A DNA stretch of 39,827 bases, from the UHGV virus genome UHGV-2125590. One strand, written 5' to 3'. A program made the position numbers and the translations under genes. Positions 1-39,827 of this stretch are shown in pieces (position 1 is the first letter of the stretch; each line of letters starts with the position of its first letter). This stretch comes from a virus. The notes under the pieces were generated by a model that saw only the letters and a list, made by a program, of their open reading frames with translations, did not search any database and was not told where the DNA came from.

Positions 1-47
1 TTAACAGCTAACTCATAGCAAGTCATTCCTATTCAGATACTAATTTA

Positions 48-79
48 ACCCTCTGTTTTTACAGAGGGTTTTTGTTTTT
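48..79 (+). terminator. rho-independent terminator
   Basis: Inverted repeat ACCCTCTGT / ACAGAGGGT with TTTT loop, followed by TTTTTGTTTTT; read directly. Confidence 0.5.
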
Positions 80-192
80 ATGTATTCATTTCTATTCACT
101 CTACACCATATTTTTCGTCGGTACAGGTGACGGTATTACCTTAAAGGTATACTCTCATACCGTCATGAAAATGGTTTCTATACGGGTGAATT

Positions 193-1443
193 GTGCTTAC
201 CGATACAAAATTAAAAAACCTCAAGCCGCAGGACAAACTGTACAAGGTCTCCGATCGTGACGGGCTGTATGTAGCTGTGCTTACGTCAGGCACGGTCTCG
301 TTTCGCTATGACTACCGTATCAACGGTCGCCGCGAAACACTGGTAATCGGGCAGTATGGGCGTGACGGTATCAGCCTGGCAGAAGCGCGAGAAGAACTGA
401 TTGCTGCAAAGAAGCTGCTTAAAGCAGGCCAGTCACCGGCTGCGGCTAAACGTGACGGTATCAAAAAGATTCGTGGTGCCGAGACGTTTGCGGTACATAC
501 CGACAGTTATATGAAACACGTCATCCTGGCTGACAGTACCCGCGCAATGAAACAGGCGGTGATCGACCGTGACATACTTCCGGTTCTTGGCAATAAAATG
601 ATGGCTGAAATTACCACATCGATGGTTCGTGATTTGTGTGACCGGATTGTCGAACGCGGTGGCCGGGCAACAGCAGTGCAGGCCAGGGAGATCATCAGCA
701 GCGTATACCGTCACGCCAATGACCGTGGTCATGGTTTGTTTAATCCTGCGGCTGACATAAAACCTTCGTCTATCGCCATATTTAAACCACGAGAGCGAAC
801 ACTGACACCAGAAGAAATTGGCCTGTTCTTCCGCACGCTGGATGCCATTGGTGCTATGGGCACTATGAAAATGGCTTTAAAACTGGTGCTTATCACTATG
901 GTTCGTAAGGGCGAATTCACCAATGCAACGTGGGATGAAATAGATTTTAAAAAATGGACATGGACAATTCCTCCAGACCGCATGAAGGGAAGCCGGGCGC
1001 ACGTTATTTACCTGCCTAAACAGGCACAGGATATATTGGTCGGGTTGCAGATGTGCGCTGGTGGAAGTGAATATCTGGTTCCTGGTCGTTACAATTTCCG
1101 GAAGCCATTATCTAATGCCGCGCTGAACTCTCTGATCGACAGAACGGTGAAAATAATAAATGAAGATGGTGAGCATATTCAGGACTTCACTGTACATGAT
1201 ATGCGCCGTACAGCCAGTACGTTGTTGCATGAGGCTGGTTATCCTTCAGACTGGATTGAAAAGGCTCTGGCACATGAGCAGAAAGGTGTGCGCGCCGTAT
1301 ATAACAAAGCGGAATACGCCAGACAGCGCGCCTACATGTTGCAGCAGTGGGCCGATATGATTGATTCATGGATTGACGGGGAGCATACGGATCTGATTCC
1401 GTTCTCCCCGTCGAAGTTTGAGAAGTGGATGGCGGGGGAATAA
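193..1443 (+). CDS. int: tyrosine recombinase / phage integrase, P4/CP4-57-like with N-terminal arm-binding domain
   Basis: 416 aa; GTG start at 193 after in-frame stop; N-terminus LTDTKLKNLKP...DGLY typical of P4-family integrases; C-terminal HDMRRT...Y catalytic region. Confidence 0.9.
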   Translation: MLTDTKLKNLKPQDKLYKVSDRDGLYVAVLTSGTVSFRYDYRINGRRETLVIGQYGRDGISLAEAREELIAAKKLLKAGQSPAAAKRDGIKKIRGAETFAVHTDSYMKHVILADSTRAMKQAVIDRDILPVLGNKMMAEITTSMVRDLCDRIVERGGRATAVQAREIISSVYRHANDRGHGLFNPAADIKPSSIAIFKPRERTLTPEEIGLFFRTLDAIGAMGTMKMALKLVLITMVRKGEFTNATWDEIDFKKWTWTIPPDRMKGSRAHVIYLPKQAQDILVGLQMCAGGSEYLVPGRYNFRKPLSNAALNSLIDRTVKIINEDGEHIQDFTVHDMRRTASTLLHEAGYPSDWIEKALAHEQKGVRAVYNKAEYARQRAYMLQQWADMIDSWIDGEHTDLIPFSPSKFEKWMAGE

Positions 1444-1464
1444 CGTTTAATAGTTCTGCTGATT

Positions 1465-1641
1465 TTATTCCATCTCTGCTTCTGCTGCCAGTGATTCAAT
1501 TTTGTTTTCGAATATTGCTGACAGTGTTGCAAATTCAGCATCAGTGACAGCGGGAATTGGAACAAACCTGATCCCGCTGTGTGCAAGCATGTTTGCAGTT
1601 TCAAGGCATTTTCTTAAATCTGCTGGTGATGCCCTGTTCAT
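1465..1641 (-). CDS. hypothetical small protein, possibly translationally coupled to the methyltransferase
   Basis: ATG at 1641-1639 overlaps the methyltransferase TGA stop (ATGA overlap); 58 aa with acidic C-terminus; no recognised family. Confidence 0.25.
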   Translation of the reverse strand: MNRASPADLRKCLETANMLAHSGIRFVPIPAVTDAEFATLSAIFENKIESLAAEAEME

Positions 1642-2288
1642 GCAGCACGCTCCCGCCCCTGGATGTCTGTTGGTGACAGCGGAGCATTGCTGAATGCATT
1701 TGTTAATCCGCCAATATCCAACGCGTATCCAGGGTGTAGTTGCACTGCCGGGTCTTCGCACTGATTACCCCAAACATCGAAGCCATGAGACGTCTGGCGG
1801 GCGAACAGTTCAATGCGAGAAACATCGCCTAATAATTGCACAAGTTTTTCACGAACGATATCTGGCTTTCTTGAATGCTCAAGCCGCGGTGCGGTAAATG
1901 ACTGAACGATCCCTGCATTAATGCGCGTAGGTAGTTTTCCCTTTACCGCAAACAGGCAATCTTCACTATTGGCGCGAGTCATGTGTCCCATACCCATAAC
2001 CAGTTTATCTGGTTGTCGACTACCACATTTTATCCACGTGAAGCCCTTCATCGTCATCAGACGGAATCCCCAGGCTTCAACAACTTTTAGTGCTTCGAGT
2101 GGTTGTGTTGGCACCCACCACATGGCCAACAGACAGTTTTCATCGGCCAAATCCCACACAGGAAGGCGGCAGATATCCAGCACACTCATAACCGAATATT
2201 TAAAACCGGCACCGCGATTACCATCTGCGGCTTTGTCCCGGTATACCCAGGGTGGATCTGCATAGATTAGTGTGTATTTCTTAGTCAT
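1638..2288 (-). CDS. DNA N6-adenine methyltransferase, MT-A70 family
   Basis: DPPW motif near N-terminus (YTLIYADPPWVY), ...LFARQ...WGN end of domain; ATG at 2288 preferred over GTG at 2300. Confidence 0.8.
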   Translation of the reverse strand: MTKKYTLIYADPPWVYRDKAADGNRGAGFKYSVMSVLDICRLPVWDLADENCLLAMWWVPTQPLEALKVVEAWGFRLMTMKGFTWIKCGSRQPDKLVMGMGHMTRANSEDCLFAVKGKLPTRINAGIVQSFTAPRLEHSRKPDIVREKLVQLLGDVSRIELFARQTSHGFDVWGNQCEDPAVQLHPGYALDIGGLTNAFSNAPLSPTDIQGRERAA

Positions 2289-2532
2289 AAACCACCCCAC
2301 AACATCCTATGCCGCTATAGTCGCCACGGCGAAGGCCGTTACCTTTTGTGATACATTGGTCCCTGCGAACCGCGATCCTTGCACGTTCAACATCACCAGA
2401 AGCAACATCCATACACTGAAGCCAAAGGTGAGCGGCAATGCGGAATTGCCCTTTTTTCTCTCTTTCAATCGCGCGTTTTTCGATCTCTATCGCCGCAGGA
2501 GTAACGGCGACAATCTTTGACGGACTGCGCAT
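2281..2532 (-). CDS. hypothetical protein
   Basis: ORF overlapping methyltransferase start; start chosen at ATG 2532 with AAGG 6 nt upstream; no family recognised. Confidence 0.35.
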   Translation of the reverse strand: MRSPSKIVAVTPAAIEIEKRAIEREKKGQFRIAAHLWLQCMDVASGDVERARIAVRRDQCITKGNGLRRGDYSGIGCCGVVYD

Positions 2533-2688
2533 TGAAACCTTATTCATGTGATATTTTTCAAGTCGGCTTAACTTTCTCACTTAATCCAACCCTCTCTGAA
2601 AATTAATGCCAGCAGATAAAGCCATGCTGAAACAGAGGCCAGGAATAAGTACCATCCTGACCATTTCTCCAGTGCCTTAGCAGCGCAC

Positions 2689-2937
2689 TCATGCAGCGTT
2701 GCTCACGGGACGATATACACGTTGCTGAACAGGAGGCTTTTTACCCTGGAACTCTGCCGGGCTTGCTGCCTGACGTTCATCAAGCCAACGCTCAACTTCA
2801 TCACGGTTCCATGCGCAGCGTTTATCGGTGATATACCAGCGTTTAGGAAATTCCCCTGCGCGCTCCATACGGTCGATAGTGCTCCATGACAGTGGCACCA
2901 CCGCCAGGAGTTCTTTCTTACCTAATGCACCTTTCAT
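2689..2937 (-). CDS. AlpA-family transcriptional regulator / excisionase-like DNA-binding protein
   Basis: 82 aa; STIDRMERAGEFPKR...W motif typical of AlpA/phage Xis-like HTH proteins; AGAGAGG RBS. Confidence 0.7.
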   Translation of the reverse strand: MKGALGKKELLAVVPLSWSTIDRMERAGEFPKRWYITDKRCAWNRDEVERWLDERQAASPAEFQGKKPPVQQRVYRPVSNAA

Positions 2938-2986
2938 GAATACCTCTCTTGGTTGCAGTGCGGCGCACGTGGCGCCGCGGTGGTGG

Positions 2987-4009
2987 TTACTCGAATTCTG
3001 GACGCATATCGTTAAGCGTCATCATGAATTTTTGGTGATATTCATCACCGAGCTTTTCAGCCATGGTGTTAATTTCATTTTCAGCGCGCTTGAACATCGT
3101 TTTTGCATCTTCAGCAGATGGATCCAGGCTATTAAGTATCGCGATGATATATTCTCGAGCTTCTTCTCGTTCTGAATCTGAAATTGGCGACAGGTGTTGA
3201 CGCTCATCGTCAACTACGGAATATTCACCAGTGATAACAGCTGCGTTATCTTGGCTAAGTCCAGCTTCAGCGCGCTCATCCATAACAACAGCCTTCTGCA
3301 TTTCAATAGAAACAGGAAGATATTTGAACAGTCGGCGAATTACTGTTTTTTTAGCCATCTCATCGAAGTGATCAACCCATGGGCCACTGCTACCGGCTTT
3401 GCTCAGTGCACGAACTTTCTCAACGTCTGACCGGCTCATAACTTCAAATTGGACTCCGCCATCTTTCAGTCGTGCAACGGCGTAAACGTGCGTTAATTCT
3501 CCGCGGTCACCTGTTTCGCAAGGTAAATGCTCGAGCGTTTCTTCCAGGCCGTATGAGTAGCTGAATTTGTCGTTTGTATGTACGGTACGAGCCGAGATAC
3601 TCAGGATCTGCCCAGAGCGGCGGGCAAGGTCAATCATTCCGCGATAGCCGATAATCAGCTGTGCTTCTGTAGATACGGTTTCCCATCTTCCATTTACTTT
3701 CTGGCGTTTGTCGAACGGTATCAGGTAAGCGTGTCCAAGAGCTCCGCCTGGTTCAAGACCCAATTGGGCACATTGCATAATTGCCCCCAGGAAGCTGGCT
3801 TGGTCGCATGATGCAAGTTTTGGAACCTTTCTGATCTCTGTGGTTGCTATGCGCGCCAGACGGTCTGCTGTCATGTGCTTTGGAAGTGCCAAAGCCATCT
3901 GAGCTTTAATTTTTGGGTCTGCCAGAAGTCCGGCCAGAGTTGTTGGTTTCTCATTATGATGTGCAACTTGGTTACCGGTAGCCGCTGCCTTAAGTGCATT
4001 GATAGACAT
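2987..4009 (-). CDS. recT: RecT-family single-strand annealing recombinase
   Basis: 340 aa; RecT-like conserved core; GGAG RBS; sits downstream of exonuclease gene as in Rac/lambdoid recombination modules. Confidence 0.8.
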   Translation of the reverse strand: MSINALKAAATGNQVAHHNEKPTTLAGLLADPKIKAQMALALPKHMTADRLARIATTEIRKVPKLASCDQASFLGAIMQCAQLGLEPGGALGHAYLIPFDKRQKVNGRWETVSTEAQLIIGYRGMIDLARRSGQILSISARTVHTNDKFSYSYGLEETLEHLPCETGDRGELTHVYAVARLKDGGVQFEVMSRSDVEKVRALSKAGSSGPWVDHFDEMAKKTVIRRLFKYLPVSIEMQKAVVMDERAEAGLSQDNAAVITGEYSVVDDERQHLSPISDSEREEAREYIIAILNSLDPSAEDAKTMFKRAENEINTMAEKLGDEYHQKFMMTLNDMRPEFE

Positions 4010-4018
4010 TTTTTCTCC

Positions 4019-4918
4019 TTACTTCATTCTGAAGACGCGTTGTGTCGTTGTTGTTTTGAATTTTTCGAATAACTCAGGGTGTACTGACTGGAATAGCTTC
4101 TGGTCGAATCTGTTGCTGATCTGAGATTTCCATGTGCAGAGCGGCTTTCCGTCCAGGGTCAGGACTGAGTGCTCTTGCATGTACATCTTCAGCTTCTCTT
4201 CTGATATAGCTATTTCTTCTTCCAGTGATTTTCTGCGTGATTTCATGTCTCGTAGATCGTTGAATAGTGCGAGTGCCTTTCCGTCAGCCTCGATACTTGT
4301 CCCGGCATCTTTCTCAAACATCAGCGATACATCGCTTACGCTGGTAGCTTCCGGCGGGTTAAGATTTTTCACTCGGTCCCAGAAAGCGATTTCTTTTTCT
4401 AAGATCGCCTGGATAGTTTCTTCATCACGCTCAACCCGATAGATTCGGAAGTCGTCGCCACCGATAAGCACACCGAAAACGCATACCTGTTTGTTTGTAA
4501 CCATCAACCCGTGCATGGCCTGGGCCGTGTAATGCACAGGAATTGCATCTGTCTGGATTTCTCCCCATTCTTTGGCTTTGAACGGACTAACTGTTTTGAT
4601 CTCAATGTTCTCGCCTGACGCTGCTTCTGCATCGATCTCAGCTGCAATAAAATCGTAATCACGGTGGATATAGCGGTTTCCGCGATGAACGATTTCCATC
4701 CCTGTTTCCTCAGAAAGCAGGTCTATTACGTATGGCTCCATACGCTGGCCACGCGTGAAAACTTTCTGCTTGCTTGGGTCTACTGGTTTGACACGTGGCT
4801 GGACCTTATCCAGATAAACCTCAAGCGGGGTGCGCCATGGGCTAATTCCAAGAATCCCTGCAACATCGCTTCCTCCGATGTATTTTGTTCTATCCATGAT
4901 TCCAGCGTTCCGCATCAT
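4019..4918 (-). CDS. YqaJ-like recombination exonuclease
   Basis: 299 aa; N-terminal GGSDVAGILGISPW motif of YqaJ/lambda-Exo-like nucleases; start overlaps upstream stop. Confidence 0.7.
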   Translation of the reverse strand: MMRNAGIMDRTKYIGGSDVAGILGISPWRTPLEVYLDKVQPRVKPVDPSKQKVFTRGQRMEPYVIDLLSEETGMEIVHRGNRYIHRDYDFIAAEIDAEAASGENIEIKTVSPFKAKEWGEIQTDAIPVHYTAQAMHGLMVTNKQVCVFGVLIGGDDFRIYRVERDEETIQAILEKEIAFWDRVKNLNPPEATSVSDVSLMFEKDAGTSIEADGKALALFNDLRDMKSRRKSLEEEIAISEEKLKMYMQEHSVLTLDGKPLCTWKSQISNRFDQKLFQSVHPELFEKFKTTTTQRVFRMK

Positions 4919-5214
4919 GCCGCGTCCCTCTGCCCATCAAGCTGATCCGCCAGATCCCAGCGCGCTATAATTGCCATTGCCTCGCGCCGGTAGGCATCCA
5001 TCAGTTCTTCGAACTCAGGGCTGTCTTTAGCAGCCTCCAGCACTTCCTGACGAACGCCTTTGCCTGTTACAACGTCGAAAGTTGAGGACAGTTGATGAAG
5101 TCGGATGCTCTCAATCAGTTCAACTTGTCGGTCATATAGCTGTTCTGACAGGCGGTAGTCCTTGTCGAATGCCAGCATGATTTTTTGAAGATTTTTCTGC
5201 TGATTAACGTTCAT
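4915..5214 (-). CDS. hypothetical early protein
   Basis: Start moved to ATG 5214 (MNVNQQ...) because GGGAGGG RBS lies 6 nt upstream; no family recognised. Confidence 0.5.
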   Translation of the reverse strand: MNVNQQKNLQKIMLAFDKDYRLSEQLYDRQVELIESIRLHQLSSTFDVVTGKGVRQEVLEAAKDSPEFEELMDAYRREAMAIIARWDLADQLDGQRDAA

Positions 5215-5216
5215 TA

Positions 5217-5369
5217 TCAGCCCTCCCATATCTCATTATCGTTGGCTACATCGCGAGCTTCTTTGCTGACGAAAGCCCACTTAATGCCTTCCTGTAAGGT
5301 GCGGAACTTCCAACTCATGAATCCGCATGCAGTAACGCAGTACCAACCGTTGATGATTTTCCACTGCAT
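5217..5369 (-). CDS. hypothetical 50-aa protein, first gene of the leftward operon
   Basis: Hand translation MQWKIINGWYCVTACGFMSWKFRTLQEGIKWAFVSKEARDVANDNEIWEG; GAGGTAA RBS 6 nt upstream; below the ORF-track size cutoff. Confidence 0.3.
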   Translation of the reverse strand: MQWKIINGWYCVTACGFMSWKFRTLQEGIKWAFVSKEARDVANDNEIWEG

Positions 5370-5388
5370 AACTTGTTACCTCGGTCTG

Positions 5389-5465
5389 TTACCGTTGAGG
5401 TAATAATTATGCTTATTTGGTTTGGTGTCAATAGATATGAGTTAAAAAAATTACCCGTAAGGTAA
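5389..5465. promoter_or_regulatory. two copies of the 15-bp palindrome TTACC-N5-GGTAA in the leftward-operon promoter region (OL-like)
   Basis: Perfect sites at 5389-5403 and 5451-5465 between the repressor gene end and the leftward operon. Confidence 0.5.
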
Positions 5466-5473
5466 TCTATCTG

Positions 5474-5501
5474 GCAATAAAAAAGCCGCCATGAGGCGGC
5501 T
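5474..5501 (-). terminator. rho-independent terminator downstream of the repressor gene
   Basis: AGCCGCC / GGCGGCT stem with T-run on the minus strand. Confidence 0.5.
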
Positions 5502-5522
5502 TACTTACTGAAAAATATAGTT

Positions 5523-6107
5523 TTATTGTTTGCTTTTTTCGTTCTGGTTGATGACAAATTCAATGTAACTTTCGATCTTTGCTTTCTCGGTTTCGGGTAA
5601 CAATGCGTAGCGTGAGCGGTCATAGTTGATAGTCGCAGGGTCGTGCGGGTGAATCAGTAGTTCATATCCGTGACGCCCGAATGCGGATGCAACATTCTCC
5701 AGGGTGGAAATGGAAACGCTGACCTCATTGTTTAACAGGCGGCTGATTGTCACCTGGGCGACGCCGGATGCGCGGTGAAGTTTTCCCTGTGTTGAAAGGT
5801 CGCGGCTTTCGCTCATCCAGCGTTCCAGGTTGTGAGCCGCCAGCTGACCTATATCGCTCGGGCCGACAGGCTGAAAACCCTCCTGAGAAAGCGAACGATC
5901 AATATCAAGCCAGTTACGGGGTTTATTGGCGGCAGCTTCAATTTTTCGTGCAACCTGGTCGCCGATAACCTTCTTGCCAAGAGCCCAGCGGTTTACCAGA
6001 TTTGCCTGAGTTCCAAGTTTTTCTGCCATCCGCGTCTGAACACCATTGAATTCACGGTCGATCAAGTCGTTGAGATTTTGCCTGCGGACGTCCTGGATAC
6101 TTTTCAT
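5523..6107 (-). CDS. CI-like prophage repressor with two HTH regions and no S24 peptidase domain
   Basis: 194 aa; N-terminal HTH (QTRMAEKLGTQANLVNRW) and second XRE-like HTH (ASGVAQVTISRLLNNE); divergent from Cro-like gene; weak RBS, consistent with a PRM-like leaderless arrangement. Confidence 0.65.
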   Translation of the reverse strand: MKSIQDVRRQNLNDLIDREFNGVQTRMAEKLGTQANLVNRWALGKKVIGDQVARKIEAAANKPRNWLDIDRSLSQEGFQPVGPSDIGQLAAHNLERWMSESRDLSTQGKLHRASGVAQVTISRLLNNEVSVSISTLENVASAFGRHGYELLIHPHDPATINYDRSRYALLPETEKAKIESYIEFVINQNEKSKQ

Positions 6108-6162
6108 TTTCTGGAAAATCGCCTCATATATGAATCAGTAGATGATTCAATTTAAAGCAATA

Positions 6163-6225
6163 TTACCCAACAGGTAAATGCACCTCATAGGTAACTATCC
6201 TTGATTTTTGTTACCTTATGGGTGA
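6163..6225. promoter_or_regulatory. tripartite operator-like cluster (OR-like) between the divergent repressor and Cro-like genes
   Basis: Perfect TTACC-CAACA-GGTAA at 6163-6177; imperfect copies at 6180-6194 (GCACC...GGTAA) and 6211-6225 (TTACC...GGTGA). Confidence 0.55.
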
Positions 6226-6261
6226 ATATTTATTATCTGAAATAAATATCAGGCAATAGCT

Positions 6262-6492
6262 ATGAGCGATAACGGACATTTCGATTTCAAAAAGCACTGG
6301 CTTGCACTTACTCCGGATGAGCGTGAAGCCTTCGCACAGGAAGCCGGAACGACGAGTCACTATATCCAGACTCACTTAACAGGCAAGCGCAAAATGCCAG
6401 GTAAAGTATTGATGAATGGTCTTTTTAAAGCCTGTAAAACAAGACAATGGCTGCGCTCAAAAGCAGAACTGGCATACTTCTTCTACTCATGA
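6262..6492 (+). CDS. Cro/YdaS-like small HTH regulator
   Basis: 76 aa, divergent from the repressor; AFAQEAGTTSHYIQ HTH-like segment. Confidence 0.6.
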   Translation: MSDNGHFDFKKHWLALTPDEREAFAQEAGTTSHYIQTHLTGKRKMPGKVLMNGLFKACKTRQWLRSKAELAYFFYS

Positions 6493-6513
6493 TATCCAGC
6501 TACAACCCTCTGT

Positions 6514-6536
6514 AGACCGCCACCCGGCGGTCTTTT
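6514..6536 (+). terminator. putative terminator after the Cro-like gene (tR1-like)
   Basis: AGACCGCC / GGCGGTCT stem followed by TTTT. Confidence 0.4.
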
Positions 6537-6547
6537 CATATCTATTC

Positions 6548-6562
6548 GTACCTCAAAGGTAA
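6548..6562. promoter_or_regulatory. imperfect palindrome copy (GTACC-TCAAA-GGTAA)
   Basis: One mismatch in left arm; between Cro-like gene and next gene. Confidence 0.35.
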
Positions 6563-6640
6563 CAAAAAACCAAATCTGGTTGATCAAATTTTCCAATTGT
6601 GCAAAATAGCCAATATCAATAACAAAAAGGGGCGGAAAAA

Positions 6641-6853
6641 TTGAAGATAGTAACCAGAATGGAGGCCGCAAAAGCCGGGTTAAATCGCTATTTCACAGGA
6701 AAGCGGTGCCGTCACGGCCATCTCTCTGAAAGGTATGTTCTGAACGGAACATGTGTTGAATGTGCAATGAATAGCGCCAACCGCCATCGTAATGAATTTG
6801 CTTGTGCACTAAAGAGTGCAAGAGGGGAAACCTATGGCAAGCAGCTGGATTAA
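6641..6853 (+). CDS. hypothetical small protein with Cys/His cluster (putative zinc-binding)
   Basis: 70 aa from TTG 6641 (AAGGGG 8 nt upstream); CRHGH...CVEC motif; start uncertain (ATG at 6659 lacks an RBS). Confidence 0.4.
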   Translation: MKIVTRMEAAKAGLNRYFTGKRCRHGHLSERYVLNGTCVECAMNSANRHRNEFACALKSARGETYGKQLD

Positions 6854-7664
6854 GGTTGAAGTTATCACTCCTGATAAACCTGAAATTTTTCAGATAGCAG
6901 AAATTCTGGGTATTGATCCAGATGCTGTTCTTGGAAAGCTGGTTCGTATATGGGCATGGGCTGACCAGCAAACAATAGACGGTAACGCTGGCAGCGTTAC
7001 AAAAGGAGTACTTGATAGACTCGCTTTTATTACAGGATTTGCTGACGCCCTCATTAGCGTCGGATGGCTTGCTTATCATGACGGCAAACTAATTCTTCCA
7101 AACTTTGAGCGACACAATGGAGAATCATCGAAAAAACGTGCACTTACGAATAGAAGAGTGGCAGAGCATCGAAAACGAGTAACGCAAAAAGTAACGCCAA
7201 CAGCGTTACAAAAGGAGTTACCAGAGGAAGAGGAAGAGGAAGATATATATAAAACCCCACACATAGCGCACGTGCGCGAGGGTGCTCCGACCAGTGAAGC
7301 GAACGGTATGCCGTTGCAGGTGGCTGAACCTGAATTTCTGGATGGCCTGAGTGAACCCATCGGGAAATTTCCGATGACCGATGGCTGGCATCCGTCGCCG
7401 GATTTTCGACGGCGTGCTGCGCTGTGGGGAACGGCCCTGCCGGAACCGGAATTTACACCTGCTGAACTTGCTGCATTCCGGGATTACTGGATGGCTGAGG
7501 GCAAAGTGTTCACGCAGGTTCAGTGGGAACAAAAATTCGCCAGGCACGTAAATCATATCAGGGGAAAATCAAAAAACGCCGGGAAAAGCGATGAGCTTGA
7601 CTGGAATAACACTGACTGGATAGAAGGGGTGTGGGATGAAATCAACTCCAGAACTTCTCAATGA
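6834..7664 (+). CDS. replication initiator (lambda O position; DnaT-like C-terminal region)
   Basis: ATG 6834 with GAGGGG RBS; acidic linker EEEEEED; contains iteron-like palindromes; immediately upstream of the P-like gene. Confidence 0.6.
   Translation: MASSWIKVEVITPDKPEIFQIAEILGIDPDAVLGKLVRIWAWADQQTIDGNAGSVTKGVLDRLAFITGFADALISVGWLAYHDGKLILPNFERHNGESSKKRALTNRRVAEHRKRVTQKVTPTALQKELPEEEEEEDIYKTPHIAHVREGAPTSEANGMPLQVAEPEFLDGLSEPIGKFPMTDGWHPSPDFRRRAALWGTALPEPEFTPAELAAFRDYWMAEGKVFTQVQWEQKFARHVNHIRGKSKNAGKSDELDWNNTDWIEGVWDEINSRTSQ
6982..7255. repeat. putative replication origin: iteron-like 19-bp palindromes GTAACGC-N5-GCGTTAC plus AT-rich tract
   Basis: Palindromes at 6982-7000 and 7191-7209, extra half-site at 7179-7185, each followed by AAAAGGAGT; GATATATATAAAA at 7241-7253; lies inside the initiator gene as in lambda. 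Confidence 0.45.
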
Positions 7665-8412
7665 GTACGATCGCTTACGTGAGCATGGTGTTGCTGTGCA
7701 TGAAGAGCGGCGTGACAGCAATGGCAAAAAGGAGCAGGTTGCTAGAATTTTCAATGAACTATTTGTCCAGTTACAGGCTGCATTTCCTGCAAGCGTTTCG
7801 ACCATAAGGGAGCAGAACAAACTTAATGAATTCCGTAAGCAATGGATGCTTGCGTTTCTGGAGAATGGGATCACAACAATGGAACAGGTTAACGCTGGTA
7901 TGCGCCACGCCCGCGCCAGTGAATCTCCGTTCTGGCCGTCGCCAGGGCAATTTATCAAGTGGTGTAAAGACAGCAAGATGGTTCTTGGCGTCACCATTGA
8001 CGATGTGATGGCGGAGTTTCACCGGTACAGCAAGGAAAAAAGTTTATATCCTGGTGGTCCCGAAAGATTCCCGTGGCGGCATCCGGTTATGTACTGGGTC
8101 GTATGTGATACCCGCCGTGCAATGTATCAGCGCCAGCTTAGCGAGATTGAGGTTGAGAAACACGCGCGCAGGTTGCTCGATGATTGGGCGAAAAAGGTGG
8201 CTTCCGGACAGCAGATACCCGATCCGGTGATCAGCATACAGGCAAAGCCAGAACCCATGAGTACGCCTCCGGACACAGGGAGAGACGTTTACCACCCGCC
8301 AGGGCGAAGTTTCGGGTGCATGCCTAACGCCGCCACCCTGGGGGGAATAACACCGGCGCAGTGGCTGATGGAGGAATACAGGCGGGGAAAGGCGGCAGGA
8401 TTTATCAAGTAA
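7636..8412 (+). CDS. lambda P-like replication protein (DnaB helicase loader)
   Basis: 258 aa; long collinear match to lambda P as recalled (FPAS...NE...RKQW.LAF.ENGITTMEQVNAGMR...PSPGQF..WC). Confidence 0.85.
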   Translation: MKSTPELLNEYDRLREHGVAVHEERRDSNGKKEQVARIFNELFVQLQAAFPASVSTIREQNKLNEFRKQWMLAFLENGITTMEQVNAGMRHARASESPFWPSPGQFIKWCKDSKMVLGVTIDDVMAEFHRYSKEKSLYPGGPERFPWRHPVMYWVVCDTRRAMYQRQLSEIEVEKHARRLLDDWAKKVASGQQIPDPVISIQAKPEPMSTPPDTGRDVYHPPGRSFGCMPNAATLGGITPAQWLMEEYRRGKAAGFIK

Positions 8413-8449
8413 TACCAGCGCGATAGCGCATTTTTTTACGCCTCGATGA

Positions 8450-8526
8450 TTACCTGATGGGTAATAAAATATTCTAAAATCTATTGATTTTGTGTCTTAT
8501 GTGGTTTTTAATTACCTCAGAGGTAA
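8450..8526. promoter_or_regulatory. two perfect TTACC-N5-GGTAA palindromes upstream of the DUF1064 gene
   Basis: Sites at 8450-8464 and 8512-8526; the second ends 3 nt before ATG 8530; TATGTGGTT motif at 8498-8506 between them. Confidence 0.5.
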
Positions 8527-8529
8527 ATC

Positions 8530-8874
8530 ATGAGAAAACAGATACAGGCTCTTGGTCGACTCAAAACAGGCCAGATGAACAAAACAGAATCTGCGTATTG
8601 CCAGCACCTTGAGCAGCGTAAACGTGCAGGGGAAATCGCCTGGTATCGATTCGAGGGTATCAAGCTGCGGTTAGCTGACAACACGTTCTATACGCCCGAT
8701 TTTGCTGTGATGCTCGCCACCGGCGAGATGGAACTGCACGAAGTGAAAGGTTTCTGGACCGACGACGCCAGAGTGAAAACAAAAGTCGCCGCAGATCAGT
8801 ATCCGTTCCGAATAATCGGGGTAACGGTTAAACCAAAGAAAGCAGGTGGCGGCTGGAACATCGAAGAGTTCTGA
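8530..8874 (+). CDS. DUF1064-family phage protein
   Basis: 114 aa; YRFEGIKLRL...YTPDF...HEVKG pattern recalled from DUF1064 prophage proteins. Confidence 0.55.
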   Translation: MRKQIQALGRLKTGQMNKTESAYCQHLEQRKRAGEIAWYRFEGIKLRLADNTFYTPDFAVMLATGEMELHEVKGFWTDDARVKTKVAADQYPFRIIGVTVKPKKAGGGWNIEEF

Positions 8875-8935
8875 ATCGACGATCTTTTTAGTTATCAATG
8901 TAATCAATAAGTTATGTGGATAAGCGAGGGTAAAG

Positions 8936-9634
8936 ATGGAAAGTAATATCAAAGGGTTAGTTTCCGCCGGGCATGAGATGGCTTCGGAACTGAAAGCAGA
9001 ATGTGGTGCCGTTGATATGCGCAGTGTGGCAAAGCTGATCAGCGATTTGGCAACGCAACTGGAAGTGCAACTGGTGCGTGCTAATGCGATGGCCGAAGAC
9101 CAGCAGAAAGCGATTGAGTCAATTAAGCAGGCTGATTCGGCTGTTAAGTTGGCACACGAGAAGTTTTCGGAGCTGGCAGCGGAGAATGCGGCGCTGAAGG
9201 CCGGGGCTATGTATTTCTCATATGGCTCTGAATTTAGTTTCGAGTGTCACAAAACTGCTGAGGAGGCTATCGCTGCTGCTGAGGCTGCAATTGACGACTA
9301 TAGAGGCGATGCTTGCGATGGATGGAGCGAAGAGGTCGAAAGCATTTGCTGGGGGGTAATTATTCAGCAGGCAACCAAGGTCGGTGAACGCAAGAAGAGG
9401 AAATGCGACAGAGTATCACCATGGATTGAAAGAGTTTGTGATTATGAGCTTCGACCTAATGTCGAAACCCCAGCCACCGATGCTTTCCTGGCTGAAATTG
9501 AACGCAAAGCAATCCGCAAGTTCATTAACAGCATTGAACACATCCTGCGTGACAAGTTGTCACCGTATGACACCGAAGAGATGCTTGAGGCTATGCGTAT
9601 TTTTCTGGAAGAACAGGGAGGTGAGCAAAAATGA
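8936..9634 (+). CDS. Ea22-like early protein
   Basis: 232 aa coiled-coil-rich N-terminus; GAGGG RBS; typical lambdoid Ea22-type composition. Confidence 0.45.
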   Translation: MESNIKGLVSAGHEMASELKAECGAVDMRSVAKLISDLATQLEVQLVRANAMAEDQQKAIESIKQADSAVKLAHEKFSELAAENAALKAGAMYFSYGSEFSFECHKTAEEAIAAAEAAIDDYRGDACDGWSEEVESICWGVIIQQATKVGERKKRKCDRVSPWIERVCDYELRPNVETPATDAFLAEIERKAIRKFINSIEHILRDKLSPYDTEEMLEAMRIFLEEQGGEQK

Positions 9635-9948
9635 CGATCACAAAACAACGTGTAGAAGAAATCATATCCCGTATTGAAATGTATGGTCATGGTGCCGGGT
9701 ATACCGCTGATGAGGTTTATGACCTTGCTGTACTGGCGCTGAATTTATCAAATATCGCAAAACTCAAGCGATACGAGCTTGATATGGATGGTTGTGACTC
9801 GTTCGGTCAGGATTGTGGCGCTGACATGACTGAAGATTCTGATGGCGATTATGTCCTGTTTGATGACGTGGTTAAGTTGTTTGAGTTTGATACAACCACT
9901 CAGAAGTTAGAAAGCCCAGCAAAGGAGGCAACCAGTGAGCAAGATTGA
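9631..9948 (+). CDS. hypothetical protein
   Basis: 105 aa; GGAGGTGA RBS; start overlaps upstream stop. Confidence 0.5.
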   Translation: MTITKQRVEEIISRIEMYGHGAGYTADEVYDLAVLALNLSNIAKLKRYELDMDGCDSFGQDCGADMTEDSDGDYVLFDDVVKLFEFDTTTQKLESPAKEATSEQD

Positions 9949-10507
9949 CTATCAGGCACTGCGTGAGGCGGCAGAACGTGCAATTCCGGCAATGGAACGC
10001 CTGTTAATGTTGCCAGTTGATGATGATTTGTTAAGTGAACAGGAACTTAAGGATTACGGTGTGGATATTGATGCGCTCAACGCCTTCAAATTTCTGACCG
10101 GACCAGAAACCGTGCTGGCGCTGCTGGATGAACGGGAAAGAAACCAGCAATACATCAAACGCCGCGACCAGGAGAACGAGGAAATTGCGCTAACGGTAGG
10201 GAAGCTGCGCGTTGAGCTGGAAGCTGCAGAGAAGCGCATTGCAGAACTGGAAGCCGAACCTGTAAGCCAAACTTACAAGTTGAACGAGCTGTCGGGCAAC
10301 TATCCGGTAACTCCGGATGGTTGGATAAGCTGTAGTGAGCGAATGCCCGCTCAAGATGATTGGATTTTAATTTATTCAAAGCACGGCGAGTATATGGCAG
10401 GACAGGTACAAGGGGAATACGTGGAGTTGAGCGACGGCACTTTATCGTGGTTAGGGAACGCCTTGTACTGGATGCCTCTACCGGAACCGCCGCAGGAGGT
10501 TAATTGA
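9935..10507 (+). CDS. Ead/Ea22-like protein with DUF551-like C-terminal domain
   Basis: GTG start with AAGGAGG RBS; DYQALREAAE N-terminus and C-terminal WISCSERMP...W motifs. Confidence 0.6.
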   Translation: MSKIDYQALREAAERAIPAMERLLMLPVDDDLLSEQELKDYGVDIDALNAFKFLTGPETVLALLDERERNQQYIKRRDQENEEIALTVGKLRVELEAAEKRIAELEAEPVSQTYKLNELSGNYPVTPDGWISCSERMPAQDDWILIYSKHGEYMAGQVQGEYVELSDGTLSWLGNALYWMPLPEPPQEVN

Positions 10508-10701
10508 TGGTCTCCTTCGCGAAATATACGATTATTGACTGGATAGCATTCATTCAGGTTTTGCTCATCTGGTTTTATATGGCTTACAGGAGTGGACAGT
10601 GGATTGTCAGTGTAGCCTGTAGCAATGGATGGCGTTGGTGGAACCGAAAGAATAAAAAAAGCGCTGGCCTTGGCTTCGTTTTACGAAGCATTCAATCTTA
10701 A
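10507..10701 (+). CDS. small hydrophobic membrane protein
   Basis: 64 aa; ATG 10507 after GGAGG; hydrophobic core IIDWIAFIQVLLIWFYMAY and basic C-terminus. Confidence 0.4.
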   Translation: MVSFAKYTIIDWIAFIQVLLIWFYMAYRSGQWIVSVACSNGWRWWNRKNKKSAGLGFVLRSIQS

Positions 10702-10784
10702 CAGTCTTCAGCCTGGTTCTGTCGTTGTAGTCACCACTCAAAGCGGCATGACGATACAAATTCACAAGCCAAAGGAGGAAGGTC

Positions 10785-11066
10785 GTGGCTAACCTGCAAC
10801 TTGCCGTTAAAGGTGAATACTTCGATGCCATGATTCGCGGAGAGAAAACGGAAGAGTATCGCCTGTGTAATGACTACTGGAATAAGCGAATTATGTTCCG
10901 CGAGTATGACCGCCTGATTATCACAAAGGGATATCCGAAGCGCGACGATTCCAGCCGCAGAATTGACGTCCCGTATGACGGATATGAAATCAAGACAATC
11001 ACACATCCGCACTTCGGCGATAAACCGGTAAAGGTGTTCGCTATAAAGGTGAATATTGATGGCTAA
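10785..11066 (+). CDS. ASCH/DUF3850-like domain protein
   Basis: 93 aa; GTG start with AAAGGAGG RBS; GEYFDAMIRGEKTEEYR pattern resembling ASCH-fold proteins. Confidence 0.45.
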   Translation: MANLQLAVKGEYFDAMIRGEKTEEYRLCNDYWNKRIMFREYDRLIITKGYPKRDDSSRRIDVPYDGYEIKTITHPHFGDKPVKVFAIKVNIDG

Positions 11067-11397
11067 ATCAGCAGCAGAGCGCAAAGCCGCTCAGAGAGCC
11101 AGACAAGCTGCATCTGGTGTGCGTAAGCTGGAAATTGTGCTTGATGCTCAGGAAATTGAAATGCTGGAGCGTAACTGTGCCACGCGTCGCCCCGGGCGTG
11201 CGCCTTACGAATTTGGTGAGTATATAGCGTTACTGATCCGCCAGGATGATGCACGCGTGCGCGGGCGTATAAAATCGATCAGCAGAAAATGTTGCGGTAA
11301 GTGCGGCGAGAGAGTTCCAGTTAATTCATGCCCGTGTAATGGTGACTCGCAATGCTGGGTGACTAAAGGCTGGCATGAAACGAAATTAATAGTGTGA
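11059..11397 (+). CDS. hypothetical protein with basic N-terminus and Cys-rich C-terminus
   Basis: ATG 11059 with AAGGTGA RBS; C-terminal CCGKCGERVPVNSCPCNGDSQC. Confidence 0.5.
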   Translation: MAKSAAERKAAQRARQAASGVRKLEIVLDAQEIEMLERNCATRRPGRAPYEFGEYIALLIRQDDARVRGRIKSISRKCCGKCGERVPVNSCPCNGDSQCWVTKGWHETKLIV

Positions 11398-11405
11398 CAT
11401 GTCAC
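11394..11405. repeat. 12-bp perfect palindrome GTGACATGTCAC (copy 1 of 3)
   Basis: Exact string; flanked to give 14-mer TGTGACATGTCACG; between early genes and terS. Confidence 0.9.
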
Positions 11406-11414
11406 GAAGGTGTT

Positions 11415-11627
11415 ATGCCAAAAATACGCTACGACCTTGAAGATATGAGAGATAACTCAGCAAATTTTCCGAAAGAGGTTAAATTTCTCATGCATAAGTA
11501 TGGTTGCGCCAGGAGGGATATAGTTATCGACAGTCAGCACCCTTGCGGCGAGGATGTAATTTTCATTCGCGGTAAATGGGAAGGGTATCTTGACGAGAGT
11601 TTTTACGATGAATTTGATGGACTTTGA
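11415..11627 (+). CDS. hypothetical protein
   Basis: 70 aa from ATG 11415 (AAGGTG RBS); GTG start at 11394 lies inside the palindrome and is less likely. Confidence 0.4.
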   Translation: MPKIRYDLEDMRDNSANFPKEVKFLMHKYGCARRDIVIDSQHPCGEDVIFIRGKWEGYLDESFYDEFDGL

Positions 11628-11669
11628 ATACTGCCGCCAACTATGGCGGCTTTATTTTGCATGTTACTA

Positions 11670-11684
11670 TTACCACAACGGTAA
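11670..11684. promoter_or_regulatory. perfect TTACC-N5-GGTAA palindrome upstream of terS
   Basis: ATTACC-ACAAC-GGTAAC; imperfect second copy at 11686-11700. Confidence 0.5.
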
Positions 11685-11701
11685 CTATTACCACGGTGGT
11701 T

Positions 11702-12298
11702 ATGATGCCTGCTGAACCTAAAACCTATAAACGCAAATCAACGCAATTTAAGCCGCTCACAGCAATGCAGGAGGCTTATTGCCAGTCATACATCAAAACG
11801 CCTGAAAACCAGACTCAGGCAGCGATTAACGCAGGATTCTCCCCAAATACAGCGGCAGTTAAAGCCAGTGTCATGATGCGCGATGAACGCATTCAAAAAC
11901 GGATTGCCGAGCTGATGGAGGAGCGCAACAAACGAATGCGCGTCAGTGCTGATTACGTTCTCATGCGCCTGGTGGAGATCGATCAGATGGACGTGATCGA
12001 CATCCTCAACGACGATGGGAGCCTTAAACCAATCCGTGAGTGGCCGAAAATCTGGCGCACTACGCTTAGTGGCTTTGATCTGTCATCGACCATCATGAAC
12101 ATGAACGAGGATTCGATAGAGACAATCCTCAAAAAAATTAAATGGCCTGACAAGGTGAAGAACCTTGAGCTGATTGGTAAGCATGTTGATGTCAACGCGT
12201 TCAAAGAACGTCTGGATGTTAATGTGAATGTGACAATTGCTGATCGCATAGCAGCAGCCAGGAAGCGACTCAAAGAACGTCAGGATGGTAATCAGTGA
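11702..12298 (+). CDS. terS: terminase small subunit
   Basis: Immediately upstream of and overlapping TerL; start moved to ATG 11702 because the ORF-track N-terminal extension contains the palindromic motif and low-complexity sequence. Confidence 0.6.
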   Translation: MMPAEPKTYKRKSTQFKPLTAMQEAYCQSYIKTPENQTQAAINAGFSPNTAAVKASVMMRDERIQKRIAELMEERNKRMRVSADYVLMRLVEIDQMDVIDILNDDGSLKPIREWPKIWRTTLSGFDLSSTIMNMNEDSIETILKKIKWPDKVKNLELIGKHVDVNAFKERLDVNVNVTIADRIAAARKRLKERQDGNQ

Positions 12299-13770
12299 CA
12301 GATACAGCGTTATCTCCTGAAGAGCAGTTGATCGAGGATATTGCAGGGTTCACTCACGATCCGCTTGGCTATGCCCTCTATGCGTTCCCGTGGGGGGAAG
12401 AGGGTACTGAACTGGCACATGCCACCGGTCCACGTCAGTGGCAGGCCGATGCGTTCCGAGAGATACGTGATCACCTGCAGAATCCAGAGACGAGATATCA
12501 GCCGCTTATGCTGGCACGTGCTTCTGGTCACGGTATTGGTAAATCCGCATTCATCTCAATGCTGATCAACTGGGGCATGTCCACTTGCGAGGATTGTAAG
12601 GTCGTGGTGACCGCCAACACCGACAACCAGCTACGAACGAAGACCTGGCCGGAAATTATCAAGTGGTCGAACCTTGCTATCACGAAAGACTGGTTTACCT
12701 GTACCGCTACCGCGATGTACAGCAATGACCCTGGGCACGACAAGCGGTGGCGTGCTGACGCAATACCCTGGTCTGAGCACAACACTGAGGCGTTCGCCGG
12801 ACTACACAACGAGCGCAAACGCATCATCGTGGTGTTTGATGAAGCGTCGAACATTGCGGATCTGGTGTGGGAAGTTGCCGAAGGTGCGCTAACGGACGAA
12901 GACACTGAGATTATCTGGGTGGCGTTCGGAAACCCGACGCGTAATACCGGACGTTTCCGTGAATGTTTCCGCAAGTATAAACACCGCTGGAAAACTGCGC
13001 AGATTGACAGTCGGACGGTGGAAGGTACCAACAAACAGCAGTTGCAGAAATGGGTTGATGACTACGGGGAAGACAGCGACTTCGTTAAAATCCGTGTGCG
13101 TGGCATATTCCCTGATGCATCTGAATTGCAGTTTATCCCTACCGGTCTTACTGACGAGGCAATGAAACGGGTGGTAACCGCTGCGCAGGTTGCACATGCT
13201 CCGGTGATAATCGGCGTTGACCCGGCATACTCCGGCGTTGATGACGCTGTGATATACCTGCGGCAGGGGCTACACAGTAAGGTGCTGTGGACTGGCAACA
13301 AGACTACCGACGATCTGATTATGGCGAAGCGTATCGCTGACTTTGAAGACCAGTATCAGGCTGACGCGGTGTTCATCGACTTCGGTTACGGAACCGGTTT
13401 GAAGTCAATCGGTGACGGCTGGGGTCGTACATGGCAACTTGTTCCGTTCGGTGGCGCGTCTACTGACCCGCAGATGCTTAACAAGCGTGGGGAGATGTTC
13501 AACTCATGTAAGACATGGCTGAGGCTGGGCGGCATGCTGGATGACCAGGAAACAGCGGACGACCTGTCGACGGCAGAGTACAAAGTTCGCGTGGACGGTA
13601 AAATCGTTATCGAACCGAAGGAAGATATCAAAGAGCGACTTGGGCGTTCGCCGGGGAAAGGCGATGCGCTATTGCTGACGTTTGCTTTCCCGGTCTCGAA
13701 ACGCATAAATATACCTGGACAGCAAAGCCAGCAGGGAAGGGCCATAACGGATTATGACCCTTATGCTTAA
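12295..13770 (+). CDS. terL: terminase large subunit
   Basis: 491 aa; Walker-A-like ARASGHGIGKS; size and position typical; GTG start overlapping terS stop. Confidence 0.85.
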   Translation: MTDTALSPEEQLIEDIAGFTHDPLGYALYAFPWGEEGTELAHATGPRQWQADAFREIRDHLQNPETRYQPLMLARASGHGIGKSAFISMLINWGMSTCEDCKVVVTANTDNQLRTKTWPEIIKWSNLAITKDWFTCTATAMYSNDPGHDKRWRADAIPWSEHNTEAFAGLHNERKRIIVVFDEASNIADLVWEVAEGALTDEDTEIIWVAFGNPTRNTGRFRECFRKYKHRWKTAQIDSRTVEGTNKQQLQKWVDDYGEDSDFVKIRVRGIFPDASELQFIPTGLTDEAMKRVVTAAQVAHAPVIIGVDPAYSGVDDAVIYLRQGLHSKVLWTGNKTTDDLIMAKRIADFEDQYQADAVFIDFGYGTGLKSIGDGWGRTWQLVPFGGASTDPQMLNKRGEMFNSCKTWLRLGGMLDDQETADDLSTAEYKVRVDGKIVIEPKEDIKERLGRSPGKGDALLLTFAFPVSKRINIPGQQSQQGRAITDYDPYA

Positions 13771-13820
13771 TCCGCTGGTGGGGATAATACTGCTGATATC
13801 CTCTGGTGAGGATAAAACAA

Positions 13821-13840
13821 AGCCAGCTCATCGGCTGGCT
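13821..13840. terminator. bidirectional hairpin terminator between terL and the minus-strand moron
   Basis: AGCCAGC / GCTGGCT stem; T-rich on both flanks. Confidence 0.4.
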
Positions 13841-13844
13841 GTTT

Positions 13845-13856
13845 GTGACATGTCAC
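13845..13856. repeat. 12-bp palindrome GTGACATGTCAC (copy 2 of 3)
   Basis: Exact string; same 14-mer TGTGACATGTCACG as copy 1. Confidence 0.9.
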
Positions 13857-13860
13857 GGTG

Positions 13861-14235
13861 TTATTGCTCGCTTAACTTCTGCTTCAGCAAGTAACCTTCG
13901 AGCATCCAGATTTTGTTTACAGCATTCTGCCGGGCAATCTTCCGACCAATTTCTGCATCAAAGTTTTCCGGGCTTGCACAGGCACTCTCTCCGGTAACGG
14001 TGAAGCCATTCTTCAGTACCAATACGCAGAAAGTGAGAAGGTGCAGAGCATCAGGGGTGGCTTCGACATAAGGCTCCGGATTATAAATAAGGTCATCTTC
14101 TTTAGCCTGGTGGTCACCCTGCGCAGCAGTGAAAAAATGCTCACTGCAAATGAGGCCTTCAATTTTCTCGGGTGTTACACGCGGAGCGGTTTTGCCTTTC
14201 TCAACGATTTCTTTTTCGATTTGCTGGTCGTTCAT
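13861..14235 (-). CDS. phage gp49 / Sf6 gene 66-family protein (moron)
   Basis: 124 aa on the opposite strand to the late operon; family recalled from prophage annotations, not verified. Confidence 0.5.
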   Translation of the reverse strand: MNDQQIEKEIVEKGKTAPRVTPEKIEGLICSEHFFTAAQGDHQAKEDDLIYNPEPYVEATPDALHLLTFCVLVLKNGFTVTGESACASPENFDAEIGRKIARQNAVNKIWMLEGYLLKQKLSEQ

Positions 14236-14346
14236 AATCTCACCTTAAAAAAATGCCCGGCGAACCTGGCGAACTGGAAGCAATGAGTTATGCCTTCCGT
14301 GGCTGTACGGGTTTACAGCATGAAGTCATCGCAATGGCGTCCTGCT

Positions 14347-14390
14347 GTAAAAAGGGCGGTGATAGTCCTTCAAGGGAAACTATCACCGCC
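14347..14390 (-). terminator. strong rho-independent terminator downstream of tRNA-Arg
   Basis: 12-bp stem GGCGGTGATAGT / ACTATCACCGCC followed by T-run on the minus strand. Confidence 0.55.
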
Positions 14391-14433
14391 AAGCACCTGG
14401 AACTTCTGGCATCACGGTCCTTAGGCGTGATTC

Positions 14434-14510
14434 TGGCGTGGCATGCAGGATTCGAACCTGCGACCAACCGCTTAGAAGGCGGTTGCTCTGTCCAACTGAG
14501 CTAATGCCAC
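14434..14510 (-). tRNA. tRNA-Arg (anticodon UCU)
   Basis: 77-nt cloverleaf derived by hand: acceptor GTGGCAT/ATGCCAC, D-arm GCTC/GAGC, anticodon stem ACCGC/GCGGT with loop CT-TCT-AA, T-arm GCAGG-TTCGAAT-CCTGC, encoded CCA. Confidence 0.85.
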
Positions 14511-14832
14511 AACGCTGAGAGCACTTAGCCTGTTAAGGCGCCACACTTTGTCGCGGCTCCATAAATGCTCTCATCGTTGTACCCTCGTCTCTTCCGAGGC
14601 GTCACACCGAATCGCCGGGATGGTGAATCCCCGTGCGCGGAATAAAACCGCTCGACTTGCACATTCCGGCTACCTGGTTCGTTTGCCCGAGCAAGGGAGG
14701 GTGCCCCTTAAACGTATCCAGACCGCTATCGGCGCATGTGCCATACGCCGTACTGCTCAAAATAAAAGCTCACTCCACCTGTTCAATTTAACGACAAGCC
14801 AGTCAGGTTAATAACCGGAATGAACCCTTTGC

Positions 14833-14847
14833 TTACCTGAAAGGTAA
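14833..14847. promoter_or_regulatory. perfect TTACC-N5-GGTAA palindrome upstream of the portal operon
   Basis: TTACC-TGAAA-GGTAAT; TATGTGGTT at 14891-14899 downstream. Confidence 0.5.
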
Positions 14848-14937
14848 TAATTTGTGCGTTAAATGTCAACTATCTACGATAAATAAATCATATGTGGTTA
14901 AATTGGTAATAATTTAATTGCGTACGGAGTCATTGAT

Positions 14938-15144
14938 ATGTGCATGGGTAGCTCACCGTCAGTGCCTGCAACACCAGAAGTTCAGGCAGCACCACAGGAG
15001 CAGGATGCCGCCGTTGTTGATGCCCGCGACGAAGAAACTCGTCGCCGTCGCGCTGCTGCTGGTCGTAGTTCTACGCTGCTTACCGGTTCTCAGGGCGACA
15101 CATCAACCGCTAATACCAGCGGTAAAACGCTACTTGGTCAGTAA
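14938..15144 (+). CDS. hypothetical small protein preceding portal
   Basis: 68 aa; GGAG RBS with the same CCGGAGTCATTGA(A/T)ATG context as the portal start. Confidence 0.5.
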   Translation: MCMGSSPSVPATPEVQAAPQEQDAAVVDARDEETRRRRAAAGRSSTLLTGSQGDTSTANTSGKTLLGQ

Positions 15145-15158
15145 CCGGAGTCATTGAA

Positions 15159-16838
15159 ATGGCGGAAACAACTAAAGAGCGATTGAACAAACAGTTCGCA
15201 CAACTTGAAAGCGAGCGTCAGTCGTTCGAGCCGCACTGGCGCGAGTTGAGTGATTACATCAACCCGCGTGGTTCCCGCTTTCTGACTTCTGAGGTCAACC
15301 GTAACGATCGACGCAATACACGTATTATTGATTCGACCGGGACTATGGCGGCGCGCACTCTCGCCAGCGGCATGATGTCAGGCATCACAAGCCCCGCGCG
15401 TCCGTGGTTTCGCCTGGCTACGCCAGATCCTGAAATGATGGATTATGGCCCTGTTAAGTTGTGGCTTGAGGCGGTGCAGAACCGCATGAACGATATGTTC
15501 AATAAGTCGAATCTCTATCAGTCGCTGCCGCAGTTATACGGAAGCCTCGGCACATACAGCACTGGTGCAATGGCAGTGCTGGAGGATGACGAGGACATCA
15601 TTCGCACAATGCCATTCCCGATAGGCAGTTACTACCTGGCTAACTCACCTCGTGGCAGTGTGGACACCTGTTTTCGCAAGTTCTCTATGACTGTTCGTCA
15701 GCTTGTTCAGGAGTTCGGGCTAAATAACGTCAGCGAATCCGTAAAAAGCATGTGGGAAAGCGGAACCTACGAGAAGTGGATTGAAGTGATGCATTCGGTT
15801 TACCCGAACATTGACCGCGATACATCGAAGCTGGATAGCAAGAACAAGCCATTCAAATCGGTTTATTACGAGGTTGGTGGCGATAACGACAAGTTGTTGC
15901 GTGAGTCCGGATTCGATGAGTTTCCAATTATGGCTCCGCGCTGGGAAGTTAACGGCGAAGATGTTTATGGATCATCATGCCCGGGTATGCTGGCGCTTGG
16001 ACCTGTTAAGGCATTGCAGCTTCTCCAGAAGCGCAAGTCGCAGTTGATTGATAAAGCCACCAATCCGCCGATGGTTGCTCCGACTTCCCTCAAGAATCAG
16101 CGTGCCTCCCTTCTTCCTGGCGACATCACGTATATCGATCAGATTACTGGTCAGGATGGTTTCAGGCCTGCTTATCTGGTTAACCCCAGTACAGCAGATT
16201 TGGTGGCAGACATTCAGGACACCCGTCAAATCATTAACAGCGCCTACTTTGTCGATCTGTTCATGATGTTGCAGAACATCAATACCCGCTCGATGCCTGT
16301 TGAAGCGGTGATCGAAATGAAAGAAGAAAAACTTCTGATGTTGGGGCCGGTTCTGGAGCGTCTGAACGACGAATGTCTTAATCCTCTCATTGACCGCGCT
16401 TTCTCGATGATGGTGCGTAAAAACATGCTGCCGCCACCGCCTGACGCGATGGAAGGTATGCCCCTGAAGGTCGAATACATTTCCGTCATGGCTCAGGCGC
16501 AGAAGTCTATCGGTCTGTCCAGTCTGGCGTCTACGGTCAACTTCATTGGTCAACTTGCGCAAGCGAAACCAGAAGCTCTCGACAAACTCAACGTTGATCA
16601 GGCGATCGATGCATTCGCTGATATGTCCGGAGTGTCTCCAACCGTCATTGTTCCGCAGGAACAGGTTGAGCAGGCTCGCCAGCAACGGGCACAGCAACAA
16701 CAGCAGCAACAAATGATGGCGATGGGGATGGCGGCGGCACAGGGTGCCAAGACGCTAAGCGAAGCTAAAACTTCGGATCCGAGTGTTTTGTCAGCTATGG
16801 CGAATGCAGTTAGTGGTCAGGGTGGGCAATCACAATGA
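15159..16838 (+). CDS. portal (head-to-tail connector) protein, T7/epsilon15-like
   Basis: 559 aa; position after terL; N-terminal pattern recalled from podovirus connector proteins. Confidence 0.75.
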   Translation: MAETTKERLNKQFAQLESERQSFEPHWRELSDYINPRGSRFLTSEVNRNDRRNTRIIDSTGTMAARTLASGMMSGITSPARPWFRLATPDPEMMDYGPVKLWLEAVQNRMNDMFNKSNLYQSLPQLYGSLGTYSTGAMAVLEDDEDIIRTMPFPIGSYYLANSPRGSVDTCFRKFSMTVRQLVQEFGLNNVSESVKSMWESGTYEKWIEVMHSVYPNIDRDTSKLDSKNKPFKSVYYEVGGDNDKLLRESGFDEFPIMAPRWEVNGEDVYGSSCPGMLALGPVKALQLLQKRKSQLIDKATNPPMVAPTSLKNQRASLLPGDITYIDQITGQDGFRPAYLVNPSTADLVADIQDTRQIINSAYFVDLFMMLQNINTRSMPVEAVIEMKEEKLLMLGPVLERLNDECLNPLIDRAFSMMVRKNMLPPPPDAMEGMPLKVEYISVMAQAQKSIGLSSLASTVNFIGQLAQAKPEALDKLNVDQAIDAFADMSGVSPTVIVPQEQVEQARQQRAQQQQQQQMMAMGMAAAQGAKTLSEAKTSDPSVLSAMANAVSGQGGQSQ

Positions 16839-17131
16839 CAGATTACGAAGACGATCAACTGAAAGAAGAAAACGCCCGTAAGCAACGTGACATGGCACAG
16901 CGTGAAATTGATGACATTTGCTTTGTCATGAGCAGTGAACAGGGGCGTCGCGTTGTCTGGTCGGTGCTGGAGAAAGGTCGTGTGTTTTCCGCTATCTCAC
17001 CGATGGATGCTATGGCAATGGCATTTAATGAGGGGCAACGCAATCTGGCGCTGGAACTGTTTCAGCGCGTTATGGCGCATTGCCCTGAACAGTATTTGAA
17101 GATGGCCAAAGAGGCCAGTGAACAGGAGTGA
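16835..17131 (+). CDS. hypothetical head-assembly protein
   Basis: 98 aa; ATGA overlap with portal stop. Confidence 0.5.
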   Translation: MTDYEDDQLKEENARKQRDMAQREIDDICFVMSSEQGRRVVWSVLEKGRVFSAISPMDAMAMAFNEGQRNLALELFQRVMAHCPEQYLKMAKEASEQE

Positions 17132-17133
17132 TC

Positions 17134-17829
17134 ATGAATTTATTTGAGCGTTTGCTGTATCGCCGTCTTTGCAATGAGCAACCAGTCGATGGTGGAGCAG
17201 CTCCGGCTGCGTCAGAACCGTCAGCGCCTGCAGGTGATAACCCTGCTCCAGTTGGTGATCCATCACAACAGGAAGGTGATAAGCCACAACCTGTTTCTGA
17301 TGGCGATAAACCTGCTGATGACAAAAAGCCTGAAAACGATAAGCAGGATGAAAAAAAGGGCGGCGATAAACCAGAGGGTGCGCCTGAGAAGTACGAGTTT
17401 CAGGCTGCCGAAGGCGTAGAGCTGGATACAGAAGCGTTGAAGGAATTCGAGCCGGTGGCGCGAGAACTAAACCTGACCAACGAGCAAGCGCAAAAGCTGG
17501 TTGATGCTTATCCGAAGATTCTGGCAGGTGTGCAGCAGCGCCAGGCAGAAGCCTGGCAGAAAACAACCGAGCAGTGGGCTGCTGATGTAAAAGCTGACAA
17601 AGAAATTGGTGGCGACAAGTTGATTTCTAACCTTAGCGCCGCACAGCGTGCGCTTGACCAGTTCGGGACACCCGAGCTCAAAGAATATCTGAACACCACC
17701 GGGCTGGGTAATCACCCTGATCTGGTCAAAACGTTCGTGAAAATCGGAAAGGCGATGTCTGAAGATGGCATGGTCACCGGTGGTAATGAAGGCCAGCGTA
17801 GTGCGGCCGAAGTGCTCTATGGCAAATAA
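17134..17829 (+). CDS. scaffolding protein
   Basis: Pro/Asp/Lys-rich low-complexity N-terminal half then helical segment; between portal and capsid genes; ATG 17134 with GGAG RBS. Confidence 0.6.
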   Translation: MNLFERLLYRRLCNEQPVDGGAAPAASEPSAPAGDNPAPVGDPSQQEGDKPQPVSDGDKPADDKKPENDKQDEKKGGDKPEGAPEKYEFQAAEGVELDTEALKEFEPVARELNLTNEQAQKLVDAYPKILAGVQQRQAEAWQKTTEQWAADVKADKEIGGDKLISNLSAAQRALDQFGTPELKEYLNTTGLGNHPDLVKTFVKIGKAMSEDGMVTGGNEGQRSAAEVLYGK

Positions 17830-17843
17830 GAGAGGAAATGACA

Positions 17844-18830
17844 ATGGCTGTTAAAGGCTTAACTGCGCTAACGCTGGCTGACTGGGGTAAGCGCGTCGAT
17901 CCAAACGGGAAAGTCGATAAGATTATCGAGCTTCTCAGTCAAACCAACCCAATCCTTCAGGATATGCCTTTTGTTGAAGGAAACCTTCCTACCGGACACC
18001 GAACCACCATTCGTTCTGGTTTACCTTCAGCTACCTGGCGTTTGCTGAACTATGGCGTACAGCCAAGCAAATCAACCACAGTGCAGGTAACCGATTCCGT
18101 TGGCATGCTGGAAACCTATGCGGAAGTCGATAAGTCACTGGCTGATCTGAACGGCAATACCGCCGAATTCCGCCTTTCTGAAGACCGCGCATTTATTGAA
18201 GCGATGAATCAGCAGATGGCGCAGACGCTGTTTTATGGTGATTCCAGCGTTAATCCTCAGCAGTTTATGGGACTGTCCTCCCGCTATTCCAGCCTGTCTG
18301 CGGGTAATGCTCAGAACATCATTGATGCTGGTGGCACGGGTACAGATAACACCTCAATCTGGTTAGTGGTGTGGGGCGAAAACACCGTGCATGGCATCTT
18401 CCCGAAAGGGCAGAAGGCTGGCATCCAGATGGAAGATAAAGGCCAGGTGACACTGGAAGATGCTAATGGCGGCAAGTACGAAGGCTATCGCACCCATTAC
18501 AAATGGGATAACGGACTTGCTCTGCGTGACTGGCGTTATGTTGTTCGCATTGCAAACATCGATGTCAGCAATCTTTCAGAACCATCCTCTGCCGCAAATA
18601 TTGCGAAGTTGATGGTTAAAGCACTACATCGCATTCCAAACCGTGGCATGGGCCGCCCGGTGTTCTACATGAACCGCACTGTAGGCCAGGCTCTTGATCT
18701 GCAGTCTCTGGAGAAAACATCTCTGGCTATCAGCGTAAAAGAGACAGAAGGCGAGTGGTGGACTTCATTCCGTGGTGTACCAATCCGTGAAACTGATGCG
18801 CTTCTGGAAACAGAAGCCCGCGTGGTGTAA
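17844..18830 (+). CDS. major capsid protein
   Basis: About 330 aa directly after scaffold; ATG 17844 has better RBS spacing than 17838; strong terminator downstream of the capsid cluster. Confidence 0.7.
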   Translation: MAVKGLTALTLADWGKRVDPNGKVDKIIELLSQTNPILQDMPFVEGNLPTGHRTTIRSGLPSATWRLLNYGVQPSKSTTVQVTDSVGMLETYAEVDKSLADLNGNTAEFRLSEDRAFIEAMNQQMAQTLFYGDSSVNPQQFMGLSSRYSSLSAGNAQNIIDAGGTGTDNTSIWLVVWGENTVHGIFPKGQKAGIQMEDKGQVTLEDANGGKYEGYRTHYKWDNGLALRDWRYVVRIANIDVSNLSEPSSAANIAKLMVKALHRIPNRGMGRPVFYMNRTVGQALDLQSLEKTSLAISVKETEGEWWTSFRGVPIRETDALLETEARVV

Positions 18831-18881
18831 CGCCTGTTATTAACCTGTGGGTCGTAACAGACCCACTAATGGAGAAAGAAG

Positions 18882-19319
18882 ATGATCACCGACAAACTGT
18901 TGATGTTCTCCGAAGCTCAGGCGGTTACGAATACCGCGGCTTCTACTGACGTAATCGATCTCGGCCCAATTGACGGAAAACGTCGTGATATCGGCGTGGG
19001 TTACCCACTTGAGTTTTGGGCGCTGGTTAACACAGCCGCCGCGGCAAGCGGTGATGCAACTGTAAACATCCAGTTGCAGACGAGTGAGAATAACAGCTCA
19101 TGGACCACTATTTATGATAGTGGCGCACTGGCAAAGACCGCCCTGACAGCAGGTAAACGAGTTGTTTCTGCAAAGGTGCCTGCCGGTGTTCAGCGATATC
19201 TGCGTGTTAACTACTCCGTCGCAACTGGCCCACTAACGGCTGGCAAATTCACTGCGGGTATCAGTCTGGATGTTGATGCCAATACGCCGTACCCGATCCG
19301 CTCAAAAGTAACTGGTTAA
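18882..19319 (+). CDS. hypothetical virion protein (possible capsid decoration)
   Basis: 145 aa; GGAGAAAG RBS. Confidence 0.45.
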   Translation: MITDKLLMFSEAQAVTNTAASTDVIDLGPIDGKRRDIGVGYPLEFWALVNTAAAASGDATVNIQLQTSENNSSWTTIYDSGALAKTALTAGKRVVSAKVPAGVQRYLRVNYSVATGPLTAGKFTAGISLDVDANTPYPIRSKVTG

Positions 19320-19329
19320 GGTGATATCG

Positions 19330-19659
19330 ATGTCAGGTGAGAAACCAAGATACCGCGTTCTGCGCCTCTCTCATATCCATAACACTCTGTGGCCGGAGGG
19401 GGCAGAAATCGAATACGAAGGTGAGCCTGGTAGCGCACTGGAACCTGTTAACGATGCAGCCAGACAGGCAAAAGTTGCAGGAAAGGTGTCAATGGCAGCA
19501 ACCAGCACCAAAATCATCAACGATGTGTCAGATGATGGTGAACTGGATAAGCTCCGTGAAGAGTACGAATTGCTCTTTAACGAGAAGCCACACCATAACG
19601 CTAAAGCCGAAACGCTCCGCGAGAAGATCGCAGATAAGCGTAAAGAACTAGGCGTGTAA
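19330..19659 (+). CDS. hypothetical protein
   Basis: ATG 19330 with AAGGTGA RBS. Confidence 0.45.
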   Translation: MSGEKPRYRVLRLSHIHNTLWPEGAEIEYEGEPGSALEPVNDAARQAKVAGKVSMAATSTKIINDVSDDGELDKLREEYELLFNEKPHHNAKAETLREKIADKRKELGV

Positions 19660-19677
19660 GCCTCGCGAATCCGACAA

Positions 19678-19698
19678 GGGGCTTCGGCCCCTTTATTG
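19678..19698 (+). terminator. rho-independent terminator after the capsid cluster
   Basis: AGGGGC-TTCG-GCCCCT followed by TTATT. Confidence 0.55.
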
Positions 19699-19709
19699 CA
19701 GGAGTGTAT

Positions 19710-20033
19710 ATGGAACTCGTAAACCTCAAAACCGGCACTGACAGCTACCAGGATGAGAGCGGAGAAACCAGAACTCGCGATGAATACCCGTGGGGGCTGT
19801 GCATCACTCTTAATAACGACACATTGAATAAGCTGAAGGCGCAACCTCAGGGCGTCGGAACAGAAGTGATGATAACTGCAAAAGCTGTTATTCGAGGCCT
19901 GTCTGCCAGAGAAACTGACGATGGTGTTAATCGCAGCGCCGATCTGCAGATCACTGATATGGCGATCGCTCCTGTTTCCGGGGATGTAGAAAAATCAGCG
20001 GCTGAAACCCTGTACGGCAATGGGGGTGAGTAA
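19710..20033 (+). CDS. hypothetical virion protein
   Basis: ATG 19710 with GGAG RBS. Confidence 0.45.
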   Translation: MELVNLKTGTDSYQDESGETRTRDEYPWGLCITLNNDTLNKLKAQPQGVGTEVMITAKAVIRGLSARETDDGVNRSADLQITDMAIAPVSGDVEKSAAETLYGNGGE

Positions 20034-20638
20034 TGGCCTCTGTAGTAGAGATCTGCAATCGTGCGCTGTCCAATATTGGCAATAGCCGCAGCATTAACAG
20101 CCTGACGGAAGCCAGCAAGGAAGCGGGGGAATGTTCGCTGCACTTTGAGGCCTGCCGTGATGCTGTGCTTTCTGATTTTGACTGGAACTTTGCTACCAAA
20201 CGCGTGGCGCTTGCAGATACGAGCAATCCACCGCCTGACTGGGAATATGCGTATCAGTACCCGTCCGATTGTCTGCGCATTACTGAAATTATGCTTCCTG
20301 GTGTACGCAATCCAACAGCAGCAATGCGCGTTCAGTACGAAGTTGGTGCAGACACCAACGGAACAGGAAAGTTGATCTACACAGACCAGCCGCAGGCATG
20401 GCTCAAGTATGTCTCTCGCGTTTCAGATGTGAACATGTTTGATGCCATTTTTATGGAGGCGTTGGCCTGGCGTCTTGCGGCAGCTATTAACATGGCGCTG
20501 ACTGGGAATGAAGACCTCGGTACGTTTGCCCTCAATATGTACAATCGCGTGATTCTTAGTGCTGGCTCGCATAGCCAGAATGAATCACAGGAACCACAGC
20601 CACCGGTTGATGAGTTTACCATTGCGAGGTTGTCCTGA
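20033..20638 (+). CDS. T7 gp11-like head-tail adaptor (tail tubular protein A)
   Basis: 201 aa; N-terminus CNRALSNIGNS resembles T7 gp11 ILASIGEPP; position before nozzle gene. Confidence 0.5.
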   Translation: MASVVEICNRALSNIGNSRSINSLTEASKEAGECSLHFEACRDAVLSDFDWNFATKRVALADTSNPPPDWEYAYQYPSDCLRITEIMLPGVRNPTAAMRVQYEVGADTNGTGKLIYTDQPQAWLKYVSRVSDVNMFDAIFMEALAWRLAAAINMALTGNEDLGTFALNMYNRVILSAGSHSQNESQEPQPPVDEFTIARLS

Positions 20639-23109
20639 TGGCTATCAGTTGGATCCAGCCCAGCTTTGCCGGTGGTGAGATTGGACCGTCGTTGTACGGG
20701 CGTATTGACATGGCTAAGTACCAGGTGGCATTGCGCAAGTGCGATAACTTTATCGTGCGGCAGTATGGCGGCGTTGAGAATCGACCTGGTACGCGTTTTG
20801 TCGGTGCCGCCAAATACCCAAATCGGAAATGCCGCCTGATCCCGTTCCAGTTCTCGACGGTTCAGACTTATGCTCTGGAGTTTGGACACCAGTACATGCG
20901 CGTTATCAAAGATGGTGCGTTGGTGCTGAACAGCAGCAATGTTATTTATGAAATTGCCACGCCATATACTGAAGCCGATCTGTTCCGAATTAAATTCACG
21001 CAAAGCGCAGACGTGCTTACGCTGGTTCATCCGGCATACCCGCCGAAAGAGTTGCGCCGCTATGCGCATGACAACTGGCAACTGGTTGATGTGGTAACGA
21101 AGAACGGGCCATTTGAAGATATCAATATTGACGAGTCAGTGACGGTTTATGCCAGCGCCAGCACCGGGACAATTACGCTAACGGCAAGCGCCTCTATTTT
21201 TGGCGCGGAGCAGGTAGGCAAATTGTTCTATCTGGAACAGCCTGCAGTGGATTCTGTGCCGGTATGGGAAACCAGTAAGAGTACGTCGATTGGCGATATT
21301 CGCCGTGCAGACAGTAACTACTATCGCGCCGTTACAGCAGGCAAAACAGGTACTTTGCGCCCTTCGCATACAGAAGGCACATCATGGGATGGCTGGGGCG
21401 GATCCGGTGATGATGATACTGGCATTGAGTGGGAATATCTGCACAGTGGTTTTGGCATTGCCCGTATCACTGCTGCAAATGGAACTACTGCAACTGCCGA
21501 GGTGATTTCCTATATCCCTTCGCAGGTCGTGGGCGAGGATAATGCCAGCTATAAATGGGCTAAATATGCCTGGAACAGTGTTAATGGTTATCCTGGCACT
21601 GTTGTTTATTATCAACAACGTCTTTACTTCGCCGCATCGACTGCGTTTCCTCAGACTATCTGGGCCAGCCGTACCGGGGATTATAAGGATTTTGGCAAAA
21701 GCAATCCTACGCAGGATGACGACAGAATTATCTACACCTATGCCGGACGTCAGGTTAATGAGATCCGCCACCTGATTGATGTTGGTTCTCTGGTGGCGCT
21801 GACTTCCGGAGGTGAGTACGTCATCACCGGCGACCAGAACAAAGTGTTAACCCCATCATCATTTGCATTCAGCTCTCAGGGATCAAATGGCTCAAGCAAC
21901 GTCCCGCCAATTGCCGTGGCGAATATTGCTCTGTTCGTCCAGGAGAAAGGCAGCGTTGTCCGTGATCTGGCCTACTCATTCGATGTTGACGGCTATCAGG
22001 GGAACGACCTGACCATCCTTGCCAATCATCTTTTTCAGAAGCACAGCATTGTTGACTGGTGCTTCTCGATTGTCCCTTACTCCAGTGCCTTCTGCATTCG
22101 TGATGACGGTAAATTACTGGTGATGACCTATTTGCGTGATCAGCAGGTTTTTGCATGGGCACCACAATCCAGTACCGGAAAATATGAAAGCACATGCAGT
22201 ATCAGCGAAGGCAATGAAGATGCGGTGTATTTCGTCGTTAACCGAACCGTTAACGGGCAAACAGTGAGATACATCGAGCGACTGTCCAGCCGTTTATTTA
22301 CCAGCGATGAAGATGCTTTCTTTGTTGATTCTGGCCTTAGCTATGATGGAAGAAATACGTCTGACAGAACGATGATCATCACTGGTGGTTCTGGCGAATG
22401 GGATTACCGCGCGGAATATACAATCAGTGTTTCTGGTGGTGCGTACTTCACCAGTAGTGATGTCGGCGCGCAACTACAGTTCCCTTATACCGGAACGGAT
22501 CCTGATACTGGCGATGAAGTGTCAAAAGAATTACGTTGCGACATTATTTCTGTAACCAGCAATACCGCTGTAGTGGTTCGTCCTAACAGGAACGTCCCGC
22601 CATCCCTCAGGAATGTGGCCACCACGAACTGGCAGATGGCGCGCCGGGCATTTGGCGGCTTGTCTCATCTTGAAGGTCAGACCGTAAACATTCTCTCTGA
22701 TGCGAACGTGGAACCACAGAAAGTGGTTTCCGGAGGTGCCGTCACGCTGGAATCTCCGGGGGCTGTAGTGCACATCGGCCTGCCAATAACTGCTGAATTC
22801 GAAACACTGGATATCAACATTAACGGACAGGAAACGCTGTTGGACAAAAAACAGGTGATCCCCTCCGTTACTCTGGTTGTGAATGCCAGTCGCGGCATCT
22901 GGGCGACTACGCCCGGCGGTAAATGGTACGAATATCCACAGCGTGAATTCGAGTTCTACGATGATCCTGTTGATGATGCTACCGGAAAAGTAGAAGTGAA
23001 ACTGGACAGTAACTGGGGCAAAAACGGGCGTGTAAAAATCCGTCAGCTTGATCCGTTGCCGCTGTCTGTTCTTGCCGTTATTCCTCGTCTTACTGTTGGG
23101 GGATTCTGA
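20638..23109 (+). CDS. T7 gp12-like tail nozzle (tail tubular protein B)
   Basis: 823 aa; internal RLYFAAS...SRTGDYKDF resembles T7 gp12 segment; follows adaptor gene. Confidence 0.55.
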   Translation: MAISWIQPSFAGGEIGPSLYGRIDMAKYQVALRKCDNFIVRQYGGVENRPGTRFVGAAKYPNRKCRLIPFQFSTVQTYALEFGHQYMRVIKDGALVLNSSNVIYEIATPYTEADLFRIKFTQSADVLTLVHPAYPPKELRRYAHDNWQLVDVVTKNGPFEDINIDESVTVYASASTGTITLTASASIFGAEQVGKLFYLEQPAVDSVPVWETSKSTSIGDIRRADSNYYRAVTAGKTGTLRPSHTEGTSWDGWGGSGDDDTGIEWEYLHSGFGIARITAANGTTATAEVISYIPSQVVGEDNASYKWAKYAWNSVNGYPGTVVYYQQRLYFAASTAFPQTIWASRTGDYKDFGKSNPTQDDDRIIYTYAGRQVNEIRHLIDVGSLVALTSGGEYVITGDQNKVLTPSSFAFSSQGSNGSSNVPPIAVANIALFVQEKGSVVRDLAYSFDVDGYQGNDLTILANHLFQKHSIVDWCFSIVPYSSAFCIRDDGKLLVMTYLRDQQVFAWAPQSSTGKYESTCSISEGNEDAVYFVVNRTVNGQTVRYIERLSSRLFTSDEDAFFVDSGLSYDGRNTSDRTMIITGGSGEWDYRAEYTISVSGGAYFTSSDVGAQLQFPYTGTDPDTGDEVSKELRCDIISVTSNTAVVVRPNRNVPPSLRNVATTNWQMARRAFGGLSHLEGQTVNILSDANVEPQKVVSGGAVTLESPGAVVHIGLPITAEFETLDININGQETLLDKKQVIPSVTLVVNASRGIWATTPGGKWYEYPQREFEFYDDPVDDATGKVEVKLDSNWGKNGRVKIRQLDPLPLSVLAVIPRLTVGGF

Positions 23110-23573
23110 TGATCGATGTTCAAATTATTCCCGCAACCGAAGAGCATCTTCAGATGATTTTGCCGGATGTTCGTCAGGCTGATATTGACGAACTGTATGC
23201 GGTATCACTGATGACTACCGAAGATGCGCTGCGTGTTGGTCTGCGTACTGCGACTATGGCCTGGTCAGGATTTGCGAACGGAGAACTGGTAACCATGTTT
23301 GGCGTATCTCCGGCGTCAATGATCGGTGGCAATGGTACGCCCTGGCTGGTAGGAACCAGCCGTATTGAAAAATATCAGAAGACATTTCTTCGCCACTGCC
23401 GCCCTGTATTGCAGCAGATGCTGGCAGTTTATCCGCGCCTGGAAAACTACGTCGACGAGCGAAACCATGTTGCCAAAGCATGGCTGCACTGGCTTGGATT
23501 CAGGCTTGAAGAAGCCGCGCCTTATGGTGCTCTTGGTCTTAATTTCCACAGATTTCACATGGAGAGAAAATAA
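23109..23573 (+). CDS. hypothetical virion protein
   Basis: 154 aa; start overlaps nozzle stop. Confidence 0.4.
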   Translation: MIDVQIIPATEEHLQMILPDVRQADIDELYAVSLMTTEDALRVGLRTATMAWSGFANGELVTMFGVSPASMIGGNGTPWLVGTSRIEKYQKTFLRHCRPVLQQMLAVYPRLENYVDERNHVAKAWLHWLGFRLEEAAPYGALGLNFHRFHMERK

Positions 23574-24118
23574 TGTGCGATCCGGTTATTGCTGGTGGCG
23601 CAATGCTCGCCATGAGTGGCATTCAGGCATACACCCAGTACCAACAGGGAAAGTATGCCTCGAAGGTTGCAGAAGCGAACGCAGATATAGCCACAGCTCA
23701 GGCAAATGATGCAATAAACAGAGGTAACGCTGAAGCTGAGCAACGGCGCAGAGAGACCCGACAGCGGCTTGGTACACAGGCGGCGACAATGGGGGCTACC
23801 GGCGCTGATTTATCTACAGGTAACGCGCTGGATATATTTGGCGACACTGCCCAGTTTGGCGCTCTTGATTCTCTGACGACGGTGAATAACGCGCAACGCG
23901 AGGCTTACGGTTATCAGGTTCAGGCTGCCAACTATAAAGCAGAAGCCAGTTCAGCCCGTAAACAGGGGAATGTGGGAGCAGCAACAACATTGCTCACTGC
24001 GCCTCTGAAGGCATACGGTGCGTACCAGATGTTTGGTGGGACGTGGAGTCCGTTTACTCAAAGCACCCCTGCGCCAATCGGGGCAGCAGCAGGAACCAGA
24101 TTACCCGGAGGATTATAA
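23573..24118 (+). CDS. putative internal virion protein
   Basis: 181 aa, Ala/Gln-rich; GGAGAG RBS; position equivalent to T7 gp14. Confidence 0.4.
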   Translation: MCDPVIAGGAMLAMSGIQAYTQYQQGKYASKVAEANADIATAQANDAINRGNAEAEQRRRETRQRLGTQAATMGATGADLSTGNALDIFGDTAQFGALDSLTTVNNAQREAYGYQVQAANYKAEASSARKQGNVGAATTLLTAPLKAYGAYQMFGGTWSPFTQSTPAPIGAAAGTRLPGGL

Positions 24119-26631
24119 TGCCAGTCGTACCAACAGTATCCGGCCGTCAGGTTCAGAGCCGTGGAGTTCAGTCAGCAGGCTTGCAGACGTTTTCTCAGCC
24201 AGGTATTGGTGATGCTTTTGTTCGGGCAGGGACAGAGGCAATTGATGTTTTTGGTCAGGCAAAACAGCGTGCCAATATCGCTCTGGCTCAGGAGGCATCT
24301 CTTAACCTCAGTCAGATAAGCAGTGATCTGCTGAATAATCCTGAAACAGGATTGCTTAACCTGAAAGGGAAAAATGCTATTGGAAAAGGTCAGGAGTATA
24401 CGCAGCAGTTTGATGCTCAGGTCGAACAACTGGCTATGTCGCTGCCGGATGAACAGGCTCGTAATGCTTTCATGCAGCAGGCGCAGCAGCAGCGCATTCA
24501 GTTCACTACGCAGGCAGGGCGGCACGAGATAGGGCAAATAAATGCCTACGAAGAAGGCCAGTTTCAGGCTACGCTGCTGAACAATGGTAAAAATGCCGCA
24601 GCATTGTATGGCGACAACGCCGCATACGTATTGGCTAATAAGCAAACTTTCCAGCAAATTGAGGATTACGGCATTGCACATGGCTGGAGTGACGAGCAAA
24701 TCCAGGCCAAGAAAATCGAGTTTAAAGAGAAGGTTGCTGATGCTGCATTGTCCCAGTGGTCGGCAAACAATGCGACCGCATTCATCCAAAGTAATGGCGA
24801 GTTAAGTGATACTGCTGCTGGAGCTCGCCGTGCTGTAGCAGATAGTGACTCTTCCGAGCGTGCCCGTGGCATACGCAACAATAACCCAGGAAATCTCGAA
24901 TACAGCAAAACTAATCCGTGGGTAGGCCAGACCGGTGATGATGGTCGATTTGCTAAATTCGAAACACCTGAACACGGGATTCGTGCATTAGGGCGGAACC
25001 TGATGTCGTATCAGAGGCAGGGTATTGATACCGTCAGCGAGATAATTAATCGCTGGGCACCGCCTACTGATAAAAATGACACTATGTCGTATATCAAAGC
25101 AGTGTGCGAACAACTTGGCGTTTCTGCTGATGAGCCTCTCGATGCATCTAATCCTGATACCCTGAAGGCGCTTTGTGCAGCCATTATCCATCATGAGAAC
25201 GGTAGCCAGCCATACAGTGATCAGCAGTTAACTGCTGGTGTCAGTGCAGCACTTGGTTTATCAACAATTCCAACCAACACCAAACGCTATACCGGTAATG
25301 CAGCATTCGATGCGGCATCTCCTGAGGCGCAGGCAAGTTTTATGCGACAGGCGGATCAACTGCGTCGGCAGCAGCAGGCTGAATATAAAACGATGATTGA
25401 CAGCAAGGTTCGCGATGCGACAGCTGCGTATATGCGGGGCGTTGAATTTCCTAACCCACCTGGTGAGGCTGATTTTATTGCAGCTTATGGGGTCAGAGAA
25501 GGAAACCTGCGATATACCGAGTTCAGAAATACGCAAATCGCCGGACAGTATATAGGCTCTTTCCGCAACATGCCGACAAGCAGCATTACAGCATATGTTG
25601 AGCAATTACGCCCGGATACTGGTGAGACAGGGGAGGGTTATGCGGCACGAGCCGCTCTTTATGACAACGTTGTGTCGGCTGCAAGCCAGGTGATAAAGCA
25701 GCGACAGGCTGATCCTGTACAGTTCTCTCTTGCCGCCGGACAGGCAAAGCCTATCGACATGAGCAATAAGGATAACTTTGGACAGAGCGTTGCCTTGCGT
25801 GCTGCTCAGGTCAGTGACCTTGCTAAGTCATATGGCACTCCACTGACGTTCTTTTCCAAAGACGAGGCCAATCAGATCGGTGTTTTCTTTCGTGATGCTC
25901 CAGTTTCCCAACAGGCAGCATATCTCGATACCATCAGGCAGAGCACTGGTGGTGGGCAGGTGTATATGTCAGCACTACAGCAGATCAGTGCCAACGCTCC
26001 ATCTGCTGCCGTTGCCGGGATACTGATGGACAAGCCTGGTGGTATTTTGGCAGAAAAAAACTGGTTTAATCCGGATGTTTCCGTGTCTCCTGAAACCGCT
26101 GCGCAGACAATTCTTACTGGCGCGGCGGCTCGTAAAGGTACTGATGATGCGAAAGGTATTCCGATGCCTAAAGATGCTGATCTTCGCCTTGAGTTTTCTG
26201 ACATGGTGAAGGATGCATTTGCTGGTGATGCTCAGGGGGCATCAATGGCATACGAGATCGCAAAGGACTATTACGCTGGTGTGATGGCGAAAAAAGGCGT
26301 GATATCAGGCGAAATTGACACTGATATCTGGAAGCAGGCTGTTAACGTAGCTACAGGTGGCGTGCATGACTATAACGGAATGGGGAATGTCCTTTTGCCG
26401 TGGGGAATGTCTGCAGAGCAATTCGATAAGCAGGTTAATCAGGCTTGGAATGAACAAGTGGTCGGCACCGGGATAAAAACACCGCCTGGTCAGTATGGTT
26501 TGCAAAGTTACGGCGATAGTCAGTACCTGGTGAAACTTGGTACTGGTTATCTGCTGAAAGATGATGGTTCTCCTGTTGTTCTTGATCTGACACAGAAGCG
26601 TCAGAGATTCTCCGGAGATATTCCGCAATGA
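24118..26631 (+). CDS. internal virion / DNA-ejection protein
   Basis: 838 aa from ATG 24118 (GGAGG RBS); contains RNNNPGNLEY...RFAKFETPEHGIRALGRNL segment. Confidence 0.5.
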   Translation: MPVVPTVSGRQVQSRGVQSAGLQTFSQPGIGDAFVRAGTEAIDVFGQAKQRANIALAQEASLNLSQISSDLLNNPETGLLNLKGKNAIGKGQEYTQQFDAQVEQLAMSLPDEQARNAFMQQAQQQRIQFTTQAGRHEIGQINAYEEGQFQATLLNNGKNAAALYGDNAAYVLANKQTFQQIEDYGIAHGWSDEQIQAKKIEFKEKVADAALSQWSANNATAFIQSNGELSDTAAGARRAVADSDSSERARGIRNNNPGNLEYSKTNPWVGQTGDDGRFAKFETPEHGIRALGRNLMSYQRQGIDTVSEIINRWAPPTDKNDTMSYIKAVCEQLGVSADEPLDASNPDTLKALCAAIIHHENGSQPYSDQQLTAGVSAALGLSTIPTNTKRYTGNAAFDAASPEAQASFMRQADQLRRQQQAEYKTMIDSKVRDATAAYMRGVEFPNPPGEADFIAAYGVREGNLRYTEFRNTQIAGQYIGSFRNMPTSSITAYVEQLRPDTGETGEGYAARAALYDNVVSAASQVIKQRQADPVQFSLAAGQAKPIDMSNKDNFGQSVALRAAQVSDLAKSYGTPLTFFSKDEANQIGVFFRDAPVSQQAAYLDTIRQSTGGGQVYMSALQQISANAPSAAVAGILMDKPGGILAEKNWFNPDVSVSPETAAQTILTGAAARKGTDDAKGIPMPKDADLRLEFSDMVKDAFAGDAQGASMAYEIAKDYYAGVMAKKGVISGEIDTDIWKQAVNVATGGVHDYNGMGNVLLPWGMSAEQFDKQVNQAWNEQVVGTGIKTPPGQYGLQSYGDSQYLVKLGTGYLLKDDGSPVVLDLTQKRQRFSGDIPQ

Positions 26632-28430
26632 GTTACTTTGGCCTTAATCCAGTAAACCAGAATCAGCAACTTGACGAAGCAGCATCAAATCCAGCGGGCT
26701 TTAACAGCGATGTTGGTTTTTTCGACAATGCTGTAGGAGCGGCATTGTCTGGTTTGTACTCCGGGCTGGTGGCAAAGCCAGATCAGTTGCTATGGGCAGG
26801 GATGGATAAAATCGTATCCCCGATTGCTCAGTTTATTAACGAAAACACCTCGCTCAATGATACTTCAGTTTCATACATTGCCGAGCAGAGAAAACTAGCA
26901 GAGCAGCAGGTTAAGCGGCTGACGCCTGATGCCGCGACAACCGGAACCGCCGGGCAGGTTCTTTATGGGTTGTTCGATATGGGCGGGCAGGCTGTTGTCG
27001 GTACAACGCTCGGTGGTCCTGTCGGAGGTGCGGCGGCGGTAACTTCGCTACAGGGTTTTTCTGAGTTTGAACGGCTGACAGCACTGGGTGTTGATTTCAG
27101 GACGGCGCAGGAAGCGGGATTAGTGCAGGGCATTACTGCTGGTGCCGGAACACTGATCCCTATGAGCCTCGGGTTACGTGCTGGTGGTGCGCTGGCGGAA
27201 GGTGTGGCGGCTCAGCTTGCGCGGACGGGTGAGAGTTCAGTGCGACGCGCCGCAGCAACAGCAGTACGTGCAACGCCAGATATTGCCTATGCCGCAGGTA
27301 CAAATATTGCGTTCGGTATGGCACAGCGTGGGCTTACTGCAAAAACACTTCGTGATGGTGGCTATAGCGAAATGGCTAACCAGTATGATGTGTTGGATCG
27401 ACAGGCAATTGCTATTGATGCTGTTCTTGGGGTGGCGTTTGGTGGTGTCGGCAGATTTATTAACTCTCGCGGCGAGTCTACAAACGCACCAAATTTTTCA
27501 CCAGTTGATATCGATGCTGCACTGGCGGCGAATGCCGCTCATCATGCTGAAATTGATATTGCGCCCGGCGTGCCGATCAACGTGCTTTCGCGCAATTCTC
27601 ACATTCAGGCTCTGCGAAAAGCTATGTCTGATGTTAGCCAGGGGAGACCTGTAGACGTTGCCAGCATTGTTGAGTCTGCATCTTTCAGTGAAATTCCTGG
27701 GCGCAAGAGTCTGCTGTCTCAGGCAGTTAATGAGGCTCTGTCATCTGTAGATGATGGAGTAACGGCGCGTGCTATAGAAAATCGGTTGCTTGAAGAACAG
27801 GCCGCGCAGCTTTTGCCGCGTGGAGATAGACAGGTTTACCAGTCTGAAATCGCTAATAGCCAACGAATTATTGAAAATCTCACTGAACAGCGTGCACAAA
27901 TTCTTGCAGAAGAGCCAACCGGTAGCGGTAAAGCTTTGTCTCGTGCTCGATCAGATAAACAGGCCAGACTTCGCGATATTGATCAACGAATCCGGCAGGC
28001 ACAAGAACGCCTGGAATTTTCCCGTAACGCGTTGGCACCGCACGAGCCTGGCGGTCAGCTTTTTGAAGCTCGAGCAGAACTGGCTCGGAGACAGCAGGCA
28101 GAAAGTGAACTTAATGCTCAGGCTGTTTCATTCTATAAAACAGCAGAGGTCAGGACGCCAGACGAAGTAGCTCCTTTTGAGCCTGATAAAATATTGCAAC
28201 AGGCAGAACAAAAAATGATGTCAGATAAGGCAGGAGATATTGATCTGCGCATAGCTGAAGACTCGCTGCTTGAATCACCTGACATGATAATCACCGTGCT
28301 GGATGATGATGGTAATCCACAATCGCGCAGCGCGCGTGAAGTACTGGATGAAGCGAACAGGGAAAGTGAGCAGGCAATACAGGATTCAAGCCTGTTTGAT
28401 GTCGCTGTGGCGTGTTTCTTGAGAGGTTAA
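26628..28430 (+). CDS. internal virion / DNA-ejection protein
   Basis: 600 aa; Gly/Ala-rich N-terminal region and coiled-coil C-terminus. Confidence 0.5.
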   Translation: MSYFGLNPVNQNQQLDEAASNPAGFNSDVGFFDNAVGAALSGLYSGLVAKPDQLLWAGMDKIVSPIAQFINENTSLNDTSVSYIAEQRKLAEQQVKRLTPDAATTGTAGQVLYGLFDMGGQAVVGTTLGGPVGGAAAVTSLQGFSEFERLTALGVDFRTAQEAGLVQGITAGAGTLIPMSLGLRAGGALAEGVAAQLARTGESSVRRAAATAVRATPDIAYAAGTNIAFGMAQRGLTAKTLRDGGYSEMANQYDVLDRQAIAIDAVLGVAFGGVGRFINSRGESTNAPNFSPVDIDAALAANAAHHAEIDIAPGVPINVLSRNSHIQALRKAMSDVSQGRPVDVASIVESASFSEIPGRKSLLSQAVNEALSSVDDGVTARAIENRLLEEQAAQLLPRGDRQVYQSEIANSQRIIENLTEQRAQILAEEPTGSGKALSRARSDKQARLRDIDQRIRQAQERLEFSRNALAPHEPGGQLFEARAELARRQQAESELNAQAVSFYKTAEVRTPDEVAPFEPDKILQQAEQKMMSDKAGDIDLRIAEDSLLESPDMIITVLDDDGNPQSRSAREVLDEANRESEQAIQDSSLFDVAVACFLRG

Positions 28431-28435
28431 ATTAA

Positions 28436-30910
28436 ATGAGACAGGAATGTATACAAGCGGTCCAGCAGGCGGCGCAGCGCACGTTAACGGCGCGAGAAAT
28501 ACAGAACATTGAAGACCGCATTTATCGAAATATGCGCTCCATTGCTCGTGATGACCCGATGTCGTGGAGACAACTTTCCGAATCAGAGCGGCTATATCGT
28601 GCAGCACAATTGGCATCTGAAGAATTACAGCGAGAAGCGGCATTAAAGAAACGTCGTGTGGCCCTCACTATAGCCGCACGTCAGAGATTGGATAAATTTA
28701 TCAATAGCTATCAAGGGGCTGATGGGAAACTTGGCGCTCTTAACCGTACTATTGCTTTTAATGCAGACGGTAAATCGAATTTCCTCTCTGTTGAGTCCAG
28801 AACAAAAGCCACTCGTGATTATGCATTGAGTCAATTGCAAGAGGCATTTGAAGCAGTTGATCCTCGCTTTTTTGGCCTGTTTGAAGATGAAGCTGGCGTG
28901 CGTGACCTGGTATATGAAATGCGAGGGCAAAATACTGGCAATGCTAAAGCAAGAAAAGGTGCTAAGGCGTGGAGAGAAGTTACAGAGCTGCTGCGCCGCC
29001 GGTTTAATGATGCTGGTGGGGACATTGGCTATCTCGAAAACTGGGGGATCCCTCAACATCATTCTATGGAAAAGGTTGGGGCGGTATCAAAGGATAAGTG
29101 GGTTGGCGATGTTATAGGTAAGCTGGATCGCAAATATTATACCCGAGCCGATGGACAACTGATGAACGATGCCGAGTTGTCTGCATTTCTTGGAGAGGCT
29201 TATAACACGATCGCTACTGGTGGGCTGAATAAGCTTACTGATACCGGAATGCGAATTTCCGGCGCACGTGCTAACCGTGGTAATGCATCACGACAGATAC
29301 ATTTCAAAGATGCAGATTCCTATCTCCAATATCAACAACTTTATGGTGATCGCTCTCTATGGGAAATCATGGTCGGTCACCTGGAAGGTATCAGTAAAGA
29401 TATTGCTCTGGTGGAAACATATGGTCCAAACCCAGATCATGTTTTCCGCTCCCTTCTTGATCAGGTTAAGGCAGAAACGGCAACAGCTAACCCGAGTAAA
29501 ACCGGTAAAGTCGAGCGGCTGGCGAACAACACAGAGAATCTGTACAACTTTATTTCCGGAAAGACACAGCCTGTAGCGAATCCGCACATCGCGCGATGGT
29601 CTGACAATATCCGCAACTGGCTGGTTGCCAGCAGACTCGGATCCGCGTTGCTGTCATCGTTCTCTGATCTTGGAACCATGTATCTGTCTGCGAAGGTTAC
29701 CAACCTTCCAATGAACCAGTTATTCCGCAACCAGCTTGAAGCTATGGACCCAACGAACCGTACAGAACTTGCGCGGGCGCGCCGCGCTGGTCTGGCGATG
29801 GAATCTCTACTTGGCAGCGTTAACCGCTGGGCGATGGATAATATGGGGCCGTCAGTGTCTCGTTGGGCGGCAACGGCGGTAATGCGTGCCAGTGGGCTTA
29901 CAGCATGGTCAGATGCGCACAAGCGCGCCTATGGCGTAACCATGATGGGAAGCCTGGGAGAAGTAGTGTCACGGACACCAGACCTTCGTAGCCTCGATGA
30001 CTCTGATTTTCGTATCCTGAAAAGCAAAGGGATTACTGACACAGACTGGAGCGTATGGAAGCTGGCGCAACAGGAGGACTGGGGGAACGGTAATAATACG
30101 ATGCTGACACCGGAAAGCATTATGCGTATCCCTGATTCAGCAGTTAAACATCTTGGTGAGTCTGAACGCGTGAAATTTGAGGCAATGCGTAAACTGCTCG
30201 GTGCCGTAACTGAAGAAGTTGATATGGCTGTTATTACACCGGGAGCACGTGAGCAACTGATAACCGGTTCTGGTATTCAGCGTGGAACATGGAAAGGTGA
30301 ATTAACGAGAAGTGTTTTCCTGTTTAAATCGTTCCCTATCTCGGTGGTTATGCGTCACTGGTCACGCGCTATGGGTATGCCGTCTGCTGGTGGGCGTGCG
30401 GCATATATTGCGACGTTTATTGCCAGTACGACCATTCTTGGCGCTTTGTCGCAGCAACTTAACGACCTTGCGTCTGGTCGTAATCCTCGTGAGATGACAG
30501 GAGAAGATGCTGCTAAATTTTGGCTTGGTGCTCTACTGAAAGGTGGTGGTCTTGGCCTTTACGGTGACTTTTTATTGTCAGATCACACTAGGTACGGAAG
30601 CGGCGCGCTGGCGTCGATGCTTGGCCCGGTAGCTGGTCTGGTTGATGACGTAGTGAAGATTGCTCAGGGCATACCGTTAAATGCTGTGGAAGGGAAGAAT
30701 GAGCAGACTGGTGGTGATCTGGTCAAGCTGGGGAAAGGTCTGATGCCAGGTGCGAATCTCTGGTACTTAAAGGCGGCTCTCGATCACATGATCTTTAACC
30801 AGATGCAGGAGTATTTTTCACCAGGTTATTTGCGTAAAATGGAGCAACGTTCGAAGAAAGAGTTTAACCAGACATACTGGTGGCGACCTCAGGATGTCAC
30901 TCCGCAATAA
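28436..30910 (+). CDS. internal virion / DNA-ejection protein
   Basis: 824 aa; last large gene of the operon. Confidence 0.5.
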   Translation: MRQECIQAVQQAAQRTLTAREIQNIEDRIYRNMRSIARDDPMSWRQLSESERLYRAAQLASEELQREAALKKRRVALTIAARQRLDKFINSYQGADGKLGALNRTIAFNADGKSNFLSVESRTKATRDYALSQLQEAFEAVDPRFFGLFEDEAGVRDLVYEMRGQNTGNAKARKGAKAWREVTELLRRRFNDAGGDIGYLENWGIPQHHSMEKVGAVSKDKWVGDVIGKLDRKYYTRADGQLMNDAELSAFLGEAYNTIATGGLNKLTDTGMRISGARANRGNASRQIHFKDADSYLQYQQLYGDRSLWEIMVGHLEGISKDIALVETYGPNPDHVFRSLLDQVKAETATANPSKTGKVERLANNTENLYNFISGKTQPVANPHIARWSDNIRNWLVASRLGSALLSSFSDLGTMYLSAKVTNLPMNQLFRNQLEAMDPTNRTELARARRAGLAMESLLGSVNRWAMDNMGPSVSRWAATAVMRASGLTAWSDAHKRAYGVTMMGSLGEVVSRTPDLRSLDDSDFRILKSKGITDTDWSVWKLAQQEDWGNGNNTMLTPESIMRIPDSAVKHLGESERVKFEAMRKLLGAVTEEVDMAVITPGAREQLITGSGIQRGTWKGELTRSVFLFKSFPISVVMRHWSRAMGMPSAGGRAAYIATFIASTTILGALSQQLNDLASGRNPREMTGEDAAKFWLGALLKGGGLGLYGDFLLSDHTRYGSGALASMLGPVAGLVDDVVKIAQGIPLNAVEGKNEQTGGDLVKLGKGLMPGANLWYLKAALDHMIFNQMQEYFSPGYLRKMEQRSKKEFNQTYWWRPQDVTPQ

Positions 30911-30919
30911 GGATGAGAA

Positions 30920-31060
30920 ATGATTGCTTTTATTCTTGTTGTGTTTGCGCTTGTTGCACTTGGCGTTATGAACCGTAAATGTATCATTGATGATGGTGAA
31001 TTTGCTGTTGCAGTTATTTTGATATTATCTGGTGTAGCAGGGTACATAGGCTTGTCATAA
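30920..31060 (+). CDS. 46-aa two-helix membrane protein (holin-like candidate)
   Basis: Hand translation MIAFILVVFALVALGVMNRKCIIDDGEFAVAVILILSGVAGYIGLS; AAGGA RBS. Confidence 0.35.
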   Translation: MIAFILVVFALVALGVMNRKCIIDDGEFAVAVILILSGVAGYIGLS

Positions 31061-31067
31061 CGTGAGC

Positions 31068-31079
31068 GTGACATGTCAC
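31068..31079. repeat. 12-bp palindrome GTGACATGTCAC (copy 3 of 3, inverted flanks)
   Basis: Flanks give CGTGACATGTCACA, the exact reverse complement of the 14-mer at copies 1 and 2. Confidence 0.9.
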
Positions 31080-31106
31080 AGGCCGCTTTCGCGGCCTTGT
31101 TCTTTT
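31080..31106 (+). terminator. rho-independent terminator ending the structural operon
   Basis: AGGCCGC-TTTC-GCGGCCT followed by TGTTCTTTT. Confidence 0.5.
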
Positions 31107-31266
31107 AACGAATGCCACCGCCGCCCGGGCGGGAATCCGCAGAACGCCCACCGCAGCGGGAGCCGTCAGCGGCAGTATCGCTGTCGTGCTGACAACGACC
31201 GGCAAAGGCCTGAGTTGAAGCTACCAGAGACAACAAAACGAACAGTGCAGCAAATGCTTTTTTCAT
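31105..31266 (-). CDS. small secreted peptide (signal peptide plus about 31-aa Cys-containing mature part)
   Basis: MKKAFAALFVLLSLVASTQAFA then GRCQHDSDTAADGSRCGGRSADSRPGGGGIR; ATG 31266; no lipobox. Confidence 0.35.
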   Translation of the reverse strand: MKKAFAALFVLLSLVASTQAFAGRCQHDSDTAADGSRCGGRSADSRPGGGGIR

Positions 31267-31336
31267 TGTGAAATTTCCATCTATAAGCCACCTCAATGTG
31301 GCGTCAATGAGTGTAGCACTGACTTTTGTTTCGTCC

Positions 31337-31360
31337 ACAAAAAAGCCCGCGCTGCGGGCT
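31337..31360 (-). terminator. terminator after the 210-aa moron gene
   Basis: GCCCGC-GCTG-CGGGC with T-run on the minus strand. Confidence 0.45.
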
Positions 31361-31364
31361 TCTA

Positions 31365-31997
31365 TTAATGCAGTTTATCTTTGCTTATAACCAGTAGTCT
31401 GTGGGTATGCACATCTTTATCACTGCCCCAACAGAAATCAGCCCACTGGCTATAGAAATCATCCCATGATGTCATGAAGCTAAGAGGTCTATCTTCTTCA
31501 GAGCCATCTGAAACGTATACATTATATCCCGGGGTGTTTATAGCCCAAGAAATCATTCTTTCCCAGAATCTTCTCCCATCGATTGTTTGTTGCTCATCAG
31601 ATACAACGATCGCATATTGCTCTAGGAAGAACTGAAAAAAAATCTGAGGCAAACCATGAACAGCACGGTCATGAATAACATTAGGCGTACGCCATACCAT
31701 GATCTGCGTACATGTTCTTTTGGCTTCGACGATATCTTCCCGAAAGATTAACTTAACCGCATACACCGTTTCTGGAGTATCGCTGGTAGTAATCATTCTG
31801 TAATGATCGCCATTACAAGATTTTACAAGGCGATAACCATAAGGTGTTGTGAATCCCGGAAGAACGAAATCAACCACACCTTTCGCTAAGTAGCTTTCGG
31901 TGTGACTAGTGTTCTTCTCAGACATGTTCAGTTTTCTATCGAAATCTGCTTCTGGGATAATGTATGGCATCGCTTTTCTTGTTGTATTTGTTCTCAT
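31365..31997 (-). CDS. hypothetical 210-aa moron protein
   Basis: ATG 31997 with GGGAGGA RBS; own promoter region carrying the palindromic motif and own terminator; no family recognised. Confidence 0.55.
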   Translation of the reverse strand: MRTNTTRKAMPYIIPEADFDRKLNMSEKNTSHTESYLAKGVVDFVLPGFTTPYGYRLVKSCNGDHYRMITTSDTPETVYAVKLIFREDIVEAKRTCTQIMVWRTPNVIHDRAVHGLPQIFFQFFLEQYAIVVSDEQQTIDGRRFWERMISWAINTPGYNVYVSDGSEEDRPLSFMTSWDDFYSQWADFCWGSDKDVHTHRLLVISKDKLH

Positions 31998-32056
31998 TTC
32001 GTCCTCCCATGTTTGGCTACAGGACGCGTTTTGAAGGGAAGATTAAAAATGCTTTC

Positions 32057-32071
32057 TTACCCTTGAGGTAA
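32057..32071. promoter_or_regulatory. perfect TTACC-N5-GGTAA palindrome upstream of the 210-aa moron gene
   Basis: TTACC-CTTGA-GGTAAT. Confidence 0.5.
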
Positions 32072-32141
32072 TAGTACGCTATTCACCCCCAGTCTGCAAT
32101 CGTACAGAATTATTTAAAGGCACATCCCTGTGCCGCCGCCG

Positions 32142-32834
32142 TCAGAAGAACCCTGCTTTGTCGTTGATGTACTCCGCGTGAGTCTGGATATCACGCAGGC
32201 ATTTGCTCACACCGACGATGTAGCAGAACATGGTGGTCAGCTCCGCTGCAGCGCCCGATACATCATGCCCGTCTTCCTGTAACTGGTTCAGCAAATTCAT
32301 CAGCAGTGAGTTCTCCGTCAGGCCGAGAACACCAGACGGCGAATGAATCAGGCTGCGGTAGCCGGGCTTCAGCGGGGCACTGTAGGTTTTGTTCTCTATC
32401 TTCATCGCCTGCATTACTGCTGACGCCGTGGCGTTGGCTACCTGGTCGGCAACCATCTTTATGCGTTCTTCCTGCGGGAGCGAGTTTTTAATGTAACTTC
32501 CTGTGCGGCGGATCTGAGGAAGAACCTCACCTGTAACCCATTCAAGAAATCTGAATGCTCTCGTTCCCTCTGTCATTGCCTCTTTGCAACGCAGAATAAG
32601 GATGTAGAGACCTGATTCTGAAACGATGGATAGTTCTTGTATTCCACCAGGGGTCTGTATTGAATACAGCCCCTTTTTGTTCCAGCCTTTTTTATCAAGT
32701 TTTCTCGCTTGTGTAACATCAATATTCAAAGCATTGCACACATCTTTGGTGACAAACCAAGGTTCTCCGTCAATCATGAACATACGGATCTGGCAGGATG
32801 ACTCAAAGGAAAAGATGGAAGGTTTGGTATTCAT
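32142..32834 (-). CDS. Bro-N domain protein (antirepressor-like)
   Basis: ATG 32834 (AGGTGA RBS); N-terminal IRMFMIDGEPWFVTKDVCNALNI...GLYILI...LPQIRRTG is the Bro-N signature. Confidence 0.7.
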   Translation of the reverse strand: MNTKPSIFSFESSCQIRMFMIDGEPWFVTKDVCNALNIDVTQARKLDKKGWNKKGLYSIQTPGGIQELSIVSESGLYILILRCKEAMTEGTRAFRFLEWVTGEVLPQIRRTGSYIKNSLPQEERIKMVADQVANATASAVMQAMKIENKTYSAPLKPGYRSLIHSPSGVLGLTENSLLMNLLNQLQEDGHDVSGAAAELTTMFCYIVGVSKCLRDIQTHAEYINDKAGFF

Positions 32835-33101
32835 GGCGATCACCTTTGTAGTTAGGTTAATCACCACCGCTGAGACCAATCAGATGGTGGTGAACTGTGC
32901 AGAGTTGGTCTTACCGGCTACAAAGGAACCCGGCGCACCTTTCGGTGCCCCCACACAGCCCACCATAGAATAGGTGCGCTTTACACATAAAAAAACCGCT
33001 TATGCGGCATATGTGCCTCTGTAGTAATCCGGGAGACCAATCCCGGCACTGGATTTTGCCAGTGCCCGATTACTATGGCACAAGAGGAGTGCGATGTAAA
33101 T

Positions 33102-33209
33102 TTACCTCAAAGGTAATGATAAACGCGAAGAAATATTAAAATCAACCGTATTTGGTTGATTGGGTTTAACGCTTGATCACCTGAAAGCAAGATATTACCT
33201 TTAAGGTAA
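33102..33209. promoter_or_regulatory. two perfect TTACC-N5-GGTAA palindromes in the divergent promoter region
   Basis: 33102-33116 and 33195-33209, between the Bro-N gene (minus) and the 242-aa gene (plus). Confidence 0.5.
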
Positions 33210-33229
33210 TGTTATTGTGAGGAAAAGAA

Positions 33230-33958
33230 ATGGAAGTTTTCTGGATAGTTGTTGGTGTGGTTGCGGTGATTATTTACGTTATCAACCAGAACAAGACTAA
33301 GATCTCTGATCGTACGGTCGTTAATCATAACAAAACGATAAAGACCGAAGATGGGGAGATAACGATTAATCGTACACAGGTGATAGAACACACCTCTACT
33401 CAGTTTCAAAAAACTGGAGGTAATGCGCCTAATATTTCCGCACCTCCTGCTTATGATAGTGCGGTAATCCAGACATATTATAAACAGCAGGAGTTAGCAA
33501 AAGAGAGGCAACTGATTCAGCCAAAGCCGTTTACAGCTGAGCTTCCACCTGGAGTGTCAACGCGTCCGGCATATCATGGAAGATTCCCTGGTGGTGACAT
33601 ATCGTCTCAGTCATCTAAAAAAGCACCTCAGGCAGTATCAGAGCCAGCAAGAATACCTTCTGTATCGCCGCCAAAAGAAGAATCAGCTAACAGAGTTTCA
33701 AGTGGTAGCAAGCAGTGCTTGCGATGCAGAATAAACCTTCCATATGAAAAATTCAGGAAATCGTCAAAAAATCCAGATGGATTGACTAAGTGGTGTGCAA
33801 GGTGTCTCGATGGCCCAAAGAATACACGCCATATGAAGTGGTGCCCAATTTGTAATGTCCGCAGAAAACGAACCAGCTTTTACCCTAATAATCAAAATGC
33901 GGACGGCTTAATGGCATGGTGCAAAACGTGCTGGGATGAGCACAAAGCGAAACGATAG
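33230..33958 (+). CDS. membrane-anchored protein with tandem C-terminal zinc-ribbon-like repeats
   Basis: N-terminal TM helix FWIVVGVVAVIIYVI; two repeats of C-x2-C...DGL-x2-WC-x2-C; GAGGAAAA RBS. Confidence 0.55.
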   Translation: MEVFWIVVGVVAVIIYVINQNKTKISDRTVVNHNKTIKTEDGEITINRTQVIEHTSTQFQKTGGNAPNISAPPAYDSAVIQTYYKQQELAKERQLIQPKPFTAELPPGVSTRPAYHGRFPGGDISSQSSKKAPQAVSEPARIPSVSPPKEESANRVSSGSKQCLRCRINLPYEKFRKSSKNPDGLTKWCARCLDGPKNTRHMKWCPICNVRRKRTSFYPNNQNADGLMAWCKTCWDEHKAKR

Positions 33959-33981
33959 GCCGCTCTTGCGGCCTTTAAATT
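33958..33981. terminator. hairpin terminator between convergent moron genes
   Basis: GGCCGC-TCTT-GCGGCC followed by TTTAAATTT. Confidence 0.4.
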
Positions 33982-34238
33982 TACCGGGTTTGTTTTCGTA
34001 ATTGTTCGGCACAATAGTCGAGATGTGTTTGCAGATCCCGCATAGACATCTGTGAGCTGGTGACGTAGTTAATCAGTGCAGTCAGTTCGGCAAGTGGGCC
34101 ATCGACATTAAATCCATCCTTATCGAGATCCCGGAGTAATTTCATCAAGTGCGATCCCTCCACCAGTGACCTGACGCCTCCCGGCGTGTGAATCCTTTCG
34201 GTAAATCCGTCTTCCAGTGGATAGTGATACTGCTGCAT
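33981..34238 (-). CDS. small protein homologous to the C-terminal domain of the Bro-N protein
   Basis: 85 aa from ATG 34238 (GGAG RBS); aligns by eye to the last ~70 aa of the Bro-N protein (H.P.GV..L.E.S.LM.LL..L..DG..V.G..AELT...NYV......RD.QTH). Confidence 0.45.
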   Translation of the reverse strand: MQQYHYPLEDGFTERIHTPGGVRSLVEGSHLMKLLRDLDKDGFNVDGPLAELTALINYVTSSQMSMRDLQTHLDYCAEQLRKQTR

Positions 34239-34314
34239 CTTATCTTCTCCATGCAATAACTGTATATTTATACAGTAACAAATAATTTGTTTGCTATCCA
34301 GCACGTTTTGCAAA

Positions 34315-34329
34315 TTACCCGAAAGGTAA
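34315..34329. promoter_or_regulatory. perfect TTACC-N5-GGTAA palindrome between the small minus-strand gene and the tailspike gene
   Basis: ATTACC-CGAAA-GGTAAT; TATGTGGTT at 34361-34369. Confidence 0.5.
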
Positions 34330-34433
34330 TATCTATTCGTATTTACAGTCTTTCTATCCATATGTGGTTTTCCAGGTAATAGAATAACCAGATATGCGGC
34401 GCAACGGGTGCTGCGACTATCTGGAGATTTAAC

Positions 34434-37400
34434 ATGACGGTCTCAACCGAAGTTGACCACAACGAATACACCGGTAACGGCGTTACGACATCGTTTCCGT
34501 ATACTTTTCGAATTTTCAGAAAATCAGACCTGGTTGTTCAGGTGTCTGACCTGAACGGAAACGTAACAGAATTGGTTCTGGATACCGGTTATACGGTAAC
34601 TGGGGCGGGCACTTATAGTGGCGGTTCTGTGGTTCTTCCGTCTCCGCTTGCTACTGGATGGCGAATTACGATAGATCGTGTGCTTGATGTGGTGCAGGAG
34701 ACTGATCTTCGTAATCAGGGAAAATTTTTCCCCGAGGTGCATGAAGATGCCTTTGACTATCTGACGATGCTGATCCAGCAATGTTTTGGATGGTTCAGAC
34801 GTGCATTGATGAAACCATCTTTGCTTGCAAAATATTACGATGCAAAGCAAAACAAAATTTCTAACCTTGCAGATCCATCATTTGAGCAGGACGCTGTAAA
34901 TAATCGCTCAATGCGTAATTATGTCGATGCTGCAATCGCCGGGGTTGTTGGTGGTTTTGGTTGGTTTATTCAGTATGGTTCTGGGGCTGTGTACCGAACG
35001 TTCCAGGATAAAATGCGTGATGCTATTAGCCCCAAAGATTTTGGAGCTGTTGGTGATGGTATAAATGACGATTCCACTGCAATAAGCGCGTGCCTTGAAG
35101 CCTCATCTCCAGGTTATAAAATTGACGGATTAGGGCTTACTTTTAAAGTATCAACTCTTCCGGATGTCAGTCGATTTAAAAATGCTCGTTTTTTATTTGA
35201 GAGAATACCGGGCCAGCCTCTTTTTTATGCTTCTGAAGATTTTATCCAGGGAGAGTTATTTAAAATTACAGATACACCGTGGTACAACGCCTGGACGCAG
35301 GATAAAACGTTTGTATATGACAATGTCATCTATGCGCCTTTTATGGCTGGAGACCGCCATGGTGTAAATAACCTCCATGTTGCATGGGTTCGCTCAGGAG
35401 ATGACGGGAAGACCTGGACAACGCCGGAATGGCTTACAGATTTACATGAAAACTATCCCACAGTTAACTATCACTGCATGAGTATGGGGGTTGTCAGAAA
35501 TCGCCTTTTTGCTGTAATTGAGACGCGGACCGTGAGCGGAAATAAACTGCAGGTTGCAGAGTTGTGGGATCGCCCAATGAGTCGCAGCCTTCGCGTTTAT
35601 GGTGGTATAACGAAAGCAGCAAATCAGCAAGTCGCTTATATTCGCATTACTGATCACGGATTATTTGCTGGTGATTTTGTCAACTTCTCAAACTCTGGTG
35701 TTACAGGTGTTACCGGGAATATGACGGTGACTACTGTTATTGATAAAAATACTTTTACAGTTACGACGCAAAATACCCAGGATGTGGATCAGAATAACGA
35801 GGGTAGATACTGGAGTTTTGGTACATCATTTCACTCGTCACCATGGAGAAAAACCAGTCTTGGAACTATTCCTTCTTTTGTTGACGGAAGCACTCCTGTT
35901 ACTGAGATTCACAGTTTTGCGACGATTAGCGATAACAGTTTTGCTGTTGGCTACCATAATGGTGATATTGGTCCACGCGAGCTTGGGATACTCTATTTCT
36001 CTGATGCTTTCGGTTCTCCTGGTAGCTTTGTTCGCAGACGCATACCTGCAGAATATGAGGCGAATGCATCTGAGCCATGTGTAAAATATTATGATGGCAT
36101 TCTGTATCTGACGACCAGGGGGACATTAAGTACTCAACCCGGTAGTTCATTGCACAGAAGCTCTGATTTAGGTACATCATGGAATTCTCTTCGCTTCCCA
36201 AATAATGTTCATCACTCAAACCTTCCTTTTGCCAAAGTTGGCGATGAGCTGATTATTTTTGGCAGTGAGCGCGCATTTGGTGAGTGGGAAGGAGGAGAAC
36301 CTGATAACCGTTATGCAGGAAATTATCCAAGAACATTTATGACCAGAGTTAACGTCAATGAGTGGAGTCTGGATAATGTAGAGTGGGTTAATGTTACTGA
36401 TCAGATTTATCAGGGCGGAATAGTTAACTCTGCGGTTGGTGTTGGTTCAGTTTGTATCAAAGACAACTGGCTGTACTACATTTTCGGTGGGGAAGACTTT
36501 CTAAACCCATGGAGCATAGGGGATAACAACAGAAAATATCCTTATGTTCACGATGGTCACCCGGCTGATTTGTATTGTTTCAGGGTGAAAATTAAACAGG
36601 AAGAATTTGTTTCAAGGGATTTTGTCTACGGAGCCACTCCTAACAGAACGCTTCCTACTTTTATGTCGACGTCAGGCGTGAGGACGGTTCCTGTACCCGT
36701 TGATTTCACAGATGATGTTGCCGTCCAGTCACTGACTGTCCATGCAGGTACATCAGGACAAGTTCGCGCGGAAGTCAAACTTGAGGGTAATTACGCCATT
36801 ATTGCGAAGAAAGTACCGTCTGATGATGTTACCGCTCAGAGATTAATCGTTAGCGGAGGTGAAACAACGTCTTCAGCAGATGGTGCAATGATAACGTTGC
36901 ATGGTTCCGGAAGCAGTACTCCACGTCGCGCGGTATATAACGCACTCGAACATCTTTTTGAGAACGGAGATGTTAAACCTTATCTTGATAATGTAAATGC
37001 TCTTGGTGGTCCGGGAAACAGGTTCTCGACAGTTTATCTTGGCTCCAATCCTGTGGTTACCAGTGACGGAACATTAAAGACAGAGCCGGTCTCTCCTGAC
37101 GAAACATTGCTGGATGCCTGGGGTGACGTCAGGTATATCGCTTATAAATGGCTGAACGCTGTCGCTATAAAGGGGGAAGAAGGGGCGAGGATACATCATG
37201 GTGTAATCGCGCAGCAACTTCGTGATGTTCTTATTTCTCACGGACTCATGGAAGAAGAAAGCACAACATGCCGCTATGCCTTTCTTTGCTATGACGATTA
37301 TCCCGCAGTATATGATGACGTCATTACTGGCCAAAGGGAAATGCCGCTGACTGATAATGACGGGAGCATCATTGTTGATGAGGATGATAATCCAGTGATG

Positions 37401-39827: not shown

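Follow-up and report, generated by a model that had tools for sequence, protein, structure and literature searches.

The DNA analysed here, hereafter the window, is the 39,827-nt UHGV virus genome UHGV-2125590, a phiV10/epsilon15-like (Uetakevirus) prophage. Its minus strand encodes a 230-residue Bro-N domain protein (Table 1) that shares 81% identity with an anti-repressor, ORF4, from phage vB_EcoP_ZX5. Overexpression of ZX5 ORF4 resulted in less lysogeny, a drop in prophage titre from 1e9 to 1e6 and a 75% decrease in repressor transcription (PMC9782041), and it is from this relative, tested by overexpression only, that the window protein takes its putative antirepressor role. The comparison revealed no homology of the Bro-N protein to Gifsy-1 AnrP or to P1 Ant/Ant1. 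The start of the gene is most likely ATG 32834 and not TTG 32879.

Upstream of this gene RefSeq annotates nothing between the two flanking genes, leaving a blank of ~230 bp, and ARAGORN found no tRNA or tRNA-like gene in the region, its sole result being the tRNA-Arg(UCU) gene of the prophage (14434-14510, minus strand). The neighbouring plus-strand gene (33230-33958), divergent from the promoter described below, encodes a protein of 242 residues with an N-terminal hydrophobic segment and a cysteine-rich C-terminal part carrying repeated CxxC motifs (weak Stc1 match, E 5e-4). Further along, the minus-strand ORF 33981-34361 lacks a Bro-N domain but is paralogous to the C-terminal part of the Bro-N protein (42% identity over 84 residues, E 6e-20); a shorter version of 85 residues is found in RefSeq in a 99% identical prophage. 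Two tyrosine-integrase genes are located near the window ends (193-1443, plus strand; 38670-39827, minus strand, reaching the last base).

The hairpin-rich region, its promoter and its operator-like palindromes

Three perfect hairpins had been quoted from the stretch between positions 32880 and 33100, and all of them are present exactly (Table 1). The corresponding minus-strand RNA (33075..32820, 256 nt) is predicted to fold at -105.6 kcal/mol, compared with -79.0 +/- 4.6 kcal/mol in dinucleotide shuffles (z = -5.82), none of the 200 shuffles being equally stable. The functional unit extends on the minus strand from ~33116 down to 32834 and passes the left boundary to ~32843, where the site named b2 sits on the Shine-Dalgarno sequence. 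The claim that the stretch contains no credible ORF is essentially right, with the reservation that an ORF of 28 codons (32966..32880), opening at a conserved AUG in the C4 stem, exists, the length of which varies among relatives.

The palindrome-bearing promoter suggested by the first-pass annotation is genuine: the palindrome O1 abuts the -35 box TTTACA (33100..33095), which is followed by a 17-nt spacer and a TG-extended -10 box CATAGT (33077..33072). In every one of the 59 representative loci described below, a -35/-10 pair is found at this same spacing from the 5' end of IsrK. O1 is centred at about -44 relative to the IsrK 5' end, and its position is kept in the Uetakevirus-like subgroup of relatives. 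It matches TTACCTNNNAGGTAA exactly, a motif with 17 sites in the window (two mismatches at most) against 0.88 expected; these TTACC-N5-GGTAA palindromes are almost always intergenic. A triple site separates the gene of a 194-residue HTH repressor (5523-6107, minus strand) from a cro-like gene (6263, plus strand), O2 is just upstream of the gene for the 242-residue protein, and the palindrome at 34315-34329 is at or before the start of ORF 33981-34361. By its sequence, O1 is very probably an operator of the main repressor of the prophage, and the whole set looks like a scattered-operator regulon comparable to that of P1 C1, with sites in the integrase, replication, antirepressor and tailspike regions. 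A repressor bound near -44 might either shut the promoter off or, in the manner of lambda CI at PRM, stimulate it in the lysogen.

Table 1. Elements of the antirepressor leader and operator-like sites (positions are those of the whole window)
Feature	Coordinates	Strand	Basis or remark
Bro-N domain protein, 230 aa, putative antirepressor	32142..32834	minus	Pfam Bro-N, 1.8e-13
b2 CUACAAAGG	32843..32851	minus	overlaps Shine-Dalgarno AAGGUGA, 8 nt before ATG 32834
GGUGGUGA	32861..32868	minus	complementary to C4 3' strand UCACCACC (32893..32886)
a2 (UUGGUCU)	32873..32879	minus	target site 4 nt past the C4 match
C4 antisense RNA, RF01695	32970..32883	minus	78.6 bits against gathering score 45, model 1-87 of 87
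a' (AGACCAA)	32905..32911	minus	single-stranded C4 junction
b' CCUUUGUAG	32918..32926	minus	loop of C4 hairpin 2
Hairpin GGCGCACC-TTTC-GGTGCC	32932-32949		third hairpin quoted earlier, sequence check; C4 hairpin 1
IsrK intrinsic terminator GCCGCAUAAGCGGU + U run	32989..33008	minus	terminator scan
b1 CUACAGAGG	33016..33024	minus	IsrK linker; 9 bp with b', one G-U
Hairpin CCGGGA...TCCCGG	33029-33046		second hairpin quoted earlier, sequence check
a1 (UUGGUCU)	33034..33040	minus	loop of IsrK hairpin 2; identical to a2, complementary to a'
c4-a1b1, RF03163 (a1, b1 targets of C4 antisense RNA)	33078..33026	minus	permissive regional scan; overlaps IsrK 5' half
isrK, RF01394	33065..32989	minus	74.7 bits against gathering score 50, model 1-77 of 77
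Hairpin GGCACTGG-ATTTTG-CCAGTGCC	33045-33066		first hairpin quoted earlier, sequence check
Sigma-70-type promoter	33072..33100	minus	promoter scan; predicted +1 ~33065
O1 operator-like palindrome TTACCTCAAAGGTAA	33102..33116		exact match to TTACCTNNNAGGTAA; reads TTACCTTTGAGGTAA on the minus strand
O2 operator-like palindrome TTACCTTTAAGGTAA	33195..33209		93 bp from O1, before the divergent 242-aa gene (33230+)
TTACC-N5-GGTAA sites	136-150, 5389-5403, 5451-5465, 6163-6225 (three)		pattern scan, two mismatches at most
TTACC-N5-GGTAA sites	6548-6562, 8450-8464, 8512-8526, 11670-11684, 14833-14847		pattern scan, two mismatches at most
TTACC-N5-GGTAA sites	32057-32071, 33102-33116, 33195-33209, 34315-34329		pattern scan, two mismatches at most

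Two RNA families and their conserved pairing sites

A scan of the whole window against Rfam at the curated thresholds gave three matches, and two of these fill the region, both on the minus strand. The first, to isrK (E about 1e-14), comprises hairpin 1, hairpin 2, a linker and an intrinsic terminator, with a promoter-like site at its 5' end and a terminator-like site at its 3' end, as expected for the family. Among relatives, hairpin 1 shows compensatory changes at 4 pairs, and the terminator stem varies in sequence with its pairing preserved. From its position this terminator would act as an attenuator before C4 and the Bro-N gene. The 5' half of the RNA also resembles the family of C4 target sites c4-a1b1, below threshold in the window (39.9 bits against a gathering score of 46.7, E 9.4e-9) and above it in P1 (51 bits) and Gifsy-1 (48.1 bits). 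The second match is to the C4 antisense RNA (E 6.6e-14), the fold of which is a long closing stem around two hairpins; it lies in an antirepressor-operon leader and in the same orientation, with the Bro-N gene directly downstream, which is the genomic context of the C4 family.

The two RNAs and the Bro-N ribosome-binding region are connected by short complementary sites (Table 1). In the window a' is exactly complementary to both a2 and a1 over 7 nt, and b' to b2 over 9 nt. The duplexes are short, with energies of about -8 and -11 kcal/mol, as in P1; these values refer to the sites themselves, since programs for global cofolding or duplex prediction of C4 with its target or with IsrK unfold or ignore the structure of C4. 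The segment GGUGGUGA can form another helix with the 3' strand of C4. This helix of 7-10 bp, which covaries and occurs in 57/59 related loci, places a2 within a loop of ~18 nt containing an inner stem of 3-4 bp (CUGA..UCAG), and in the unprocessed RNA it competes with the closing stem of C4.

The module is widely distributed. Searches with a 441-bp segment matched 485 complete E. coli replicons as well as 225 phage records, among them Stx phages, Gifsy-1, APSE-1, Klebsiella phages and TL-2011b. For comparative analysis, loci were gathered via relatives of the Bro-N protein and with a DNA pattern that fixed the IsrK stems and left the loops free; the resulting 180 segments, 93 of them distinct, were reduced to 59 clusters at 96% identity, a set that, drawn in part from the IsrK-stem pattern, under-samples divergent relatives such as P1. 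In every one of these 59 non-redundant loci, a1 and a2 share one 7-nt core, of which a' is the reverse complement, and the single second copy of the core follows a' in C4 at a distance of 31-36 nt. This identity is kept through 14 different core sequences (e.g. UUGGUCU, UUGGCGU, UUGGAAC, UUGAGAC, GUGGAAA, UUAGCAG), and when cores are swapped between loci they match in only 6 of 2830 pairs. The b sites follow the same rule: pairing of b' has a median of 9 bp with b2 and 8 bp with b1, compared with 5 and 4 bp, respectively, when loci with different loops are swapped, and b2, present as 42 distinct sequences in the 59 loci, typically ends 8-9 nt before the ATG. In the helices of C4, 16 of the 24 consensus pairs have compensatory double changes (52 sequences). 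The module is thus conserved among related prophages with strong covariation, in decisive agreement with the conservation check set for the earlier proposal of a regulatory RNA.

The products of the genes downstream of the module in these relatives are Bro-N, ORF6N, AntA, Rha or Icd-like proteins. The first four of these represent unrelated antirepressor-type genes, which the IsrK/C4 module precedes in, for instance, loci L084, L091, L131 and L199. In the L091 protein an N-terminal AntA domain is joined to a C-terminal domain almost the same as in the window Bro-N protein, a sign that domains have been shuffled while the RNA leader in front stayed constant. In a further subgroup (L105, L112, L119, L121, L123, L169) an insert of ~65 nt containing TATAAT separates the IsrK terminator from C4 and is possibly, judging from this motif, a separate C4 promoter; after the insert these loci have an ORF of 62-65 residues (MATTP...QFIWIIAAVRRD...) positioned like P1 icd. 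Closer to the window, the Bro-N antirepressor genes of phages ZX5 and phiV10 are likewise preceded by both RNAs. The phiV10 record annotates just the IsrK terminator in the corresponding region. The ZX5 record (MW722083.1) has a 37-residue CDS named "ash family protein" (L205 1366-1479) on top of C4 (Rfam C4, L205 1352-1437), which is probably an RNA gene annotated as a protein.

A putative RNA lock on the antirepressor gene

The first-pass annotation had offered a structured 5' leader, an antisense or small RNA, and an attenuator as alternatives. The region appears to be all three at once, because it combines an IsrK-type sRNA, an intrinsic terminator that would serve as attenuator, and a C4-type antisense RNA within the leader, the loops of which are complementary to the Bro-N ribosome-binding region. 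From these sequence elements, their complementarity and covariation, and the homology to P1 and Gifsy-1, we consider it highly probable that the region is an RNA lock of the P1 immI type on the antirepressor gene, and we infer its operation as follows. A single sigma-70 promoter (~33100..33072, minus strand), flanked by operator-like palindromes for the main repressor, would start transcription at ~33065, and most transcripts would end at the intrinsic terminator, giving a 77-nt IsrK-type sRNA. Transcripts reading through would contain the C4-type RNA (32970..32883) and the Bro-N mRNA. The promoter scan found no separate C4 promoter between the IsrK terminator and C4 in the window, so that the supply of C4 would depend on read-through of a good terminator.

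C4 would probably be cut out of the read-through RNA as in P1, the 5' cut falling inside the AUG of the small ORF. In P1 and P7 the 5' end of C4 is made by RNase P. Using the annotated ends of P1 c4, the mature window C4 is predicted at ~32964..32886, its 5' end being placed at 32964 because P1 c4 is annotated from the first G of AU|GG onwards. Through a' and b', C4 would then pair with a2 and b2 on the mRNA and, since b2 covers the Shine-Dalgarno sequence, the start of ribosomes on Bro-N would be blocked and the antirepressor kept off in the lysogen. As IsrK has the same two sites (a1 and b1), it would be a competitor for C4, both in cis, as part of the precursor, and in trans, as the terminated sRNA; repression would thereby be eased and the balance shifted towards prophage induction.

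A more specific version of this scheme is somewhat less likely than not. The short IsrK may be a dedicated decoy for the C4 of its own read-through transcript, the ratio of terminated to read-through RNA setting the switch; the a and b sites, with at least 14 a-types and 42 b2-types in the 59 loci, may serve as a combinatorial address that insulates co-resident prophages or lets them induce one another; and the module may be wired to the main repressor via the operator near -44. This unified decoy reading of IsrK and C4 may never have been stated explicitly before. IsrK and c4 are handled as separate systems in the literature searched (PMC4825925, PMC12197685), in which no explicit link from IsrK to the C4 target sites was found, the texts of Rfam and Wikipedia themselves lying outside this search.

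Among the alternatives, one concerns the step at which C4 acts. It might work mainly on transcription, through premature termination or Rho-dependent polarity as for the P4 CI RNA or P1 icd-ant, and not by a simple block of Bro-N translation. In P1, blocked translation of icd leads to Rho-dependent termination before ant, which counts in favour of this possibility. The Gifsy-1 authors likewise compare IsrK to seqA, the target of the P4 CI RNA, and IsrK supplied in trans raised a transcriptional fusion 8-fold; the translational fusion, however, rose 139-fold (PMC4825925), an effect far exceeding the transcriptional one. Moreover, b2 here lies directly on the Bro-N Shine-Dalgarno sequence with no icd-like ORF between, and our scan found no terminator-like site between C4 and the ATG. 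As the main action of C4 this route is rather unlikely, while as an added effect it is plausible because of the 8-fold response of the Gifsy-1 transcriptional fusion.

Another possibility is that the region works by ORF coupling in the Gifsy-1 style: IsrK would open the structure, the 28-codon ORF would be translated and its ribosomes would switch on Bro-N, the C4 region being mainly a coding leader and not a free antisense RNA. In Gifsy-1, mutation of the orf45 start codons or insertion of a stop lowers IsrK-dependent anrP translation (PMC4825925), the AUG of the small ORF is kept in 57/58 relatives, and in phage ZX5 a 37-residue CDS has been annotated over the C4 region. Yet the conservation of the AUG is accounted for by the 5' stem of C4, and the annotated 5' end of mature P1 c4 lies inside this triplet (AU|GG) and thus destroys the start codon. 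The small ORF differs in length among relatives (3, 8, 14-17 or 26-66 codons, or open into the next gene), and variation in the C4 region tracks RNA pairing (compensatory changes in 16 of 24 pairs), not codons. In the window the ORF stops 46 nt before the Bro-N ATG, a poor geometry for coupling. Variable in length and its 28-codon peptide having no match to a Pfam or NCBIfam family, the small ORF was rejected as the main function of the region, and small-ORF coupling, which may make some contribution, is unlikely to be the core mechanism here.

Alternatively, the leader might act purely in cis, with an attenuator terminator and folds that mask the ribosome-binding site but no diffusible RNA regulator. 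A strong terminator does stand between the promoter and the Bro-N gene, the leader alone is predicted to fold with its Shine-Dalgarno region paired, and relatives retain the alternative helix that joins GGUGGUGA to the C4 3' strand. Such a leader would leave unexplained why a1 and a2 remain identical to each other and complementary to a' through 14 sequence changes, as expected of trans or competitive pairing; furthermore, C4 works in trans in P1/P7 (review PMC12197685) and IsrK does so from a plasmid in Gifsy-1 (PMC4825925). We therefore regard a purely cis-acting leader as quite improbable. Finally, that these are chance GC-rich hairpins in a functionless intergenic spacer, for which nothing speaks except the absent RefSeq annotation, is refuted with near certainty by the fold z of -5.8, the two Rfam matches at E about 1e-14, the occurrence in 485 E. 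coli and 225 phage records, and the covariation.

Relation to known antirepressor control systems

Both RNAs belong to curated Rfam families, with scores above threshold, and are arranged in the architecture of P1 immI and Gifsy-1 isrK; for these reasons we consider that the region is, by its sequence, an already known and conserved phage RNA control module (IsrK plus C4), unannotated here. The closest parallel to the RNA lock is immI of P1/P7. The P1 record annotates Oc4 (a C1 operator), P2c4, P1c4, a1, b1, the 77-nt c4 RNA, a2, b2, icd and ant, and the order of the elements is shared: repressor operator, promoter, a1, b1, a terminator-like hairpin, C4 with a' and b', a2 and b2. The likeness extends to the spacings (a2 3-4 nt after C4, a gap of ~21-22 nt between a2 and b2, b2 8-10 nt before the start codon), to the lengths of the sites (7 nt for a, 8-9 nt for b) and to the fold of C4, an RNA which in P1/P7 acts in trans and sets heteroimmunity (review PMC12197685). 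The systems also differ in several respects. In P1, b2 lies on the ribosome-binding site of the small icd ORF with ant behind it, whereas in the window it lies directly on that of Bro-N; a single promoter was recognised here, in contrast to P1 with its additional constitutive one; the regulated proteins are unrelated; and operator and repressor differ, P1 using C1 and the window an HTH repressor with TTACC-N5-GGTAA sites. With the isrK model the P1 leader scores a weak 35 bits, whereas in the window isrK is strong and c4-a1b1 sub-threshold. Because the spacings agree and the P1 leader matches isrK, albeit weakly, IsrK and the a1/b1 leader of P1 are one and the same element.

The Gifsy-1 prophage of Salmonella provides the second parallel. 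Its Rfam scan shows isrK, c4-a1b1 and C4, in that order, directly upstream of anrP; because of these matches, "orf45" and the stable STnc1160 RNA of Gifsy-1 can be equated with the C4 region. The succession from isrK through C4 to an antirepressor-type gene and the logic of the a and b sites are the same, as is the production from one promoter of a short terminated and a long read-through form, which we infer for the window prophage. Transcription of anrP from the isrK promoter of Gifsy-1 does not lead to its translation (Hershko-Shalev et al. 2016, PMC4825925), IsrK in trans increases anrP translation more than 100-fold (PMC4825925), and both the binding of Hfq to IsrK and its trans activation of downstream-gene translation have been demonstrated (PMC4825925). 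Compensatory pairs (G28-C162 and G31-C159) were found to hold the inactive form together (PMC4825925); by position these are a1:a' pairs. IsrK and STnc1160 are both highly expressed in Gifsy-1 lysogens in all conditions examined (PMC7067206). The Gifsy-1 authors attribute activation to a change of RNA fold together with translation of the small ORF that spans C4, and not to titration of free C4, and constitutive STnc1160 failed to counteract IsrK toxicity in their work (PMC4825925). The two loci differ in their addresses (a = UUGGCGU and b = UCACCG in Gifsy-1), in the downstream protein (ORF6N there, Bro-N here) and in location, adjoining antQ in a lambdoid prophage there and lying between injection genes and tailspike in a Uetakevirus here; the C4 region, moreover, was treated there as an ORF of 45 codons (PMC4825925), as opposed to 28 codons here.

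Two further systems are reminiscent of this arrangement. The P4 CI RNA is also processed from the leader of its own operon and has target copies upstream (seqA) and downstream (seqC), and the Gifsy-1 authors considered seqA a structural homologue of IsrK (PMC4825925); unlike the proposed masking of a ribosome-binding site at an antirepressor gene, it causes premature transcription termination of replication genes (PMC4825925). The immI region of P22 (mnt, arc, ant, sar) is likewise located late in the genome, adjoining the tailspike gene, and an antisense RNA that acts on the ribosome-binding site prevents production of its antirepressor (review PMC12197685). In contrast to C4, which is co-directional and would make short loop contacts, sar comes from the strand opposite to the arc-ant junction; the whole-window Rfam scan gave no match to sar, and the neighbouring ORFs contain no Arc or Mnt domains.

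The significance of the window is thus mainly one of annotation: ~230 bp left blank in RefSeq encode two regulatory RNAs which probably decide whether the prophage antirepressor gets made. The comparison leaves the known mechanism unchanged. What it adds is modest, namely the equivalence of IsrK with the a1/b1 leader and of orf45/STnc1160 with C4, the combinatorial addresses, and the probable main-repressor operator on the module in one phage group. In this light, the Salmonella IsrK locus, P1 c4 and the leaders before antirepressor genes in enterobacterial prophages, phiV10-like and Stx prophages included, are all one module, the address sequences of which differ while the same rule is kept, so that possible cross-talk between co-resident prophages can be predicted in a simple way.
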